A DNA stretch of 64,000 nucleotides, from NCBI GenBank assembly GCA_965248535.1, contig CBDFJR010000002.1, positions 2,016,001 to 2,080,000 on the forward strand, written 5' to 3'. The stretch comes from Phormidesmis sp. (lineage in GTDB: Bacteria; Cyanobacteriota; Cyanobacteriia; Leptolyngbyales; Leptolyngbyaceae). Position 1 is the first letter of the stretch. The number at the start of each line of letters is the position of its first letter. The position numbers and the translations under genes were made by a program. A model generated the notes under the pieces. That model was given only the letters and a program-made list of their open reading frames with translations, had not been told where the DNA came from and ran no database searches. Below, in pieces: positions 1 to 64,000 of the stretch.

Positions 1-1150
1 CGCGGCTGCCTGACAACGGTGCCTGAGACTTCGGGGACGACAAGGTATTAATGACAACCGATAAAGAAGGTGAATACTGCTGAATCGCTCCTCGACCCGC
101 ATTAATCCGCTTGCTGATTGGTAAGATTTTGATGAGTGCCAGCATAAAAGCCAGCAGTTCTGAAGTGCTTAATAACCCCTTAGAGATTAACAAGTTATAG
201 CTGCACACCAAAATTAGCAGCGCCACCGTCATCGTCGCCAGCTCAGTCAGGGGATCAATCAGTCTCATCTTCTTTGAAGACAAGATAATCCTATCTCTGA
301 CGACATCGCATAGCTGATTAAACCGTTTTAATTCAAATTCTTGAGTCGCATAAGACTGAACAATTCGCACCCCAGATAGCGTATCGAGAAAGCGCACATA
401 CAGCGCCTCTCTGGCTTCATACTCAGCTTTTCCTAGCGGCTTAAGATTGCCCAACAGTCGGGTCAACCCCAGACCAACCCCGCCAATCAACAAGACAATG
501 AGAACAGTTAGTTGCCACGACACCAGCAACATCGTCGCAATATAAGCGGTCAGAATCGTCAGACTGATCACAAGACCAATCACCCAACTCAGCAAAATGC
601 TGATATTGTTGACCTCTCCCAACATATTGGACAACGTGCCCATTTTTTCATTGTCAAAGAAGGTAATGGGCGCGTAGAGATATTTCTCATAGAGACGCTT
701 GCGGAAGAGAGAAATAATATTTTGAGTATAAATAGTTGTCCCGTCTTCGGCAAAATAGCTAAAGACGCTTTTAAGCGCAACAGACGCTATCAAAACCAGA
801 CTAAACAGAGCCAGAAGCATCCCTTTGGGCTGTTGGGCTAACCAAACCCCTCCATCGGGTAAGAAAGAGAGCACAGGCAGATGAAAGCTGCTATTCTCGC
901 TCAACAGAATTTGTAGAAAAGGAATCGTCAGCCCAATGCCTGCACCATCCAATAGCGCCGCTAAAATCATCGAGATGATGCCTAAGTAGAGCGGCTTGCG
1001 GGGCACCTGCCTGCCGATGCGAATAAGCTGTCTAATATTTTGCCAGCGATCGCTTGATTGACCTTTCTGATTCTTTGTCCCGTCGAGACTTGATTTAAGA
1101 TGTTTCCGTTTCACAGTGTCTCTCAAAAATTTGTCCAGTAGATATCCCAT
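1..1150 (-). CDS. HepA/MsbA-like ABC exporter, N-terminal transmembrane half (runs off window start)
   Basis: Not in the ORF track. Spot manual translation of the minus frame from ATG 1150 (alternative GTG 1114) gives LGIISMILAALLDGAGIGLTIPFLQILL and LDTLSGVRIVQSYATQEFELKRFN, typical of ABC transmembrane domains; the frame is open at the window edge. Confidence 0.8.
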   Translation of the reverse strand, partial: MGYLLDKFLRDTVKRKHLKSSLDGTKNQKGQSSDRWQNIRQLIRIGRQVPRKPLYLGIISMILAALLDGAGIGLTIPFLQILLSENSSFHLPVLSFLPDGGVWLAQQPKGMLLALFSLVLIASVALKSVFSYFAEDGTTIYTQNIISLFRKRLYEKYLYAPITFFDNEKMGTLSNMLGEVNNISILLSWVIGLVISLTILTAYIATMLLVSWQLTVLIVLLIGGVGLGLTRLLGNLKPLGKAEYEAREALYVRFLDTLSGVRIVQSYATQEFELKRFNQLCDVVRDRIILSSKKMRLIDPLTELATMTVALLILVCSYNLLISKGLLSTSELLAFMLALIKILPISKRINAGRGAIQQYSPSLSVVINTLSSPKSQAPLSGSR

Positions 1151-1189
1151 CACACCCCTGTCATCTGAAGCGCAGCCCTCACACGCGGT

Positions 1190-2164
1190 TTAGAAAAAAG
1201 CGTCTTTGATCGTTAATCGCATTTCCTGAATGAAAGATTGCTTGTAGTCTGCCCACCATAGCTGTATTTTTTCAGATAAACGCTCTATATCAATTGAATT
1301 GAGCAAGGGTTCTAAATCTCTCCAGTTATAAATTAGAGGACAGGGAAAATTTGACTCGAATGCTTTTTCCCAATATCGATAATTTCTTAACCAAAATCTC
1401 CGATCGCGGCTGCCATAACTAATGAGTAGTTGAGGATCAACTAATACTGATAAAGCTTGACGAATATTTTGGGCGGCAATAATTGGAATGGTTCCAGCCT
1501 CTAGAGATTCATAAACTCGAAAACAATCGACTGAGTTGTTTCCCATAGGGCATAGAGAAAATTTTGTATTGTTTAATAAAGCAGCATAGTCTGGGGTTTG
1601 AAGTCCGTTTGGATCGTTCCACTGAGTCGTCGTATGATATTTCCCTCCGGGAATACGTTTGGCGTACTCCATCATTTCATAGCGCGATCCTTTTAACTGA
1701 CCCGCAAAAGACCACAGATACTCCCTTTGGTGAATGGGTCTATCGACTAGCGCTTGACAGAAACCAGATTTATAGCCGAGCGGCAAGTAGTGACAGGTCT
1801 GATATCTTTTGTGATCCTCTTCTTTGTAGTATTGTCTAAAAACAAAATTTAGGTCGCGATAAAAATTAGTAGACTCTTTATAGAATTCATCACCTAAATG
1901 AAATAGACCTACCTTCATTCCTGCATCTTTAAAGCGCTTGACATAATCAAAAAATTCCTGGCGCTCTCTCCGATACTTCTGTCGTGATTCATAATCCTCA
2001 AAAAACATCTGACTCAGATTGGCAACAATGATGGCGTTGTCAACGCAAACTTTATTTTCTAAATCAACAATATGATTTACTTCAAAGTCAGATAGCAGTA
2101 AATTAATCCAATCATATTCGTAAGAAGAATGAGGCTCAAATTTCCACCAAATCAGGTTAATCAT
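1190..2164 (-). CDS. Exostosin-like (GT47-type) glycosyltransferase
   Basis: C-terminal motif TKFSLCPMGNNSVDCFRVYESLEAGTIPI; WSFAG motif. Confidence 0.7.
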   Translation of the reverse strand: MINLIWWKFEPHSSYEYDWINLLLSDFEVNHIVDLENKVCVDNAIIVANLSQMFFEDYESRQKYRRERQEFFDYVKRFKDAGMKVGLFHLGDEFYKESTNFYRDLNFVFRQYYKEEDHKRYQTCHYLPLGYKSGFCQALVDRPIHQREYLWSFAGQLKGSRYEMMEYAKRIPGGKYHTTTQWNDPNGLQTPDYAALLNNTKFSLCPMGNNSVDCFRVYESLEAGTIPIIAAQNIRQALSVLVDPQLLISYGSRDRRFWLRNYRYWEKAFESNFPCPLIYNWRDLEPLLNSIDIERLSEKIQLWWADYKQSFIQEMRLTIKDAFF

Positions 2165-2302
2165 GTCCAGTTTTAGCTAGTTTATGCTTGGCAAAAGGTG
2201 AATACATCTGAAGTTTGAGAAAACTGTACTACCAAAAACATTGCAAACGCACCATAGCAGGAAATCAACCTACCTAATTTGTCCTTCTACTAAAAATCGG
2301 AA

Positions 2303-3556
2303 TTATGCCTGTCTTTTTGCGCTTCTATAAGCTGACATGACCTGACGATGGTCTGCGTTCCTATAGTGAGTGATGAAATTCCAGGTTCTACTCCAGCGGA
2401 TCAAGTCGCGCCCTAGCCCTTGAACGCTATCTCCAAATCTGGGAAGCCCTGGGTCGATCGCTTGCCCATTGAGCAGCGCCATCCACAGGCTACAGATGCG
2501 CTGGTTGTTAAACTTTTGTCTGACAAACTCACCCGCTAGTCTGCCATTTTCAGCAACCCGTTCTTTGTTAGATAAGCCTTCAACAATCCGTTCACTCACT
2601 GATTGAACTGCGTCCCCCTCTGCTAGCGAATTGAACGTATCGTGATAGATCGTTTCTGGAAGCGCTCCGGCTCTGACAGAGAAAACGGTGCGATCGCAGA
2701 CCTCAGCCTCGACAGCAGAGATGCAAAACGTTTCAGGGTGTCTATAGGATGGATTGACAATCACCGCCCAAGACTTAGCAATTTCGGTCTGAAGCTGACT
2801 GGGAGACAGTGACCCTAAAAATTTGGGCTGGTAGTTTGGGGGCAAGGAGTCTAGCCACGGTTGGATGACGGTGTTCTCTAAAGTCGGTTCGGCGAGTCCG
2901 GCCTCTCCAGCCAAATTGTCTTGATAGAGGCTGATGCTGCCCGCGATCGCAAACTCTAACGCAACTTGGCGCTGGGCCAGGTCAGACCAAATTTGAGTTA
3001 GCTCAAGCAATCCTTTACCAAGACCGAGTGCCCCGACAAACAAAAGTCTAGGAACCTTCAGTTCTTCAATCTCACTAGCCGGGACTGGACGAAACAGAGC
3101 AGAGTGAAGATTAGGAATCACAACCACCTTGTCCTGCCATCCCGGCAACATACGATACCATTTCGCTAGATATTGGGAGGGACAAATCACCTTATGTCCT
3201 CTTTCTTGTAGGAAGGTGTGAATGAGAGTCTTAGGAGCCTGAAGGTGAAGCCAGAGCCATGTTTTGGTCAAAACGTGATTGCCAAACGTCAATGACAGCC
3301 CATCCCAGTGCCCTTGGTGGACAATCAAGTGGTCAAACTCTTCAGCCTTTACATCCTGATGGCTGACAGATTTGAAGTGACAACTAGAGACCGGGGCAGC
3401 CATACTCAGGCAGACCTCAACTCCCGCCGCCGCTAATAAACCTGCTAGTCGAATAAATGAACCATCCGTTCCATTCACAGGAGCGTGACCACTGATAATG
3501 TCATCGATCGAGCGATAGGATTTATGCTCGACTGGCAGAGCTACTAAGACCTTCAT
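2303..3556 (-). CDS. Glycosyltransferase family 4 (GT-B)
   Basis: LLFVGALGLGKG and PETFCISAVEA (EX7E) motifs. Confidence 0.8.
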   Translation of the reverse strand: MKVLVALPVEHKSYRSIDDIISGHAPVNGTDGSFIRLAGLLAAAGVEVCLSMAAPVSSCHFKSVSHQDVKAEEFDHLIVHQGHWDGLSLTFGNHVLTKTWLWLHLQAPKTLIHTFLQERGHKVICPSQYLAKWYRMLPGWQDKVVVIPNLHSALFRPVPASEIEELKVPRLLFVGALGLGKGLLELTQIWSDLAQRQVALEFAIAGSISLYQDNLAGEAGLAEPTLENTVIQPWLDSLPPNYQPKFLGSLSPSQLQTEIAKSWAVIVNPSYRHPETFCISAVEAEVCDRTVFSVRAGALPETIYHDTFNSLAEGDAVQSVSERIVEGLSNKERVAENGRLAGEFVRQKFNNQRICSLWMALLNGQAIDPGLPRFGDSVQGLGRDLIRWSRTWNFITHYRNADHRQVMSAYRSAKRQA

Positions 3557-3637
3557 GATAATGAGTCGATCTCCAGATAGTGACCACAGATTTAAGGAAT
3601 GAGGGCTGAAAGGCGGCTGACTCGCTGAAGGGTCAAT

Positions 3638-4651
3638 CTACCAGCCCAGCAGTTTCAACACCTTCTCAATGATGCGGATATCAAACGTCCGGTTATAGGG
3701 CTGATAATAAGCCTGAGAAGCTTGCAGCCAGCGATGAACCCACTTGTCGAGCTTACTGCGGGGGTCGCTGAGAGACTGAGAGGGTTCCTTGCCATAGATT
3801 TCTCGATGGACTGCTTCCCAATCGACACTCCAGATATTCTGTCGTCGAAAGTGTTTAGGCCCATATTTATCAACCATATCCAGCAATTCTTTGTCCCACC
3901 AGGGGCGATGAGGGCGATGGATGCTCGTCATGTCGATGCCCCGATCGGTGTAGCCCTGAAACCAATGGCTAGGGATCGGTCGGATTTGATCGGGTTTCAG
4001 ACTATCTTCCTCGTGGTACTGCCGATAGAGTTCAATGGCGCTGCGATCGGGGTTAACAATTCGTTCAAAACACTGATACCAGCGCCACTTACTCTCCCGG
4101 CGCATTTCATCGGTGAAAGCAAAGTGCATAACTTTGATATCTCGCATCAAAATATCGGGGGCATTCAACGGAGCCGGAATCCGCGTTGTGTGCAGGGTGC
4201 TCCACATCGGTTCACTGCCGTCATCCATAAAGCCCCAAGCATAGTCCCAGGGTGCTGTCCAATAGTGCTCAAGATCGCCCATCAAGTTGGCCCACTTAAA
4301 GCGGACAGCGGTGCCCATGGGGGCATTCAGCAGCGTCTGCCATTCAGGGCTAGTCATAAAATTAGACGTGAATGCTTCATCGGCATCCAGCGTGATCAAG
4401 AGCCGGGGCCCCGGAATCTGGCGGGCAGCATCCAACACGAGCTTTTGTCTTTCGGCTTCGTTGTAGCCCGTCCCAGGGTTGTGAACCACCGTTACTTTAG
4501 GGTAGCGGCGGGCAATGTCGGCAGAGTTATCGGTCGATTGGTCGGCGAGGATGATATGGTCTGCCCAGAGGCTGGCACACTGCAAGAACCGATCGAGAAT
4601 CCAAGCTTCATTTTTAATCGGCGTAAGACAGATGATGGTTGGTTTTCCCAT
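3638..4651 (-). CDS. Glycosyltransferase family 2-like (Glyco_tranf_2_4 type)
   Basis: TPIKNEAWIL, ADQSTDNS and LDADE motifs; paralog of 26834-27841. Confidence 0.85.
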   Translation of the reverse strand: MGKPTIICLTPIKNEAWILDRFLQCASLWADHIILADQSTDNSADIARRYPKVTVVHNPGTGYNEAERQKLVLDAARQIPGPRLLITLDADEAFTSNFMTSPEWQTLLNAPMGTAVRFKWANLMGDLEHYWTAPWDYAWGFMDDGSEPMWSTLHTTRIPAPLNAPDILMRDIKVMHFAFTDEMRRESKWRWYQCFERIVNPDRSAIELYRQYHEEDSLKPDQIRPIPSHWFQGYTDRGIDMTSIHRPHRPWWDKELLDMVDKYGPKHFRRQNIWSVDWEAVHREIYGKEPSQSLSDPRSKLDKWVHRWLQASQAYYQPYNRTFDIRIIEKVLKLLGW

Positions 4652-4734
4652 AATGAGATCTCCTCTGGAGTAGCAAAATAGGTAACGTTTGAGAAGGGAG
4701 GGGAGCGATCGGGCTGATCAAAGCGACTCACCCT

Positions 4735-5721
4735 TTAGCCAAACCAAACTTTAGAAAAGTATCCCCATTGCCACGAGAGCATGAGTTTTGCCTGATCCAA
4801 AAGTCTAATTTGAACCTTGTGTGGGGTGCGAGACACTCGCTGCAAGATGAGTGGATTTAACTCAAAGATGCGTTTTAGCAGATTCCAGGTGCTACTCAAT
4901 CGTTGATAAATCGGCGACTTGCCAACAATGCTATCCACCAAAGCAACCGAGTAGCCTTGCCAATAGCTGCGCTGAACTAACCAAGCTGGGTTAATCCGTT
5001 CTTTAGGAACCCAATGAGACACGGATGCTTGAGGGCTGTAGTAAAACCCTTCGCCTTGAGCTTTTAAGGTGGCATTCAACAAGGTTTCTTCACCCGACAG
5101 CAGGCTTTGTCCTTTGCGCCCCAGTTGTTCACAAAATCCTCCTGCTTTTTCTAGGGCATCACGGCGATAGATCACGTTTGCTCCCCAGGGATATTCATTG
5201 TCGTGAAACCACCGGGGCGCATCTCCGCCATCAAGCATGGTGAACAGCGTTTCCATAATGGGAGTAATCCAGTCAGGTCGAGGAATCTCCCAAAGCGGAT
5301 AGATCGGCCCGCCCACACTCACGGGTTTGGGGTGCACCGTTTCAAAAACAGTCAGAATGGCTTCAACCCACTGTTCACAGGGAATAGCATCATCATCTAA
5401 ATAGGCAATATAGGGACTTTGAGTAGTCTGCCAGCCTGTGTTACGAGCTTTTGACAGCCCTTGAATCGGCTCATAGACATAGCTAAAGTTTGCAAACCGT
5501 TCTTGAAACGATTGACAGACTCTAGAGGTGTCATCGGTAGAGCGATTATCGACCACCAAAACCTCAAACTTCTGGCTTGGCAGCGTCTGTTTGGTCAACG
5601 CCTCTAGAGCCAAAAGCAGACGATCGGCACGATTATAGGTGCAGATGACGACCGCGATCGGCGGTAGCTGATTGACGAAGGCTAAGGGGTCTGACCCACG
5701 ATTTTGAGTTTCCACTTCCAT
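4735..5721 (-). CDS. Glycosyltransferase family 2
   Basis: VVICTYNR, VVDNRSTD, GLSKARNTG, YLDDD and GEE motifs. Confidence 0.9.
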   Translation of the reverse strand: MEVETQNRGSDPLAFVNQLPPIAVVICTYNRADRLLLALEALTKQTLPSQKFEVLVVDNRSTDDTSRVCQSFQERFANFSYVYEPIQGLSKARNTGWQTTQSPYIAYLDDDAIPCEQWVEAILTVFETVHPKPVSVGGPIYPLWEIPRPDWITPIMETLFTMLDGGDAPRWFHDNEYPWGANVIYRRDALEKAGGFCEQLGRKGQSLLSGEETLLNATLKAQGEGFYYSPQASVSHWVPKERINPAWLVQRSYWQGYSVALVDSIVGKSPIYQRLSSTWNLLKRIFELNPLILQRVSRTPHKVQIRLLDQAKLMLSWQWGYFSKVWFG

Positions 5722-5789
5722 AAACTTTAGATTTTAGACCGTGAGAACAAACGGGTTAACGCAGCTTATACAGTTGAAAAACTAGAGTC

Positions 5790-7001
5790 TCATTGCGGTT
5801 GCAACTGGCGGATGTGCCAACGCTGCATCATGGCTGCACAAATTTCTGCAACGATCGTGCGGGCACTAAACGGCGCAGCCGACTCTAGACACGCCTGCAC
5901 CGGAAAGTGTTGAGGATGAGCCATGACTTGGTTGAGGGCGGCAGACAGGGATTCAGCCGTGCGCTGCTCACAGACCACACCACTCTGGCTAGAGAGCAAG
6001 TTTGGGGTTTCTCCGCAGCGAGTGCTGACGACAGGGATGCCGCTCGCCAATGCCTCTAAGACGGCGACGGGCAGACCTTCATAGACGCTCGACAGCACAA
6101 AGACGCTGGCAATCTGCTGGAGTTTTGCCAGATCGCTTTGGGGCAACGCTCCTAACATCGTGACCCGTTCACTCAACCCTAGATGAGCAATTTCAGCGCG
6201 GAGTGGCTCTGATAAATCTCCTTCTCCAGCAATGAGCAAATGAATCGTAGGGTCTTTGAGATTGGCAAGGGCACGCACCAGCAGCAGCGGGTCTTTTTGA
6301 GCATGGAGGCGACCTGCAAATAGAACGAAACGGGTTTGAGCAGACAACTCTAACTTTTGGGCTAGGGTTGAACGCGCTTGGTCACGCTCCGCCGGAGCCA
6401 GGGGAAAGAAAATTTCGGTATCGACCGTGTTTCGCAGATAGCGTACCCGATCGGCGTAGCTCGGATATCGCTGTTGATAAAAGGCGGCTGAAGCGTGATT
6501 GCACGACAGGATCTCAGTAAACTGGGGCACGACCCATTGCTCGATCGCGAAATAGGCCGACGGGAGGCGCTGCCAGAAAATGCCGCCCTTAGACTGAGTG
6601 GGTTGAACCTGAGCCTGAATGTCGTTATGAATAAAAAGGGTTTTGTCGCCTGACCAGTGCCGAGTCGCGAGGGTCGGCTCTAATCGATGAAAGTGCATGA
6701 AATCAGAGGCTAGATTCTGCTTAAATAGCGCGCCAGCATAGCGAACCGTATCAGGAACCCAACTGCCGCCGTTTTCTTTGGGTTGAGTAAACAGGGGCAT
6801 AAACTCGATCGGGCGACCCATCAACTCTGCGGTTTGCCAGGTTCCGGGTCTGATTCGCTCTTCGACCTGAGTGCCGACTAGCCGCAAATCAAAGCTATCA
6901 GGTGCATATTTAATGAAGGAACGAATCACAGTTTGGATGCCGCCGACACTGTTACTCCAAGGGTCAAACTGATAAAAAATCGTGATAACTGGTTTACGCA
7001 T
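5790..7001 (-). CDS. Glycosyltransferase family 4
   Basis: LFAGRLHAQKD and YEGLPVAVLEALASGIPVV motifs. Confidence 0.9.
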   Translation of the reverse strand: MRKPVITIFYQFDPWSNSVGGIQTVIRSFIKYAPDSFDLRLVGTQVEERIRPGTWQTAELMGRPIEFMPLFTQPKENGGSWVPDTVRYAGALFKQNLASDFMHFHRLEPTLATRHWSGDKTLFIHNDIQAQVQPTQSKGGIFWQRLPSAYFAIEQWVVPQFTEILSCNHASAAFYQQRYPSYADRVRYLRNTVDTEIFFPLAPAERDQARSTLAQKLELSAQTRFVLFAGRLHAQKDPLLLVRALANLKDPTIHLLIAGEGDLSEPLRAEIAHLGLSERVTMLGALPQSDLAKLQQIASVFVLSSVYEGLPVAVLEALASGIPVVSTRCGETPNLLSSQSGVVCEQRTAESLSAALNQVMAHPQHFPVQACLESAAPFSARTIVAEICAAMMQRWHIRQLQPQ

Positions 7002-7147
7002 AAGAACGAATCAACTTAATGGATCACGGCTGAGAAGGTTGAGATCATCAAACCGCATCAAAACGTTTTGCATCCCAACAGACCCTGTTTCAGCATTTAG
7101 GGCATCACGACGGCTGCGACTAGCAATCCTTGCCTAAGCAGAGAGGC

Positions 7148-8083
7148 TCAACGCAGCACTCTGGGGGGCTGCCGTCCTTCATAGGCGAGCTTCGCCGTCC
7201 AGGTGCCTACAAAGTGATGCCAAAGCACCGCCAGCCGCAGCAGATCTTGGGGTAGCTCCCAAGTCGGCGATCGCCGAATCGGAGCCGCCAGCACCCGCAG
7301 CAAAGTAGTCACCGGGTAGACCACCAACCCTAAAAGAAGTTTGACAAAATACTTCAAGGGCTGAGGCACCGGAGCCATCTGCGGGTGCGTCGAAGTCAAA
7401 AAGAACCAGCCATAGGCATCGCGCTCTAGCACATAGGTGAAATCTTTAAGCTGCGTCCGATAACGATGTTGAACAACAGCCTGCCCCTCGTCGCAAATCT
7501 TGAGGGTATAGCGCCCCGACTGCAACACGCGCCAACTCATCTCCACATCGGGGCCCGAAAAACTCTGGTCATCAAACAGCCCCAGTTCGTCAAACACAGC
7601 TTTGCGATACATCACGTTTGCGGTGACGACATAGGGCTGGATGCGATCGCTGCCCCGACTGTGGTTGGGGCTTTTAAACACGCAGCCTTCAAAATAGTCG
7701 ATCGAGTTGCTGATCGTGCGGGGCGTTAAGCTGCCGCCGACGGCTCCGACCTCTGGGCTGTCAAACGCTTGCCACAACTCCACTAGCCAGTTAGGGCTGA
7801 CTTTGCAATCGGCATCGGTAAAGACAATAAACTCACCCTGAGCCTGACGAATGGCTGTATTTCGTGCTGAGTAAGGGCCGGGAGTGGCTTCTTGCAGCAC
7901 CGTGACGGGATACGATCGCAGAATCTCTAGACTCCGATCGGTTGAATTATTATCAACACAGAGAATCTCTAAGCGATCGCTCGACCAGTTGAGATCCAAC
8001 AGCGAATCCAGCAGTTCAGCAATTTCGTGCTCCTCGTTATAAACAGGAACCACTACAGAAATCATTGGGAGATCAGTCTTCAT
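7148..8083 (-). CDS. Glycosyltransferase family 2
   Basis: ISVVVPVYNE, VDNNSTD and FTDADC motifs; start placed at MKTDLP, overlapping the upstream stop codon. Confidence 0.88.
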   Translation of the reverse strand: MKTDLPMISVVVPVYNEEHEIAELLDSLLDLNWSSDRLEILCVDNNSTDRSLEILRSYPVTVLQEATPGPYSARNTAIRQAQGEFIVFTDADCKVSPNWLVELWQAFDSPEVGAVGGSLTPRTISNSIDYFEGCVFKSPNHSRGSDRIQPYVVTANVMYRKAVFDELGLFDDQSFSGPDVEMSWRVLQSGRYTLKICDEGQAVVQHRYRTQLKDFTYVLERDAYGWFFLTSTHPQMAPVPQPLKYFVKLLLGLVVYPVTTLLRVLAAPIRRSPTWELPQDLLRLAVLWHHFVGTWTAKLAYEGRQPPRVLR

Positions 8084-8985
8084 AGCATTTCTAGAGACAG
8101 ACGAGAGAGGCGACGATGAAGCCATTTGCGGGTGAGCCGTTCTCCTATAAACTGGGGGATGGCCGGATAACCTTTTTGCAATGACTTCCAGGCAAGCTGT
8201 TTTTCACCCGACTTAAAATAAGCCCAGGCCACATCGACCCAGCGCCGCATAATGGCGCGGTTGACCTGCGGCTGCAAATGAGAAGCGCAGGTTTGAAAGG
8301 CATCTTCCATAACAGCCAGTTCATCTAGAGCAATCTGCACATAGTTAACCGTGAGGCTGCTCTGTCGTTTGCGATAGACAGTGAGCACTTCAGGAACAAA
8401 GCCAACCTCCCAGCCAGCCTGAGCAATCTCTAGCCAAAGGTGATAGTCTTCGCCCGTGCGAAAGCGATCGTCAAACCTGCGCTGATTCAGGCTTTCGGCG
8501 CGCACGACCACCGTGCTGCTGGTGCCTGTCCAGTTGCGTTCTAAAAAGTCTGCCCACTCTAAGGTCGGGTGAACAGGGGGGGCAAACCAAGGGGTGACGC
8601 GCAGCCCATCGGGACGATCGTAAAGCACTTCAAACCAGTTAAAACTCATGCCCAGATTAGGATGAGTCTGCATCTGCTCTAGATGCGCTTCAAGTTTGCG
8701 CGGATGCCACAGATCGTCTGAGTCTAGAAAGGCGATCAATTGACCGTTTGCCAACTCTAAACCCGTGTTGCGAGCCGCCGCCGGCCCAGCATTGGTCTGA
8801 TAAATATAGTGGAGGACACCCTGATCGGCAAATGCTTTGACCCGATCGGCAGTGTCGTCAGTAGAGCCATCATCAACAACAATCAGTTCAAAATCACGTA
8901 GGGTTTGAGCAAACACAGAAGTCAACGATTGCTCAATATAATCCCCAACGTTGTAGACCGGAACGATAATACTAAACGTTGGCAT
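8080..8985 (-). CDS. Glycosyltransferase family 2
   Basis: FSIIVPVYN, VDDGSTD, GPAAARNTG, FLDSDD and ED motifs; ATG start at 8985 (TTG at 9006 possible). Confidence 0.9.
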   Translation of the reverse strand: MPTFSIIVPVYNVGDYIEQSLTSVFAQTLRDFELIVVDDGSTDDTADRVKAFADQGVLHYIYQTNAGPAAARNTGLELANGQLIAFLDSDDLWHPRKLEAHLEQMQTHPNLGMSFNWFEVLYDRPDGLRVTPWFAPPVHPTLEWADFLERNWTGTSSTVVVRAESLNQRRFDDRFRTGEDYHLWLEIAQAGWEVGFVPEVLTVYRKRQSSLTVNYVQIALDELAVMEDAFQTCASHLQPQVNRAIMRRWVDVAWAYFKSGEKQLAWKSLQKGYPAIPQFIGERLTRKWLHRRLSRLSLEML

Positions 8986-9016
8986 AACGACCGAAACAAG
9001 GGGCAAAATCCAAGTA

Positions 9017-9877
9017 TCAAGAATTGACTAAAAAATCAAACCGAAAGAAATCGCGGGTGCCTAATAGGTTCTTAAAAATGGCGATTCTCTCAGATAGCCG
9101 AATCTCAAAATTGCCATCGTTGTTGTAATAATTTAACTGGCGGCTAGGCTCGATATAGCGTTGCCAGTTCATATCTGTATCAAGCGACTGGTAGTGAATG
9201 AAATTATGCTGGTTGCTCTCTCTAGCGGCGCGGCGCGTTTTGAGCCGCAGTTGCATCTGCTCTGGATCGCGATATTGATAGTGACAATTGGGAATCCGGT
9301 AGGAGCATTTTTTGAGCTTTTTTGTGCCCTTGGGGGTCATGCAGCCGTGAGGATTGGCGGCATTGGTGCTTTCAGACCAAGTTAGGTCGGCATCAATGCG
9401 AAACAGGCGTTGCTCAATGTTGGTAAAGCGGTAGTATCGTCGCCGTTGGGTAATGGGACGATCGCGCGAATCCAACCCTTTCTGAGACTGCTGCCAATCA
9501 ACATCTGTGAAGTGAAAGTTATATTGAGCCGTGTTGATCTGCTGAGAACCTTCTTGCTCGGCAACGGCGATCGCTTTGCGGGGGTCTTCGGCCAAAAACT
9601 CGTCGGCATCTAGAATATAGAGCCAGTCTCCGATCTCAAGGCGATCGCGCACAGCGTTAAAGACTTGAGCGCGCAACCCATCTGAAAAAGGCACTGCTTC
9701 CTGCCGAAAAGGAACGACTATCTCACTGGCAGACTTTTGAACTTGGTGCCAGCTATCATCAATACTCCCCGTGTCAAAGACATAAATTTTGCTGCAAAAA
9801 TTGCTGGCATAGCGAAGGGTTTGAGCGATCACGTCTCCTTCGTTTTTGACCAGGCAAATCGCGTGGATGCGTTTCAT
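9017..9877 (-). CDS. Glycosyltransferase family 2-like
   Basis: CLVKNEGD, FDTGSID and LDADEF motifs. Confidence 0.8.
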   Translation of the reverse strand: MKRIHAICLVKNEGDVIAQTLRYASNFCSKIYVFDTGSIDDSWHQVQKSASEIVVPFRQEAVPFSDGLRAQVFNAVRDRLEIGDWLYILDADEFLAEDPRKAIAVAEQEGSQQINTAQYNFHFTDVDWQQSQKGLDSRDRPITQRRRYYRFTNIEQRLFRIDADLTWSESTNAANPHGCMTPKGTKKLKKCSYRIPNCHYQYRDPEQMQLRLKTRRAARESNQHNFIHYQSLDTDMNWQRYIEPSRQLNYYNNDGNFEIRLSERIAIFKNLLGTRDFFRFDFLVNS

Positions 9878-9910
9878 CCGATCTCTCCTAATAGATGCGT
9901 CAAGAAAGAG

Positions 9911-11035
9911 CTAAAAAAACCGATGAAAATTAGTCAGAAACCCTTGAGGTGACAGCCACTCTAGCCACAACTGACGACACTCTAGCTGAAGGGTTTGAAA
10001 CTGCTCAGGGGTGAGGCGATCGTGAAACTCACGAATGCGCGCCCCCAAATGAGGCAGGTCTTCTTCTTCAACCCAGACACAGTAGCGTTTCCAATCGATC
10101 CACTGCTCAAAGGGAAGTTCACAGTCTGTGTTGATCAGCACCGGAATTCGACCGCAGCTAAGGGTTTCATAAAAGCGATAGGAAAAGTTGCCGCCGCCTC
10201 GTGCACAGAGAATATAGTCACTGTTCAGCATATTCTCAACAAACTGCTGGCGCTTTGACAGCGTTAAGGTCTCAGTGTGGTGAAGCGTATCGCGAATTAA
10301 AAAGTTGCACTCTACGCTGGGGTCTCTAGACAGAATAAAGAGGGCTTGCGATCGTAGCCGCGACCCATAGAGCCACGGCAGCGGGTGCTTAACCAGATTG
10401 ATGCCAACCGTGGAGGCAATTTGGGCTAATTTAGGAATCGCGCCAAGCTGCAAGCGCAGATGATTAGTCAACCGACTTTTGGGTTTAACCAGGGCTTGAT
10501 AGCCGCAGTAGCCGACAACCGGGCGACTAGACTTTGTGCGAAGCTGCACCTGCCCATGGCAGTAGTGTTCAACAAAATCTTCGCTCCAGGCAGGAATCAC
10601 CACCTCGTTAGGCTGACGGGTTGAGCGATCGACTGAAGTCCGAAAGACTCGCGGGTTATCTAACTCAACGGCGGCCGTCGTGTCGTTTAAATAGAAGACC
10701 ACCAAGGGAATATTTTGCGCTGCCGCAGTCTCAGCCATTTGTTTAGCCATCAGCAGCGCTTCTGGATGGGTTGCGTTATGAGACCAGTCAAACGGCAACA
10801 CAGCCACCTGAGCATCGGTCAGCGGAGTCATCTTAAAGAGAGAGGGGCTGATGTCAGTGTGGCGATCGTAGCGACGACTGTTTGGGTTCGCTAAATCTTC
10901 GGCATTTTTACCCCAAAAGGCATAGAGAAGGGCGATATGAGGCAAGCCATCGGGCAGATAGCGCCGATCTGAGTAGAGATGCAACTGTTTTGCAGCCAGT
11001 TTTTCTTTGGTATCAAAAGCGTTTGTCATATCCAA
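9911..11035 (-). CDS. Exostosin-like (GT47-type) glycosyltransferase
   Basis: SDYILCARGGGNFSYRFYETLSCGRIPV ... LPFEQWIDW motif. Confidence 0.78.
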   Translation of the reverse strand: MDMTNAFDTKEKLAAKQLHLYSDRRYLPDGLPHIALLYAFWGKNAEDLANPNSRRYDRHTDISPSLFKMTPLTDAQVAVLPFDWSHNATHPEALLMAKQMAETAAAQNIPLVVFYLNDTTAAVELDNPRVFRTSVDRSTRQPNEVVIPAWSEDFVEHYCHGQVQLRTKSSRPVVGYCGYQALVKPKSRLTNHLRLQLGAIPKLAQIASTVGINLVKHPLPWLYGSRLRSQALFILSRDPSVECNFLIRDTLHHTETLTLSKRQQFVENMLNSDYILCARGGGNFSYRFYETLSCGRIPVLINTDCELPFEQWIDWKRYCVWVEEEDLPHLGARIREFHDRLTPEQFQTLQLECRQLWLEWLSPQGFLTNFHRFF

Positions 11036-11640
11036 ATTCGCTTGAGGGTCTCATCGTTCTAATGCTGATTAGAAAGTCTGGTTGAATGCATTAGCGTTCC
11101 TGTTCATCACAGTGTTCACAAATTTGAGCACACGTTCTCCACAATTCGGCCTTCTTGTGGGTTGACAAGATAAAGGCTTCGTTGGAGAAACTGAGATCAA
11201 AATGACCGTCAAAGCTCACTCCGAAACAGGGCTAAAGCATGTTTAGTTAGCGATGTAAACAGTTCAAAATTTTTCTGGTCAAGGCACAGAAGCGCGCGCT
11301 CAGAGAACGGCTGCCTGAAAACCTCTCGTTTAATAGTGGATGTTAAATATTTATATCAGGGTTCAGCCTCTTTCTACGAATGATTGAGATTTCCCTTAGT
11401 TCCAAATCTTTACAAATCTGTAATTTCGACCTTGATGCACCGTTAGACTCCGCAATTTTCACTAGGGCTTAGTGGTTCCACTGTATCAGCCCAGGTTCCA
11501 ACGAATAATACGCTAGGTCAGAATTTACACTAGCTTCAAGATTTCTTTAATATCATCAAGTTATGAGCCGAGAATCGGGATTCTATTCTAGTGATAGTGT
11601 TTCAGATCTAATGGATTTCACTAATAGGGGCTGCAATCCA

Positions 11641-11901
11641 CTAGTAATCGAGATCACTAGCTGACAGGAGGGGGATTTCTGGTTCTTGTTCAAGCTTTTT
11701 GAGCAGTTCTAAATAAGCAAAGGGAATCACAAAGATCCAGAGTGTGACTGCGATCGCGATGATCAGCAGTCCGGCTTGTTTCTCTAAACTCGATAGCCGA
11801 GAATCGCGCTTAAAAAATGCCAGCCAGCGAATAGTCAGCAGAAACACAACCAGCAAGTAAAACGCAGCTAGCACAATCAGTAGTATCGTCATGAAAATCA
11901 C
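11641..11901 (-). CDS. Small two-helix membrane protein, hypothetical
   Basis: 86-aa ORF with two hydrophobic segments in otherwise ORF-free DNA. Confidence 0.6.
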   Translation of the reverse strand: MIFMTILLIVLAAFYLLVVFLLTIRWLAFFKRDSRLSSLEKQAGLLIIAIAVTLWIFVIPFAYLELLKKLEQEPEIPLLSASDLDY

Positions 11902-12427
11902 GATTTAAGTCAAAATATTGCTGAGATTTGATATCTCACAAACTAAGGCTTTGTTAAAGATGCTACCCAGCTTCAGGAGGCGTTGAAGGAATGGATGCTA
12001 TGGGGCCATCGTCATAAGTCAGTCAATCAGCTTTGATGACTACGGTTCAACCCTAGAGAGATTAAAATTTGGCAGTGCAAATCTCTCAGTAAATTTAATG
12101 TACTGTCGTGGATATAACTAGCCCTTGTACGGATGCTTCACGAAAAAAATATACAGCGTGGCTTCGTTAAGTTTTCTATCAGCATTGACTTGCATGATTC
12201 GGTCATGTTCTAGAAGTGAACGTATGAAGATTTTTAGCCAGATGCGTTTGCTAAACTCAATTTAATCAGAGAATCGGTGACTACTTGTTAACGAATTGTT
12301 CCCTACGACGTTAGCCCACAGTTTGCCCCCTCTTCAGCTTGGGGCTGCTCAAAAATCGTGCAGTTGGATCAGCGATCGTCGGGCAGCGTTGAAAACCTAA
12401 GACATTTATAGTATTGGAAGCACCTAG

Positions 12428-13678
12428 ATGAACGTGGGAATTTTTTATGAAGAAGCCATGTCAACCCAGGGAGATCACTACACGTTTACGAGCGACATTC
12501 TTCAGGCAATTCTCAGCTTAGAGTCTGAAAGTTCTCATAATTTCGTCGTTATTTCTGATGCCCCTAAGCGACCACAGTGGTTGTCTTCTTTTAGCAAGGT
12601 TCGTTATCTTTCGATGCAGGCCAGCCCTAAACAACGCTTTCGCTATCGGGTTGCAGGTCTGAAAACGGCGATTCGAGCAGCGCTGAGACATCCGCGAAAC
12701 CTCTCGAAAACACCTAACTGGAACTCTCAGTTTGTTGAAGATCAGTTAATCGCTAACTACATTGATGTGGTCTGGAGTATTGGGGTTAGCTGCCTATCAA
12801 TGGAAGTGCCTTACATCATGACGGTTTGGAATTTACAACACCGCCTCCAGCCCTACTTTCCAGAGGTGAGCAATCAAGGCCGCTGGCAGGAACAAGAATA
12901 TGGATGGACTGAACAGAAACCGGGTTATGCCATGAGTTTGAGGCGAGCTACGTTTATTTTGACCGGAACGGAAGTTAGCAAAGCCGAAATTGGACAATTT
13001 TATCAGGTGCCTAGTGAGCGAGTTAAGGTGTTGCCATTTCCGGTTCCCCAATTTGCGTTAGACGCTAACCCCGACAGCGATCGACAGGTTTTGGAGGTCT
13101 ATCATCTGCAAAACGGTTATTTATTTTATCCGGCATCGTTTTGCCCTCACGAAAATCATGTCAATCTGCTGCTGGCGATTCGGGAACTGCGGGATGAGCA
13201 TCATCTAATTTTTTCGGTGGTGTTTAGTGGTGCAGACCAAGGCAATTTGTCTTATGTCAAAGAGCTAGCTGAGGAATTTGGGCTATCTGCTCACGTTAAG
13301 TTTTTAGGAGTTGTGCCTCAAAAAGATCTAGTGGCGCTCTACCGCAATGCCCTCGCACTGACGTTTGTGACGTTTTTTGGGTCTGACCTAGCATCGCCTC
13401 TAGCAGCTTTTGCCTTGGGCTGTCCGGTGATTGCGTCCGACTTTGCAGGCACTCAAGAGCAGCTAGCAGACGCAGCGCTTTTAGTCAAGCCTCAAGACCC
13501 CAAACAGATCGCGGCCGCGATCAAACAATTGTGGGAAGACTCAGCATTACGCCAGACGTTGATCGATCGGGGCAAAATCCGATCAGCTAGACAAACCCGA
13601 TCGGGCTATGTGCGCCGCGTTTTTGCGATTTTAGATGAGTTTGCCGCCATTCGCCGCTGCTGGCATCGGAGCAGGTGA
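12428..13678 (+). CDS. GT4-like glycosyltransferase with degenerate catalytic motifs
   Basis: GT-B features (YLFYPAS, FLGVVPQKDLVALY, ALGCPVIASD), but the EX7E motif reads D-LASPLA-A. Confidence 0.75.
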   Translation: MNVGIFYEEAMSTQGDHYTFTSDILQAILSLESESSHNFVVISDAPKRPQWLSSFSKVRYLSMQASPKQRFRYRVAGLKTAIRAALRHPRNLSKTPNWNSQFVEDQLIANYIDVVWSIGVSCLSMEVPYIMTVWNLQHRLQPYFPEVSNQGRWQEQEYGWTEQKPGYAMSLRRATFILTGTEVSKAEIGQFYQVPSERVKVLPFPVPQFALDANPDSDRQVLEVYHLQNGYLFYPASFCPHENHVNLLLAIRELRDEHHLIFSVVFSGADQGNLSYVKELAEEFGLSAHVKFLGVVPQKDLVALYRNALALTFVTFFGSDLASPLAAFALGCPVIASDFAGTQEQLADAALLVKPQDPKQIAAAIKQLWEDSALRQTLIDRGKIRSARQTRSGYVRRVFAILDEFAAIRRCWHRSR

Positions 13679-13681
13679 GCC

Positions 13682-14587
13682 TTAGACTTTTGCCGTTTGT
13701 TGCTGCATAATCCACATCACGGCATAGTAGTAAACCGTGAACAAAATCGTTGCAAAAATCTGTCCGCCCCAAGCACCATGCCAAAACTCAAAGGAAGCTT
13801 TGCCCCAATAAACCGCCGCAAACGTCAGCAGCACAATGCGAGGAATGTTGAAAATCAGGGCTAACATCACGCCGACTCCCATCATTGCCAGGATGTTGAG
13901 ACGACTCTGCTTGAACCACAGTCCCATCAGCAGGCTCGCCCCCGCCATGGTGACCGCCATTTCAAACCCATTGCACACAAACCCAATCTGAACCGCACCA
14001 GAGGGCAACTCAATGATAAATTCTTTAGCGATCGCGGGTTGCCCGATCGCTTGCAGGGCCAAACTGCCCGCCCAAGCCATCAAATTTTCAAGATAGTGAA
14101 CAGGCGTGACGGTCTTCCAAACTTCTCGGAGCGCGTAAGTCCAATCTGGGTAAAGGCTGACTAGAATGAGGACACTCTGGAGCGCATACTGTTTGAAAAA
14201 ACGGATTCCCCAAGAGCTATAGGCAACCGCAATCAAAATCACGGCCCAGAGCAGCGCTCTGAGCGAAACCGATGAAAAGCTAACCGCAAACAGGGCCGCA
14301 CTCCCAAAAATAATCAGATACCCTGTCAGTCGCTCTTCGTCAGTCGCGATCAGCCGGGTGAGGGAGGCGCGGTGTTTCCACAAATGGTCAAACCCCAAGT
14401 AGAAAAAGCCCAGATTGAAGATCATATTAGATGACCCATGCAGCGAGACATCGACGGCAACTTTGAGCCAGTCGGGTAAATAGAGCAACCCCATCAGCAG
14501 ACCAAACGTCACGATGCGATGGTGGGGCGTAGAGAGACTAGACTGGGCTAACCGAACAACGCCCTGTTGAATTTTTTGCTGGTTCAT
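13682..14587 (-). CDS. crtC: Cyanoexosortase (type C-like)
   Basis: Multi-TM protein with exosortase Cys (VCNG), Arg (NIPR) and His (FWHG) motifs; next to HpsJ-like and PTPA-CTERM genes. Confidence 0.8.
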   Translation of the reverse strand: MNQQKIQQGVVRLAQSSLSTPHHRIVTFGLLMGLLYLPDWLKVAVDVSLHGSSNMIFNLGFFYLGFDHLWKHRASLTRLIATDEERLTGYLIIFGSAALFAVSFSSVSLRALLWAVILIAVAYSSWGIRFFKQYALQSVLILVSLYPDWTYALREVWKTVTPVHYLENLMAWAGSLALQAIGQPAIAKEFIIELPSGAVQIGFVCNGFEMAVTMAGASLLMGLWFKQSRLNILAMMGVGVMLALIFNIPRIVLLTFAAVYWGKASFEFWHGAWGGQIFATILFTVYYYAVMWIMQQQTAKV

Positions 14588-14675
14588 AGCCTAAGGGCGT
14601 TCACTTGCACAATGATGCGATGGCGACCCATTTTTTAAGGCGCGATCGGTTTATAGAATCGGGTTGCCCCGTTGC

Positions 14676-15278
14676 TCAAGCTTTAGAGGGGCGATTGCCA
14701 TATTGCCCTAACCCAATCAGCGCAACCCCAATCACCAGTAGGTTGCCGATGCTCGAAAGACTGGTTTTGACGATACCAGTTTTGGCATTGTTCTTGAGGG
14801 TGGTCGCTTGTTGGGTCAAGGCTTGAGACGCTTTTTGAATGTCTTCTGAGGTGACCTTGACATTGCCCCGACTGGAGCCTGGCTGCACAGCTTGAATTTG
14901 ATTTTGCAGCGTTGAGGCTTGAGCGCTAATCGTGTTGGCCGCCGCTTCTTGAAACGATAGCCCGTCTCTGATCACTAGCACGCAAGACAAACTGAAGAGA
15001 ACGCCCAAAACCAGACAGGCGATCGCTAACCGTTTGCGTAATCGACGAGTCTCAATGCTGCCATACATCAACAGCGCTAACCCAAATAGCAAAATAATGC
15101 TGCGATCGCTGACCTGTTGCAGCAATGCAATCCGCCATTCAATGTTTCCAAAGGCGGGTGGAAATAGAATCGATAACACATCAATGATGAAGCCAGCAAC
15201 GCAGGCGACTCCGACAATGCGACAGATCCCTTTAGGGCTATAGGTCGTGACAAGAGGTTGAGAAGAAACTGTAGTCAT
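14676..15278 (-). CDS. hpsJ: HpsJ-like cyanoexosortase-associated membrane protein
   Basis: Four TM helices, EWR..LLQQVSDRSIILLFG motif and Gln-rich periplasmic segment; adjacent to the exosortase. Confidence 0.75.
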   Translation of the reverse strand: MTTVSSQPLVTTYSPKGICRIVGVACVAGFIIDVLSILFPPAFGNIEWRIALLQQVSDRSIILLFGLALLMYGSIETRRLRKRLAIACLVLGVLFSLSCVLVIRDGLSFQEAAANTISAQASTLQNQIQAVQPGSSRGNVKVTSEDIQKASQALTQQATTLKNNAKTGIVKTSLSSIGNLLVIGVALIGLGQYGNRPSKA

Positions 15279-15528
15279 AGAAGTTAGAACAACTGATTAA
15301 ATGCTGGCTGAATTCTGTTTCAAGCGGTTAGCGTGCAACCCGGATGTTTAATGGAAAGTTTGAAATCAAAATTATTGACTGTTATAAACTCATCTCTACA
15401 TCGTTCGTCAGCAATGGGGCGACCTCAATGAAAGGCAAGCCAAAATGGGCGACGTGTAGGCACGATCGCGCCCCTGACTTGCCTGACCTAATGAGGTCTT
15501 AGCGACTCAGCAAATCCTTCACAAAAGC

Positions 15529-16140
15529 CTAAGCTTCTGCGCCGACTGCCTCTGCTGCCGCTTTCTTGCGCTTGCGTAGCACGCCCATGCCCAAACCAAT
15601 GACCGCAGGTAATAGCGCGGGCGTTGGGATCGCAGCAATTGATGCAGAGTAGGTAGTAGGATTCTTCACAGATAGCTGTGACGTGAACAGACCACCATTT
15701 GCAGCAATGGAGTCAGCACCACTTTTGAAGAATCCTTTAAAGCTTGCACTCCCATCAGCATTGTTGTAGATGAAATCCGTAAGATCGAAGCTAATGCCTG
15801 CTCCAATGTTCGTGATGAAGTTAGCTACTGAACCAGTGTGAAAGAAGCCACCTCCGAGGGCGGTTAAAGACAGATTTTGAATGGGAGCCTCACCTCCCGC
15901 GCCAGCAAAACTACCAGTGCCCGTAGGGGCGATCGTAGTCTTTAGAGCGTTACCTCCAAAAGAGGAGAATAAAAGTTGAAGGGGGGAAATGTTACCGGGT
16001 TGAGCTTGAACCACTCCACCAATGTCGAGAGCACTACCAGGAGCGATGCTAAATGCTTGAGCAGAAGAAGGAGCGATCGTTGCAGCAGATACGGCGATCG
16101 CTGCCGCTGCTACTCCAAGTAAAGGAGATTTGAAATTCAT
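15529..16140 (-). CDS. PTPA-CTERM sorting-domain surface protein
   Basis: Signal peptide ending AQA; C-terminal IPTPALLPAVIGLGMGVLRKRKK (motif, TM helix, basic tail). Confidence 0.9.
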   Translation of the reverse strand: MNFKSPLLGVAAAAIAVSAATIAPSSAQAFSIAPGSALDIGGVVQAQPGNISPLQLLFSSFGGNALKTTIAPTGTGSFAGAGGEAPIQNLSLTALGGGFFHTGSVANFITNIGAGISFDLTDFIYNNADGSASFKGFFKSGADSIAANGGLFTSQLSVKNPTTYSASIAAIPTPALLPAVIGLGMGVLRKRKKAAAEAVGAEA

Positions 16141-16453
16141 GACTTTAACCTACTAACGTTTAGGGTTGTTCGACTGGAAGGCATCGAACAGAACCTAGCA
16201 GGCAATCCGTCTCAATTCGGCACTGAGAATTTTTTAGTGATGAAACTAAACCCAGGCTGAAAGAGATTCTTCCATGTGGATAGCCTGGTAATGCACGTTA
16301 ATCCTGATTTCTTAAAATCTATCGCTGCGTTTCACTGACAGTCTGATCTGTCTATGCACTTTAGCATGGTACGCAATTTCACCAGTTTTGCCATCAGCCG
16401 ATGAATAACTTTATCGCCAATTCACACAACCTCACGGCAGTAAGATCAGTAAC

Positions 16454-17635
16454 TTACAAAACAGCGCCCGTGTTTCCCGACGTAAAAGTCTGCTCGGCGG
16501 CGACCCGTTTGAGCAGTTGGGCAACTTTTTGGCAAGTGCCCTCTATGTGAAACGTTTGGCTGGCATATTGATAAGCACGCTGCGCGATCGTCGCCGCCTG
16601 TTCTGAATTAGCTCGACACTCATTGATCACATCAGATAACTGCATCGGGTCATTGGCAGAAACTAACCACCCCGTGCCCCCCGGCTCAATCAATTCCACC
16701 ACGCCTCCAGCAGCAGTAGCCACAACCGGACGTTGACACAGCATGGCCTCGACAATGACTCGACCAAAAGGTTCTGGCGAGGTTGACGTGTGAGCGATCA
16801 ACTCACAGGCGCTCATCAACTCAGAGATATCAGCCCGAAAGCCGAGAAACCTGACCCGATCGCCCAGACCCAACTCAGCCACTTGTTGATGGAGACGCTC
16901 AACGTAGGCATCTTCGCCAAACAGCGCATCTCCTACAAACAGCGCCACCACCTCTTGAGGGCAGTGAGCTAACGCCTCTAACAAGACATGCTGCCCTTTC
17001 CAGGGAGACAGGCGGCTAAAGCAGCCCACCACAAAGCGACCCTCTAAGTCAAGCTCTTGCCGCAGTCGCAAAACAGCGTCAGGCGAGCTTTTAAACTGCT
17101 CTAGCCTAAACCCGTTATAGATCACCTCGGTGAGGGTTGCCTTGCCACCAGCTTCTATAAAAGCCGTCTGGGTCGCTCTTGAGTTGGCTACGACTCGCTC
17201 TGCAAACCAATTGGTCAAAATTGGAACTAGCCGCAGGTTAATCGGGCTGAAATGCTCTGGGGTGAGAATGTCGTGCAAAAAATGCACCAGCGGGCGGCGA
17301 CTGAGAAAACTCGCGATCGCTCCCACCACTAGAGCTTTAGCAGTGTTTGTGCAAATGACATCATAGTCTCGACTCAGCTTGGTCACCTCAGCAATCAAGG
17401 GCACAATCTGCCCCAAACTTAAAACGCTTTGCCAGAAAGAACTGTCTCGCTTAACCGCGATCGCTTGCTTGCCCAACACCCGCACCGGAATGTGGTCTTG
17501 CTCTAGCCGAGTTTTAAACGACCCGTCAGCCATCAGCCCGACCAAACACGAGCTTTGATACTGTCGAGCGATATCGAGCAGAAACAGTTCTGCGCCTCCT
17601 AGCACTCCACTGTGATCTAAAAACAAAATTTTCAT
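16454..17635 (-). CDS. Glycosyltransferase family 4 (Alr3699-like), paralog A
   Basis: MKILFLDHSGVLGGAE, FSRLSPWKGQH and PEPFGRVIVEAM motifs; start set at MKILF. Confidence 0.9.
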   Translation of the reverse strand: MKILFLDHSGVLGGAELFLLDIARQYQSSCLVGLMADGSFKTRLEQDHIPVRVLGKQAIAVKRDSSFWQSVLSLGQIVPLIAEVTKLSRDYDVICTNTAKALVVGAIASFLSRRPLVHFLHDILTPEHFSPINLRLVPILTNWFAERVVANSRATQTAFIEAGGKATLTEVIYNGFRLEQFKSSPDAVLRLRQELDLEGRFVVGCFSRLSPWKGQHVLLEALAHCPQEVVALFVGDALFGEDAYVERLHQQVAELGLGDRVRFLGFRADISELMSACELIAHTSTSPEPFGRVIVEAMLCQRPVVATAAGGVVELIEPGGTGWLVSANDPMQLSDVINECRANSEQAATIAQRAYQYASQTFHIEGTCQKVAQLLKRVAAEQTFTSGNTGAVL

Positions 17636-17775
17636 AGCGTCAGCTTTTTGAGAGTGAGAAGGGTTTAGGAAACAACACATCACCCCAATCCTAATACGAA
17701 GGGACAGAAGAAGAATCTGCCAAAGCACTCATTCATTGAATGTTTTTAATTCATGACTTAATTATCGGATGTCTA

Positions 17776-18924
17776 CTAATTTTCTGCGATCAGATTTTCT
17801 AAAAGCTGGTCAAACTGTTGGCAAGTTTTATCCAAATGAAACGTCTGACTGGCATATTGATGGGCGCGTTGCACGATCGCTGCTGACGCTTCTGGTTGAG
17901 TTCGACACCTGTTGACCACTCGCGCTAACCTGATCGGATCATTGGCGGGCACTAACCACCCCGTTCGGTTAGATTCGATTAGTTCTACGACTCCTCCGGC
18001 GGCGGTAGCCACGATCGGTCTGCGACACAACATCGCTTCGATAATCACGCGGCCAAACGGCTCTGGCGCTGTAGACGTATGGGCAACCAAATCGCAAGCG
18101 CCCATCAGACTAGACACATCAGCCCGAAAGCCCAGAAACTTGACCCGATCGCCCAGCCCCAACTCAGCCACTTGTTCATGCAGGTGCTCAACATAGTCAT
18201 CTTCACCGAATAAGGCATCGCCGACCAACAAGACCGTTACATTTTGAGGACAGTAGGTGAGCGCTTCTAGCAAAACATGCTGCCCTTTCCAGGGAGACAA
18301 ACGGCTAAAACTGCCGACCACAAACTGCCCCTCTAGCCCAAGCTTCTGCCGTATCTGGGGAGCCTTTTCGGGTGACTGTTGAAAGCGATCGGGCACAAAA
18401 CCGTTATAGATTACTTCTGTGAGGTGCGCTTTGCCGCCCGCCGCAACAAAGGCTGCTTGCGTTGCTTTAGAGTTGGCAATCACTTTCACCGCACAGGTGT
18501 TAGCGAGGGCAACTGCAATGTGCAGATTTGCTGGGCTGAAGTGCTCGGCAGAGAGAATGTCTCGCAGATAATGAACCAGCGGGCGACGGCTAATCAAGCT
18601 AGCGAGGGCACCGATCACCATCGCCTTTTGAGTATTCGTGCAGATCACATCATAGTCTCGACTGAGGCGTGCGATCTTGACAATCAACGGCAGCAATCGA
18701 TGGAGATGCGTGAGACTTTGCCAAAAACTGCTGTCTCGATTGATCGTCACTAGCCGATCGGTCAGCACCTTAACCGGAATGTGCTCTTGTTCTAATCGCG
18801 TTTTAAATGAACCCTCCGCCAGCAGACCCACCAAACAAGAATCCTGATAGCAACGAGCAAGATCCAACAAAGAGAGTTCTGCACCCCCTAAAACACCACT
18901 ATGATCTAGGAATAGAATTTTCAT
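17776..18924 (-). CDS. Glycosyltransferase family 4 (Alr3699-like), paralog B
   Basis: Same motifs as paralog A; tandem duplicate. Confidence 0.9.
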   Translation of the reverse strand: MKILFLDHSGVLGGAELSLLDLARCYQDSCLVGLLAEGSFKTRLEQEHIPVKVLTDRLVTINRDSSFWQSLTHLHRLLPLIVKIARLSRDYDVICTNTQKAMVIGALASLISRRPLVHYLRDILSAEHFSPANLHIAVALANTCAVKVIANSKATQAAFVAAGGKAHLTEVIYNGFVPDRFQQSPEKAPQIRQKLGLEGQFVVGSFSRLSPWKGQHVLLEALTYCPQNVTVLLVGDALFGEDDYVEHLHEQVAELGLGDRVKFLGFRADVSSLMGACDLVAHTSTAPEPFGRVIIEAMLCRRPIVATAAGGVVELIESNRTGWLVPANDPIRLARVVNRCRTQPEASAAIVQRAHQYASQTFHLDKTCQQFDQLLENLIAEN

Positions 18925-18981
18925 AGAGAGAATGCTCAGTGAATGAGGGTCGATCGAGAAGAGGGGGCTAACTTCAGATCT

Positions 18982-19006
18982 TGCCTCAAGCCTGGAGAGT
19001 TTGAGG
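18982..19006. other. Intergenic stem-loop
   Basis: GCCTCAAGC-7nt-GTTTGAGGC inverted repeat between two GT genes. Confidence 0.4.
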
Positions 19007-19057
19007 CGTTCAATCCTGTGGCAATGCTGGGCCCTGATGGGCAGTCACCTTCACCGA

Positions 19058-20233
19058 TCAACGTCGGATCAGTTGCTCAGAAGCTGGAGCAGGAACCGAA
19101 AGCGCAGCGCTATAGACCGCTTTGATCTGTTGAGCTACCACTGGCCAGGCATAGTGATCTCTGACATAGGCTCTGCAAGTCTCGGCATTGGGGAGCGATC
19201 GCTGCCCTGACAAAATTTCTAAAATTCCTTGTGTTAAGTGTTCAGTTGAAGATCCTTCCAATACTAAATCATCCGACAAGGGACGCAACACTTCAGGAAT
19301 CGCCCCGATCGGGGTGCCCACCACGGGAGTCCCCGAAGCCAAAGACTCAATCATGCTCAAGCCAAACCCCTCAAACGAGAGCGTGGGCATGATCGAAAAG
19401 TCAGCCGCCCGATAAGCCAGCGCTAGCTGATCTTCTGAGACAAACCCCAACAGTCGCACCTGATTGGTTAAGTCTAATGACTTGATCTGCTGTTGCAGCG
19501 TTTCGGCGAGTTCTCCCTTACCTGCAATCAGCAACAGCGCATCGGGATAGCGCTGACGCACCCCACTCATCGCACTGACCAAATTCTCTAAGCCTGTGCG
19601 TTTAACCAGTCGTCGCGTTGCAAAGATAATCGGACGATCGCACTCCCAGCCGAGCTGTAGACGAGCATTTTCTCGCGAGTTAGAAAACGCAAACCTCTCT
19701 AGATCAACCCCCGGTGGCACAATGTGAATGCGATCAAGAGGAATATCGTAAGTCCGATTCAGAAGATCACGAAATGCTGTCGAAAGCACAATCAGCTTTG
19801 TTGCATGGTGATAATGCTTGTGCTCTAAGGTTTTCTTAAACCAGATATTGACGGTGGAATAGCCTTCAACCTGACTTTCTAACGCCCACGGCCCATGAAA
19901 ATGAACGACTAAAGGGCGATCGCCAATCAAATTAAGAATGGGAGCGCCATGAAGGGCGAAATGCGACACGACTAGGGGAAACTCGTCCTCTTTAAGAACC
20001 CGTCGAACCGACGATCGTAAACCCTGCCAACGCTTGAGCAACGAACCCTGCTGGGGCGCAAAGACTTGAATCTGTCCATGAGATTCTTGAAAAACCTGAT
20101 CTGAACCCGTGACCAGACCCCGTACTTTAACCCCAGCAGCGGGCAGGTGGCGAGTGCAGTCATAATAAAAACGATTGAGTCCCCCAGTTTGTTCGGGGAA
20201 CCAACCCATACCAATTTGAAGAGTATTTAGCAT
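19058..20233 (-). CDS. Glycosyltransferase family 4 (HepB-like)
   Basis: LQIGMGWFPEQTGGLNR, HFHGPWALES and FEGFGLSMIESLASGTP motifs; start set at MLNTLQ. Confidence 0.88.
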   Translation of the reverse strand: MLNTLQIGMGWFPEQTGGLNRFYYDCTRHLPAAGVKVRGLVTGSDQVFQESHGQIQVFAPQQGSLLKRWQGLRSSVRRVLKEDEFPLVVSHFALHGAPILNLIGDRPLVVHFHGPWALESQVEGYSTVNIWFKKTLEHKHYHHATKLIVLSTAFRDLLNRTYDIPLDRIHIVPPGVDLERFAFSNSRENARLQLGWECDRPIIFATRRLVKRTGLENLVSAMSGVRQRYPDALLLIAGKGELAETLQQQIKSLDLTNQVRLLGFVSEDQLALAYRAADFSIMPTLSFEGFGLSMIESLASGTPVVGTPIGAIPEVLRPLSDDLVLEGSSTEHLTQGILEILSGQRSLPNAETCRAYVRDHYAWPVVAQQIKAVYSAALSVPAPASEQLIRR

Positions 20234-20381
20234 AGTGAAAACACTGCAATGAATGAACTTGAAACCTTGGCACACAGTTTAAGAGCCGTAATACAACCTG
20301 ATTAAAAAGCTAGCCAGCGGCAGCACGATCGAGACAAACACCGTAGTGATTTAAGACTCCTCATTACACCGTCTGGGTTAA

Positions 20382-21431
20382 CTAGACACAGTTACTGGGG
20401 GTGGACTCAGCGATCGTGGCTAGATAGATATCCTCATACTGCTTAGTAATCTCTTGCCAATCAAACGCTTCAGCCCGCACTAGGCCTTTAGCGACATACC
20501 CCGATCGCAGGTTCTCAGTGGCTAACAAATGATTAATTTGCTCCCCTAGGGCATCATCTGCAGCCAACACCCCATACTCACCGTCGTCCAGCACCTCGCA
20601 CGCTCCAGGATTTGGGCTAGCAACAACTGCTGTTCCAGAGGCCATGGCCTCAATGTAAGGAACACCAAACCCCTCATAGGTGCTGGGCATACAAAACACC
20701 CAGGCTCGCTGATAAAGCTCACAGATTTTTTCGAGCGGCACCTTACCAAAATTAACCACTCCCTCACCCTGAAGGGGCTGGTCTGCCACCGTCCATAGCT
20801 CTGCATTGGGAAAGCGCGATCGCACCTCTCGCACAAAGATTTCTGCTAAAAAAGCCCCCCGCTTGCGTCCTCCCGCTGTGCCCACAAACAAAACGCATGG
20901 ATGATCCGCCTTCTCACCCGGACGGAATCGCGAGAGATCTACGCCACAGTGCACGATCGCCGAAACCGCAGGAATGCGTTTCTGAGTTGCCCGCGACACC
21001 CCAATGTTGACATCTGCAACCCACGAACCCACCTGTTCTAACCCTGCAATCACGGTTTGATAAATGCGGCGACGCAGCCGAACGGCGTGTTTTGCCTCAT
21101 CGATCGCCGAGCCATGAAACGTCCGTAGGTGAGGATGACAACCAAACAACAAATAGTTGTCGCCGTGAGTATGGACAATATCAAACTCCGAAAAATTAGT
21201 TCGAGCCAAACAAGCCGCAAAGAAAAATGACTGAAGGCGCAATCGCTTGATAACTGCCGGGAGCGTATATTGACGCACTTGATAACGACACTCGGCGTAA
21301 GCAGGGCTAAAGGTGAACATCGTTACCTCATGGCCCTGATCTACCAAAGCATTGGCGAGATAGTGAGACTGAGCCGCCACACCTCCTTTGGCTTCGTTGG
21401 GTAAATCGACATGAGTCATGGCAATTTTCAT
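20382..21431 (-). CDS. Glycosyltransferase family 4
   Basis: YEGFGVPYIEAMASGT motif. Confidence 0.9.
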   Translation of the reverse strand: MKIAMTHVDLPNEAKGGVAAQSHYLANALVDQGHEVTMFTFSPAYAECRYQVRQYTLPAVIKRLRLQSFFFAACLARTNFSEFDIVHTHGDNYLLFGCHPHLRTFHGSAIDEAKHAVRLRRRIYQTVIAGLEQVGSWVADVNIGVSRATQKRIPAVSAIVHCGVDLSRFRPGEKADHPCVLFVGTAGGRKRGAFLAEIFVREVRSRFPNAELWTVADQPLQGEGVVNFGKVPLEKICELYQRAWVFCMPSTYEGFGVPYIEAMASGTAVVASPNPGACEVLDDGEYGVLAADDALGEQINHLLATENLRSGYVAKGLVRAEAFDWQEITKQYEDIYLATIAESTPSNCV

Positions 21432-21433
21432 CG

Positions 21434-22867
21434 TTAACTTCCTTGGGTTTGATAGTCATGATATTTTTGGGCGGCGACACCCAAGCCAACAAAGCCCCAG
21501 AAAATAATTCCAGACTCCCTGGCCAAGACATTGCCAAACACAAGCTGTAGACACATAGCCAGCACGATCGCCCGAATGGTGCTGAAAAAGGTATCCGATC
21601 GACCGTTGTTCTTGCCTCGAAATAATCGCAGCAGCAGTAAGACCAGCCCGCCCCCATAAAAAACCATGCCGATCCAACCAAAGGTGAACAGCAGATCCAA
21701 AATGGCGCTATCGTAAGTCGGCATCACGCCCGTCCCATAACCCGTCAAACTTGATGAAGCCTGACTCAACAGTCCCTCATAGGTTGCCCGACGGACTTGA
21801 GCACTGGTATCGCTATCTAGGTCAGACAGAGTTTCTAAACGATTGTTGATCGTCTCCGCAAACGGTTCCATCGTTGTTAAAGGAACCACTGCCAGCCCCA
21901 AAACAAAGACAATCAAAATCAACCGCAACTGAAACTTGGGGCTAAGAGAAGTCATCAACGCCACCAAGCCAAACATCCACCCACCCCAGGCAGACCGAAC
22001 CAGCGTCAACATAAAACTCAAGTAGCCTACCACTGAAGCAGGAACTTGCAGAATGCCTTTAGCGCCTTGCCCACTCAACATCATCAGTAGCCCAGCCATC
22101 ATCCAAACAGCGAAGGGGCCGGGTGAATTCATGGTGCTGAATAGTCGAACTTCCTGCTTGTCAACATTCCCAAAGGAGCCAGCGCCTTTTTCAGTCACGG
22201 CTGAGAGCCAGAATGTATCCCATGCAGGCATACTCACATACTGAACAATTCCATAGACACCAGTTACCAAAACGCCCCAAAAGAAGACTTTTTGAATGGT
22301 TTGTCGATATTTAGAATAGTTTTGCCAATGGGAAACTAAATAGAAACTAAATAGAACTGGAATGAGCCAATCTAACCCAGTTTTTGCCACACTAAACAGG
22401 TTGCCATTCACGGCTCCAATGCAAAAACTATAGGCAATTCCGACCAAGACAAACCCATAGGGAAGCGTGTCTCCTTTATAGAGTTTTGGCAACTGTCGCA
22501 GCAGGGACGGAAGAATCACCAAAACGGCTAGGTAGGGCGCTAGCAGCACTAATCGAGTCTCATCAAACTGACCTGCATAGAAGTCAGACAGACGACTCAC
22601 GAAAGGAGTCAGGAACCAAAGCCACAGGGAAAACCCGAGGTAAAGAACTGGATATTTTTGATGCAGCAGAAACGCAACAATCAAGGCTCCTGCTGGATAG
22701 GTAAATCGCAGAACACTGCCCAGATGCGCGACAATGCACACGCTTGTAACCAACAAAAACGTCAGAATGATCGTCCAAGCTGCGGCAGGCTCTAAGCCAA
22801 GGGCGGCGAAAGCTGAGGGCGGTTTATAGGAGGGGGCGACAGTTTTAGGGTTCATAGGTTGATGCAA
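21434..22867 (-). CDS. O-antigen ligase/Wzy polymerase-like membrane protein
   Basis: About 11-12 hydrophobic helices; RLFSTMNSPG and TLVRSAW motifs; periplasmic loop with SAQVR. Confidence 0.75.
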   Translation of the reverse strand: MHQPMNPKTVAPSYKPPSAFAALGLEPAAAWTIILTFLLVTSVCIVAHLGSVLRFTYPAGALIVAFLLHQKYPVLYLGFSLWLWFLTPFVSRLSDFYAGQFDETRLVLLAPYLAVLVILPSLLRQLPKLYKGDTLPYGFVLVGIAYSFCIGAVNGNLFSVAKTGLDWLIPVLFSFYLVSHWQNYSKYRQTIQKVFFWGVLVTGVYGIVQYVSMPAWDTFWLSAVTEKGAGSFGNVDKQEVRLFSTMNSPGPFAVWMMAGLLMMLSGQGAKGILQVPASVVGYLSFMLTLVRSAWGGWMFGLVALMTSLSPKFQLRLILIVFVLGLAVVPLTTMEPFAETINNRLETLSDLDSDTSAQVRRATYEGLLSQASSSLTGYGTGVMPTYDSAILDLLFTFGWIGMVFYGGGLVLLLLRLFRGKNNGRSDTFFSTIRAIVLAMCLQLVFGNVLARESGIIFWGFVGLGVAAQKYHDYQTQGS

Positions 22868-22873
22868 ACCTGA

Positions 22874-23968
22874 TTATGGGGTGCTGTTGTCTAACGATCG
22901 GGCCACAAAGCAATCAGCAAATGTCTTGGCTTGAGTAGATAGCTGGTGAGTTTGATACCAGGCGTAGGAATGATCGGCGATCGTTTGCAGATCATTGGAG
23001 CTAGATAACGTCCAATAGTGTTGTCCTGCCTGCAATCCATCAATCTCAGGATGGGGCTGATGGCAAATAGGCAACAAACCATGAGCGCAGTAGGCCGCAA
23101 AAATAGTAGATTTGGCTAAACGCCCGCTGTAGTAGTTTAGAAATCCGGCGATCGAGGTTGACAAGATCTCACTGATTTCTGCGGTGGATCGTTTTCCTAA
23201 CACCACAATGGGGACGGTGCCGATCGCGGATAATTCCAATCCCGTTGGCATTCCGATATCCAAAATTTCTTCAATCTGCAACCGTTGGCAAATCTGATGC
23301 AGCAGGGGTTGAGAATGGCGATAAACGCGCCGACGATTTCCGGCTTGCCCAAAGATTATCAGCCGTTTCTTGCGGGCTGAGAGCGGCAACACCGATCGCG
23401 GCTCGGCAATGCTAGAAAACACGGGAAGACTGGGAATGTCAACGTGTTTTTGGTGACTGAGGATTTGCAAGGTTTTTGCATATTGCTCGGCACTGGTGAT
23501 GCAGCGATCGCTCAGACAAGCGGTTTGAGAGGCCAAGTGTCGATGGATGGGAGCTAGCCAAAACCCCGATCGCCAGGGCGGTTCGGTGGCGATCAGTTCA
23601 TGAAACATGGTCACTAACTGAGCTTCTGGAGTTTGTTTTTTCCACTGCGTTAAAGCCGCAATCAGCCACCACGGGCAGCCTCGCTTTGCATAGCCATAGT
23701 TGACGTAGTGCAACAGCACCGGAGCAGTTGACGGATGATTGAGCAGGGCAGTTTGCAGGGCAAAAGCAGAGCGATCGGGCAGGGTCTCCACCGAAAAATC
23801 AGCGATCGCGCCTGTGTTTTGCCAATGGTCATCTCCGACAATGAAATGAGTTTTGATACCAAAATCTCGATCTAGCTGTTGAGCTAGATAAAACGCATAG
23901 TCTCCTACTCCGCTGATGGTGGGCGGCAGGTGGGGAACGATCGAGAGAATAGATGTATGTTCACTCAT
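22874..23968 (-). CDS. GT-B fold glycosyltransferase
   Basis: GVGDYA, LHYVNYGY, TMFHEL and KSTIFAAYCAHG motifs; start set at MSEHTS. Confidence 0.75.
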   Translation of the reverse strand: MSEHTSILSIVPHLPPTISGVGDYAFYLAQQLDRDFGIKTHFIVGDDHWQNTGAIADFSVETLPDRSAFALQTALLNHPSTAPVLLHYVNYGYAKRGCPWWLIAALTQWKKQTPEAQLVTMFHELIATEPPWRSGFWLAPIHRHLASQTACLSDRCITSAEQYAKTLQILSHQKHVDIPSLPVFSSIAEPRSVLPLSARKKRLIIFGQAGNRRRVYRHSQPLLHQICQRLQIEEILDIGMPTGLELSAIGTVPIVVLGKRSTAEISEILSTSIAGFLNYYSGRLAKSTIFAAYCAHGLLPICHQPHPEIDGLQAGQHYWTLSSSNDLQTIADHSYAWYQTHQLSTQAKTFADCFVARSLDNSTP

Positions 23969-23996
23969 TTCTGAGGACTGGCAACATTGAATAGGG

Positions 23997-24539
23997 TTAG
24001 TGAAACAGGCGCATGTAACTGAGTTGATAGGTCTGGGTTCCTTTCCGTTCGCGAATGAATCGGGCTGGATTCCCCCCCACAATGGCGTTGGGCGGCACAT
24101 CTTTGGTGACGATAGAGCCTGCTGCTACGATCGCGTGATGACCCACGGTAACTCCTGGTAAAATCATGGCTCTCGTCGCGATCCAGGCATAATCTTCAAC
24201 CACTACTGGTTTCTCAATACCAGCAAAATCTGCATCATCCGGATCATGGTAGGCCGTTAAAATCATGACTTCGGGTGCAAGATTGACATTATTGCCGATC
24301 GTGATCCCCCCTCTGCCGTCAAGCTGACAATCTCGGTCAATCACACAATGGTCGCCGATGCTGATTTGTCCCCGTGTATAAAGTCGCAACCGCATGTGAA
24401 TTGAGCTACCTTTCCCTAAGCTCACTTTCATCAAGTGACGCAAAAACCAGCGTCGCAGCAAATGGCTAGGAAACTGAGAGACAAAGGAATTAAAAACGTA
24501 GAGCAGAATGCTCAACCCAACGGATTTGATCACGAGCAT
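23997..24539 (-). CDS. Hexapeptide-repeat O-acetyltransferase (WcaF/Maa-like)
   Basis: Left-handed beta-helix repeats; VTKDVPPNAIVGGNPARFIR motif. Confidence 0.9.
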   Translation of the reverse strand: MLVIKSVGLSILLYVFNSFVSQFPSHLLRRWFLRHLMKVSLGKGSSIHMRLRLYTRGQISIGDHCVIDRDCQLDGRGGITIGNNVNLAPEVMILTAYHDPDDADFAGIEKPVVVEDYAWIATRAMILPGVTVGHHAIVAAGSIVTKDVPPNAIVGGNPARFIRERKGTQTYQLSYMRLFH

Positions 24540-25687
24540 ACAGCCTCTTTTTCTGACTGCAAGGGAGTCCAGAACCGCGATCGCACCGCCTCTAGGGTGA
24601 ACTGAGATCGCCCTAATTTCAGTGCATTCTCAACAATCTGCGGCATCTGAGGTTGAGTCACTTCAAGGCTTTGCTTGATGATGGCAGGATCAAGGGAATG
24701 AGCCAGAATTGCAGCATTGTGTAGTTCTAAAAGTTGACTTGCCGCCGCGATCGCCGGGCCGTGATACAAGATTGGCAGTCCACTGCCTAAATAGGTCACC
24801 ATTTTGGTTGAGAGACTATACTTCGTGAAAGTTTCGGTCTCCTTGCCAAAGGGCAACGGCATATATAAAGCATCTATTTGGTCTAAGTCTTGAGCAACTT
24901 CTGCTTGAGATCCCCAAGGCAACAGCTTAATTGGAATAGTTGAACTGGTGAGATCAAAGGGAACGCCGCCTCGAATCGTCAGGGAGACAGACCAATCTAA
25001 ATGGCATTGCTGAAACCGATTCAAGGCTTCGAGCAATGCACAGAAATTTGCTTGATAGGTGAGATGAATCGCTCCCATAAAGTAAACCCTTAACTGCTTG
25101 GGCAACCGGGGCAACGCCGCCGCAGGAATGTCTGTGATTCCATCTGTGACGATCGTCCAAGACTTTTGTCCATAGCGCCGACAATACTCTTCGCCCATTT
25201 CTTTTGAGATCACAAATCGCTCGGCTGCGTTTGCCCAAGCCTCGCCAATATGCGCCATGCCAAATTTTTGTTCTAACCGATTTTGCAGCGCGTAAGCCAA
25301 ATCATCATGTACTGTCAGATAGTAGGGTAGATTTAGTTTTTGTGCGACTCGGTAGGCATACCAAAAATCGAGGCTGTGGGCGAGTCCATGAATTCCCGTC
25401 GCTTTGTGATCTAGACAAACTTGGGTTAATCGGTCTTCAAATCGTCGAGCGAGACTTGCTTCGATCGGGTAGAAATATCGGCTCAAACGGGTACTTTCTA
25501 AGCGACCCAAATGAGGACGAACGGGTAAATGGATTTCTGGAGCGATCGCCGTTTGGGGAGGGCTTTGAGGGGACGTGCAAACACTTAAACAGGGCACGGG
25601 TGCATCTTGCAGCAGCGAGCGAAAGATGCGAGGGCCGCCGCCCGGAGAGTTGAGTCCATAAGGCTGAACAAAAACAAGCATTGCCAA
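24530..25687 (-). CDS. GT-B fold glycosyltransferase
   Basis: TVHDD, FVISKEM and STKMVTYLGSGLPIL motifs. Confidence 0.7.
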   Translation of the reverse strand: MAMLVFVQPYGLNSPGGGPRIFRSLLQDAPVPCLSVCTSPQSPPQTAIAPEIHLPVRPHLGRLESTRLSRYFYPIEASLARRFEDRLTQVCLDHKATGIHGLAHSLDFWYAYRVAQKLNLPYYLTVHDDLAYALQNRLEQKFGMAHIGEAWANAAERFVISKEMGEEYCRRYGQKSWTIVTDGITDIPAAALPRLPKQLRVYFMGAIHLTYQANFCALLEALNRFQQCHLDWSVSLTIRGGVPFDLTSSTIPIKLLPWGSQAEVAQDLDQIDALYMPLPFGKETETFTKYSLSTKMVTYLGSGLPILYHGPAIAAASQLLELHNAAILAHSLDPAIIKQSLEVTQPQMPQIVENALKLGRSQFTLEAVRSRFWTPLQSEKEAVCS

Positions 25688-26752
25688 TTACCTCACTCTC
25701 GCAGTTTGGCGCTGAGTCCAGCTTTCACAGATTTCCTCAAAAATGTTTTGCAGACTTTTTGTGATGTCCCAATCTGGATAATGGGCTTTAAGTTTGCTCA
25801 AGTCGCTAATGTAGCAAATGTGGTCGCCTTCGCGGTTTTGGTCTACATAGTCGTAGACCATTTTTTGACCCGTGATGCTCTCAACTAGCGAAAAAGCTTC
25901 TAAAATTGAGCAGCTATTGTTGCGCCCGCCTCCCAGGTTATAAACCTCACCCTGTCGAGGGTTTTGAATAAACGCATGGATAAATCGTGCCACATCCAAT
26001 GAGTGAATGTTATCGCGCACTTGTTTGCCTTTATACCCAAATACCGTGTAGTGTTTGCCTTCTAAATTGCACTTAACCAAGTAGCTGAGAAAGCCGTGTA
26101 GCTCGACTCCAGAATGGTTTGGTCCGGTGAGACATCCCCCTCTCAAGCAGCAGGTCTTCATACCAAAATAGCGCCCATATTCTTGCACCATGACATCGGC
26201 AGCCACTTTGGAGGCACCAAAAATAGAGTGCTTGGATTGGTCGATTCGGCACTGTTCTGTGATGCCACCATAGTTCTCTGCCTGGGCATAGTCCCAGCGA
26301 GTTGCTTGTTCAATCAGGGGCAATTCGTTGGGTGAGTCGCCATAGACTTTGTTGGTTGACATGTGAACAAAGACGGCTTCTGGAGCAGAGCAGCGAGTCG
26401 CTTCGAGCAGATTTAGCGTGCCAACCGCGTTGGTGTCAAAATCTTTAAAGGGAATTTTAGCCGCCAGATCATGAGAAGGTTGAGCCGCACAGTGAACGAT
26501 CGCATCCGGCTTGAGGGTCTCAATGAGTTGTAGCACTTGGGCGCGATCGCGGATGTCTAGCTCATAGTGCTTAAAGTTAGCCAAATCTGCTTCAAGCCGC
26601 TGTTGATTCCAGCGAGTGTCGCCCCCAGCACCAAAAAAATCGGCGCGCATATTGTTGTCAACGCCGCAGATTTCCCAACCTTCCTTAGCAAAATAAGTGC
26701 AGACTTCAGAGCCAATCAATCCCGAAGAGCCTGTGACCAATAATTTTTTCAT
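25688..26752 (-). CDS. NAD-dependent epimerase, CDP-paratose/tyvelose 2-epimerase-like
   Basis: GSSGLIG Rossmann motif; [17 protein letters not shown] and GKQVRDNIH motifs. Confidence 0.85.
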
Positions 26753-26833
26753 CGTTATTATGTATGCTCTACCCTCTACTTTCAGCGGTCTGTTGACAGA
26801 TCGGGAGTTTTACTGTTCTTTTACAAATGGACT

Positions 26834-27841
26834 TTACCAACCCAAGAGCCGCAGCAAGTTTTGACGCAGGCGAACAGAGCCTTTGAGAGCATCTTTTTGC
26901 GTCTGCTTGAGCCAAGCATGGACGGATTTCTCGAAGGAGTTGCGAGGATCGGCTAACGGTTCGATCGCTGACCACTCATAGCCCATTTGTTGACTAATTT
27001 CCTGCCAGTCTGATTGCCAGATATCTAGTTTTCTGAAGCGATCGAGACCATATTTAGAAAACAGATCTAACAACTCTCGATCCCAATAATAAAAAGCGCG
27101 GGGGTGAATCGTTGTCATGTCTACTCCCTGTTGCCCATACCCTGCTAACCAGTCTGGCTGAAGCGGCTGCACCTCTGCGGGAGCAATCCCATACATGTGG
27201 CGATATTGTCGATAGATTTGAATGGGTCGCTTATTCGGATTGTTGATGCGCTCCCAGCATTGATACCAGCGCTGTTTGCTCTCCATGCGATCCCAATCGG
27301 TGTATTGATAATGCAAGACTCGGATCTCTTGAAGAGCGATCGTGGGGGCTTTTTCGGGCACAGGAATGCGACTGCTGTGAATGGCTTGCCCCGAATGATC
27401 GCTGCCATCATCGACAAACCCAAACGGCAATTTAGCCTCACAGAGCCAGCCAGACGCGCATCCTGGCATCACATTCACCCACTGGAAATAGAGAACGGTT
27501 CCCTTGGGTGCGTGCAGCATTTGTTGCCATTCAGGGCTGGTCAACCAGTTGGCGGTCAACATTTCGTCGGCATCTAGGGCAATGATCAAGCGATCGCCCG
27601 GAATCTGTCTCGCCGCATTGAGCAAAAGTGCTTGCCGTGCGCCCTCATCGTAAACAGGAGACGGATTCTCGATCAGCGTCACTTTGGGATACTGTCGAGC
27701 AATTTCTTGAGAGCCATCAGTCGAATTTTGATCCGCAATAATGATGTGATCAGCCCAAAGACTCGCGCACTGAATGAAGCGATCTAGAATCCAAGCCTCG
27801 TTTTTGATTGGGGTAACACAGATAACTGTTGGTTCCATCAT
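26834..27841 (-). CDS. Glycosyltransferase family 2-like
   Basis: TPIKNEAWILDRF and ALDADE motifs; start set at MMEPT. Confidence 0.85.
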   Translation of the reverse strand: MMEPTVICVTPIKNEAWILDRFIQCASLWADHIIIADQNSTDGSQEIARQYPKVTLIENPSPVYDEGARQALLLNAARQIPGDRLIIALDADEMLTANWLTSPEWQQMLHAPKGTVLYFQWVNVMPGCASGWLCEAKLPFGFVDDGSDHSGQAIHSSRIPVPEKAPTIALQEIRVLHYQYTDWDRMESKQRWYQCWERINNPNKRPIQIYRQYRHMYGIAPAEVQPLQPDWLAGYGQQGVDMTTIHPRAFYYWDRELLDLFSKYGLDRFRKLDIWQSDWQEISQQMGYEWSAIEPLADPRNSFEKSVHAWLKQTQKDALKGSVRLRQNLLRLLGW

Positions 27842-27897
27842 TTGTGATGTGGGGAGGAATTGAATAGAATTGCTCAAACGGAGTCTAATAGGGGAGG

Positions 27898-28830
27898 TCA
27901 AACGCCCAACAATTCCGCCCGGCACCAATGAGCAAAGGTCTTGATTCCTCGCTCAAAGGAGACACTGGGGGTGAACCCTAAAGCTTGTAGTTTTGAGATA
28001 TCTGCTCGCCAATTGAGCGGCGACCCCGTGGGCACAACGCCATCAAATTGAGGCGAGTTGTCCACTTCCAACACGCTGATGATCAGGTTAGCAAGCTCTA
28101 AAATCGTCACTTCTTGACCTGTAGCAAGATTATAAGACTCGCCCATCATGCTGCCAGCCTGGATGATTTGCTCGATCGCTTTCGCAATATCCAGCGCATG
28201 AATAAAATCTCGACTTTCTTGACCTGTTCCTTGTAAAACTAGAGCATCTTGCTCGATCGCTTTCTGGCAAATATCCCAAATCACTTGGCGACGCAATCCG
28301 GGGCCATAGGCTGAGAAAATTCTGGCACTCGCCGTCGATAGCCCATAAACTTTGGCAAACTCTAGACATATTTGTTCGCTCTGCGATTTGTGAAACCCAT
28401 AGGGAGAGAGCGGTGCAATTGATTGGGTTTCGACCACAGGCAGCGAGGCTGGGTTGCCATAAACAGCGGCACTTGAGAGAAAAACAAATCGACAATCGGG
28501 CGCGTTTAACCGCAAAGCATTGAGGATTTCAAAGGTTAACGCTGCTCCACTGTAAAAATCGGCGGCTGGATCACTCATCGAAAGACCAACCGAGGCTCTG
28601 CCAGCACAGTGAATGCAAACCTGCGGCTTGTGCTGTTGCAGCAGGGCACCTAGCTCTGCATGGGGCAAGTGCATTTGATAGTAAGCATCAAGACTAGCGA
28701 TCGGGGCATTTTCGGGCGGGGCATTGCTGATGCCGATCGCTGACCAACCTTGCTGATTAAAATATCGAGCAATATATCGCCCTAAAAAACCAGCCACCCC
28801 AGTGATTAATACGGTTTTAGAGACATTCAT
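27898..28830 (-). CDS. NAD-dependent epimerase/dehydratase
   Basis: TGVAGFLG, SSAAVYG, YGFHK (YxxxK) and RDFIH motifs. Confidence 0.9.
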   Translation of the reverse strand: MNVSKTVLITGVAGFLGRYIARYFNQQGWSAIGISNAPPENAPIASLDAYYQMHLPHAELGALLQQHKPQVCIHCAGRASVGLSMSDPAADFYSGAALTFEILNALRLNAPDCRFVFLSSAAVYGNPASLPVVETQSIAPLSPYGFHKSQSEQICLEFAKVYGLSTASARIFSAYGPGLRRQVIWDICQKAIEQDALVLQGTGQESRDFIHALDIAKAIEQIIQAGSMMGESYNLATGQEVTILELANLIISVLEVDNSPQFDGVVPTGSPLNWRADISKLQALGFTPSVSFERGIKTFAHWCRAELLGV

Positions 28831-28932
28831 ATCAGCAGTTTGGTTGAGATTGAAATGATGGATTCATGCTTCAGTTTATTCATGGATGGTCTTGCTGATC
28901 AGGACGATTGGGCCATCCCCATCTCACTTGAT

Positions 28933-30171
28933 TCAAACCTGACAGGCATTGAGAGCTTTGTCGTGGTTGATTAGATGTCCGTAGAGCGTTTCCAACTGGT
29001 TGACCACGGCGGCAACCGAATATTGTTGTTCGACTAATTGTTTTCCGACTTGACCATAGTGCTGTCTAAGGGTGGGATTGTTCAACAACGTGACGATCGC
29101 TTGACTCACTTCGGTAGAATTTTGAGAAACTGAGATCCCGGCTTGATTGCCTTCTACCAATTCTGGCAACCCTTCTGCTTGACCGCCAATCACGGGTTTG
29201 CCATAGCTCCAAGCTTCTAGATAAACGGTGGGCAAGATCTCACTCAAAGACGGCATACAAAAAATATCGCAAGCAGCTAGGGCATCCGCTTTTTCTTGAT
29301 GGCTGACTTTACCCAGATAAAGAATGCGGGGATCGACGTGATCAAACCAGGTTGCAGACTCTGGGAGTTGAGGCCCGATAAACACAAATCGCGTTTCTGG
29401 GTTGTGGTGCCAAACCTGCTGAGTGGCTTCTAAAAGCGCCTTTGCTCCTTTTTGCGGCATCATTCGCCCTATATAAAGGACAAACGGGATATCTGTTAAA
29501 CCGTGTCGCTGCCGAAACTCTGCGGGGTCACTGGTGGCGGGCAGGTCAGGAGAAACGCCGATCGTGTGAAGCTGATTAGCCGAAAGCCCTAAAGACAACA
29601 GATATTGACGATCGCTCTCTAACAGCGCAATCACGGCGTGCGATCGCTGGTAATACCTAATACTTGCTGCATCATCACCCCACTGATGCGGATGCACAAA
29701 GGGCGTACACACAAACGGGATTCCGAGTGTTTGTGCTGCTTCTTGGGCTGCCCAGCCCAAATAACCGCCTGCCAGAGAATGGACAACTTCTACACCCTGC
29801 ATTAGTTGCAGCAGCCTCGCAAAATAAGCGGAGCGATACCACGAATAGCCAAACTGATTTAGAGTTTGATAAGCATAACGCTGAAGTTTGGGGAGTGACC
29901 GGAGAGCGATCGGCAGCATCTTCAAGCGGTCGAGTTTTTGCGGCGTTAGCGCATGAATGGGAATCTCACCGTCTTGATGATCTGCGGCGGCAGGTGCTAA
30001 CAAGCTAGTGTGCAGCATGGTCAAGCGCTTGGGCAGGTTGCAAGGTGTGAAATTGCCCGCGACAACTTGGACTTGATGCTGTTTAGAAAGTTGGTGCGCG
30101 ATTTGTCGAGCGTGGGTTTCAACGCCGCCAATTAAGGGATGATAGTTTTGAGCAACGAGTAAGACATTCAT
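28933..30171 (-). CDS. Glycosyltransferase family 4
   Basis: GGVETH, IGRMMPQKG and SEILPTVYLEAWSYGKP motifs; start set at MNVLL. Confidence 0.88.
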   Translation of the reverse strand: MNVLLVAQNYHPLIGGVETHARQIAHQLSKQHQVQVVAGNFTPCNLPKRLTMLHTSLLAPAAADHQDGEIPIHALTPQKLDRLKMLPIALRSLPKLQRYAYQTLNQFGYSWYRSAYFARLLQLMQGVEVVHSLAGGYLGWAAQEAAQTLGIPFVCTPFVHPHQWGDDAASIRYYQRSHAVIALLESDRQYLLSLGLSANQLHTIGVSPDLPATSDPAEFRQRHGLTDIPFVLYIGRMMPQKGAKALLEATQQVWHHNPETRFVFIGPQLPESATWFDHVDPRILYLGKVSHQEKADALAACDIFCMPSLSEILPTVYLEAWSYGKPVIGGQAEGLPELVEGNQAGISVSQNSTEVSQAIVTLLNNPTLRQHYGQVGKQLVEQQYSVAAVVNQLETLYGHLINHDKALNACQV

Positions 30172-30179
30172 GGCGATCG

Positions 30180-31130
30180 CTACGTTAAACGGTCGTGGAC
30201 AAGGAATGATGATGGCAAAAAAGACCCAACATAGCGACGAATCGCGCCGACATAAAACCGGAGTGCGGTTAGAATCTCGCCTTTCCTCAGATGTCGATTG
30301 CCTGCACAAAAACCAGCGTGTGGAATCACCCGACCTTCGCGGAAGCGCCACGCCGACTGAACTAGGGCTTTTTGCTCAGAGGTAAGGCTCTCTAGGTTGA
30401 GCCACTTTTGATAGAGTTTTTGCTGCTGTCGATCGTGCTTTTGGGTGTCGGTCGTAGACTGGCGATCGTGTCGTCGATGTTTGACGAGGGTGTGTGGTAA
30501 AAAGTGAATCTGGCTATGCAGGGCAATGTGCAAAACCAGGTCAGTGTCTTCAAAAGGTTGACCAAAGGCTTCATCCCAGCCAGGGGTTTGATGGTAAACC
30601 ACTCGACGGATCACTGAAACAGAAGGCAGAACGACAGCCGGAACAAAAACACTAATGAACGGGGTAATGGGAGATTTATCGGTCAACTCACGCGCTCTCA
30701 AACGAGAAGGAATATATCGCGGAAAATTGGGAGTTGCGATCGCTGTATCTTGTTCATTAATGCAGGTGTATTGGCAGTAAGCAAGCCCGACTTCTGGATG
30801 TTGATCTAAATAGTCAACTAATACAGACAACATTTCTGGATCAAGACAGTCGTCTGCATCGAGAAAAAATAAATACTCACTCTCGATTGCTAAAGCATTC
30901 ACGCCAGCATTACGAGCGCTGGCAACGCCTCGATTAGATTGCTGAATCAATTGGAGGCGGCGATCGCTAGACAGATAGGAGCGAACTGCATCCGCAGAGC
31001 CGTCTTTGCTGCCGTCATCAACAACAATGTGTTCCCAATCGGTGAAGGTTTGAGCACGCACACTCTCGATCGTTTTGCCAATATAGCGATCGCAGTTATA
31101 GCAGGGCGTGATAATGCTAACTTTTGGCAT
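30180..31130 (-). CDS. Glycosyltransferase family 2
   Basis: VSIITPCYN, VDDGSKD and FLDADD motifs. Confidence 0.9.
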   Translation of the reverse strand: MPKVSIITPCYNCDRYIGKTIESVRAQTFTDWEHIVVDDGSKDGSADAVRSYLSSDRRLQLIQQSNRGVASARNAGVNALAIESEYLFFLDADDCLDPEMLSVLVDYLDQHPEVGLAYCQYTCINEQDTAIATPNFPRYIPSRLRARELTDKSPITPFISVFVPAVVLPSVSVIRRVVYHQTPGWDEAFGQPFEDTDLVLHIALHSQIHFLPHTLVKHRRHDRQSTTDTQKHDRQQQKLYQKWLNLESLTSEQKALVQSAWRFREGRVIPHAGFCAGNRHLRKGEILTALRFYVGAIRRYVGSFLPSSFLVHDRLT

Positions 31131-32121
31131 AATGCTTCCTGTTGAGCAGGTTTTTTAGATAGATCTTTAAAGCAGGCAGATCACAGGCTAAAGGATCTGT
31201 TTGCAGCATTTTGTGAAAATAGGACATTGACGTAGCACGATCGCCATACCAGAAGTAATGTTCGCTAGCAAATCGTCGATAGCAGTATGCAACTGCACGC
31301 TTCACAACAGTACTGTTGTGTGTCTTCAAAATTTTCTGGTGAATTCGTTCCATATCGCTATCAAACCGACTTCTAGCAGACTGAGTTTTAGATAGATCGT
31401 GAAGTCGATATTTAGAGAAAACCATTGGAATAGACTGTATCTCGGTACCTTCTAACAATAATCTGACCCAATATTCATAGTCAAAAGCGTACTGAAACTG
31501 TTCATCAAGTAACCCATGGTCTTTAAAGACTTGAGTATTCAGAAAACATGAAGGCTGAGGCACAAGGTTTTCAGCAATCACCCTTGAGACGTTAAGGTTT
31601 TGGACATAGTTCCAATCAAATAGAAATTGACCGTCGGCATCTACAAACTCAGATTTTCCATAGCAAATGCTAAACGGCTGTGCTTGGAAGGTTTGAGCGA
31701 TCGTGCTCAACACGTTAGGGGTATAGATATCATCTGAGTTTAACCAGGTGAAGATGTCTCCGGTGACATGGCTCAACCCTCTGTTAATCGCATCTGTTTG
31801 ACCGCGATCGCGTTCGCTGACCCAATAGGTTAGAAATGACTCGTATTTTTTGATAATCTCGACAGATTCATCGGTGCTGCCACCATCCATAATGATGTAT
31901 TCGAGATTGGGGTAGCCTTGCAAAAGCACTGATCGAATGGTTTCTTCAAGAAAAACTCCCTGGTTATAGGAGGGAGTCACAATGCTAATGCGAGGATATT
32001 CAGAGCCGTCTGGCAAGCGATCGGGCAATGGCTGACTTTGCTCAGTCCACGGAAACCCTGTCTTACCGTCTGGGGGAGAAGGCAAATCGGCAAGCGTCAA
32101 AGCAGACTGAAGAATAGGCAT
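31117..32121 (-). CDS. Glycosyltransferase family 2 (WcaE-like)
   Basis: SIVTPSYNQ, DGGSTD, GQTDAINRG and WLNSDD motifs. Confidence 0.9.
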   Translation of the reverse strand: MPILQSALTLADLPSPPDGKTGFPWTEQSQPLPDRLPDGSEYPRISIVTPSYNQGVFLEETIRSVLLQGYPNLEYIIMDGGSTDESVEIIKKYESFLTYWVSERDRGQTDAINRGLSHVTGDIFTWLNSDDIYTPNVLSTIAQTFQAQPFSICYGKSEFVDADGQFLFDWNYVQNLNVSRVIAENLVPQPSCFLNTQVFKDHGLLDEQFQYAFDYEYWVRLLLEGTEIQSIPMVFSKYRLHDLSKTQSARSRFDSDMERIHQKILKTHNSTVVKRAVAYCYRRFASEHYFWYGDRATSMSYFHKMLQTDPLACDLPALKIYLKNLLNRKHYAKS

Positions 32122-32214
32122 AATGGCGGCTCAAAGATTGAAATGCTTTCATCTCAAGTTGTACTTAACTAATACGGCTTCGACAGGTTAAATCCGTATC
32201 AATCGCTTACATTC

Positions 32215-33309
32215 TCAAAAGAGCGATCGATAGACTGCAAGCGTCTGCTGCGCCGTCTTCTCCCAGCTAAACGCTTTGGCACGCTGGTGTCCTTTTTGAA
32301 TCAGGCGATCGCGCTCAGTCGAAGACTCTAACACCTGCAACAAAATATCTGCTAAATCACCAACAGAGGTCGGATCAAACAAAATTCCAGCATCACCAAC
32401 GACTTCGGGAATGCTAGACGCATTAGAAGCCACCACAACGGACCCACACGCCATCGCTTCAAGTGGTGGAATTCCGAAGCCTTCATACAACGATGGATAG
32501 ACAAATGCCGTGCTGCATCGATAGAGTTTTGCGAGGTGGTTATCGCTGGCGTAGCCGTAATAGTCAATGCGATTAGTCAATTTTAATTCAGCAATTTGTC
32601 TTTGTTCACTCTCATTAAAAGGCGGTCCAACCACACATAGTAAAATATCATCATCAACGCTAGCAGCTTTAGAAAAAGCTACTAGGAGTGTATCGAAGTT
32701 TTTGTATTCTTTACTGCGGCTACCGACGTGGAGAAAGTAGGGTTGTGATGGTACTGATTCTTCGCCATAAGCTTGTTCCTGACTGAGTTCGGACGCTTCA
32801 TATATAACTACGGTTTTGTCCTCTACTTCTGGATAAATTTTGAGTAGATCACTTTTGGTATTTTCCGAAACACAGATTAGTCTATGAGCGGCATGAATAG
32901 CATCCTTTTTCGCGCGGGTTGTATATCCTTTGGGATCTATACTGTCTGCTAGCAGTTCATGAATCATGTCATGAACTGTGATGACAAGAGAGCCATTGCT
33001 ATTTGAGAAGGGTCTGTCGGTAAGTTGAAGATAGTAAGTAGGATGCTGCACATCAAAGCGATGCAATGCTGGAATCGCCCGAAAATAATGCTTTTCGAGC
33101 GGGTCAGAAACGCGTCTAGGTTTCATCCCACGGGGATAGGTAAAGGTTTTTAGACGGGGGTGAGTTGGCGCATTGACTTGAATAGACCGACAGGTTGTGA
33201 GGGTAGGAGTAACGTCGCTCGGCAACTTCTGAATAATGTTCGCGAAATAGCGATTGATTCCGCCTGCTACCTGCATTGAGTAGATATAGCCGTCATAGAG
33301 AATTCGCAT
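32215..33309 (-). CDS. Glycosyltransferase family 4 (mannosyltransferase-like)
   Basis: TVHDMIHE and YPSLYEGFGIPPLEAMACG motifs. Confidence 0.92.
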   Translation of the reverse strand: MRILYDGYIYSMQVAGGINRYFANIIQKLPSDVTPTLTTCRSIQVNAPTHPRLKTFTYPRGMKPRRVSDPLEKHYFRAIPALHRFDVQHPTYYLQLTDRPFSNSNGSLVITVHDMIHELLADSIDPKGYTTRAKKDAIHAAHRLICVSENTKSDLLKIYPEVEDKTVVIYEASELSQEQAYGEESVPSQPYFLHVGSRSKEYKNFDTLLVAFSKAASVDDDILLCVVGPPFNESEQRQIAELKLTNRIDYYGYASDNHLAKLYRCSTAFVYPSLYEGFGIPPLEAMACGSVVVASNASSIPEVVGDAGILFDPTSVGDLADILLQVLESSTERDRLIQKGHQRAKAFSWEKTAQQTLAVYRSLF

Positions 33310-33317
33310 TGTTCGCC

Positions 33318-34172
33318 TTACTTCTTTGCAAGGAAGGAATACAATCTACCCGGAGCAGTGCAGGACTGTGAAAGCCGCTTTCGATAGAACATTTCGATCT
33401 GGGGAATTTGAACTAAACGACCCGCGATCGTACTTCCTACTTTCTGCTGCATTCGCTCTACAATCTGGTTTTGAACCTCAGCATTAGAAGTAGGGAAATG
33501 ATTGATCGCATTCTCGAAAGGCGCGATCGTGCGAATCTCTTTAAATCCAGCTTGTGCGATCGCAGCAAGATAGGTATCTACAGGATAAGCGTTTTCTCCA
33601 CCATGCAATTGATGCAGAATATGGTGATCAAAAAATTCCTGAAGTTGGGTTTCGTCGTCGATCACATGTTCACGAGTGGCTAAAAGCAGTCCTTCTGGTT
33701 TCAGTACTCGAAAGCATTCCGACAATCCACGCTGTAGGTCAGAGAAATGATGCAATGCTTGGCGTTCGTAGACTACATCAAAGGTTGAATCTGAAAAAGG
33801 TAGCGACTCAGCAAACGCTTGAAATGTCTCGATCGATCCGCTTTCGATTGTAGAACTGAGTCTTTTAGCGGCTTCAAGCCCCACATCGCCACTTAGATCG
33901 GGGTCTACAGCAAATATATGATGCCCTAAAGCAGCAAACGCATAAGAAACGATCCCGTTTCCGCAACCCAAATCAAGGATATTTTTCGGTTTAGGCGATG
34001 AATTCAGTCTCAAAAGTGTCACGATTTCAGAAAACTCTTCACTTGCCTCAAATCGCTTCGCAGCAACCAGATTATCTTCATCTAAATAACAAAGCTTAAC
34101 GAATTCTTCTTGTCCTGGCTGATTTCGCATCCAATTAACAGATTCTTCATAGCTAACTAGTTCTCGGTTCAT
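33318..34172 (-). CDS. Class I SAM-dependent methyltransferase
   Basis: ILDLGCGNG motif I; AESLPFSDSTFDVV; RVLKPEG. Confidence 0.9.
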   Translation of the reverse strand: MNRELVSYEESVNWMRNQPGQEEFVKLCYLDEDNLVAAKRFEASEEFSEIVTLLRLNSSPKPKNILDLGCGNGIVSYAFAALGHHIFAVDPDLSGDVGLEAAKRLSSTIESGSIETFQAFAESLPFSDSTFDVVYERQALHHFSDLQRGLSECFRVLKPEGLLLATREHVIDDETQLQEFFDHHILHQLHGGENAYPVDTYLAAIAQAGFKEIRTIAPFENAINHFPTSNAEVQNQIVERMQQKVGSTIAGRLVQIPQIEMFYRKRLSQSCTAPGRLYSFLAKK

Positions 34173-34221
34173 AAGTAGTCTCCTCTATCATTTGCAACTA
34201 TCATTAATGAGCGCTATTGAT

Positions 34222-35502
34222 TTAGACTGGGACTGCACATTTTTCGACCCAAGGTAAATCAGCCATGACCAGTCCAATCTCATGATGCTTTTGATATTTT
34301 GCTAACTTAGTTCCAGTTTCATTGATCATAAATCCAATGATTTTCTCATGAACATCGTATAGCTGAACCATCGGCTCATGGGCAGCGATCGACACCACAT
34401 AGGAACCTGGCATCAAAAACATTCCTGGAACTTGGACAGACGCTTTGTAAGTCCCAACATCGCGCTTTTGTAAGCAACCGGGGCTAAGGTCTGACTGAAG
34501 TGACGTAAAAACTGCTCGACCATCCTGGGTCTCAATCCGAACAGATAGCTCTAGATTTTGAATAGGTGCTTTAATCTCATAGCTCAGATCTAGAGAAAAT
34601 GGGTAGCGAACATCTAGCTCAGAAGAGTAGTTTCCATCGTGCCCGACCAGAGAAATTTCTTTAAAGAATATTGACTTTTTCTGAATACTTTCAGCCTGGG
34701 TGTGAAGCTTAACACAAGCCGATTTGCTAACATCAGACAGAAGATAATTAGAGACAATTTCATTAGTAGAACCTGTACTGACAATCTGACCTTTTTTAAG
34801 ATAAATTGCCTTTGTGCACAACTGAGTAATCGTGCCAATGTTGTGGCTCACAAAGATAACAGTTCTTCCTTCTCGACCAACCTCCTCCATTTTTCCCAAA
34901 CACTTCTGCTGAAATTGGGCATCACCCACTGCTAATACTTCATCTACAATCAAAACTTCTGGCTCTAAGTGAGCAGCCACCGCAAAAGCAAGACGCACAT
35001 ACATACCAGAAGAGTAGCGTTTTACGGGTGTATCTAAAAATCTCTCAACCTCTGCAAACGCCACAATCTCATCAAACTTTCGGGTAATTTCTACTTTACT
35101 CATACCCAGAATTGCACCATTGAGAAAGATATTTTCTCGCCCGGTTAACTCTGGGTGAAACCCCGTCCCCACTTCTAATAAACTAGCGACTCGTCCTTTG
35201 ATGCGAATGGAGCCATTAGTTGGTTCTGTGATTCGGCTTAAAACTTTTAGAAGGGTTGATTTGCCTGCGCCATTACGACCGATAATGCCCACCCGATCGC
35301 CCTGCTTAATCTCAAACGAGACATCTTTTAGCGCCCAAAACTCTTCTTGAGCAGCGCGGGCTTTAGAGCGACCCTTAAACAAAGATCCAACGCCGTTAGC
35401 GATCGTCTCTCGCAGTGACTTATAGCTGCTGCTGCCTTCTTGCTGATGACCCAGAATATATTTCTTACTCAGGTTTTCAACTTGAATGATGGTGTCAGAC
35501 AT
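34222..35502 (-). CDS. wzt: Polysaccharide ABC transporter ATPase with C-terminal carbohydrate-binding domain
   Basis: Walker A GRNGAGKST, YSSGM signature and VDEVLAVGD; ~170-aa C-terminal extension. Confidence 0.93.
   Translation of the reverse strand: MSDTIIQVENLSKKYILGHQQEGSSSYKSLRETIANGVGSLFKGRSKARAAQEEFWALKDVSFEIKQGDRVGIIGRNGAGKSTLLKVLSRITEPTNGSIRIKGRVASLLEVGTGFHPELTGRENIFLNGAILGMSKVEITRKFDEIVAFAEVERFLDTPVKRYSSGMYVRLAFAVAAHLEPEVLIVDEVLAVGDAQFQQKCLGKMEEVGREGRTVIFVSHNIGTITQLCTKAIYLKKGQIVSTGSTNEIVSNYLLSDVSKSACVKLHTQAESIQKKSIFFKEISLVGHDGNYSSELDVRYPFSLDLSYEIKAPIQNLELSVRIETQDGRAVFTSLQSDLSPGCLQKRDVGTYKASVQVPGMFLMPGSYVVSIAAHEPMVQLYDVHEKIIGFMINETGTKLAKYQKHHEIGLVMADLPWVEKCAVPV
35467..35483. repeat. 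17-bp direct repeat copy 1 (within wzt 5' end)
   Basis: ACTCAGGTTTTCAACTT, identical to 36374-36390. Confidence 0.8.
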
Positions 35503-35587
35503 TACAACCCCTATCTGTTTCACTACTACCGACTTCAGACACTCTGCGACTAATCAGGACAATAAAAGAGCCATTACTCAAAACACA

Positions 35588-36004
35588 TTAATAGTCTCTT
35601 AAGCCCAACTCAGGCGGCAAAACCTGAATTACAAACTTTACAAATGCTGCTGCCATTTCAAATGCTTGGTCTGCTTCAGATTGTTCTGGAGCCAAAACTT
35701 CACCTGGATAACGAAACTCTGTTGCATAAGGCGTTAATCTAACCGCCATTGCTCTCCATTCACCAAAGTCAGGTTCAAAAGGAATACAAAGTGCTAGTAG
35801 AGAGACTAGATTATGAGTCTTCTGAAAAAGGATATCCTGGTAGGTCAAATACCCCTTGATTGCTTTCTCGGACGCTTGTTGACAGTGATAGACCGAGATA
35901 TCAAGATAAGACTCTTCACTTTCGAGCAGTAGCCGAGCCGCCCCTAAATCTCGTTGGCTTTTGATCAACCACTGGCAAACCTCATCCCGCTTTGCCTCAT
36001 TCAT
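35588..36004 (-). CDS. HEPN domain protein (MNT-HEPN pair)
   Basis: YHCQQASEKAIKG, KTHNL and FRYPG motifs. Confidence 0.9.
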   Translation of the reverse strand: MNEAKRDEVCQWLIKSQRDLGAARLLLESEESYLDISVYHCQQASEKAIKGYLTYQDILFQKTHNLVSLLALCIPFEPDFGEWRAMAVRLTPYATEFRYPGEVLAPEQSEADQAFEMAAAFVKFVIQVLPPELGLRDY

Positions 36005-36320
36005 AAAGCACCCTACCTCTCTCAAGGGCTTGAGAAACTAAAGATGTTGCCACCAGTGACGATTTCTCCACCTCTTGACGTGTTAACACCACAATTTCCG
36101 TTGGAGCCGTCAGCCCCCATAGAGACCCATAAGCCTGACTTGCCCGCCGATGACGCGGCTGATCAGAATCAGAGACAATCACCAAAATATCAATGTCACT
36201 GTCTTCATGAGGTTCACCGTAGGCATGAGAGCCAAACAAAATCACCTTTTCTGGCTGCAAACCCTGCACCAAGCGCTCAACAATTTCTTTGAGAAGCTCT
36301 GTCGATAGATACTTCATCAC
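35997..36320 (-). CDS. Minimal nucleotidyltransferase (MNT) antitoxin-like protein
   Basis: LFGSHAYGEPHEDSDIDI (GSX10DXD); overlaps the HEPN start. Confidence 0.9.
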   Translation of the reverse strand: MMKYLSTELLKEIVERLVQGLQPEKVILFGSHAYGEPHEDSDIDILVIVSDSDQPRHRRASQAYGSLWGLTAPTEIVVLTRQEVEKSSLVATSLVSQALERGRVLYE

Positions 36321-36373
36321 TTTTAGCCTTGACTAATCAACGATCGGGTTCACACGACTAGTTTATTGCCATA

Positions 36374-36390
36374 ACTCAGGTTTTCAACTT
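36374..36390. repeat. 17-bp direct repeat copy 2 (vestigial wzt 5' fragment)
   Basis: Identical to 35467-35483; encodes VENLS on the minus strand. Confidence 0.75.
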
Positions 36391-36425
36391 CGTAGCCGGA
36401 TTTCACGGCTGAAGTTTAACGATCG

Positions 36426-37268
36426 CTAAATCACATCTGCAAACGTCCGCTCTACCTTCCGAAAATACCAGATGCCGCTCATCAAAACCAACCCGACCAG
36501 ACTGACCGACAGCGCAAATCCGGGTAGATAAATCGCCGTCTCCTGTCCCAAAATTGCCCATCGAAACCCATCAATTACCCCCACCATCGGGTTGAGCGAA
36601 TAGAGCAACCGCCACTGCGCTGGCACAACACTGCTGCTAAACCCAACAGGCGAAATATATAGCCCAAACTGCATCACAAACGGCACCACATAGCGAAAGT
36701 CGCGATATTTCACCGTTAATGCTGCAAACCATAGCCCGATCCCGATCGCTGCCGCTGACGCAATCACCACAAACAACGGTAGCGATAAAATTCGCCAACT
36801 GGGAACAAAGTTATACCACGCCATGAGACCCAGCAAAATCATGCCAGAGATCATGAAATCGACAAAGCTGACAACTACAGCACTGATCGGCACAATTAAT
36901 CGAGGAAAGTAAACTTTTGAAATCAGATTAGAATTCCCCACTAAACTGTTGCTGCACTCGCCCATCGCACTCGAAAAAAACTGCCAGGGCAACAGCGCCG
37001 AAAAAATTAAAATGGGATAAGGAACCCCATTGGAAGGCAACTTAGCAATATTGCCAAACACAACCGTAAACACCACCATCGTCAAAAACGGACGAATCAA
37101 CGCCCAGGCAATGCCAATCTCAGTTTGCTTATAGCGCACTAAAATGTCTCGCCAAGACAAAAAATAGAGCAACTCACGATACTTCCACAAATCCCGCCAA
37201 TATTGCTTTTCAGCTTGACCCGCAGCAATCACAATCTCTTTTTGAGCCGACTGTATATTAGGTTGCAT
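36426..37268 (-). CDS. wzm: Polysaccharide ABC transporter permease
   Basis: RDILVRYKQT, LISKVYFPR, YRDFR and LNPM motifs; ends ERTFADVI. Confidence 0.93.
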   Translation of the reverse strand: MQPNIQSAQKEIVIAAGQAEKQYWRDLWKYRELLYFLSWRDILVRYKQTEIGIAWALIRPFLTMVVFTVVFGNIAKLPSNGVPYPILIFSALLPWQFFSSAMGECSNSLVGNSNLISKVYFPRLIVPISAVVVSFVDFMISGMILLGLMAWYNFVPSWRILSLPLFVVIASAAAIGIGLWFAALTVKYRDFRYVVPFVMQFGLYISPVGFSSSVVPAQWRLLYSLNPMVGVIDGFRWAILGQETAIYLPGFALSVSLVGLVLMSGIWYFRKVERTFADVI

Positions 37269-38194
37269 TAATACGCTCCAAACCCTGACAGAACTTTAGG
37301 AATCGTCAACAGCAAAAACTTAAAGTCTTGCCAAAGTGACCAATTTTCTAGATAGCGCAGATCCGTTTGATTAACCTGGCTGAGATCAAGCTGCGTCGAT
37401 CGTCCTTGCACCTGCCACGCTCCCGTGATGCCAGGCAGCGCATTGAGTCGATGCTGCAACTCTGGGCTAATGCGAACGGCATCATAGAGCGCCCAGGGTC
37501 GCGGGCCCACAAAACTCATTTCACCCCGCAAGACATTGATTAGCTGCGGCAGTTCATCAATGCTATATTTTCGCAGCCATCGGCCCAAACGGGTCACCCG
37601 TGGGTCATCTTTGAGCTTGTGCAATCCGCTTTGGTGCTGCATAAGTTGATGATGTAATTGGTCGGCATCCATCACCATCGTGCGAAACTTGAGGATTTGG
37701 AACAGCCGACCGCGCTCACCAACTCGCCACTGCCGAAAGAACAAAGTTCCCGGAGAGTCGTAGCGAATCAGCGCCATGATCAGCAAAAAAACCGGGCTGA
37801 GAATCGTCAACAGCACGGCGGCCGCCACCCGATCGAAGACCCGCTTAAACCCCCAGCAAACCGGACTTTGCATCTGGGGAGACCCGCGCTTAGTGGGCGT
37901 GCGAATAAACACAGGCTTACTCGATTGCAGGCAGGCATCTGCCCAGCGCTTCAGCACCGTCTCACCGATCGTGATATCCAATCTCACGAGATGAATCGGC
38001 GATCGCTGCAAACACTCAACCAACCACGACAGATTATCGAGATGGGGCAACGAGACGGCAGACGGTTGCCCCGATCGCCGCACAATCAACTGCCGAAGCC
38101 GCCAAATCAGACTATAGTGCTCGTCACGATCGAGGGCATTAGAAGCGCGATCTGAAGAAACAGGAAGACTGGATAACATAAGATTAGGTTCCAT
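37268..38194 (-). CDS. hepC: Priming sugar transferase, HepC-like
   Basis: [49 protein letters not shown]; cyanobacterial HepC-type N-terminus (WADAC...KPVF). Confidence 0.85.
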
Positions 38195-38245
38195 CGCTAA
38201 AGGATCGGCAGAGCAGACTTCAGAGCAGATAGACTCAGCCCACCG

Positions 38246-40447
38246 CTAATCTTGAGACGCATAGTAAGTCTCACGCACGGCTGGGCTATTAACCCCGTTG
38301 GCAACGACCCCGATCAAATTCAGTTGGTTGAGCATCTCCATCGATCGCGTCAATTTTGACCGACTCACTTGATTAATGCGCCCCACCAACAGCACCCCGC
38401 TACAGCACGAGGCCGTCAGCATCGCATCCACCATGCCCAGCGCCGGAGGCGCATCGACGATCACCAGATCATAGGTTTGCTCAAAGGTGGCCATCACTTC
38501 TTTCATCCGTTGAGAACTCAAGAGCTTAACCGGGTCAGCCGGGGTCGGCCCCGAAGTCAGCACAGAGATGTTTCCCCGCAGATTGGGGTCTTGAAGCTCA
38601 ATCTGGTGAGGAATCGGACTCTGGCTCACGAGCAGCGTCGATAACCCGTGCTCATTGGGCAAGTTGAGCAACTTGTGCAAATTGGGTCGTCGCAGATCGG
38701 CATCGATTAACAACACGCGCTGATGCAGTCTCGCTGCACTGATCGCCAACCCTACGGCTAACGTCGATTTCCCTTCACCCGCCAGGGTCGAAGTGATGAC
38801 GATCGAGTGCAGTTCGGCGGTGGCGTTGATCAGTTGCAGATTTTGATAGAGCAGATCGAGCGACTCGCGAAACGGTTTCCATTTAGTGAGTTGCGCGATC
38901 GGGGGCAGCAATGCTTGAGATTGTCCCGGCAGCCGCAGGGCTGGTTTCCCGCTCAGTGCCCCCAGCGACAGTTCTGGAATCACCCCCAACAAAGGCACAG
39001 GCGTTTGCTGGTTTAACTCATCAGAGCTATGCACCGCATCGTCACTGGCTTCTCTGGCGACCGCCGCCACACCGCCTAGCAAAATGCCCACCACGAGACC
39101 TAACATCAGATTTTTCTGAAGATCAGGGCCGGTTTTTGCGCCGACTTGGGCTTCTTCAACCACCTGCCACGCAAAGCCACCGCGGGCAATTTCCAGTCCT
39201 AAGTCTTGTTGGGCTTTGAGCAACTGTTTAAGTGTGTCTCGATTCAGTTCAATATCTGGCTTCAACCGTTCATAGCGAGCCAACAGTTGAGGAAATCGCT
39301 GTAGTTCTGCCCGCACCTTTTGTTCGCTGCTCAACAAGCTGAGATATTTCGCTTGAGCCGCCCGCAAGTTGCCCTCTACCTCAACAAATTGAGTGATCAG
39401 CGTTTGGTCAAACCCACCCAGTTGCCCAGTCGATAACAGACTTTCGCCAGAGCCTGTGCTGGTGCTGCCCAACAGACGGCTGGCTTCAAGCTGGAGTTGC
39501 TTTAGCTGCCGCTGACGCTGATCGAGCAAAGGCTGCATATTGAGCGTGTTGTCTTTAAATCGAACTCGCTGCTGCTCGATCGCCAACTCGGTTTTTTGAA
39601 TCTCGTTGAGCACGGTTTGATAGCGCCCTGACTGGTTGAGGCGTGTCGTCAACACGGCCTGCTGGGGAGAGAGATTGACCTTCTGCTGCAAGTCATTGTC
39701 ACGGGTCTGCAATTCTCGAATTTGAATCAGGGTTGCTTGTTGTTCAGTCAGCAAGCGGTTGAGCATCTCAGTTTTTGCGGACACTTCAGCAGATGGCTCG
39801 ATCAGTGCTTGGTCTCGCCGAAAAGTCTCTAGGGCGGCCTCCGCACTTTTGACCTTGCCTTCAACCTGCGGAAGCTGTTTATCAACAAACGACAGCCCTC
39901 GCGCCAGACGATCTTGCTGTTGCTGAAGGTTGAACTGTTGATAGACCGTTTGCACAGCTTTCAGCACTTTTTGAGTCTTGAGCGGGTCGTTGCTGGTGTA
40001 GGTGATGCCAAAGATTTTGGTGTCGGTTTTCTTGGCTCCTGATCCTTGCCCTTGTTGAGCGATCGTCAGCGCCGCTCGAAACGCATTCACGCTGCCGGGG
40101 CTATCGGGGTCAAGCTCAGGATATTCTGTGTGCAATAAAGCCATTGCCTTTTTAAGCAAGTTAGACCCCTGCATCAGCGAGATCTGCGTGGCGTAGTCAA
40201 CATCAACCGTCGAGTCAGTAAAAGACTCAGCCCCGCCCTTCTTGCCCTGGTAGTTTGGCTCAACCAAAAACTGCATCGCACTCACATAGGTCGATTCTTG
40301 CCGAAGCGTGTGGGCAAACGCGATCGCCACCGAAGCCAAGCCCAAGGTCAACACCCACAGATAGCGGCGCTGAAGAATCGCGAACAATTGCCCATATCCA
40401 GGGTCGGTGGTGGTGGGCAGATTTAGCTTAGGTTGAGCGGCTGTCAT
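38246..40447 (-). CDS. wzc: Wzc/GumC polysaccharide co-polymerase with tyrosine kinase domain
   Basis: Two TM helices flanking a coiled coil; Walker A GEGKST, IDADLRRP, DAPP; C-terminal YY. Confidence 0.9.
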   Translation of the reverse strand: MTAAQPKLNLPTTTDPGYGQLFAILQRRYLWVLTLGLASVAIAFAHTLRQESTYVSAMQFLVEPNYQGKKGGAESFTDSTVDVDYATQISLMQGSNLLKKAMALLHTEYPELDPDSPGSVNAFRAALTIAQQGQGSGAKKTDTKIFGITYTSNDPLKTQKVLKAVQTVYQQFNLQQQQDRLARGLSFVDKQLPQVEGKVKSAEAALETFRRDQALIEPSAEVSAKTEMLNRLLTEQQATLIQIRELQTRDNDLQQKVNLSPQQAVLTTRLNQSGRYQTVLNEIQKTELAIEQQRVRFKDNTLNMQPLLDQRQRQLKQLQLEASRLLGSTSTGSGESLLSTGQLGGFDQTLITQFVEVEGNLRAAQAKYLSLLSSEQKVRAELQRFPQLLARYERLKPDIELNRDTLKQLLKAQQDLGLEIARGGFAWQVVEEAQVGAKTGPDLQKNLMLGLVVGILLGGVAAVAREASDDAVHSSDELNQQTPVPLLGVIPELSLGALSGKPALRLPGQSQALLPPIAQLTKWKPFRESLDLLYQNLQLINATAELHSIVITSTLAGEGKSTLAVGLAISAARLHQRVLLIDADLRRPNLHKLLNLPNEHGLSTLLVSQSPIPHQIELQDPNLRGNISVLTSGPTPADPVKLLSSQRMKEVMATFEQTYDLVIVDAPPALGMVDAMLTASCCSGVLLVGRINQVSRSKLTRSMEMLNQLNLIGVVANGVNSPAVRETYYASQD

Positions 40448-40457
40448 GGAGTTCTAC

Positions 40458-41648
40458 TCAATGGGATAGGTGGCTAATGTCAACTGCTTCGCGGTGAAGC
40501 GGTGCAATCGGGAAAAATGACCGATCTAGGTCAGGCTCTTGTTGAAGATAGTCAGAGGCTTGAGGCATTTGACAAACCTGCTCGATCACCGATTCCAGTT
40601 TTTCAAAGAAGGTGGCTTCTGAGAAGTGAGCGATCGCGTGATCTCGAATGGCTTGATAATCCCAAGTATGATTTCGCGCCTGCACCAATCCCTGCTGCAA
40701 AGACTCTGGGGTTTGACGATTAAACAAAACACCTGTCTTGCCAGAAATTTGGGTGTCTAAAACGCCTCCGGCTCCATAGGCCACCACCGGAGTGCCGCTG
40801 GCATTGGCTTCGACGGGCACTAGCCCAAAATCTTCTAGGGCGGCAACAATCACGGCTTGGGCTTTTGACATCAGTCGAGTTCGTTCGGCATCGGGCACAT
40901 AGCCCAAAAATTCGATATTGCTGCGCGCTTGGGATTGCAGTCGTTCGCGTTCTGGCCCGTCTCCCATAATCAGCAGCCGCCAGCCCAGCCAGTTAAAGGC
41001 TTCAACGATGATGTCAATGCGCTTATAGCTCAACAGTCGCGACGAGACGAGATAGAAATCTTCTTTCTGATCAGAGGGGGTGAATTTGCTGGTCTCGATC
41101 GGGCAATTAATCACGATCGCGGGCTTGTGATAAGTGCGGCGAATCCGGGCCGCGACCACACTAGAGTTGCCAATATAAAGATCAGGCTCTTGAGCATACT
41201 TTAAATCAGTCAGGCGCATGGCCCGAAAAATATGTTCTAACGCCGGATAAAAGCGGCGATAGCTGCCATATTCGCGCAGATAGGTTTGGGTATCCCACAA
41301 GAAGCGCGTGATATTGTTGCAAAAGCAGATGTGATGGGCGCTTGGACGCTTACGCACTGCCTTGGCAAAGCTGGTCGTGCTGCTGAGAATCAGATCATAG
41401 TCTTGCAGATCGAGCGATCGGAAAGCCGGATAATAGAGCGGAGCCAGCAGCCTAAAATGCTCGGCAGCGTTAGGAATATTTTGCAGCCAAGTAGTTTGAA
41501 CTGATCGATTTCCCAAGTCGATGCTGTTGTCAGGATCGTAGAGAGATGTGTAGATATCTGCATGGGGATAGCGTTGACAGAGAAGTTCAAAAACTCTCTC
41601 TGCCCCACCTTTCTGGGTTAAATAATCATGGACTAGTGCAATTTTCAT
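40458..41648 (-). CDS. Glycosyltransferase family 4
   Basis: VHDYLTQKGGAERV and EDFGLVPVEANASGTP motifs. Confidence 0.92.
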   Translation of the reverse strand: MKIALVHDYLTQKGGAERVFELLCQRYPHADIYTSLYDPDNSIDLGNRSVQTTWLQNIPNAAEHFRLLAPLYYPAFRSLDLQDYDLILSSTTSFAKAVRKRPSAHHICFCNNITRFLWDTQTYLREYGSYRRFYPALEHIFRAMRLTDLKYAQEPDLYIGNSSVVAARIRRTYHKPAIVINCPIETSKFTPSDQKEDFYLVSSRLLSYKRIDIIVEAFNWLGWRLLIMGDGPERERLQSQARSNIEFLGYVPDAERTRLMSKAQAVIVAALEDFGLVPVEANASGTPVVAYGAGGVLDTQISGKTGVLFNRQTPESLQQGLVQARNHTWDYQAIRDHAIAHFSEATFFEKLESVIEQVCQMPQASDYLQQEPDLDRSFFPIAPLHREAVDISHLSH

Positions 41649-42020
41649 TACCAGAAACCAGCGAAGCTAGATCGTAGTTAACTCTATTGATCATTTCTCG
41701 CAGAGAAGTCTTTTTTTGAATCTCTGCTTCGATGTGCAACCTGGTAGATTGTCTGATTACTTAATCATTCTCATGAGATTCTTTAAATCCGCAAACTTGT
41801 TCATCAAACCTTTATATGATTAGACAACCACAGCATCGTTTTCTAAAATCTTTGCTGAGTTTAATTTGCTAGTTCAGCCATCTCTAGACGGTTGTTTAAT
41901 GATCGATTGCCGATCTAGACCAGAGTTCTATAACTGAACTAAATAAGCATCTCAACTAGCTTTTATTTTGGCGATGTCTACCATAATTCATAAGCTCATA
42001 AACTGATTGCACCCCGCATT

Positions 42021-43502
42021 CTATTGACCGAAGAGTCTAAAAATACCCAGCAATCCTGTAAACGGCGATAAGATTGAGCCGAGGGTGGTTGAGATGCCCG
42101 CCAACGCTGACTTTCTGACCACGATCGTGTCATTGTTTCGCAGGGCTGGGTTGTTCTGTTCGCTCAGACCTTGAGCAAAATCAACCGAAATATCTCGCTT
42201 AGTCACCGTTCCATTTGGGTTGAGGCGAATCAGGGTGACCGATCCTTTGCGGGCCCGATCGTTAAACCCGCCCGCCGCCAACAACCCTTGATTGAGGGGC
42301 GCATTTGGCGAAATCGTCACAGTTCCGGGTCGCCCCACTTCTCCCACCACGTTGATGCTGATTTGATTGGTCGAAAAACTAGCGCTGGCAATGCGAGTCG
42401 CTTCTTGATCATTGAGGCTGGTCGCTGTCGGAATCTCGATCGTGTCCCCTTCTTGAAGCGGCACGTCTTGGCGCAGATCACCCGCCGCCAGCAGCTTCCA
42501 AAAATCGACGTTAATCGTTTGAATCGCCCCCGATTGCGTCAGTCGCCGCACCTGAATCTTGCGGACATCAGCCGTCTGAGTGATGCCCCCCGCTGTCTGA
42601 ATCGCACGGGTCACACTCGTCGCTTGCAGCGTTGGCGTATTGCCCTCACTGCCACCACTCCCCGCCTGAGCGATCGTATAAGGGCCCGGACGGTTGACTT
42701 CTCCCACCACAGCAATCTTGATCGGACGAGTCGTGCTGGTGGCAAAGTTAGCCGACGCTAATCGCCTCATGCCGTTGAGATCGACCTGAGAATTAGTGGG
42801 AACCAAAACGCTGTCACCATCGCGCAATCGCAGATCTTGCCGCCCATCTCCGGTTTGCAAAAGCTGCCCCAGACTGACTGTAATCATCTCGTCTCCACCC
42901 TGGCTCGCCGATCGCGGGCGACGAATCTGCACCCGATCGATATCGGCTGCCTGAGTCACCCCTTCAGCCAACTGCAAAACTCGCGTCAACCGAGGAATGC
43001 CGCCCTCAGCAGGCACCGCATAAGACCCCGGACGATTGACTTCACCTGCGATCGCCACGGTCACAGGGCGCGCTGCTGTCAAACTAACCGTGACGATCGG
43101 GCGGGTCAAAATAGCATCAAATCGTTTTGAGATCTCGGCAGCCGCCTGCTTGAGCGTTCGACCCTGCAAAGAGACAGATCCAACCTGCGGAAAGTTGACC
43201 ACCCCATTGGGCAACACCTGATAATCATTGGTGAACTCTGGCACGCTAAAAAAATCAACGCGGATGCGATCGCCCGCATCCAAAAGATAGCCATCGTCTT
43301 CGGCGGGCGCTGCCACACTCGCGGGCGCTGGCATATTGACAGGTGCGGGGTTTGGCTGCACACGAGCCAGCACGATCGCCGGAGAAAGGCAAACAGTTGC
43401 CACCAGCAGCCCCAGCGTCGATTGACAAATTAAACTGAGTTGTGAGCGAACGCGAGTCACCATAAATCTTCTTACAGATACGGAGTCCTTTGTCTTCTTC
43501 AT
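42021..43502 (-). CDS. wza: Wza/KpsD-like polysaccharide export protein with SLBB repeats
   Basis: YLLDAGDRI Poly_export domain; three V(V/A)GEV(N/G)RPG SLBB repeats; start codon uncertain. Confidence 0.88.
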   Translation of the reverse strand: MKKTKDSVSVRRFMVTRVRSQLSLICQSTLGLLVATVCLSPAIVLARVQPNPAPVNMPAPASVAAPAEDDGYLLDAGDRIRVDFFSVPEFTNDYQVLPNGVVNFPQVGSVSLQGRTLKQAAAEISKRFDAILTRPIVTVSLTAARPVTVAIAGEVNRPGSYAVPAEGGIPRLTRVLQLAEGVTQAADIDRVQIRRPRSASQGGDEMITVSLGQLLQTGDGRQDLRLRDGDSVLVPTNSQVDLNGMRRLASANFATSTTRPIKIAVVGEVNRPGPYTIAQAGSGGSEGNTPTLQATSVTRAIQTAGGITQTADVRKIQVRRLTQSGAIQTINVDFWKLLAAGDLRQDVPLQEGDTIEIPTATSLNDQEATRIASASFSTNQISINVVGEVGRPGTVTISPNAPLNQGLLAAGGFNDRARKGSVTLIRLNPNGTVTKRDISVDFAQGLSEQNNPALRNNDTIVVRKSALAGISTTLGSILSPFTGLLGIFRLFGQ

Positions 43503-43825
43503 ACAAAAGACTCAGCAAATATCCGGGCAGTTTGCGTCAAAGGTAAAAAACCACCCTCTAGTCAGCGAGTAAATTCACGGGGCTTACGCAAGAGCCAAAG
43601 ATTCTATGAAGTGCCCTATCTAACCCAGTGTTGAATCTGTCTTTATCGTTATGATCCATTTCAAACCCAGAGATTATTCCTCTCTGAGACAGACTCAGCG
43701 ATTTATGAAACTCTCCTGATCCACAGTGCAGGTTCTGTAAAAACAAAAAGATGAGCACTTCTTGAGAGCGTTCTAAAAATTGGGTAGCACTCAGGCACTC
43801 CAGTCGTGGAAAACGTTTGACTAAC

Positions 43826-45304
43826 ATGGATTCGACCACCAAACGAGCAGTCGGTTCGGTCTGGCACCCTCGCCATCTTGCCCGAACCCCTTTAAAACAG
43901 CGGAAACCATCACTGGTTGCCCAAGATGATCGCGATAGACTCAGGAGCTTGAAACCGATGACTGAGTTTCATCACCCAGAAGAACAAGGGCACAGCGTTG
44001 ATCCGCCTGTGAACGCTGCTCAGGAAATGCTGAATGGCACTCCTAAAGATAAGCTTAGGAAAGCAATTTCACCCGATCGAGAACCTGCGTCTGAGCCGAC
44101 GAGGGAGATCACGTCATCCTCGACCGAGGCGGCCCCTTACGAACGACTCCAGCAGGGCCCAATCACTTATTTTCGCTACTATTTTGAAGACGCAGGACAG
44201 CCAACCTATCTGACTTCATCCCCCGTTGATCTGCCGCCGCAAAAAAGAAATATGCTGCCGCTCTATCTGGCAGGCGGTGGGGTTTTAGGAGCGACATTGA
44301 TCTCTGGGTTTGTGATCGCGGGTTTAGCCAATAATGCCAAAGCGCCCAGTCAAAAGGGCGCAACCGACTCTAAAGTTAAGCAAACGCCTGCGCCAAAGCT
44401 GATTCAGCCGCAGGTTGCGTCTCCAGAAGTGGTGCCACCCTCGCGATCGTCCCCCACAAAACCAGCCCAATCCCCTCAAAAAACCCCAGCTAAAAAACCC
44501 GCCGTGCCCACGGTGCGATCGTCGGCAGATAATCAAATTCAGCAGGCGCTGATGGTGCCTCAACCGTTGCCCGTGCCGCCGCTCCCGATCGTTTCGGTGC
44601 CGATCGCTCAGACCGTTTCAATCCCGCTGCCTGCGCCAATCATTCAGCCTTTGGCTCGGCAGGTCACGCCTCCCGCGCCAGCGCCAGCAACACCAACGCC
44701 TCCGGCACCGCTGGCTGCAAAGTCGCTGCCTGTGTTGGTCGCCAACTCATCTCCTATGCCCCCAAGTTCTGCGTCGCCTGCGCTGGCTCAATCCGGTACG
44801 GCATCAGTAGCCCCGATCGCTGATGCCCGCTGTTTAACGGCAGCTTCTGGGACTTCTTTAGCGGCTCCTGATCAAGCGATCGCCGTTCAGTCGTCCATGC
44901 TGGTTTCTGCGCCAGAAAATGTAGCGATGCCGACAGCAAACCGCAAGTCTCAAGCAGATAAAGTTGCGGTGACGGGAGCGATCGCAGACAGTGCGGCCCA
45001 AGCCTCCTCTGTTCAAGATGCAGAGAAAGATCTGCAAGCGTTTTTAGAGATTCCGCAGCGCTTTCCCAGCAGTGCGGGGCTGGCGGTGATGCCGTTGCCC
45101 TGTCAGTTAGCTCAGACAGCGACGACTAAACAGCAGGTGGCTGAGTTTAAGGTCGTTCGCCTCAGCCCTCAAGACTATCAAAAACGCTGGAAACTCAGCA
45201 GCAACAACCCTCAAGCGCTGACCCCGATCTATGGATTCGTGGATTATAAACAGCAATCCGTTGTGCTGTTAAGCGCCAAAGAAGAAAAAGTATCCAAGCT
45301 TTAA
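43826..45304 (+). CDS. Pro/Ala-rich single-pass membrane protein, hypothetical
   Basis: Long ORF with one TM segment (LYLAGGGVLGATLISGFVIAGLA), low-complexity linker and compact C-terminal domain; start uncertain (43817/43826/43958). Confidence 0.7.
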   Translation: MDSTTKRAVGSVWHPRHLARTPLKQRKPSLVAQDDRDRLRSLKPMTEFHHPEEQGHSVDPPVNAAQEMLNGTPKDKLRKAISPDREPASEPTREITSSSTEAAPYERLQQGPITYFRYYFEDAGQPTYLTSSPVDLPPQKRNMLPLYLAGGGVLGATLISGFVIAGLANNAKAPSQKGATDSKVKQTPAPKLIQPQVASPEVVPPSRSSPTKPAQSPQKTPAKKPAVPTVRSSADNQIQQALMVPQPLPVPPLPIVSVPIAQTVSIPLPAPIIQPLARQVTPPAPAPATPTPPAPLAAKSLPVLVANSSPMPPSSASPALAQSGTASVAPIADARCLTAASGTSLAAPDQAIAVQSSMLVSAPENVAMPTANRKSQADKVAVTGAIADSAAQASSVQDAEKDLQAFLEIPQRFPSSAGLAVMPLPCQLAQTATTKQQVAEFKVVRLSPQDYQKRWKLSSNNPQALTPIYGFVDYKQQSVVLLSAKEEKVSKL

Positions 45305-45501
45305 AGGCGAGATTTTTCGATAGAAACCGGGGTTCTGAGGGAAAGGGTGCCGCGATCGCGCCTATCTCTAGCAGCACTGCGGTTTTTGCATGGGAGCGAT
45401 CGCTCCGCAAAGTTGGCGCAATTGCGAACAACTGTAACAGTTCGGTCAGGGAGGTAAACCCTCAGTGATAGGATGCCTAAAAACGTTTAGAGCGAGACAT
45501 T

Positions 45502-45927
45502 ATGTCAGAAACTCTTACTGGACAAGCCCCTTTGTTCGGTGGCAGTACAGGTGGACTGCTGACCAAGGCCCTAGTAGAAGAAAAGTACGCGATTACCTGG
45601 ACTAGTCCTAAAGAACAGGTGTTTGAGATGCCGACTGGCGGCGCTGCAACCATGCACGCAGGCGACAACCTTTTATACCTTGCTCGCAAGGAACAGGCGA
45701 TCGCTTTAGGCGGTCAACAGCTTCGCGCTAAGTTCAAGATCACCAACTACAAGATCTACCGAATCTTCCCGAACGGTGAGATTCAGTATCTTCACCCCGC
45801 CGATGGTGTGTTTCCCGAAAAGGTCAACCCTGGTCGGGTGGCGGTCAATAGCGTTCCGCGCAACATTGGCTCCAACACAGAACCCGCCAAAATTAAGTTC
45901 AGCAGCCGCAAACCCTTTGATCCTTAA
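45502..45927 (+). CDS. psaD: Photosystem I reaction center subunit II
   Basis: [26 protein letters not shown] and [12 protein letters not shown] motifs. Confidence 0.99.
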
Positions 45928-45961
45928 TCTGAGGATGGCGGCTTCTTAATGTTTACGAGCG

Positions 45962-46020
45962 TTCAGGAGTCAGATTTCAGTCATTCGTGCCTGGGGTTTG
46001 GCTCCTGAATTTTCGTTTTT
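45962..46020 (+). terminator. Stem-loop/terminator after psaD
   Basis: TTCAGGAGTCAGA...TTTGGCTCCTGAA followed by a T-rich tract. Confidence 0.55.
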
Positions 46021-46073
46021 TGGAAGTCAGCTTTAGCCCCTAACGCCCCGTCTCTCCCTGTACAATTGAGACC

Positions 46074-47609
46074 ATGATTTTTCCAGACTTTTCTCAGTTT
46101 TCACAACTCGCCCAGCAGGGTAACTTTGTCCCGGTCTATCAAGAATGGGTCGCTGACTTAGACACGCCTGTCTCAGCCTGGTATCGAGTCTGTGCAGGGC
46201 AACCTTACAGCTTTTTGTTAGAGTCGGTCGAAGGGGGAGAGACGCTGGGCCGCTATAGTCTGTTGGGCTGTGACCCTCTGTGGATTTTAGAAGCCAGAGG
46301 CGATCGCACGACTCAAACCCATCGAGATGGCTCTCAGCAGGTGTTTGAGGGCGACCCGTTTGAGACATTATCTCAGTGCCTTGCGCCCTTTCAGCCTGTC
46401 AAACTCCCTCAGCTACCGCCAGGAATTGGGGGGCTGTTTGGCTTTTGGGGCTATGAATTAATTAACTGGATTGAGCCTCGCGTCACCATTCATCCGGCAA
46501 CCGAGACAGACTTGCCTGATGGGCTGTGGATGCAGGTCGATCAGGTGCTGATCTTTGACCAGGTGAAACGCAAAATTTGGGCTGTCGCCTACGCCGATCT
46601 GCGCGATCCCCACGTCGATCGGGCAGCCGCCTATCAGCAAGCCTGCGATCGCGTCACCCAACTCGTTCACAAGCTCCAGTCGCCTTTGTCTGAGCAAGCC
46701 ACCCTGCTGTCGTGGAACTCTCCTGAATCGGGGAACCGTGACCAGATTGTGTCGCTCACCAGCAACACTACTAAAGAAGCCTTCTGCGCCAACGTTGAGA
46801 CAGCCAAAGCCCACATCAAAGCGGGCGATATTTTTCAGGTTGTGATCTCTCAACGACTGTCATCAGACTATGATGGCGACCCGTTTGGGTTGTATCGATC
46901 GCTGCGGCTGATCAATCCGTCGCCCTACATGGCTTATTTTAACTTTGGCGACTGGCAGATCATTGGCTCTAGCCCCGAAGTCATGGTCAAAGCAGAGCGC
47001 CTCGATCCGAGTGGGCCTAAAATTGCGACGGTGCGCCCGATCGCCGGAACCCGTCGCCGCGGCAAAACGCCTCAAGAAGATGACGCTTTAGCTGAAGATC
47101 TGATGCAAGACCCTAAAGAAGTTGCCGAACACGTCATGCTCGTAGACTTGGGGCGCAATGACCTAGGGCGAGTCTGCGTTAACGGCAGCGTCAAAGTAGA
47201 CGAACTGATGGTGATCGAGCGCTATTCTCACGTCATGCACATCGTCAGCAACGTCGTCGGCGAACTTGCCCCCGACAAAACCGCGTGGGATTTGCTGAAA
47301 GCTTCCTTCCCGGCTGGGACGGTGAGCGGAGCACCTAAGATTCGAGCCATGCAAATTATTCATGATTTAGAATCCTGTCGTCGAGGAGTATACTCTGGAG
47401 CCTATGGCTATTATGACTTTGAGGGTCAACTGAATACAGCGATCGCGATTCGCACCATGGTCGTTCGATCTCAAGGTGGCGGCAAACACACGGTCAGCGT
47501 TCAAGCCGGAGCCGGATTGGTGGCCGATTCTGAACCCGAAAAAGAATATGAAGAAACTCTCAGCAAAGCCAGAGCCTTACTAGAAGCCATCCGGTGTTTA
47601 GCCGATTGA
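46074..47609 (+). CDS. trpE: Anthranilate synthase component I
   Basis: FLLESVEGGE, GDIFQVV, NPSPYM, RPIAGT, AEHVMLVDLGRND and GAPKIRAM motifs. Confidence 0.97.
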   Translation: MIFPDFSQFSQLAQQGNFVPVYQEWVADLDTPVSAWYRVCAGQPYSFLLESVEGGETLGRYSLLGCDPLWILEARGDRTTQTHRDGSQQVFEGDPFETLSQCLAPFQPVKLPQLPPGIGGLFGFWGYELINWIEPRVTIHPATETDLPDGLWMQVDQVLIFDQVKRKIWAVAYADLRDPHVDRAAAYQQACDRVTQLVHKLQSPLSEQATLLSWNSPESGNRDQIVSLTSNTTKEAFCANVETAKAHIKAGDIFQVVISQRLSSDYDGDPFGLYRSLRLINPSPYMAYFNFGDWQIIGSSPEVMVKAERLDPSGPKIATVRPIAGTRRRGKTPQEDDALAEDLMQDPKEVAEHVMLVDLGRNDLGRVCVNGSVKVDELMVIERYSHVMHIVSNVVGELAPDKTAWDLLKASFPAGTVSGAPKIRAMQIIHDLESCRRGVYSGAYGYYDFEGQLNTAIAIRTMVVRSQGGGKHTVSVQAGAGLVADSEPEKEYEETLSKARALLEAIRCLAD

Positions 47610-47656
47610 AAAACCTCCGAATCCTTTAAAGAAGTCAAGGTCTTAGTTTGAACCAC

Positions 47657-48271
47657 TCAGCGTCTTTTTGACAGCCAGCTTGCTGCTAAGATGCCGCCCA
47701 AAAATCCAAACAGGTGCCCCTCCCAAGAAATGCCGATGCGGGTCGGCAACACGCCCCAAATCAGTCCACCATATAGCAGGGCAACCGCCAGAGACAGAGC
47801 CACTGCCAAAGCACTTCGCTCAAAATAAGCCCGTGACAGCAAAAACCCAAAATAGCCAAAAATCACGCCACTCGCGCCCAGATGAATGCCCGCCGCCCCA
47901 AATAGCCAAACTCCTAAACCGCTAGCCAGGGCCACGATCGTCGAAACCAGAAAAAAGTCACTCGTTTCACGCAGCATCACAAACCAGCCCAGTGTGATAA
48001 AAGGAATGGTGTTGCTAATCAAGTGCGGAAAGTTGCTGTGGAGAAACGGCGCAAACAAAATCCCCCGCAGCCCGATGCCAGTGCGGGGAATGATGCCATA
48101 AAAGTTAAGTCTGCCGCCCAGAAAGACATCAATAATTTCGATAACCCAGAGCAGCCCTACAATGCCGCCCAAAATGCCAACGTGCGTCTTGATTTCGTGG
48201 CTGATCGACCTAGGATCATTTGGATCAGTGCGGCGCATTCGGAAACGACTCCAGAGATAGGGAGATTTCAT
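47657..48271 (-). CDS. Rhomboid family intramembrane serine protease
   Basis: HLISN, GASG (catalytic Ser) and SWEGHLFG (His) motifs. Confidence 0.92.
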   Translation of the reverse strand: MKSPYLWSRFRMRRTDPNDPRSISHEIKTHVGILGGIVGLLWVIEIIDVFLGGRLNFYGIIPRTGIGLRGILFAPFLHSNFPHLISNTIPFITLGWFVMLRETSDFFLVSTIVALASGLGVWLFGAAGIHLGASGVIFGYFGFLLSRAYFERSALAVALSLAVALLYGGLIWGVLPTRIGISWEGHLFGFLGGILAASWLSKRR

Positions 48272-48326
48272 TCCTTTCTAGCACAGTCTCTTTGATCCCT
48301 TCAGATTTGCTAGGCAGCGCCATGAC

Positions 48327-49202
48327 TTAGACCGCCACAGGAGATTGCTGTTGGGCCATTTCTAACAGGCGACGAATCCGTTCTTCGGTAGAGGGATGAG
48401 TGCGAAAAAGAGACTGCAAGCCTCCAGCCGACAGTGGATTAATAATCAGCAGCGGTGACATCGCCGGATTGCCATTCATCGGAATCTGATGACCAACTTC
48501 CTCTAGTTTTTGCAACGCTCTCGCTAACGCTTGAGGATTGTGGGTGATCTGCGCCGAACCCTGATCGGCTGAAAACTCACGAGTTCGAGAAATCGCTAGC
48601 TGAATGATGGCGGCTGACAGAGGCGCAAGCACGATCAAAAACAGCAGACCGAGAGGATTAGTGCCGCGACGATCGTCGCGATAAACCGGCCCATACAACG
48701 CCCCAAAGGTGAGCATTCGTCCTAAAAATGTGATGGCTCCAGCGATCGTGCCCACCACCGCCTGAGTCAACGTGTCGCGATTTTTGACGTGGGTGAGTTC
48801 GTGCGCCAAAACCCCCTCTAACTCTTCAGGGGTCAACAAGTCTACAATCCCTTGAGTGACCGCGATCGCCGCATGGTTGGGATCACGCCCCGTGGCAAAA
48901 GCGTTAGGTGACTGCGTGGGCACAAAAAACAGCTTAGGCATGGGAATGTCTGCCCGATCGCTGAGTTTCGCCACCATGTCAAACAATTCGGGGGCTTCAT
49001 CTCGCTCGATCGGTTGGGCTGCATAGGCCGCGAGTGCAGCTTTATCAGAGTAATACCAAGAGCCGATGCTGCTCATGGCGGCAAAGGTCAGGCCTAGATA
49101 AAGACCCTGTTCGTCACCGATGAGATAATATCCGCCCAGCACTAGCAATCCACTCAGCAGTCCTAGCAGTGCAACTGTTTTGATCTCGTTGATCCCAAGC
49201 AT
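48327..49202 (-). CDS. htpX: Zinc metalloprotease HtpX (M48)
   Basis: PNAFATG, HELTH (HEXXH), SRTREFSAD and THPSTEER motifs. Confidence 0.93.
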   Translation of the reverse strand: MLGINEIKTVALLGLLSGLLVLGGYYLIGDEQGLYLGLTFAAMSSIGSWYYSDKAALAAYAAQPIERDEAPELFDMVAKLSDRADIPMPKLFFVPTQSPNAFATGRDPNHAAIAVTQGIVDLLTPEELEGVLAHELTHVKNRDTLTQAVVGTIAGAITFLGRMLTFGALYGPVYRDDRRGTNPLGLLFLIVLAPLSAAIIQLAISRTREFSADQGSAQITHNPQALARALQKLEEVGHQIPMNGNPAMSPLLIINPLSAGGLQSLFRTHPSTEERIRRLLEMAQQQSPVAV

Positions 49203-49403
49203 GGCTTTTCCCAAAACGCTTTGATGACTTTCTCAACGTCTCAGATTTAGAACCCCTTGAAATCTATCGGATGAGTGAAATGAAGGATTACTCAATGAGC
49301 CGAAGGCTTGGCGATCGGGCAAGATTGTCTAGGTGAAGAAAGATTAAATGATGTCGGTGATTATGGCTGCAATAACAAGTTGGGCAATGAGATAGCTGTA
49401 CCT

Positions 49404-49454
49404 TTACTCCTCTGTTGAGCAGCAAATAGAACCCGGTAGATTCAGTTGTCCCAT
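49404..49454 (-). pseudogene. Truncated PIN-toxin 5' remnant (MGQLNLPGSICCSTEE*)
   Basis: Same MGQL start and same overlap with the antitoxin's ..SWD(N/S)* end as the intact toxin at 50242. Confidence 0.6.
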
Positions 49455-49672
49455 GAGGATCTCTCTTCCTGCAAGTATTGATCGACTTCTTCTGGGGTGT
49501 GGAAGAGTTGTTGTCCGGGCGCTTCGTTGAGAAGGTCGATGATCGACTGTTTGGGTTGTGGGGTTGTTGAAAGAAGGCGCGATCGCACGAGGTTTTGCTC
49601 TGCGGGTGAGAGTGCATGAATTGCCTGAATGAGCGACTCAACAAGCTGAAAGTTAATGGTTGTACTGTTCAT
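49442..49672 (-). CDS. Orphan antitoxin-like protein
   Basis: 76 aa ending EEVDQYLQEERSSWDN, matching the end of 50230-50469; same leader and RBS region. Confidence 0.7.
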   Translation of the reverse strand: MNSTTINFQLVESLIQAIHALSPAEQNLVRSRLLSTTPQPKQSIIDLLNEAPGQQLFHTPEEVDQYLQEERSSWDN

Positions 49673-49791
49673 AGATTTTTTCCTTGATACATTTTTAGTT
49701 TTTAATGCTCGATCGCCCCTAGTGCTTTCAGCGTTGCTTTTTCTGCTTCAGTCAAGCCTTTGACTCCCGTGATGTTCATGCCTTCATAAGG
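49670..49791. repeat. 122-bp direct repeat copy 1: orphan NACHT-WD40 3' tail plus leader plus ATG
   Basis: Manual alignment to 50467-50588 shows 6 mismatches; encodes PYEGMNITGVKGLTEAEKATLKALGAIEH*; abuts HIP1 GCGATCGC at 49792-49799. Confidence 0.95.
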
Positions 49792-49801
49792 GCGATCGCG
49801 T

Positions 49802-50242
49802 TTATGCATTCAAAACATCCTTAAGCACCACTACAGACAACCCTGGAACCGTTCGCAAGCCACCATCGTTAGTCAAGAAAAGGGTACAACCTAGACTGAG
49901 TACAGTGGCAGCATGGATGGCATCAGGTGTTTTTAGATGAGTGATCGCACGCAGATTGGCAGCAGATCTGAGAATATCTTGGCTAATTGCAACGAGATGG
50001 ATATCGTCTCTGAACAGATCTTCATAGATTTCAATCAGTGATGTATTGCTGTTTTTGAGTGGAGAGACGAGGGTTTCTAGCAAAAGCAGTTCACTACTAA
50101 CGATGTTAACTTCGTTGGCTTGGGATTTAGCCCACAGGGGCTGAAGCAGTGTCCAGTAGTCTAGATTAATCTCGACACTGTAAATAACGGGTGCAGTATC
50201 GACATAAACAGTTGCATCTGGAGGAATGGTTAGCTGTCCCAT
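49802..50242 (-). CDS. vapC: PIN-domain (VapC-like) toxin
   Basis: VYVDTAPVIY, LLETL, TPDAIHAAT and FLTND acidic PIN motifs. Confidence 0.92.
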   Translation of the reverse strand: MGQLTIPPDATVYVDTAPVIYSVEINLDYWTLLQPLWAKSQANEVNIVSSELLLLETLVSPLKNSNTSLIEIYEDLFRDDIHLVAISQDILRSAANLRAITHLKTPDAIHAATVLSLGCTLFLTNDGGLRTVPGLSVVVLKDVLNA

Positions 50243-50469
50243 GAATCTCGCTCCATTTGCAGATTGCGATCGATTTCTTCAACGCTTCGGAAAGGACCTA
50301 GTTTGTGAGCAGCGTCCAAAATTTCTAAGGCTCTGCGTTTTGAAGCCGTTGGCTTCTCTGGCAACATCACGATGACTTCGATGTCTTCACCGATTTCCCC
50401 TTCAGGGATTTCAATTTCAATTTTATTACCTGGAAGAATTTTAGTTATCACACGTAAAGCAGCTTGCAT
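50230..50469 (-). CDS. Putative antitoxin (VapB-like)
   Basis: 79 aa with a beta-rich N-terminus; overlaps the PIN gene start. Confidence 0.75.
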   Translation of the reverse strand: MQAALRVITKILPGNKIEIEIPEGEIGEDIEVIVMLPEKPTASKRRALEILDAAHKLGPFRSVEEIDRNLQMERDSWDS

Positions 50470-50588
50470 AGATTTTCTCCTTGATACATTTTTAGTTTTT
50501 AATGCTCGATCGCTCCTAGCGCTTTCAGCGTAGCTTTTTCTGCTTCAGTTAAGCCTTTGACTCCCGTGATGTTCATGCCTTCATAGGG
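50467..50588. repeat. 122-bp direct repeat copy 2: native NACHT-WD40 3' end plus leader plus ATG
   Basis: Matches 49670-49791. Confidence 0.95.
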
Positions 50589-53500
50589 TTTGTTACTCAG
50601 CGTTTTCAAACACTCACCTGATTCAATATCCCAAAATTTAATTGTTTCATCATAGCCACCACTCACCAGTGTTCTATTATCTGGAACAAAAGTCACTGAG
50701 CGTACTCGATTGGTATGACCATTAAAAGTTTTAAGGCATTCCCCAGTGTAAGCATCCCAGAGCTTTACTGTGTGATCAAGACTACCAGTAGCTAAGAATT
50801 TACTATCACAACTAAAGGATACTGAATCTATTTCACTGGTGTGTCCTTGCAAAGTTTTGAGATATTTTCCCGTACGGAGATTCCATGTTTTGACTGTTTG
50901 GTCTCGACTACCACTAGCTAAAAACTCTCCATTGGGTGCAATAGCGACAGAGCGAATACGATCAGTATGTCCTGTTAAAACTTCACGACATTCTCCTAAG
51001 TTTACGTCCCATAACTTTACTGTTTTGTCAGTGCTGACACTAGCAATAGTTGCACCATCCGGGCTAATGGCAACTGAATTGATCCAGCCATCATGCTGTC
51101 CTTGAAGAGTTTTCAAACATTCACCACTAAGAACATCCCATAACTTTATAGTGCCGTCATCATTACAACTCACCAGAGTCGCACCGTCAGGACTGAATAC
51201 AACTCCTGCCATGTGACTATTGTGCCCATGTAGGGTTTTAAGGCAGTCTCCAGTGTGGATGTCCCAAAGTTTGACTGTATCATCACCACTGCCACTAGCA
51301 AGAGTTTTACCATCAAGACTAATCGCAACTGAACTTATCCACTTGTGATGTCCCTCTAAGGTTCTAAAACAATCTCCAGTGGATGTATTCCATAGCTTGA
51401 CTGTCTTATCATTACTGCCAACAGCAAGAAATCTTCCATCGGGACTAACGACAACTGTATCGATCCAACGACTATTGCCTTGGAATGTCCTCAAACAATT
51501 GCCAGTCTGCGTATTCCAGAGCTTCACTGTCTGATCATCACTGATGCTAACAAAGATTGTGTTGTCTGAATTAAAAGCAATTTTCCTGACTCTAGCGGAA
51601 TGCCCTTCTATAGTTTTGATACATTCGCCAGTACTAATATCCCAAAACTTTATCGTTTGATCTCTACTACCACTTGCAAGAGTTTTATTGTCTTGACTGA
51701 AGGCAATTGATCGTACGCTACGAGTATGACCTTCTAAAATCTTAATGCACTCATGGGTAAAAGGATTCCAGAGCTTTACTGTGTTATCTGAACTACCGCT
51801 TGCAAGAATCTTGCCATCATAACTGAATACTAATGAGAGAACGGACTTAGTTTGTCCTTCTAAGGTTTTCAAACATTGTTCTGAATCTATATCCCAGAAC
51901 TTGATCGTTTTGTCAAAACTACCACTTGCTAAGGTTTTCTCATCAGGAGAGACTGCGATTGCCCATATTATATCTGTATGCCCTTGAAAAGTCTTCAAAC
52001 AGCCTCCCGTCTGAACATCCCAGAGTTTTATGGTTTTATCATCACTGCTACTGGCAAGAATTGTACCGTCTGAATTAAAAGCTATTGATCTCACTGCACC
52101 AGCATGACCCGCCATAACTCTTAGGCATTTCCCGGTATCACTATTCCATAGTTTTACTATTCCTTCATGCCCACCACTAGCAAGAATCAAGCCGTCAGGA
52201 GTAAATGCCACTGAGCTAATCCAATCGCTGTGTCCTCTGAACTTCAGAATTTGCTCACCATTGTCAACTTGCCAAAAGCGAAGTTCACCATCTGCTCCAC
52301 CCGTTACAAATAACTGAGCTTTAGGGCTGAATGCAACGGATAAAAGAAGACCAAAAGCTTCGAGAAAAATAGAATTGGTTAAGTCTGCTTCCGAAAAGTT
52401 AACGTGTCGTAAGCTAGCATTTGTGAAATTAGCACCTTGAAGAATGCTATGGCTAAGATCTCTACCCTCAAGAGCAGTTTTATCCATCGCAACTATCAAT
52501 GTTGCTGTATTGCCTCCGACATAATCTACTTCTACCTTAGTTTTCCCTCGTACTGTATCCAAAATATTTTGGAGGGAAGAATAGTGCGCTACTGAAACAT
52601 GCAACATTGGCAAAATCAGATCTAGTACTGCTTTCGGTAATGATATTTGCCCAAAGCCCGATCGCAACACTTCCAAACTCTCATTCACAAACTCTTTCAA
52701 GGGTGCAATCTGTTTTTCGCGGTGACCAAAATACTCTGACCACTGATAGTCACGCGGTCTCAGGGTGGTATCGACGCAGGGTTGCATCTGTGCTAACTCC
52801 AAAAAATCAGGCGCTAAGGCACCTAATTCAGCGGCAAATTTGTAGGCGACAAAGAACTCTAAGAGCGATCGATGCGCTGGCATATAATCCCCATCAGCAT
52901 TGCGGATCAACATCGTCTGACCCATCATGTCGTAGTGCCAGTGATCCAAGTCTTTCTCTTCCTGAACCACTGAACCAAACAAGCGACGGATACGATCAGG
53001 AAACTCACGATAGTTGAGACTCATGCGATCCGTAGACAACATTTCCCACGACAACTCACACAAGAAATAGAGCTTTTCTGCCAGGGAGGTAAACGTGCGT
53101 TCTGCCTTGATGTCTCGCTCCATTTTGCGTCGTACTGCGTAGAGATAAACACGCGACATATCTACAGGTTTACCCGCTTCAATATCCGGTAGCGCCTCCA
53201 AAATCAATTCTGTCATCACCGGACGACGCGCCAAATCAAGCAATTGTGCGTTGTTCATCACCTGTTGCACCACCTCTGAAGATGCCTGCAACGCCAAGAC
53301 TTGCCGAATTTGCTCATCGTCAAACTTCTCCAGTTCCAGCACCTCAAACTGAGGCGTATCTTCGTTCAGGTTGATGGTTGAGGCTTTAAGTTCCGCATTC
53401 AGTAGCGCCCGTCCTTCTTTGACTTCTGGGAAATGCTCCGTCCGACAGGTCAAAATCACCTTTGCCCCTGGCACGACGATTTTTGCCAATTCCCAAAAGT

Positions 53501-54935
53501 TATTGATCATCTCCTGGCGATCGACCCGCGCTGCCATCTCGTCAAAGCCATCAAAAATCAGCAGCAGCTTGCCCATGCGGTTGAGTTGCTCAAACGCTGA
53601 ATAACCGGGAATTGGAATCTCGTGTTTGCGGAAGAAGAACTCGGAAAACAACGACTCCACGCTCACTGCTTTAGCATAATCGCGCAAGGGAATGACCAGC
53701 GGCAGACGCGGACGATCGACTCCCCGCTTTTGGGCATCCCGATAGCGTTGCAAGGCAACCCAGGCATAGTGCAGCGCAAACCAGGTTTTCCCAGTGCCAA
53801 ACTCACCCAAGACAGAAATATGCTCCTTCGCCGGATCGTCCAGCCATTGGTCAATGTAGCCATCGATCCAGCCATCACGATCGTCGTAACGACTCACCGC
53901 AATGCGCTGCTGTGTCACCGGGTCTAATTCTTCTTTGGTGCAAGCCAGCGGCACGTACTTCTGCTCAATCTGCCGCTGTTGAATTTCTGCCTCTAGCCAA
54001 CTCAGGTATCCACTAAAGTCAGCATCTTGATCCAGCAATTCATCAAAGGTGTAGCAGCCCAAATGAGCGTTTTCGGGTTTCTCAACTTCAGTACGCGCCG
54101 CTCGACTAATCCGTCGGGTCGTGACCAGCCAACCTTCATCGGTGCGCTGCTGTTCCACCGATTGACGCAGCATTCCCACATCGCCAATCTCAGCCGCGCC
54201 TTCCATGCCCCGCACCAGAATGCGATCGTACCGTCCCCGCCGCACCGGAATATTAATCACCCACTCAAAATAATCGTTTTGCCAAATTTCATGGGTCTCA
54301 AAGCGATAGCCCAAGGTTTCAAACCAACCTTTCATCTGTTGCGCCAGCGCAAAGGCTCTACACTGCCGATCCTGAGATTCAGCCGATGGTAAAGCTAAAC
54401 TTTGGGCGGCGAGCCGAGCCATCTCCGTTCGCATTCCCTCTAACGTCGGCAACCGAGTCAATCGTTCTTGAACCGTGCCGATTTGCTGATGGAGCGACTC
54501 TAATTTTTGATTCGTCAACACTTCAGCCGGAGTGCGAGTGCGTTTAGCAACTTCAATAAAAATGGCGGCAAACTGATAAAACTCTCGTCTGGCATCAATG
54601 CCTAGCTCCTGAATTTGTTCGCCTAGGGCATGGCTTGACAGAAACTTCTCGCCTTCTTGCAGCAACAGCGCCGAGTTGTTGCGATCGAGTGCCTTACGAA
54701 AGATCGCTTGGATTGCCAACTGCCGGAAAATCTCCAGCACAGGCTTTGGCTTACCGATGCCATACTCAACCAGGGTGTACTGGTAAACGGCTGTGAAATC
54801 CGCTGGGGGATGATCGGGATCGAGGTTCAGTTGCTTTAACAGCTTAATCACAAGCTCATTGCGCTGAAGCTTGTTTTGCACAACGGGACTCGCAAACCCG
54901 ACAATGATATCGATTAGCTTAACCAACTCAATCAC
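50499..54935 (-). CDS. NACHT NTPase with N-terminal helical and Mrr/REase-like domains, pentapeptide repeats and 14 WD40 repeats
   Basis: Walker A GEFGTGKT, Walker B LLIFDGFDE, ILTCR sensor; pentapeptide tract DLSHSILQGANFTNASLRHVNFSEADL; 14 GH...W(D/N)-type repeats counted by eye. Confidence 0.92.
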   Translation of the reverse strand: MIELVKLIDIIVGFASPVVQNKLQRNELVIKLLKQLNLDPDHPPADFTAVYQYTLVEYGIGKPKPVLEIFRQLAIQAIFRKALDRNNSALLLQEGEKFLSSHALGEQIQELGIDARREFYQFAAIFIEVAKRTRTPAEVLTNQKLESLHQQIGTVQERLTRLPTLEGMRTEMARLAAQSLALPSAESQDRQCRAFALAQQMKGWFETLGYRFETHEIWQNDYFEWVINIPVRRGRYDRILVRGMEGAAEIGDVGMLRQSVEQQRTDEGWLVTTRRISRAARTEVEKPENAHLGCYTFDELLDQDADFSGYLSWLEAEIQQRQIEQKYVPLACTKEELDPVTQQRIAVSRYDDRDGWIDGYIDQWLDDPAKEHISVLGEFGTGKTWFALHYAWVALQRYRDAQKRGVDRPRLPLVIPLRDYAKAVSVESLFSEFFFRKHEIPIPGYSAFEQLNRMGKLLLIFDGFDEMAARVDRQEMINNFWELAKIVVPGAKVILTCRTEHFPEVKEGRALLNAELKASTINLNEDTPQFEVLELEKFDDEQIRQVLALQASSEVVQQVMNNAQLLDLARRPVMTELILEALPDIEAGKPVDMSRVYLYAVRRKMERDIKAERTFTSLAEKLYFLCELSWEMLSTDRMSLNYREFPDRIRRLFGSVVQEEKDLDHWHYDMMGQTMLIRNADGDYMPAHRSLLEFFVAYKFAAELGALAPDFLELAQMQPCVDTTLRPRDYQWSEYFGHREKQIAPLKEFVNESLEVLRSGFGQISLPKAVLDLILPMLHVSVAHYSSLQNILDTVRGKTKVEVDYVGGNTATLIVAMDKTALEGRDLSHSILQGANFTNASLRHVNFSEADLTNSIFLEAFGLLLSVAFSPKAQLFVTGGADGELRFWQVDNGEQILKFRGHSDWISSVAFTPDGLILASGGHEGIVKLWNSDTGKCLRVMAGHAGAVRSIAFNSDGTILASSSDDKTIKLWDVQTGGCLKTFQGHTDIIWAIAVSPDEKTLASGSFDKTIKFWDIDSEQCLKTLEGQTKSVLSLVFSYDGKILASGSSDNTVKLWNPFTHECIKILEGHTRSVRSIAFSQDNKTLASGSRDQTIKFWDISTGECIKTIEGHSARVRKIAFNSDNTIFVSISDDQTVKLWNTQTGNCLRTFQGNSRWIDTVVVSPDGRFLAVGSNDKTVKLWNTSTGDCFRTLEGHHKWISSVAISLDGKTLASGSGDDTVKLWDIHTGDCLKTLHGHNSHMAGVVFSPDGATLVSCNDDGTIKLWDVLSGECLKTLQGQHDGWINSVAISPDGATIASVSTDKTVKLWDVNLGECREVLTGHTDRIRSVAIAPNGEFLASGSRDQTVKTWNLRTGKYLKTLQGHTSEIDSVSFSCDSKFLATGSLDHTVKLWDAYTGECLKTFNGHTNRVRSVTFVPDNRTLVSGGYDETIKFWDIESGECLKTLSNKPYEGMNITGVKGLTEAEKATLKALGAIEH

Positions 54936-55110
54936 AGGGTTTCTCCGCAGGACGATCAGGACTCAATCGTTATTATCCAAACTCCATCGGTTAAATGGGC
55001 AAACCAGCAGATTTTTCTCATCTAAGCCTTGCTCTATGGTTATGAATTCTCTCCTGCCGAGTCAATCACATCTACAAATTGGACTTTGGCTGAATCCAAA
55101 ACCACAACAA

Positions 55111-55133
55111 AGGGACTGACGCTGCCAGTCCCT
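55111..55133 (-). terminator. Hairpin downstream of tRNA-Leu
   Basis: AGGGACTG-7nt-CAGTCCCT followed by TTGTTG on the minus strand. Confidence 0.6.
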
Positions 55134-55147
55134 CAAGGGTAAATATA

Positions 55148-55229
55148 TGCGGATGAAAGGACTTGAACCTTCACTTCTTGCGAAACCAGAACCTAAATCT
55201 GGCGCGTCTACCAATTCCGCCACATCCGC
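55148..55229 (-). tRNA. trnL: tRNA-Leu(UAG)
   Basis: GCGGATG acceptor stem, TGGCGGAATTGGTAGACGC D-arm, CCAGA-TTTAGGT-TCTGG anticodon arm, long variable arm, GGTTCAAGTCC T-arm; CCA not encoded. Confidence 0.97.
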
Positions 55230-55266
55230 GTTTTCTGCTTTACCACTATAGCAAAGCTTTGAGTCG

Positions 55267-55310
55267 TTTTGAGTTTTGAATCTTGAGTTTAGCGCATTCA
55301 AAACTCAAAA
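55267..55310 (-). terminator. Perfect 15-bp inverted repeat downstream of the RHH gene
   Basis: TTTTGAGTTTTGAAT (55267-55281) / ATTCAAAACTCAAAA (55296-55310). Confidence 0.6.
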
Positions 55311-55318
55311 CCCTTATC

Positions 55319-55651
55319 TCATGAGAGACTGCCCACACTAATAGGAATCAAATTGCCTTCGGGGGTAAACCCTAGCATCATTGCGTCGCCCGATCGGATC
55401 ACCGTTCCCGTCAGGGCGCAGCGTTCTTCTTGGTGAGCGGTGGCGGCGATCGTAGCTCGAAAATCAGACGCAGCGATGGTTGCCGTATAGTCACCCGATT
55501 TTTGCTGGACATAGTTCCACAGGATGTCTCGAATCAATGCCTGATAGCCCTGATTGCCAGAAAGTGATTTTAGCTGTTCCTTTAACTCTCGTTCCAGACG
55601 AATGCTGGTGACTTCCATATCGGTGGTGGTGGTGCGAGTCAAGGTATGCAT
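55319..55651 (-). CDS. Ribbon-helix-helix transcriptional regulator, TrcR (All0854)-like
   Basis: VTSIRLERELKEQLK...GYQALIRDILWNYV RHH pattern; divergent from an Alr0857-family gene; TrcR identity recalled from memory, not searched. Confidence 0.7.
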   Translation of the reverse strand: MHTLTRTTTTDMEVTSIRLERELKEQLKSLSGNQGYQALIRDILWNYVQQKSGDYTATIAASDFRATIAATAHQEERCALTGTVIRSGDAMMLGFTPEGNLIPISVGSLS

Positions 55652-55670
55652 GGTCTTCCTCCAAAGTAGC

Positions 55671-55699
55671 TGGACACTTTTATATTACAAGTGTAGTAT
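55671..55699 (+). promoter_or_regulatory. Sigma70-type promoter overlapped by a palindromic operator
   Basis: TGGACA (55671-76), 17 bp spacer, TAGTAT (55694-99); palindrome ATATTACA-AG-TGTAGTAT at 55682-55699. Confidence 0.6.
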
Positions 55700-55775
55700 G
55701 TTAACTGTAGACTGCAAGTTAAGTCCTTCAATATCTTCTGAAATGAACTCTCTACGGCTCTTTTTAACATCGTTT

Positions 55776-55934
55776 TGGCTAGGGCATCGCGTCGGCGATG
55801 GTTCTTGCGAGGCGGGCAGAGTCGTAGTTTTGCCGTTTATGGGCGAGTTTCCAGAGATTAAAAGTTCCCCCACAATTCAGTCCCCATCACTCCGAAGCGG
55901 GAGGGGCAGGCGCGTTCCTGCCCCGGTCTAGCCA
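55776..55934 (+). ncRNA. Candidate structured RNA or leader (unassigned)
   Basis: Closing helix TGGCTAG/CTAGCCA enclosing at least four hairpins; no credible ORF. Confidence 0.45.
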
Positions 55935-55958
55935 GAAAACGCTCAAGTAGTTTTTCTA

Positions 55959-55994
55959 GCCTCCGCTTCACACTCACCAGAAGCGGAGGTTTTT
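55959..55994 (+). terminator. Intrinsic terminator upstream of the Alr0857-like gene
   Basis: GCCTCCGCTTC-10nt-GAAGCGGAGGT followed by TTTT. Confidence 0.7.
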
Positions 55995-56066
55995 GATTGT
56001 TAACCCCTTTGAAACTCATGTAAACCCTTGAAACCCGTAAACCCTGGAACATAGGAGCTACCAGGA

Positions 56067-56477
56067 ATGTTGAAGTTTACCTACACCGAGACGGGGATCA
56101 CCCTTGAGCGGGTCAGCCAATCGCTCGAAGAGTTGGTGATGCTGCGGATTGTGTTAGCGATGCGAGTTGGGCAGCGGCTGATCGTCGAGCCGGGCAGGGC
56201 GACCTTTTTGCTGTCGGCAAATTTGCAGGCTTGGAGGCTGCTGGATGCGGTGGTGCGGCGATCGCTCAATGACGCGATCGAGCTTTGCCAGTGCGATGCA
56301 GACTTCATTGAGGTCAGCCTGCGCGGAAGCTGGATCGCGCAAACCACTAGCAGCGAGGAGGGCATCTTTTTAGCCGAACTGGGCGACTCGCTGCCCGGAA
56401 CGCTGTGGGAGCGGGCCGAGTTTATTATGTTTAAGCTCTGGCAGGAGTCATCGGCGTGCCCGTCTTCGCTGCGATAA
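56067..56477 (+). CDS. Alr0857-family conserved cyanobacterial protein
   Basis: MLKFTYTETG..LE..QSLEE.V..R..LA.RVG, EVSLRGSW and EEGIF pattern; AGGAG RBS upstream; 3' end overlaps menE convergently. Confidence 0.75.
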   Translation: MLKFTYTETGITLERVSQSLEELVMLRIVLAMRVGQRLIVEPGRATFLLSANLQAWRLLDAVVRRSLNDAIELCQCDADFIEVSLRGSWIAQTTSSEEGIFLAELGDSLPGTLWERAEFIMFKLWQESSACPSSLR

Positions 56478-57810
56478 TTTGTCTTAGCTGAGGTTGATTG
56501 ATCTTCCCTTGGGGATTGCGAGGCAAGGTTTCGAGCGAGATCCAATATTTGGGACGCTTGAATTTGCTGAGGGTTTCTTCAAGGGATTTGATTAATTGGC
56601 GGTCAGAAATCGCTGAGGTTTGCGGCACATAGACGGCGGTGACGGCTTGACCCCAGATACGATCGCTGACCCCTAACACACAGACATCTTTAACCAGTTT
56701 GGTGGCCCTTATGGCCGCCTCGACTTCTGCCGGAAAGACGTTTTCGCCGCCTGTAATAATTTTGTTGCTGTCGCGCCCGACAATCTGCAAATAACCGTAG
56801 GGGTCAAAAAATCCCAAATCGTCGGGTTGATAAATGGGCTGCTGCAAAAAATGGGGATAGTAACCCAACATAAGTGAGTCGGCTTGAATGGTGATTTTTC
56901 CGGTTTCACCTGTTGCCAAGGGGTCGCCCTGTTCGTTTTGAATCGTGATTTGAGCGTGAGGTAACGCTTGACCAGCGCCGACTTTGGCGGTTAAGAAATC
57001 CTTTGGTTGCAACGTGACAATTTGGGAGGCGGTTTCGGTCATGCCATAGGTGGGCGCGATCGGGAGTCTATAAAATCTCGCGGCATCCAACAAATCTGAC
57101 CAGGCAGGTGCACCGCCTAACAAGATCGTCTCAAATTGAGATAGCCAAGCAATGGCTGGAGGGTGATCTAAAAGCTTTTGAAGTTGGGTGGGAACGAGGG
57201 AGAGAAAAAAACTTTGAGGGTTGATAGACTGAGCTTCTCCGGCTTCTAGAGCTTTCCACGGGAGAATGACTAACTGCCCGTCTGAGAGAAACGATCGCAT
57301 AAATTGCATCAAACCACTGACGTGATAGAGCGGCAGCACGCAAAACGAATCGACGCGATCGACTGCAAAATAGCGCTGAAATCCTTTTACGGATGCGGTT
57401 AACGTCTCCCAAGTGTGCATCGCAAAGCGAATTTTGCCCGACGTGCCGCCTGTGGGAATCATGATCAGAGGTGACGAATGAAGAGGGAAGGATGATTTTG
57501 GGGGAATGTCTCGGCAAAAAGGCAGCGAGTCTCCCCAGATTAAATCGGGCTTTACTAAGTCAAACACCTGCTGCCACTCGGCATCAACCCAATCGGGATT
57601 GCCCAAAAAAATCGAACAACGGGCAGAACACGCGGCAATGAATCCGGCGAGAAACGCGATCGGGTTGCGTTCGGCTAACAAAATGGTGGGCGGCGTTGCA
57701 TATCGTTGGAGCGCTTGATATCGCTGCTCTGTTAAGTCAGTCAGGGCTTGACTGCTGTGACCGACCAGCCAGTTTTCTCGGTGCCGATGCTGAATTAAAG
57801 ACTTTGCCAC
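56431..57810 (-). CDS. menE: 2-succinylbenzoate-CoA ligase
   Basis: PTGGTSGK AMP-binding motif, LPLYHVSG, YGMTET and IITGGENVFP; men cluster context. Confidence 0.92.
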   Translation of the reverse strand: MAKSLIQHRHRENWLVGHSSQALTDLTEQRYQALQRYATPPTILLAERNPIAFLAGFIAACSARCSIFLGNPDWVDAEWQQVFDLVKPDLIWGDSLPFCRDIPPKSSFPLHSSPLIMIPTGGTSGKIRFAMHTWETLTASVKGFQRYFAVDRVDSFCVLPLYHVSGLMQFMRSFLSDGQLVILPWKALEAGEAQSINPQSFFLSLVPTQLQKLLDHPPAIAWLSQFETILLGGAPAWSDLLDAARFYRLPIAPTYGMTETASQIVTLQPKDFLTAKVGAGQALPHAQITIQNEQGDPLATGETGKITIQADSLMLGYYPHFLQQPIYQPDDLGFFDPYGYLQIVGRDSNKIITGGENVFPAEVEAAIRATKLVKDVCVLGVSDRIWGQAVTAVYVPQTSAISDRQLIKSLEETLSKFKRPKYWISLETLPRNPQGKINQPQLRQIIAAKTGTPMTPARA

Positions 57811-58748
57811 AGTTGATCGCCCTCCTCGATTAAGTCGTCAAACCAGTGAGATGTGCCATAGCCAACCGCGCGATTTTTGAGCGAGAGTTCTGCGGCGAGT
57901 TGCAGTCCGGCTTGGTGCCCGATCGCCGTTTCAAACACTGACGAAAAGACGGCATCGATCGCACTCTCTCGGCAAAATTGGCGAAGTTGAGTCGGCGAAC
58001 CCACGATCGCGGGTTTGATCACAAAAATTCCTCGCCAACCTTGGTAATAGCATTCGCGCAACTGATTCAAACTGGAAACAGATTCGTCGATCGCGAGTGG
58101 CGTTGAGTAGTTTTGGCTCAGTGTTTGCATGAGATCAAATTGCTCGATCGGGAGCGGTTGCTCTAAAAACTCCAGAGTTGGGTTTGTTTTGCCTAACGAA
58201 TCGCAGCGTTGAAGCCACCTTTCAGCCTGTGAGACGGTCAGCCCTGCGTTAGCATCTAATCTCAAAAACGCTCTAGCCGGAAGCTCATCTACAAGTTGCT
58301 CAAAGAATTGAATCTCATCCTCAATGTCAGCAACGCCAATCTTCCATTTAAAGGTGCGATAGCCTTGCCGCCACAACTCTTGCCAGCCATCAAGGACGGC
58401 AAATCCGGTCGGCAAAAGAGCGCTGTATGTCAACGTCGATGGGATTACCGGATCGGTCGTTAGCCTTTCCCAAGCAGACTCAAACCCAAATTGACAAGCT
58501 GATAAATGAGAAGGAATCGCAGCGATCGTCGCCTCATCAATCTCGTTAGGCAACTGCTGACAGAAGGCGATCGCGTCCTCAAAACTTTCTGAACCGAACC
58601 AATCAAGCGGCGCAATCTCGCCAAACCCAACGCCTCCGACATCATTTGTGAAACGCAAAATAATGCCTTCTCGCACCGCCCAGACTCCATGACTTGTCTG
58701 CAACGGTTGTCGAAACGATCGACGATAAGGACGATAGTCAAATCGCAT
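57795..58748 (-). CDS. menC: o-succinylbenzoate synthase
   Basis: TFKWKIG (KxK), LRLDANA, EQP, DES and IKP motifs; start set at MRFDY. Confidence 0.92.
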   Translation of the reverse strand: MRFDYRPYRRSFRQPLQTSHGVWAVREGIILRFTNDVGGVGFGEIAPLDWFGSESFEDAIAFCQQLPNEIDEATIAAIPSHLSACQFGFESAWERLTTDPVIPSTLTYSALLPTGFAVLDGWQELWRQGYRTFKWKIGVADIEDEIQFFEQLVDELPARAFLRLDANAGLTVSQAERWLQRCDSLGKTNPTLEFLEQPLPIEQFDLMQTLSQNYSTPLAIDESVSSLNQLRECYYQGWRGIFVIKPAIVGSPTQLRQFCRESAIDAVFSSVFETAIGHQAGLQLAAELSLKNRAVGYGTSHWFDDLIEEGDQLWQSL

Positions 58749-58750
58749 CG

Positions 58751-59659
58751 CTAGACCAAGTGCGTCAACATAAATCCCAACCCCAAAAACAATCCGCTCC
58801 AAAAATGGAGTTCGACTGCAATCAAGCGACAGAAGAGGAGTTTGTGCGGTTGGTCATGCTGCGAACCGATGAATCGGCAAAGCTTGCGGGCGACGGGCAA
58901 ACTGAGAAAAATCAGCAGCGTCCAAACCGGAAAGATATTCAAACTCACAAATAGCGTCGTCAGCCCATAGAGACTGCCGCAGATCCACGGTAAAAGCTGC
59001 GCCGATCGCTTCGTGCCCAACCGCACCACCGGAGATTTTTTGCCGATCGCAGCGTCGTCTTTGACCTGGTTAAAGTGAGAGCAAAACAAAATTAAGCTCG
59101 TGGCAATGCCAACCACGATCGAGGCGGCAAAACTCGTCGCCGACCAAGCTTTTGTTTGACTGTAATAAGTCGCCGCAAATGCCAACGGCCCAAACGCAAA
59201 AAAGCAAAGAATTTCTCCTAGCCCTTTATAGCTGAGACGAAACGGCGGCCCTTGATAGATATAGCCAATGCCACAGCACAGCAAAATCAACCCAATCACC
59301 GTTGGATCTTGCTGTTGAAGGGCGATCGTGCTGATGCCCAACAATCCCAAAGCGAGACAGAGATTGCTAACCCAAAAAATTAGCGACTTGTTGCCCGTCA
59401 TGTTGACGAGAGAATTTTTCTTATTGACATCGACCCCAGTTTCTGAGTCAAACACGTCATTGCTAAAATTTTCCCACGCCAAAATCAAAATGGCAGAGAT
59501 CAAAAACGTGAAGAAGATGGAAGCGTTGAACCGATGAGTTTCAGCGAAAGCAACGGCTGAACCGACCCAAATCGGCATGATGGCCACGCTATACATCGGG
59601 GGTTTAATGGCGGCAAACCAGAGTTTTTTACTCGCCCGCTCGATCGTCCTAGTCGTCAT
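58751..59659 (-). CDS. menA: 1,4-dihydroxy-2-naphthoate phytyltransferase
   Basis: AAIKPPMYSVA, NDVFDSETGVD, YQGPPFRL and DDAAIGKKSPVVRLG motifs. Confidence 0.95.
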   Translation of the reverse strand: MTTRTIERASKKLWFAAIKPPMYSVAIMPIWVGSAVAFAETHRFNASIFFTFLISAILILAWENFSNDVFDSETGVDVNKKNSLVNMTGNKSLIFWVSNLCLALGLLGISTIALQQQDPTVIGLILLCCGIGYIYQGPPFRLSYKGLGEILCFFAFGPLAFAATYYSQTKAWSATSFAASIVVGIATSLILFCSHFNQVKDDAAIGKKSPVVRLGTKRSAQLLPWICGSLYGLTTLFVSLNIFPVWTLLIFLSLPVARKLCRFIGSQHDQPHKLLFCRLIAVELHFWSGLFLGLGFMLTHLV

Positions 59660-59844
59660 CAACAAAACTCCTCTAGCTGCCAGAAGACTCAATAATGCTG
59701 TGCATCTCAGTCTCCCATCTGGGTTGTGGCATTGGAGGGGTTTTATAGAAACGTTACAACGCGGGTCGCCACTCCCATCAGATTCCTAAAACCCTGACCC
59801 CTGAATCCCTTTAGACTAGATCAAACGCTTATCCCAATGCTTTG

Positions 59845-61230
59845 ATGAAACTGCCCGATGGATCTCGGTTGCCTTCGCTGCTGCAAACTCTGGCGATCGT
59901 GGCGCAACCAATCAACTTTCTTGAACGCTGTGCCCAAAAATATGGAGACACCTTTACGTTGCGGGTGTTGGGGATCAACTCACCACCTGTTGTCTTTTTT
60001 AGCCATCCTGATTCGATTCAGGCGATCTTTACGACGCTGGCAGACTCGTTTGAGTTTGGCAAAGTCACCCACATTTTTCGGCCGTTGGTGGGCGATCAGT
60101 CGGTGATTATGCAAGAAGGGCAACGCCACCAGCGACAGCGACAGTTGCTCATGCCTGCGCTGCACCGAGAACAGCTTTATGGTCAAGGGCGCGTGATTTG
60201 TGACCTGGCACGGCAGCAGATCGCAGACTGGCAGATCGGACGATCGCTCACCATTCGTCAAGAGATGTCAGAAATCTCGCTTCAGGTGATTTTGCAGGTC
60301 GTGTTTGGCATGGTGCCCGGAGCGCGATATGAACGGCTGAAACATTTGCTGAGTCACTTACTCGAAGCGATTACCTCACCGCTTTACTCGACGCAGTTCT
60401 TCTTTCCGATGCTTCAGCAAAATTTAGGAAAGCGAAGTCCGTGGGGCAGATTTTTGGCTCAACAGCAGCAGATTGATGAACTGATTTATGCCGAAATTGG
60501 CGATCGCCGATCTCAATCCCTCAACGAGCGAACCGATATTCTCTCAGTGTTGATGAACGCCACCGACGATCGGGGCGAATCGATGAGCGATATTGAACTG
60601 CGCGATCAGTTGATGACCCTGCTGCTGCTCGGTCACGAAACCACCGCATCGGGCTTGGCCTGGGCATTTTACTGGATTCATCGCCACTCAGAGTGTCTCG
60701 ATCGCTTGCTCACCGAGATCCAAACTCTAGGTGAGAATCCCGATCCAACAGCGCTGTCGCAGTTGCCTTATCTAACCGCCGTTTGCAAAGAAGCCCTGCG
60801 CGTTTACCCGATCGCTCTGATTTCTCAGCCGCGCAAAGTCAAAAAAACCGTTCAAATCGAGGGCTATGAGTTTGAGCCGGGGACGATTTTGGTGCCCTGC
60901 ATTTATTTGGCCCATCATCGAGCCGACACTTACCCAGAGCCAGAGCGATTTAACCCCGATCGCTTCATGACTCAAAAATTCTCGCCGTCTGAGTTTTTGC
61001 CCTTTGGCGGCGGCAGTCGCAGTTGTGTTGGCATGGCGCTGTCGTTGTTTGAGATGAAGCTGGTTTTAGCAACGGTTTTATCGAGCTATGGGTTTCAGAC
61101 TAACTACGATCGGGCGGTGCGTCCAGTGCGGCGCGGCATTACGTTTGTGCCACCTGACGATTTTCGGTTAAATGTGACGGGGCGGCGCTCGATCGAGAAC
61201 CCGATCCTTCAGCCCTTAGAATCAGCTTAG
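59845..61230 (+). CDS. Cytochrome P450 (CYP110-like)
   Basis: LLGHETT I-helix, EALR (ExxR), PDRF and heme motif FGGGSRSCVG. Confidence 0.95.
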   Translation: MKLPDGSRLPSLLQTLAIVAQPINFLERCAQKYGDTFTLRVLGINSPPVVFFSHPDSIQAIFTTLADSFEFGKVTHIFRPLVGDQSVIMQEGQRHQRQRQLLMPALHREQLYGQGRVICDLARQQIADWQIGRSLTIRQEMSEISLQVILQVVFGMVPGARYERLKHLLSHLLEAITSPLYSTQFFFPMLQQNLGKRSPWGRFLAQQQQIDELIYAEIGDRRSQSLNERTDILSVLMNATDDRGESMSDIELRDQLMTLLLLGHETTASGLAWAFYWIHRHSECLDRLLTEIQTLGENPDPTALSQLPYLTAVCKEALRVYPIALISQPRKVKKTVQIEGYEFEPGTILVPCIYLAHHRADTYPEPERFNPDRFMTQKFSPSEFLPFGGGSRSCVGMALSLFEMKLVLATVLSSYGFQTNYDRAVRPVRRGITFVPPDDFRLNVTGRRSIENPILQPLESA

Positions 61231-61254
61231 AGAGATGGTTTTATTGATGCCCTT

Positions 61255-62664
61255 ATGACTATCACCCCTTATCGGCTCGATCGTGCTCAAAATCAGAAAG
61301 CGATCGCTCACTTTCTATCGACGTGCAAAGCCACAAATTTTCGCAAAGCTCCTCAAATTGTCAGCATTTCATTAGAGATAGAATCGGTTGATCCGTTGGC
61401 AGTCCTTCAGGCAATCGTTAACCCTGCTCAGAGACACTTTTATTTTGAGAAAAGCGGTCAGCAAGAAGCAATTTTAGCCATCGATACGGCGATCGAGCTT
61501 AAAACTAAGGGCAAAAATCGATTCATTGAAGCCAAAGAATTCATTCGCAATGCTTCGGCTAATGCCATTCAGTTTGGCTCAGAAACGTCTTTTTCTGGAG
61601 CGCATTTTTTCTGTAATTTCTCATTTTTTGACGAGCAGCCAGAAAATTCAGCGTTTGCGGCTGCGTCAGTATTTCTCCCGCGCTGGCAGGTATCTCGTCA
61701 GGCAGATCGCTGCACGATCGTGGCAAATCTCCTCATCGATCACACTCTAGACCCTGATCAAGCCTCTGATCAGATATGGCAGAGGTTTCAGGCGATTCGT
61801 TCAGTGAGACATCAAGTGATTGATTTCGCGATCGACCCGCCAAATTTTCTCAGAAAACAAGACTTTTCTCACATTAATCACTTTAAAGACTCGGTTTTAT
61901 CTGCATTGAAATCGATTCAAAAAAATCACTTTCATAAAATTGTTTTAGCTCACGCATTAGACGTGACTTCACCCATTCCTTTTAACTTAGTTTCATCACT
62001 CAACAATCTACGAAATCTCTATTCCAATTGCTATATTTTTTCGACTAATCATAGTCAGGGACAAACCTTCATCGGGGCCAGTCCAGAACGGTTAGTTAAA
62101 ATTCATCGCCAGCATTTAGAAACGGATGCTTTAGCGGGTTCTGCGCCTCGCGGCAAGACGGCGATCGACGATGCTCACCTAGGCGATTGCTTGCTCTCCA
62201 GTCACAAAGAAACCCACGAACATCAAGTCGTGATTGATTTCATCACGCGCCATCTAGAAGAGTTGGGGCTAGAAACCCAGCGATCGGCGGCTCGTCTGCT
62301 GCGACTTCCCAACATTCAGCACCTATACACTCCGATTCGTGCGATCGTGCCTCCAGACGTGCACTTGCTAGATGTGGTGGCCAAACTACATCCGACTCCG
62401 GCGGTGGCAGGTGCTCCTAGAGAGCTTGCCTGTGAGCAGATTAGGCACTATGAGCAGTTTGAGCGATCGCTCTATGCGGCCCCGATCGGGTGGGTCGATC
62501 ACCAAGGCAACGGCGAATTTGCGGTCGGCATTCGATCGGCAGTGCTGAAGGGCTGTCAGGCTCGACTATTCGCCGGGGCAGGAATCGTGGCAGGTTCCAA
62601 TCCTGATAAAGAGTTAACCGAAGTTCAACTCAAGCTGCAAGCGCTGTTAGCCGCACTGGTCTAA
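61255..62664 (+). CDS. menF: Isochorismate synthase
   Basis: KIVLA, GASPERL, ALAGS, EHQVV, LHPTPAVAG and AGAGIV motifs. Confidence 0.93.
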   Translation: MTITPYRLDRAQNQKAIAHFLSTCKATNFRKAPQIVSISLEIESVDPLAVLQAIVNPAQRHFYFEKSGQQEAILAIDTAIELKTKGKNRFIEAKEFIRNASANAIQFGSETSFSGAHFFCNFSFFDEQPENSAFAAASVFLPRWQVSRQADRCTIVANLLIDHTLDPDQASDQIWQRFQAIRSVRHQVIDFAIDPPNFLRKQDFSHINHFKDSVLSALKSIQKNHFHKIVLAHALDVTSPIPFNLVSSLNNLRNLYSNCYIFSTNHSQGQTFIGASPERLVKIHRQHLETDALAGSAPRGKTAIDDAHLGDCLLSSHKETHEHQVVIDFITRHLEELGLETQRSAARLLRLPNIQHLYTPIRAIVPPDVHLLDVVAKLHPTPAVAGAPRELACEQIRHYEQFERSLYAAPIGWVDHQGNGEFAVGIRSAVLKGCQARLFAGAGIVAGSNPDKELTEVQLKLQALLAALV

Positions 62665-62704
62665 CCAAGCGACTACACTAATAGAGAGACGCGAGGGCTT
62701 TGCT

Positions 62705-63490
62705 ATGACCTCTTTTGCAGATTTACCAACCTTCACAAAACTGCCTGATCACACCCAGCTTCCCGAATCAGATGGCACCTTTGTGAAAAACTTTCTAGAA
62801 CACCCTCAGAGTGTTTTGTTAACAGACTCGATCGAGCCAATTTTGCAACAGCGCCATCCCGATGGACAATATTGCATCGGTCAAGACAGTGGCATCTATT
62901 GGCGAATAACCGACCCCCCCGAAAGAGACGCAGAGGCTCCTGATTGGTTTTTTGTGGCCAATGTGCCGCCTATGCTCAACGGAGAATCTCGCCGTTCTTA
63001 TGTGCTGTGGCAAGAATTGATCGCGCCGCTGATCGTGCTGGAGTTTGTCTCAGGAGACGGATCACAAGAGCGAGACACCACGCCCTGGACGGGCAAATTT
63101 TGGGTTTATGAACAGGTGATTCGTCCCGCTTTTTATGGGATTTATGAAGTCACCAAAGCGAGTGTCGAGGTCTATCACCTGGTTGAAAACCAATATCTCC
63201 CGGTGCCTACCAACGATCGGGGCCATTACCCTATTTCTCAGCTAGGCGTTGAGCTAGGAATTTGGCAAGGTCAGTATCAAAATCATCTGGATATTCCTTG
63301 GCTGCGCTGGTGGGACAATCAGGGCACCTTACTCCTCACTGGACACGAAACCGCCGCCCAGACTCAGCAACAGCTTGAGCAAGCCGAATCTCAACTTGAG
63401 CAAGCCGAATCTCAACTTGAGCAAGAACGTCAGCGCACAGAGCGGCTGATGGCCCAACTCCGGGCGCAAGGCATTGATCCAGAAGTTTAA
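62705..63490 (+). CDS. Uma2-family (PD-(D/E)XK-like) endonuclease
   Basis: LPESDG, APDWFFV, VLEFVS and LRWWD motifs; coiled-coil tail ending LRAQGIDP. Confidence 0.9.
   Translation: MTSFADLPTFTKLPDHTQLPESDGTFVKNFLEHPQSVLLTDSIEPILQQRHPDGQYCIGQDSGIYWRITDPPERDAEAPDWFFVANVPPMLNGESRRSYVLWQELIAPLIVLEFVSGDGSQERDTTPWTGKFWVYEQVIRPAFYGIYEVTKASVEVYHLVENQYLPVPTNDRGHYPISQLGVELGIWQGQYQNHLDIPWLRWWDNQGTLLLTGHETAAQTQQQLEQAESQLEQAESQLEQERQRTERLMAQLRAQGIDPEV
63374..63425 (+). repeat. 21-bp coding tandem repeat (about 2.5 copies)
   Basis: CTTGAGCAAGCCGAATCTCAA repeated; encodes LEQAESQ heptads. Confidence 0.9.
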
Positions 63491-63505
63491 GATCCAGAAG
63501 TTTAA
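63476..63505 (+). repeat. 15-bp tandem duplication spanning the Uma2 stop codon
   Basis: GATCCAGAAGTTTAA x2. Confidence 0.9.
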
Positions 63506-63514
63506 CTTTTCCGC

Positions 63515-64000
63515 ATGGCGATCGACTTCCGCAACATTAATACTGTCTGGGCTTCCGTCCTGGCAGAAACCCTTCAGCGTCTCGGTTTGACGACGGCTGT
63601 GATCTGTCCCGGTTCCCGATCGGCACCTTTAGCGATCGCCTTTGCTCAACATCCAAAAATCGAGGCGATTCCGGTTTTAGATGAGCGATCGGCGGCGTTT
63701 TTTGCTCTGGGTTTGGCACGACGCACTCATCAACCTGTGGTGCTAGTCTGCACCTCTGGCACGGCGGGTGCAAATTTCTATCCGGCGATTATTGAAGCGA
63801 GTGAAAGCCGCGTTCCTCTATTGGTTCTAACAGCCGATCGTCCGCCCGAACTGCGGAACTGCAACGCCGGACAAGCGATCGACCAGCAAAAACTTTTTGG
63901 CTCCTATCCCAAAGCCTATGCAGAGTTGGCATTGCCCGCGATCGAGCTACCGATGTTGGACTATTTACGGCAAACCTTGATCCAAGCTTGGCAGCGATCG
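63515..64000 (+). CDS. menD: SEPHCHC synthase, 5' part (runs off window end)
   Basis: Manual translation: [14 protein letters not shown]...[10 protein letters not shown]...[11 protein letters not shown]...[17 protein letters not shown]...TADRPPEL. Confidence 0.95.

Follow-up and report, generated by a model that had tools for sequence, protein, structure and literature searches.

The window, a stretch of 64,000 nucleotides from a Phormidesmis sp. genome (G000), contains an NLR-like receptor gene followed on the same strand by a predicted toxin-antitoxin (TA) pair and by a second predicted antitoxin gene (Table 1). The receptor has Pfam matches to NNH5 (PF22736), NA-iREase1 (PF22722) and, fourteen times, WD40 (PF00400). 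Its core is labelled NACHT from a Walker-A-like GEFGTGKT motif and the call made in an initial annotation, none of the 25 Pfam matches listed being to NACHT. This content (NNH5, an inactive REase, NACHT and a repeat sensor) is that of bNACHT proteins of the NNH5/NA-iREase1 type. PADLOC matched no full-length defence system at the locus. The GC content is 0.51 in the conserved core and 0.415 in the exchangeable module of linker and WD40 repeats.

Table 1. Features of the receptor locus, in window coordinates.
Feature	Position	Strand	Remark
tRNA-Leu	55148..55229	-	~5.85-kb block (about 49282-55140) at tRNA 3' end
NLR-like gene, 1478 aa: NNH5, NA-iREase1, NACHT-type core, pentapeptide linker, 14 WD40, conserved C-terminal tail	50499..54935	-	
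Left swap point (approximate), core / linker and WD40	52760..52810	-	Around residue 710-725, identity to G369 drops from ~100% to ~45%
Exchangeable WD40 double-propeller sensor region	50598..52340	-	
Tail copy 1: coding NLR end, leader and AT1 ATG	50467..50588	-	
Cassette unit AT1-PIN-HIP1-tail-leader, 797 bp	49670..50466	-	
AT1, 79 aa, predicted antitoxin	50230..50469	-	Predicted from gene order
PIN-domain (VapC-like) predicted toxin, 146 aa	49802..50242	-	PF01850, E 4e-10
HIP1 octamer, joint of PIN gene end and orphan tail	49792..49799	.	
Tail copy 2: orphan spacer, leader and AT2 ATG	49670..49791	-	
AT2, 76 aa, predicted antitoxin	49442..49672	-	
9-codon remnant of AT2's PIN partner, island end	49428..49454	-	

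The AT1 reading frame overlaps the start of the PIN gene by 13 bp, a VapBC-like layout of a PIN gene with a small gene upstream, and AT1 is 51-52% identical to genes that precede PIN genes in G000b, G379 and G023. Complete PIN genes follow AT2 homologues in G146 and G376. Neither AT1 nor AT2 has a Pfam family at E ≤ 0.001 (the best for AT1 is DUF5335, E 0.083), so the label antitoxin rests on gene order. The PIN toxin has no sequence match in the PDB. We considered whether the block at the tRNA-Leu 3' end is a tRNA-targeted integrative island and rejected this. The block is absent in the congeners G001, G005, G006 and G007, where the region upstream of htpX lies within ~100 bp of the tRNA, but it has no integrase of its own, and no duplicated tRNA 3' end or att repeat was seen at its far end. 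A paralogous locus, L001, does carry an integrase.

The end of the receptor gene occurs twice, as a direct repeat of 122 bp (29 sense codons, the stop, a 29-bp leader and an ATG) whose copies are offset by 797 bp and differ at six positions. One mismatch lies in the leader (50477/49680). The five coding ones are all synonymous third-position changes (Pro, Leu, Ala, Ala and Gly), an outcome with a probability of 0.0008 for random substitutions, or 0.002 if these are weighted for transitions. The second copy, an orphan tail, begins at the HIP1 octamer GCGATCGC, 2 bp past the PIN stop, and reads RDR-PYEGM where the intact receptor gene reads SNK-PYEGM. This genome has roughly one HIP1 per 1000 bp, and an octamer starts within ~2 bp of the stop in 0.5% of 3125 long ORFs. 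These particulars bear out the initial annotation, which had described the repeat, its synonymous changes and the HIP1 site. It had also placed a different antitoxin gene behind each copy; the genes do differ, and the word antitoxin comes, as above, from gene order. A decaying local duplication, which it had disfavoured, can be ruled out because the coding changes are synonymous only, a different gene follows each copy and the architecture is recurrent. An assembly artefact, which it had named as a ground for refutation, is also rejected, since a 749-bp contig (49759-50507) bridges the repeat junction in runs X1 (one difference) and X2 (none), which come from the same study and may be the assembly's own source.

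The repeat is not a scar of one isolated event but the spacer of a cassette array, and the window holds the smallest case of an architecture that recurs in several other cyanobacteria. Extra local tail copies were found at 10 of 49 loci of the NNH5-iREase-NACHT-pentapeptide-WD40 family (one to six per locus, 22 in total) and were absent from the other 39; the 49 loci are a non-random sample, with arrays concentrated in few genera. Where at least 1.2 kb of downstream sequence is present, arrays occur at 10 of 46 family loci, whereas none of 25 other WD40 genes that bear the tail has a further copy within 1.2 kb (Fisher p 0.011, with related loci not independent of each other). The class-wide junction search gives too low a number of tails, since it scored two candidates per genome and no more. 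Exact-pattern scans, which were too narrow, gave no hits in viral contigs, three in genome contigs and one in metagenome contigs, all four at loci already in the set. G173, in which the end of the contig truncates AT2, escaped the AT2 protein search. There AT2 starts directly behind the NLR tail, and at six diagnostic sites this tail is orphan-like at three 5' positions and NLR-copy-like at two 3' positions, states that are common in the family and therefore weak markers. The pattern is the opposite of that of a mid-tail single crossover.

Nearly all tail copies stand between TA-like pairs, each cassette having a tail copy and its own leader in front, and the cargo comprises PIN, PemK, HNH, XisH/XisI, DUF433/DUF5615, DUF2283 and TumE. 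Six cassettes are stacked in G146, and further arrays lie in G417 (four tails) and G340. Stacked orphan tails and differing cargo behind the tail had both been predicted. Related cassettes recur at different places in different arrays. One of an 84-aa gene with HNH leads the array of G348 and takes fifth place in that of G146 (88/85% identical), and G023 has a duplicated cassette with copies 97-99% identical. The NLR tail of the same locus is the best of the 49 for 10 of 16 orphans and ranks second to fourth for the others. Our searches of the open-licence literature found no account of tail-spaced TA arrays.

The joints of these arrays favour CGATCG, as predicted. Of 21 spacers, 9 have this motif no more than 13 bp from the stop before them, to which G417 adds three of three, against a genome-wide background of 185 in 3125 ORFs (5.9%); the other 12 spacers have no CGATCG inside that distance. 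A joint of PIN end, HIP1 and tail equivalent to that in the window is present in G023, whereas the joint in G348 uses the second, internal CGATCG of the tail. A native CGATCG at the D-R position is found in only 3 of 49 family NLR tails. Some tail-less homologues also have CGATCG just past the stop; in G232b, for instance, it lies 1 bp beyond DUF5615. HIP1 has been tied to both site-specific and illegitimate recombination (PMC4390886), and it improved integration (10.1101/2024.09.10.611283).

Sensor and cargo assort independently on either side of the tail. Between G000 and G369 the receptor is 91% identical in the N-terminus, 98% in NACHT, 46% in the linker, 47% in WD40 and 90% in the tail. 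The comparison of NACHT and WD40 phylogenies that the initial annotation had called for gave incongruent trees. The core tree joins G000 with G369 (99/99) and rejects G369 with G003 (p-AU 0.00017); the WD40 tree joins G369 with G003 (97/96) and rejects G000 with G369 (p-AU 0.0015), so that the sensor half has been exchanged between alleles. WD40 swapping is real, but it is uncoupled from cassette gain.

This bears on the route proposed initially, in which one linear piece of donor DNA would bring in a new WD40 region together with its tail and TA pair, recombining through homology in the NACHT core and, at the other end, through HIP1. The old tail and AT2 would stay in place downstream, and repeated rounds would build stacks. 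The swaps that it needs do occur. A contig of X4, with a different WD40 end (CGATCGC at the D-R codons) joined to an orphan-type tail, has the form of the required recipient, the AT2-linked tail of G173 is orphan-like at its three 5' sites, and WD40 remnants ahead of orphan tails point to displaced gene ends (96 aa in G003, and seemingly ~45-60 bp of the last repeat, by eye, in G414a and G208b). However, the metagenome relative X3 has the G000-type WD40 allele joined to tail and AT2 with no cassette (record 18 joins 49702 to 50488, and the contig departs from the window sequence at 49427), a difference that may record either gain or loss of the cassette. G020 and G269 have WD40 regions only 29% identical, yet they share their first cassette and have no orphan ahead of it. 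An in-frame TAG and a derived start are common to seven orphans (five in G146, one in G023 and one in G417) that follow different genes, which as they stand cannot be displaced NLR ends, and the route would require a sensor swap for every cassette, six of them in G146. We therefore consider it unlikely overall, though possible for the window's locus taken alone. The sensor exchange, the stacked tails, the CGATCG joints and the lack of an integrase at the locus were correctly anticipated, whereas a single event importing WD40 and TA pair together is unsupported as the origin of the orphan.

The same remnants in G003, G414a and G208b could also mean that whole WD40-tail-TA modules were stacked in tandem, in the manner of orphan Rhs/CdiA modules, and the WD40 part later deleted between the post-stop CGATCG and the tail, with the TA pair kept by addiction, in which case the tail would be a residue and not a hinge. 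Orphans do decay, many having frameshifts, stops or small insertions, and HIP1-promoted excision has been reported (PMC4390886). Given that none of the 49 loci was seen to have a full-length WD40 module in tandem behind it, and that deletion alone leaves unexplained both the single derived orphan start behind five G146 genes and the cassette duplication in G023, we regard this history as improbable.

Since the cassettes are TA pairs and the spacers begin right after stop codons, the spacers might be atypical attC-like sites served in trans by integron integrases encoded elsewhere. An IntI above the TIGR02249 cut-off was found in four of five tested genomes (two in G000) and in none of 14 controls. 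The attC boxes have the consensus RYYYAAC (R'') and GTTRRRY (R'). Both boxes were found in none of 21 spacers (R'' alone in one), with a pattern-plus-fold filter that itself recovered only one candidate attC beside two intI genes. The mean folding z of orphans is -0.14 (n=16) compared with -0.31 for coding tails (n=19); the orphan in the window reaches about -2, and its terminal inverted repeat is not conserved. With no paired boxes, no folding excess and no Rfam match in three loci, an attC or hairpin element is ruled out. The IntI genes of G000 lie >900 kb off with their own attC-like sites beside them, G414 has an array and no IntI above the cut-off, and no tyrosine recombinase (PF00589/TIGR02249) was matched beside the arrays of G000, G146, G023, G020 and G414. 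Service in trans is thus very improbable.

Selection might instead have kept the orphan tail as a translated mini-ORF or as a promoter element serving the TA pair behind it. This would explain the synonymous-only changes and make recombination incidental. Several orphans start at an internal ATG that overlaps the previous stop (G023, G020), and the leaders have, by eye, TAAAAT/TATAAT-like boxes and AGGAG. But a consensus promoter scan of the repeat gave nothing above chance, a stand-alone pair of an AT2-like gene and PIN has no tail, and many orphans are frameshifted, stopped or interrupted after the internal ATG, so that a conserved mini-peptide is unsupported. There is very little room for such an explanation.

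We suspect, with a probability of roughly 60%, that the 122-bp repeat is the spacer of a predicted TA cassette array in which the tail serves as a homologous-recombination hinge, with joints likely formed at CGATCG past the toxin stop. Cassettes would be stacked with ~100-base tail copies because the tail doubles as this hinge, no dedicated integrase being involved. Few parts of the NLR are as conserved as the tail, which is confidently structured. Folding of the C-terminal 700 aa with an alignment gave a pLDDT of 94, compared with a poor single-sequence fold (57), and the tail's 5-residue bridge spacing equals that of the pentapeptide linker. Since the alignment-based fold yields no contact list, we infer that the tail may pack on the pentapeptide coil.

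In this hinge scenario, a tail-leader-TA unit would first come from a related locus, DNA past a stop having been joined to a tail start through short homology at CGATCG/GATCGC. It could enter as an excised circle, through one crossover in the tail, or as a linear fragment with its homology anchor upstream. Once two tails are present, RecA-type recombination between them may excise, duplicate and reorder cassettes and keep tails locally alike, while small ATGAA-to-ATGAA deletions would give the shorter spacers. Crossovers in the tail would leave the receptor protein intact, which would explain the synonymous-only differences, and old cassettes may be retained by addiction. Sensor swapping would be a separate process, in which a double crossover, with one exchange at the NACHT end and the other in the tail, replaces WD40 and leaves no orphan. 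The locus would most likely have a role in defence or addiction, as a variable site.

A bolder and more tentative reading, which we hold possible rather than probable, is an integrase-free, integron-like platform. In it the coding end of the NLR would be an active attachment site for HIP1-directed capture and shuffling of TA and other defence genes, and the same hinge would swap whole WD40 sensors, allowing combinatorial reassortment of the sensor with the toxins downstream.

Several known systems are comparable in part. Orphan CT-immunity modules of Rhs/CdiA also have a conserved coding anchor, an exchanged variable part and downstream orphan toxin pairs with no integrase (PMC10539506), and they too carry a scaffold fragment for homologous exchange, here 22 tail copies at 10 loci. 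Unlike in them, the anchor in the NLR follows the variable region and consists of the final 30 codons; type II TA-like pairs are carried as genes of their own with no in-frame toxin tip, the NLR ending in its conserved tail; the scaffold is intracellular and NLR-like, with no secretion signal noted; and the joints favour CGATCG. Integrons and CALINs share small, tandem, TA-rich cassettes, a repeat just past the stop and an order that varies between genomes, but here there are no attC boxes or hairpin and no adjacent IntI, every cassette comes with a separate leader, and the repeat represents part of a protein-coding gene. Fungal NWD genes (het-D/het-E) likewise encode NACHT-WD40 receptors with a diversified sensor. 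They diversify by shuffling near-identical repeats, whereas here the whole linker and double propeller are exchanged and TA cassettes lie downstream. The bNACHT proteins of Kibby et al. (NNH5/NA-iREase1) are alike in domain content and common in cyanobacteria; the main text of that paper does not contain 'toxin-antitoxin', 'WD40' or 'recombin' (10.1101/2022.07.19.500537). In HIP1 recombination and SDR5 insertion the joints also fall at GCGATCGC/CGATCG, and small insertions in the tail's inner CGATCG resemble SDR5 placement (PMC4390886). The earlier HIP1 evidence comes from plasmids, cloned DNA and laboratory transformation, while the arrays are a single class of locus built by numerous natural joints.

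From the perspective of genome evolution, these arrays are a cassette architecture built from a piece of a coding gene, which integron finders would miss, and they nominate uncharacterised small gene pairs as TA or defence candidates. They document that sensors are exchanged as a whole within a family of bacterial NLRs, and the natural allele pairs, with 97-99% identity in NACHT and 29-47% in WD40, form a panel on which phage triggers could readily be mapped. The function of HIP1 in cyanobacteria has been a question for 30 years, for which the arrays offer numerous junctions of natural origin and a locus that is simple to assay. If the integrase-free platform is true, HIP1 would have a natural genomic job.

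On the minus strand the locus reads tRNA-Leu, the NLR gene, its tail (the conserved last ~30 codons), a leader, a first predicted antitoxin (AT1), a PIN gene, a HIP1 octamer, a second tail and leader, a second predicted antitoxin (AT2), a 9-codon PIN remnant and htpX; the antitoxins are labelled from gene order. As the initial annotation described, the tail repeat has the coordinates and length tabulated here and six mismatches, five of them at synonymous third positions (chance of 5/5 synonymous, 0.0008-0.002), and HIP1 lies 2 bases beyond the PIN stop. An octamer so near a stop is found for 0.5% of 3125 long ORFs in this genome (G000), where HIP1 density is ~1 site per kb, a richness that marks it as cyanobacterial. 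The repeat junction is spanned by contigs from two public runs, both of one study.

In four congeners tRNA-Leu is joined to the htpX upstream region within ~100 bp, and thus the intervening 5.85-kb block is an insert; integrase genes were looked for inside it and none was found. In G002 (locus L035) another insert, ~1.9 kb long and carrying an ORF of 357 aa, occupies this site, which is therefore a hotspot. GC content drops from 0.51 in the NLR core to 0.415 in the linker and WD40 region. The NLR stretch carries no HIP1 octamer, against ~4-5 expected from the genome average, which fits a foreign origin.

Coordinates of the features discussed (positions without a prefix refer to the window; L, locus; C, contig)
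Feature	Location	Strand	Description
NLR gene	50499-54935	minus	1478 aa; NNH5-iREase-NACHT-pentapeptide-WD40
Direct repeat	49670-49791; 50467-50588		122 bp
HIP1 beyond PIN stop	49792-49799
HIP1-free NLR stretch	50500-54935		4.4 kb
CGATCG at H-R-S codons	52860-52872
Paralogous NLR	L001:6364-13492		one in-frame TGA
AIPR gene meeting tail	L152:830-2800 (G418); L150:150-790 (G132)
Tail-internal insertions	L076:8830-8870; L076:9755-9795		~25-30 bp
Integron integrases of G000, outside the window	C2:161466-162431; C2:1131578-1132543		above TIGR02249 cut-off

Tail-spaced arrays of predicted toxin-antitoxin cassettes are a real and recurrent architecture. The NLR family is present in 54 of 401 sampled genomes of the class and 27 of 90 of the family. 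Among 49 tail-bearing loci, drawn from 40 regions of a class-wide, non-random sample plus further regions, ten have extra local tail copies (1-6 each, 22 in total), which we call orphans. In G146 six cassettes are stacked (one with PemK, three with PIN, one with HNH and one XisH/XisI pair), and G023 has five orphans and one duplicated cassette whose copies are 97-99% identical. Beyond the 49 loci, G417 has four tails within a 3.4-kb contig and G340 has one orphan, while six more NLR ends have a single tail each. A later tail within 1.2 kb follows 10/46 members of the NLR family and 0/25 other tail-bearing WD40 genes (Fisher p 0.011, with kin not independent); in the wider control a second tail occurs in 2/30, each in another long gene >3 kb away.

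Related cassettes occupy differing positions. An 84-aa+HNH cassette leads in G348 and comes fifth in G146, and a DUF433/DUF5615 cassette leads in G122 and is internal in G417. Cargo is common to several families, unlike the orphans, which resemble the NLR tail of their own locus: for 10/16 that tail is the best match of 49, and for the others it ranks 2-4. A lone PemK-tail unit with the derived orphan start described below lies on a separate contig of G146 (C99, L141). Broken NLR genes are still followed by tail-spaced cargo in G021 (L043; XisI) and G318 (L077; DUF2283-like and 82-aa genes). In G421 (L153), G232b (L107) and G208a (L100), the toxin-antitoxin clusters behind the NLR show hardly any recognisable tails, or none, between pairs; clusters thus occur spacer-free as well, or lose their spacers. 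A paralogous NLR in L001 has the tail-leader-antitoxin-PIN layout with no orphan; its neighbours are a tyrosine integrase, a cysteine-desulfurase-like gene and an FtsK-domain gene of 1658 aa.

The sensor is exchanged as well. NACHT and WD40 identities are 98% and 47% for G000/G369, 99% and 34% for G020/G348, 98% and 29% for G020/G269, 97% and 30% for G404/G411, and 96% and 43% for G018/G010, with tails 87-97% identical across the five pairs and the switch near residue 715. In trees of 20 full-length proteins out of 38, omitting the most distant, and with groups for the AU test picked after inspection of quick trees, the core unites G000 and G369 (99/99) and rejects G369+G003 (p-AU 0.00017), whereas the WD40 region unites G369 and G003 (97/96) and rejects G000+G369 (p-AU 0.0015). 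In G327, G358 and G240 (L112, L118, L122), WD40 GC far exceeds core GC (0.61 vs 0.49, 0.50 vs 0.34, 0.55 vs 0.36), a pattern opposite to that of the window and consistent with long-range sensor transfer. A CGATCG at H-R-S codons, ~25 codons ahead of the swap point and present in 18/38 family members, may be merely codon-driven.

Sensor exchange is uncoupled from cargo, the two assorting independently across the tail. G020 and G269 have their first cassette in common (84/93%) and unrelated sensors, and G173 combines a G003-type sensor with the tail-leader-AT2 start of the window. A contig from X3, a metagenome run with relatives, links 49702 directly to 50488 and so has no cassette; this and other X3 contigs match the window WD40 region at ~94-97%. 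The initial annotation had proposed one event replacing sensor and cargo together, leaving the old tail behind at a HIP1 joint. Its predictions of variable sensors and cargo, stacked orphans and HIP1 junctions were largely borne out, yet a single coupled event is not the interpretation that fits best and seems doubtful. In run X4 a different WD40 end with a native CGATCGC runs into an orphan-type tail, which keeps that route alive for the window locus.

In 9/21 spacers, and additionally in 3/3 of those in G417, a CGATCG is found no more than 13 bp from the preceding stop, compared with 5.9% across the genome. A binomial test gave p = 8e-7 (9/20, leaving out a spacer with no cargo gene before it), which is overstated, the joints being inherited. 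No fewer than six different gene ends, seven counting AIPR, meet a tail at CGATCG, and in G348 the joint lies at a further CGATCG within the tail itself. CGATCG after the stop is already present in some tail-less homologues and absent in most. An AIPR gene meets the tail exactly at CGATCG in G418 and G132; in G418 a NACHT-end fragment of 40 codons, itself beginning at CGATCG, stands in front of the gene, as if the sensor slot had been taken by a different defence gene. Insertions in the tail's inner CGATCG-like site (L076, also L031, L108, L113, L116 and L077) resemble in placement the HIP1-targeting SDR5 repeat described in PMC4390886.

Several observations speak against a purely CGATCG account: 12/21 spacers have no CGATCG nearby, a native CGATCG occurs in only 3/49 family NLR tails, and three orphans keep WD40 remnants. 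One PIN/tail joint of G417 holds ATGAA three times; deletion between two such copies would yield the joint seen in G020, and ATGA-overlap spacers may therefore be secondary. Tandem modules later compacted by deletion would be another explanation of the arrays, which we regard as quite unlikely. Orphans of G146 (n=5), G023 (n=1) and G417 (n=1) have in common a derived start carrying a TAG in frame, and thus orphan-type tails were propagated or converted as such.

In a predicted fold of the C-terminal 700 residues (38-sequence alignment, pLDDT 94), the tail is placed confidently, with a 5-residue bridge spacing as in the pentapeptide linker, and 3/11 invariant NLR columns fall in it. On this model the tail may cap the pentapeptide coil, which would account for its conservation. 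A tail serving as mini-ORF or promoter is very improbable.

Tail-spaced arrays work like integron arrays, but the attC box pair occurs in 0/21 tail spacers, the spacers have no conserved hairpin, and no integrase adjoins the arrays in the five genomes examined; IntI genes lie elsewhere in 4/5 of these genomes, and their action in trans is very improbable. Both G000 integrases have small-gene arrays and attC-like sites nearby, with an upstream segment common to both, and IntI was found also in G146, G023 and G020. Nearest in mechanism are orphan Rhs/CdiA modules (PMC10539506); here, in contrast, the anchor sits at the C-terminus and no cargo is fused to it. The NLR family is already catalogued in Pfam and in the Kibby preprint (10.1101/2022.07.19.500537), which expects sensors in common among related NACHT modules, the opposite of the unlike sensors found here. 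HIP1-linked recombination is known from lab systems, according to PMC4390886 and 10.1101/2024.09.10.611283. No account of tail-spaced arrays was found in the open literature, including the accessible text of PMC13581612 and PMC7159879 (subscription journals lay mostly outside the scope), and the architecture is apparently undescribed so far.

We suspect, with a probability of about 0.6 for the scheme as a whole, that CGATCG joining, tail recombination and retention by addiction act together. A tail-leader-cassette unit would be joined to a tail start via short homology at CGATCG and would enter by homologous recombination anchored within the tail or upstream of it. Tail-to-tail events could then excise, duplicate or reorder cassettes. 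The receptor would stay intact because crossovers fall in the tail, and old cassettes may be retained through addiction.

What the first reader, a model, noticed from the sequence alone, without database searches (positions are those of the whole stretch)
55700..56066. Candidate structured non-coding RNA between a TrcR-like repressor and an Alr0857-family gene
Seen: downstream of a canonical promoter lies a GC-rich ORF-free segment with an outer helix TGGCTAG(55776-82)/CTAGCCA(55928-34). It encloses hairpins CATCGC-GTCG-GCGATG (55785-800), GGCAGAG/TTTTGCC (55815-34), CTCC/GGAG (55890-903) and GGGGCAGG/CCTGCCCC (55903-24). A strong intrinsic terminator (55959-94) follows before the CDS. I do not recognise it as a tRNA, SRP, 6S, tmRNA or riboswitch. 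Inference: a discrete ~290-nt RNA or attenuator, possibly induced by translational stress. From unverified memory, the Nostoc PCC 7120 locus has an HNH gene between these two genes, which would raise the possibility of an RNA-protein module reduced in this strain.
Basis: partly seen in the sequence, partly recalled or inferred. Interest (0 to 1): 0.72.

Follow-up and report, generated by a model that had tools for sequence, protein, structure and literature searches.

The report
Translated structured leader with terminator switch
The supposedly gene-free stretch is a folded RNA leader that carries a short, probably translated reading frame and a switchable stop signal in front of stress-response genes, and it may let cyanobacteria sense how well their ribosomes are working.

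Summary
The helices, promoter and terminator exist, but the segment is not ORF-free. Window 55743-55931 is a 62-codon frame, the positional homolog of Anabaena asr0855. It lies between a TrcR operator/promoter (55671-55700) and a conserved terminator (55959-55994), ahead of an alr0857-family gene.

In relatives this frame stays open (64 of 66 loci; other frames 3 of 132), yet dN/dS is 0.7-0.83, like off-frame controls. Conservation is therefore at RNA level. Three parts show covariation: a nested 5' hairpin, hairpin P1 inside the ORF, and the terminator.

An upstream copy (A, 55894-55904) of the terminator's 3' arm can pair with its 5' arm. In 69 of 77 sequences the RNA cut before the 3' arm folds into this antiterminator junction.

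Best reading (about 0.5): a TrcR-controlled leader whose own translation decides between read-through and termination.

Against it, published Anabaena RNA-seq shows no drop across the terminator.

No Rfam family matches. Papers list it only as hypothetical asr0855 or "orf1". The HNH gene found in most relatives was lost here. A second subfamily of the cassette heads HNH genes and tRNA arrays. Earlier unchecked notes of this scan describe analogous leaders in other phyla.

The parts
55319..55651 (-). trcR homolog (ribbon-helix-helix repressor), transcribed divergently from the leader
   Evidence: 110-aa ORF. It is 65-94% identical to cyanobacterial homologs over the full length. TrcR is named after all0854 of Wang et al. 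2023. No Pfam hit.
55671..55699 (+). Promoter of the leader: -35 TGGACA (55671-76), 17-nt spacer, -10 TAGTAT (55694-99). The transcript start is inferred near 55706.
   Evidence: Consensus scan. GTGTAGTAT was found exactly in 71 of 71 related intergenic regions, and the -35 box is conserved in the alignment. The start site is inferred, not measured.
55683..55700 (.). TrcR operator. The minus strand reads ATACTACACTTGTAATAT.
   Evidence: 16 of 18 matches to the footprinted motif ATACTACACTTGTATTAC quoted in section 7 of PMC10272220, read.
55743..55931 (+). Leader ORF of 62 codons plus TAG. It is the positional and frame homolog of asr0855 and of 'orf1'.
   Evidence: The frame is open for at least 58 codons in 64 of 66 loci, against 2 and 1 of 66 for the other two frames. 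It is open in 26 of 27 loci of an independent genome sample. dN/dS is 0.70-0.83, like off-frame controls.
55750..55827 (+). 5' RNA domain: long-range helix CTCTACGGCTC (55750-60) with GAGTCGTAG (55819-27), enclosing hairpin CATCGC-GTCG-GCGATG (55785-55800)
   Evidence: RNAalifold on the window and 2 close relatives. The homologous nested hairpin H1(H2(H3)) in 29 other leaders is 77% paired, against 31-49% when partners are slid, and has 53 cells changed on both sides against 25 in shuffles (0/500). The window's own fit to that model was aligned by eye only.
55894..55904 (+). Box A, GAAGCGGGAGG. It lies inside the ORF (codons AGC GGG AGG), resembles a Shine-Dalgarno site, and is a near copy of the terminator's 3' arm. 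It is the proposed antiterminator strand.
   Evidence: It is nearly invariant in 38 and 77 aligned leaders, synonymous positions included. A and C agree at a mean of 7.9 of 10 positions. A:B is 91.3% paired, with 4 of 9 pairs changed on both sides.
55903..55924 (+). Hairpin P1, GGGGCAGG-CGCGTT-CCTGCCCC, inside the ORF and ending 4 nt before the stop codon
   Evidence: 6 of 7 P1 pairs show changes on both sides. The window has GG/CC where most relatives have UA/UA.
55925..55961 (+). Hairpin P2 (GAAAAC 55935-40 with GTTTTT 55950-55, extended by CTAG/CTAG and GG/CC). It holds the ORF stop codon at 55929-31.
   Evidence: Predicted fold. Other lineages have a hairpin of unrelated sequence at the same place; this was read and not counted formally.
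55959..55994 (+). Intrinsic terminator: arm B CCTCCGCTTC (55960-69), 10-nt loop, arm C GAAGCGGAGG (55980-89), T5 (55990-94)
   Evidence: 7 of 11 pairs changed on both sides and 95.7% paired. The window carries a compensated C-G to U-A pair. The full-module minimum-energy fold holds the terminator in 76 of 77 sequences.
56067..56477 (+). alr0857-family gene, the first gene after the leader. Its ribosome-binding site AGGAG lies at 56054-58.
   Evidence: NCBIfam NF045647 alr0857_fam, E 2.1e-46, 157 bits against a cut-off of 75. No Pfam hit.

Best explanation
Window 55706-55994 is the 5' leader of a TrcR-repressed operon, which here holds only the alr0857-family gene.

The leader is a folded RNA that carries a reading frame, kept open as if it is translated (the asr0855 family). 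The peptide sequence does not appear to matter. What is conserved is that the frame stays open, together with the RNA elements inside it and after it.

Box A lies inside the ORF. It can pair with the 5' arm (B) of the terminator and, with hairpins P1 and P2, forms a three-way junction (the antiterminator). This junction is predicted to form first during transcription. The more stable B:C terminator can form easily only if A is kept away from B.

Proposed mechanism:
- A ribosome that follows the polymerase closely covers A, P1 and P2. The terminator then forms and transcription stops.
- If ribosomes are slow, stalled or absent, A:B persists and the polymerase reads through into alr0857. In most relatives it reads into an IscB-type HNH nuclease gene, alr0857 or tRNA arrays.

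Together with TrcR this would be a second, translation-sensing lock on a translational-stress regulon.

Shown here: the operator and promoter match, ORF conservation without amino-acid selection, covariation in P1, the terminator and the 5' domain, the A/C repeat, and the predicted alternative folds.

Inferred: that the ORF is translated, that ribosome position chooses the fold, the direction of the switch, and the transcript start.
For: 1. TrcR context. The operator matches the published motif at 16 of 18 positions and overlaps the -10 box. In Anabaena, asr0855, alr0856 and alr0857 rise 7-9 fold in the trcR mutant (Table 1).

2. Frame kept open. 64 of 66 loci keep it open for at least 58 codons upstream of A, against 2 of 66 and 1 of 66 for the other frames. 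In a separate genome sample the count is 26 of 27. Among 46 non-redundant leaders the frame is open in 38, the other frames in 4 of 92, and dinucleotide shuffles mostly in 0-10%. The stop codon after or inside P1 varies between TAA, TAG and TGA (48, 16, 2).

3. No selection on the peptide. dN/dS is 0.83, 0.70 and 0.79 in three clades. Off-frame controls give 0.81-1.02. The neighbouring HNH gene gives 0.13.

4. RNA constraints. For P1 plus the terminator, 13 of 18 pairs changed on both sides, 94.9% are paired, and 0 of 500 shuffles reach this. The 5' domain shows covariation as well.

5. The switch. A:B is 91.3% paired. L056, L104 and L105 carry changes in A matched by changes in B, and in L104 and L105 also in C. 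RNA cut after B folds with at least 5 of 8 A:B pairs in 69 of 77 sequences. The full module folds as the terminator in 76 of 77 and is on average 6.8 kcal/mol more stable. For the window the values are -35.7 (cut RNA), -48.1 (terminator) and -43.2 (forced antiterminator).

6. Behaviour as a cassette.
- Extra copies each have an operator-like site 210-250 nt upstream and their own 67-81 codon ORF.
- They stand before HNH genes and HNH remnants, and in L111 before an ORF read by eye as a threonine dehydratase.
- tRNA arrays lie downstream in 6 of 9 of these loci.
- The leader is retained where HNH is lost.
Against: 1. Supplementary Data 2 of Wang et al. 2023 gives these expression values:
- asr0855: 23.4 in wild type and 214.6 in the trcR mutant (length 252).
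- alr0856: 97.1 and 701.5 (length 546).
- alr0857: 46.8 and 397.1 (length 390).
There is no drop across the terminator in unstressed cells. Either termination is weak there or the switch acts otherwise. The normalisation is not stated in what I saw.

2. In Microcoleus the hairpin is followed by CATTTGATT, and in subfamily 2 by TTATTTTT, not by a clean U-tract.

3. A:B covariation is modest. Slid controls reach similar covariation scores, and 123 of 500 shuffles reach the count of pair types.

4. No regulatory codon run was identified. The ORF, at 60-120 codons, is long for a classical leader peptide.

5. Translation of the ORF is inferred only. No Shine-Dalgarno site precedes the ATG in the window.

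6. Alignment A2 was fitted to the model that contains P1 and the terminator, and the sequences are related. The counts therefore overstate independence.
Confidence: 0.5

Rival explanations
1. The leader RNA is a partner of the IscB-type HNH nuclease. It could be an omega-RNA-like cofactor, an RNA antitoxin as in type III toxin-antitoxin pairs, or the nuclease's own autoregulatory binding site. The terminator would set the ratio of RNA to nuclease mRNA. In this window the nuclease was lost and the RNA is a leftover.
For: - 60 of 81 related loci have a 170-180 aa HNH gene directly after the terminator. A second leader subfamily precedes a paralogous HNH.
- The HNH domain is closest to IscB and Cas9 HNH domains: NCBIfam guided_IscB E 5.6e-16 (below its cut-off), PDB TbaIscB 1.3e-13.
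- The 5' domain and the junction nucleotides are conserved at RNA level.
- The order promoter, structured RNA, terminator, nuclease resembles ToxI-ToxN and omega-RNA-IscB. That comparison is recalled, apart from the IshB passages read.
Against: - A frame kept open through the RNA is not explained.
- The leader is retained in at least 12 loci without HNH, this window included. Other loci show only HNH remnants or other downstream genes.
- No Rfam HEARO or other family matches.
- An RNA-binding PLMP-like N-terminal domain could not be shown.
- No guide-like variable 5' segment was seen.
Confidence: 0.15
2. It is simply a small protein gene (asr0855 family, here 62 aa) followed by an ordinary terminator. 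The RNA conservation would be incidental or would serve mRNA stability.
For: - The ORF is conserved in position and frame.
- It is annotated as a hypothetical protein of 83 aa and listed as a clade signature protein.
- It is drawn as 'orf1' in Supplementary Fig. S9 of PMC8421152.
- The peptides share short motifs: hydrophobic residues then F-x-G, and SGR[YC][RK].
Against: - dN/dS is 0.70-0.83, indistinguishable from off-frame controls, and there is no codon-position periodicity: 0.13, 0.10 and 0.12, against 0.034, 0.023 and 0.134 for HNH.
- The shared peptide motifs coincide with invariant RNA elements whose synonymous sites do not vary.
- Base-pair covariation runs through the ORF.
- No Pfam or NCBIfam family matches.
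Confidence: 0.12
3. The three-way junction (A:B, P1, P2), perhaps with the 5' domain, is a sensor for a small molecule, a tRNA or a protein. It would work like a riboswitch or T-box and stabilise or break the antiterminator. The ORF would be secondary.
For: - Near-invariant unpaired nucleotides sit around the junction: GGGAGG, A-Y-A-Y-A-R-G-A after P1, and TTTTC before B.
- The antiterminator is predicted to form first.
- The cassette is linked to tRNA arrays.
Against: - No Rfam riboswitch or T-box match even at E up to 10.
- Riboswitch aptamers are not normally kept inside a frame held open over 60-120 codons.
- No specifier-like or NCCA-pairing motif was identified. This was looked at by eye only.
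Confidence: 0.08
4. The terminated transcript of about 290 nt is a stand-alone regulatory RNA that acts in trans under translational stress, possibly with dual function. Read-through into alr0857 would be a by-product.
For: - Its own promoter and a strong terminator delimit an RNA of about 290 nt.
- Sequence is conserved at RNA level.
- An 89-nt contig in two metatranscriptome libraries of one study covers 55889-55977 with 2-3 differences. The tool warns that this does not show transcription.
Against: - No target complementarity was sought or found.
- The element is always directly upstream of, and in the same direction as, the next gene. In Nostocales the next gene's ribosome-binding site begins 3-6 nt after the U-tract.
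- Anabaena RNA-seq shows downstream genes at least as abundant as asr0855.
Confidence: 0.08

Closest known systems
Leader-peptide (ribosome-mediated) transcription attenuators such as trpL, leuL and hisL, and antibiotic-responsive attenuators of resistance genes found by Term-seq (Dar et al. 2016, recalled, not read here)
   Same: A short frame that looks translated lies in a 5' leader. Mutually exclusive antiterminator and terminator helices share one strand. One antiterminator strand lies inside the ORF, so ribosome position can choose the fold. The regulon responds to ribosome-targeting antibiotics.
   Different: The ORF is much longer (60-120 codons) and runs through a conserved, covarying RNA domain. 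No run of regulatory codons was found. There are three elements (A, B, C) rather than four. It is combined with a dedicated repressor, TrcR. Dependence on translation is untested, and published RNA-seq shows no drop across the terminator.
asr0855 of Anabaena sp. PCC 7120 (hypothetical protein) and 'orf1' upstream of all8564
   Same: Same position between trcR and the HNH/alr0857 genes, and same frame and motifs. asr0855 is 252 nt, the same length as the Nostoc sp. T09 leader ORF in L068 (249 nt plus stop). asr0855 is derepressed in the trcR mutant. 'orf1' is drawn between the mapped transcript start and all8564.
   Different: In the papers I read (passages, sections 7 and 13 and supplements of PMC10272220; passages and supplement of PMC8421152; one passage of PMC2823733) it is only a hypothetical protein or an unlabelled ORF. 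No leader, terminator or RNA structure is described. The words 'leader', 'terminator' and 'attenuat' occur 0 times in the main text of PMC8421152.
omega-RNA / HEARO RNA of IscB, and the IshB lineage (PLMP+HNH, about 180 aa)
   Same: A structured RNA of about 300 nt lies directly upstream of, and co-oriented with, a small nuclease whose HNH domain is closest to IscB and Cas9. IshB is described as an HNH-only relative of unknown function (passages in PMC11610941 and PMC13284715).
   Different: There is no Rfam HEARO match and no RuvC domain. No transposon context was noted in the loci read, though this was not searched. The RNA carries a conserved open frame. The window has no HNH gene at all. 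A PLMP domain was not demonstrated.
TrcR regulon promoters (Wang et al. [quoted passage not shown] 2021)
   Same: The operator overlaps the -10 box, the arrangement with trcR is divergent, and the downstream gene families are the same.
   Different: Those papers explain regulation by the repressor alone. The leader structure and the alternative folds downstream of the promoter are additional.

Membership tests
TrcR-regulated promoter (Wang et al. 2023) | 18-nt operator ATACTACACTTGTATTAC overlapping the -10 box or transcript start | tested here: met
   Window 55683-55700 (minus strand) matches at 16 of 18 positions and overlaps TAGTAT at 55694-99.
TrcR-regulated promoter (Wang et al. 2023) | Binding by TrcR and derepression in a trcR mutant or under translational stress | not testable with these tools
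   Shown only for the Anabaena orthologous locus: EMSA and footprint on the asr0855-all0854 intergenic region, and 7-9 fold induction.
asr0855 family (leader ORF) | Small ORF between trcR and the HNH/alr0857 genes, in frame with the AGC-GGG-AGG box and ending at or just after hairpin P1 | tested here: met
   Window ORF 55743-55931. The same layout occurs in 64 of 66 loci. No Pfam or NCBIfam profile exists to test sequence membership.
Intrinsic (factor-independent) terminator | GC-rich hairpin followed directly by a U-tract | tested here: met
   A 10-bp stem at 55960-69 and 55980-89, plus the G-U pair 55959/55990, is followed by T5 at 55990-94. The stem covaries. Activity in vivo was not tested. 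The scan allows loops of 3-8 nt only.
Leader-peptide transcription attenuator | Mutually exclusive antiterminator and terminator sharing one strand | tested here: met
   A:B against B:C. Predicted folds: 69 of 77 antiterminator in RNA cut after B, and 76 of 77 terminator in the full module. This is computational only.
Leader-peptide transcription attenuator | Translated leader ORF that overlaps an antiterminator strand | tested here: inconclusive
   The ORF is kept open across the phylum and box A lies inside it. Translation itself was not observed.
Leader-peptide transcription attenuator | Regulatory codons, or a stalling signal that ties the switch to a specific cue | not tested
   No systematic codon analysis was done. 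Only the invariant AGC GGG AGG (Shine-Dalgarno-like) box was noted.
Leader-peptide transcription attenuator | Condition-dependent premature termination in vivo | tested here: inconclusive
   Published per-gene values show no drop from asr0855 to alr0856 and alr0857 in wild type or the trcR mutant. No stress time course for these genes was found in the stored supplement, which was cut when stored.
HEARO / omega-RNA (Rfam) and any other Rfam family, including T-box and riboswitches | Covariance-model match | tested here: not met
   No match overlaps the leader in the window at gathering score or at E up to 10, nor in 10 related loci at E up to 1.
alr0857 family (downstream gene) | NCBIfam NF045647 above its cut-off | tested here: met
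   E 2.1e-46, 157 bits against a cut-off of 75, for window 56067-56474.
IshB (PLMP + HNH), for the nuclease of related loci | IscB/Cas9-type HNH domain | tested here: met
   guided_IscB E 5.6e-16, but 58.6 bits is below the 175-bit cut-off. TbaIscB E 1.3e-13 by profile. Foldseek top hits are Cas9 and IscB HNH domains.
IshB (PLMP + HNH), for the nuclease of related loci | N-terminal PLMP domain | tested here: inconclusive
   There is no PDB sequence hit for residues 1-80. The profile matches only the HNH part. The fold search is dominated by HNH. The resemblance of NYLPL...RAI.LL..GKAE to the PLMP motif is recalled, not tested.

The most novel reading that the evidence does not exclude
The asr0855-type leader is a dedicated sensor of translation performance. 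It is a folded RNA that must itself be translated, and the ribosome's progress through a covarying 5' hairpin and a Shine-Dalgarno-like box decides between an antiterminator junction and a terminator. As a portable cassette (TrcR operator, leader, terminator) it would gate IscB-type HNH nucleases, alr0857 and the spare tRNA arrays of cyanobacteria. That would supply the unexplained link between ribosome stress and the TrcR regulon. Unchecked notes of this scan describe analogous devices before HNH and tRNA genes in other phyla and in phages.
Probability: 0.3. Interest if true: 0.8.

Novelty: new variant of a known kind. Interest (0 to 1): 0.62.

Why it matters
TrcR controls the cyanobacterial response to ribosome-targeting stress, which includes RtcB, spare tRNA arrays and HNH nucleases. 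How stress is sensed is stated to be unknown (discussion of PMC10272220).

A leader that reads out its own translation, directly beside trcR and at the head of the tRNA-array/HNH cassettes, would be a second regulatory layer that can be tested directly.

It would also re-annotate a 'signature hypothetical protein' (asr0855) as a cis-regulatory element. It adds an RNA family missing from Rfam. And it shows that a conserved open frame and a conserved RNA fold can coexist without selection on the peptide, which is a caution for both small-protein and ncRNA catalogues.

Tried and rejected
- **Rfam.** No family matched at either threshold in the window or in 10 related loci.
- **Single-sequence folding.** Not significant: z = -1.39 and -1.71.
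- **ArfA/BrfA-like rescue factor made from a hairpin-truncated mRNA.** Considered because of the basic SGRYR motif next to an in-ORF hairpin. Dropped because dN/dS is about 0.8.
- **Programmed frameshift at the Shine-Dalgarno-like box plus hairpin, or a second ORF running through the terminator.** The alternative frames downstream of A are not consistently open: 3-69 codons depending on the lineage. In the window the -1 frame is open to TGA 55994-96, but I saw no start codon or slippery site.
- **T-box-like reading.** No model hit. The GGUAC resemblance is superficial.
- **PLMP domain of the HNH protein.** Not demonstrable.
- **Public reads.** Only contigs were available. Metatranscriptome contigs of relatives (two runs of one study) cover 55889-55977 and join 55948-55999 to the alr0857 gene with 158 other letters in between. 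The tool states that this does not show transcription, ends or strand.
- **Stress time course.** The stored, cut supplement of PMC8421152 holds no asr0855, alr0856 or alr0857 rows.
- **RNAalifold on all 29 5' domains.** It called only helix H1. H2 and H3 were then tested as a named structure.
- **trcR loci without the leader.** Model R1 found no match (E up to 1) in seven trcR loci that lack alr0857 and HNH (L003, L004, L006, L007, L009, L012, L075). The eighth, L010, gave only a chance-level match (12.9 bits, E 0.75). In two loci with alr0857 it found nothing usable (L043 none, L038 E 0.72). The leader is therefore not universal beside trcR.
Full report
**What is in the window.**
- The finding lies between a 110-aa ORF on the minus strand (55319-55651) and a 136-aa ORF on the plus strand (56067-56477).
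- The plus-strand ORF is an alr0857-family protein: NCBIfam NF045647, E 2.1e-46, 157 bits against a cut-off of 75.
- The minus-strand ORF is 65-94% identical to a protein found next to the same genes in many cyanobacteria. It corresponds to TrcR (all0854), the ribbon-helix-helix repressor of the translational-stress regulon of Anabaena PCC 7120. I read passages, sections 7 and 13 and supplements of Wang et al. 2023, PMC10272220.
- The footprinted TrcR motif quoted there, ATACTACACTTGTATTAC, matches the minus strand of window 55683-55700 at 16 of 18 positions. It overlaps the plus-strand promoter TGGACA-17-TAGTAT at 55671-55699.
- In Anabaena the order is trcR, asr0855, alr0856 (HNH), alr0857, and the three downstream genes rise 7-9 fold in the trcR mutant (Table 1).

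**Check of the observation.**
- Every quoted helix and the terminator are at the stated coordinates.
- No Rfam family matches, at gathering score or at E up to 10.
- Folding of the single sequence is not better than shuffles: z = -1.39 for 367 nt and -1.71 for 171 nt.
- The segment is not ORF-free. An ATG at 55743 opens a 62-codon frame that ends at TAG 55929-55931.

**Relatives.**
- The search for related loci returned 80 trcR loci.
- Counting the window, 60 of 81 have a 170-180 aa HNH gene followed by alr0857 upstream of trcR.
- Twelve, this window among them, have alr0857 but no HNH.
- Nine have neither; one of these (L080) has only 101 nt of flank.
- All 71 intergenic regions examined contain GTGTAGTAT exactly.
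- From that -10 box to the next gene there is a conserved leader of about 290-450 nt.

**A frame that is kept open but not selected as a protein.**
- I took the frame of the near-invariant box AGC GGG AGG. It is open for 58-116 codons upstream in 64 of 66 loci.
- The exceptions are L062 and L065, where a different frame is open.
- The other two frames reach 58 codons in 2 and 1 of 66 loci, with medians of 15 and 18.
- A start codon ([AG]TG) lies 42-46 nt after the -10 box, or 21 nt in Nostocales.
- The stop follows hairpin P1 by a few nucleotides, or lies in its loop in Microcoleus. It is TAA 48 times, TAG 16 times and TGA twice.
- In an independent sample of genomes (below), 26 of 27 leaders keep the frame open.
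- Among 46 non-redundant leaders the frame is open in 38. The other frames are open in 4 of 92, and dinucleotide shuffles are open mostly 0-10% of the time. Some of the 8 misses come from my automatic choice of region. The sequences are related, so these are not independent trials.
- The peptide is not under selection. dN/dS is 0.83 in 26 Microcoleus genomes, with off-frames at 0.88 and 1.02 and the adjacent HNH gene at 0.13. It is 0.70 in 9 Nostocales (off-frames 0.81 and 0.98) and 0.79 in 8 Coleofasciculaceae-type loci (0.90 and 0.86). There is no codon-position periodicity.
- No Pfam or NCBIfam family matches the peptides.
- asr0855 is 252 nt, the same length as the Nostoc sp. T09 leader ORF in L068.

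**RNA elements, 3' module (window 55881-55997).**
- In 38 and then 77 distinct sequences the module has the same parts: box A (GAAGCGGGAGG), hairpin P1, a purine-rich spacer that holds the stop codon, a hairpin P2 of lineage-specific sequence, and a hairpin B:C.
- In most lineages a U-tract follows the B:C hairpin.
- On the 77-sequence alignment, P1 plus B:C are 94.9% paired and 13 of 18 pairs changed on both sides. No shuffle of 500 reaches this, and slid controls give 34-60% paired.
- That alignment was fitted to a model that contains these helices, which favours them. The MAFFT alignment of 38 sequences gives the same picture, with 8 of 19 pairs changed on both sides.
- The window itself carries compensated changes. 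P1 has GG/CC where others have UA/UA, and the terminator has U-A where others have C-G.

**RNA elements, 5' module.**
- In 29 leaders a nested hairpin H1(H2(H3)), with an almost constant 52-nt distance between the H1 arms, is 77% paired, against 31-49% when partners are slid.
- It has 53 cells changed on both sides against 25 ± 4 in shuffles (0/500). The covariation score is 0.273 against 0.194.
- RNAalifold by itself called only H1.
I made this correspondence by eye.

**The switch.**
- Box A is a near copy of the terminator's 3' arm C. The mean identity is 7.9 of 10 positions over 77 sequences, and both window copies begin GAAGCGG. A is therefore complementary to arm B.
- A:B pairs are 91.3% standard.
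- Four of 9 pairs show changes on both sides. L056 has G-C to A-U. In L104 and L105 the change in B is matched in both A and C.
- The statistics are modest: 5/500 and 1/500 shuffles reach the two counts of changes on both sides, 123/500 reach the count of pair types, and slid controls reach similar covariation scores.
- In predicted folds, RNA cut just after B adopts at least 5 of 8 A:B pairs in 69 of 77 sequences, as a three-way junction with P1 and P2.
- The full module adopts the terminator in 76 of 77 and is on average 6.8 kcal/mol more stable than the forced antiterminator.
- Window values are -35.7 kcal/mol for the cut RNA, -48.1 for the terminator and -43.2 for the forced antiterminator.

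**Distribution and context.**
- A covariance model of the 3' module finds one copy in the window's own genome.
- It finds matches in 34 of 151 sampled genomes of the phylum, in 25 of 80 genera.
- Some genomes have several copies. G080, from the same family as the window's genome, has five; G044 has three; G020 and G032 have two each.
- These extra copies form a second subfamily with GGUGC/GCACC in P1. Each has an operator-like site 210-250 nt upstream and its own 67-81 codon frame ending just after P1.
- They are followed by an all8564-like HNH gene, by HNH plus alr0857, by HNH remnants, or by what I read by eye as a threonine dehydratase gene.
- In 6 of 9 of these loci a tRNA array lies downstream in the same direction (for L118 and L114).
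- Two of the G080 copies sit beside TrcR-like paralogs.
- HNH has been lost or reduced to remnants repeatedly while the leader and alr0857 remain: the window group, L026, L028, L030, L050, L062 and L067, and also L083, L095, L100, L104, L105 and L109.
- Model R1 finds no match in seven of the eight trcR loci without alr0857 or HNH, and only a chance-level match (E 0.75) in the eighth, L010. It finds nothing usable in L038 and L043.

**Reading.**
- Four observations fit a cis-acting leader in which translation competes with RNA folding: an open frame without peptide selection, RNA covariation running through that frame, an antiterminator strand inside the frame, and cassette-like reuse before different genes.
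- I propose that a ribosome close behind the polymerase covers A, P1 and P2, so that B:C forms and transcription ends. A lagging, stalled or absent ribosome leaves A:B in place, and the polymerase reads through.
- This would put a translation-sensing lock behind the TrcR lock.
- The direction of the switch, translation of the frame and the transcript start are all inferences.

**Evidence against, given in full.**
- Supplementary Data 2 of Wang et al. lists asr0855 at 23.4 (wild type) and 214.6 (mutant), alr0856 at 97.1 and 701.5, and alr0857 at 46.8 and 397.1, for lengths of 252, 546 and 390 nt.
- There is thus no loss of signal across the terminator in unstressed cells. That fits the predicted default of read-through, but not efficient termination during normal translation. 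I could not see how the values were normalised.
- Microcoleus and subfamily 2 lack a clean U-tract.
- No regulatory codons were identified.
- The 5'-RACE scheme of Santamaria-Gomez et al. 2021 (Supplementary Fig. S9 text) places the all8564 start upstream of 'orf1'. The nuclease mRNA therefore does include the leader.

**Rivals.**
- RNA partner of the IscB-type HNH nuclease. The HNH domain is closest to IscB and Cas9, and IshB is an uncharacterised PLMP+HNH lineage (passages). This does not explain the open frame or the leader's survival without HNH. A PLMP domain could not be shown.
- A plain small protein. This is contradicted by dN/dS.
- A ligand- or tRNA-sensing junction, or a trans-acting sRNA. 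Neither is excluded, and neither has specific support.

**Prior knowledge.**
- Full-text searches for 'asr0855', 'alr0857', 'alr0856 / all8564 / all0854' and 'TrcR + cyanobacteri' found 2, 2, 4 and 14 papers.
- Of these I opened only those holding the locus names. They treat the frame as a hypothetical protein (a clade 'signature protein') or as 'orf1' in a supplementary figure.
- 'Leader', 'terminator' and 'attenuat' occur 0 times in the main text of PMC8421152.
- A search for cyanobacterial leader-peptide attenuation gave nothing pertinent in the 12 listings shown of 156 (listings only).
- Subscription-only papers were not searchable.
- Earlier unchecked notes of this scan report leader-ORF attenuators before HNH, IshB-like and tRNA genes in other phyla and in phages. 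They agree with my reading, which was formed before I saw them, but they are not independent evidence.

**Verdict.**
The 'structured non-coding RNA' is a structured leader carrying a conserved open frame, with an antiterminator/terminator pair.
- The RNA family appears undescribed, and it is a new variant of a known kind of device.
- Its regulatory output remains to be shown.

Noticed in passing
window 55148-55229 (-): A tRNA gene (Rfam tRNA, 59.2 bits) lies 90 nt downstream of trcR on the same strand. The same tRNA follows trcR in L001.
   Followed up: no
window 50499-54935 (-): A 1478-aa protein with an NNH5 N-terminal helical domain, a NACHT-associated inactive restriction-endonuclease domain and about 14 WD40 repeats (a STAND/NACHT-type architecture).
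   Followed up: no
window 56431-57810 (-): A gene for an AMP-binding enzyme converges on the alr0857-family gene, and the two ORFs overlap by 47 nt at their 3' ends (56431-56477).
   Followed up: no
L111-L115 (genome G080, same family as the window's genome): Five copies of the leader cassette occur in one genome. Two sit beside TrcR-like paralogs of 131-142 aa, three are followed by tRNA arrays, and several have decayed HNH frames. A conserved ORF of about 70 aa (...LQKTYSLERRCFL) recurs between cassette and tRNA array in L112, L114 and L115.
   Followed up: partly
L002:2316-2630 (-) and metatranscriptome contigs: In Phormidesmis priestleyi ULC007 an insertion of about 250 nt, carrying palindromic CCCCAAATTGGGG-like repeats, separates the terminator from alr0857. 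RNA-library contigs of relatives show a 158-nt insertion at the same place (window 55999/56021).
   Followed up: no
L050:2023-2431 (-): The alr0857 homolog of this Leptolyngbyaceae MAG is split into two frames (residues 1-35 and 35-136). This is either a frameshift or a sequencing error.
   Followed up: no
L062 and L065 leaders: These are the only two of 66 leaders in which the frame upstream of box A is shifted into another frame (71 and 77 codons open there). This could be a compensating indel near A, an assembly error, or decay. L062 also lacks HNH.
   Followed up: no
L117:3374-3445 (+): ARAGORN calls a tRNA with anticodon CTA (labelled tRNA-Pyl, a possible amber suppressor) inside one of the tRNA arrays that follow a subfamily-2 leader.
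   Followed up: no
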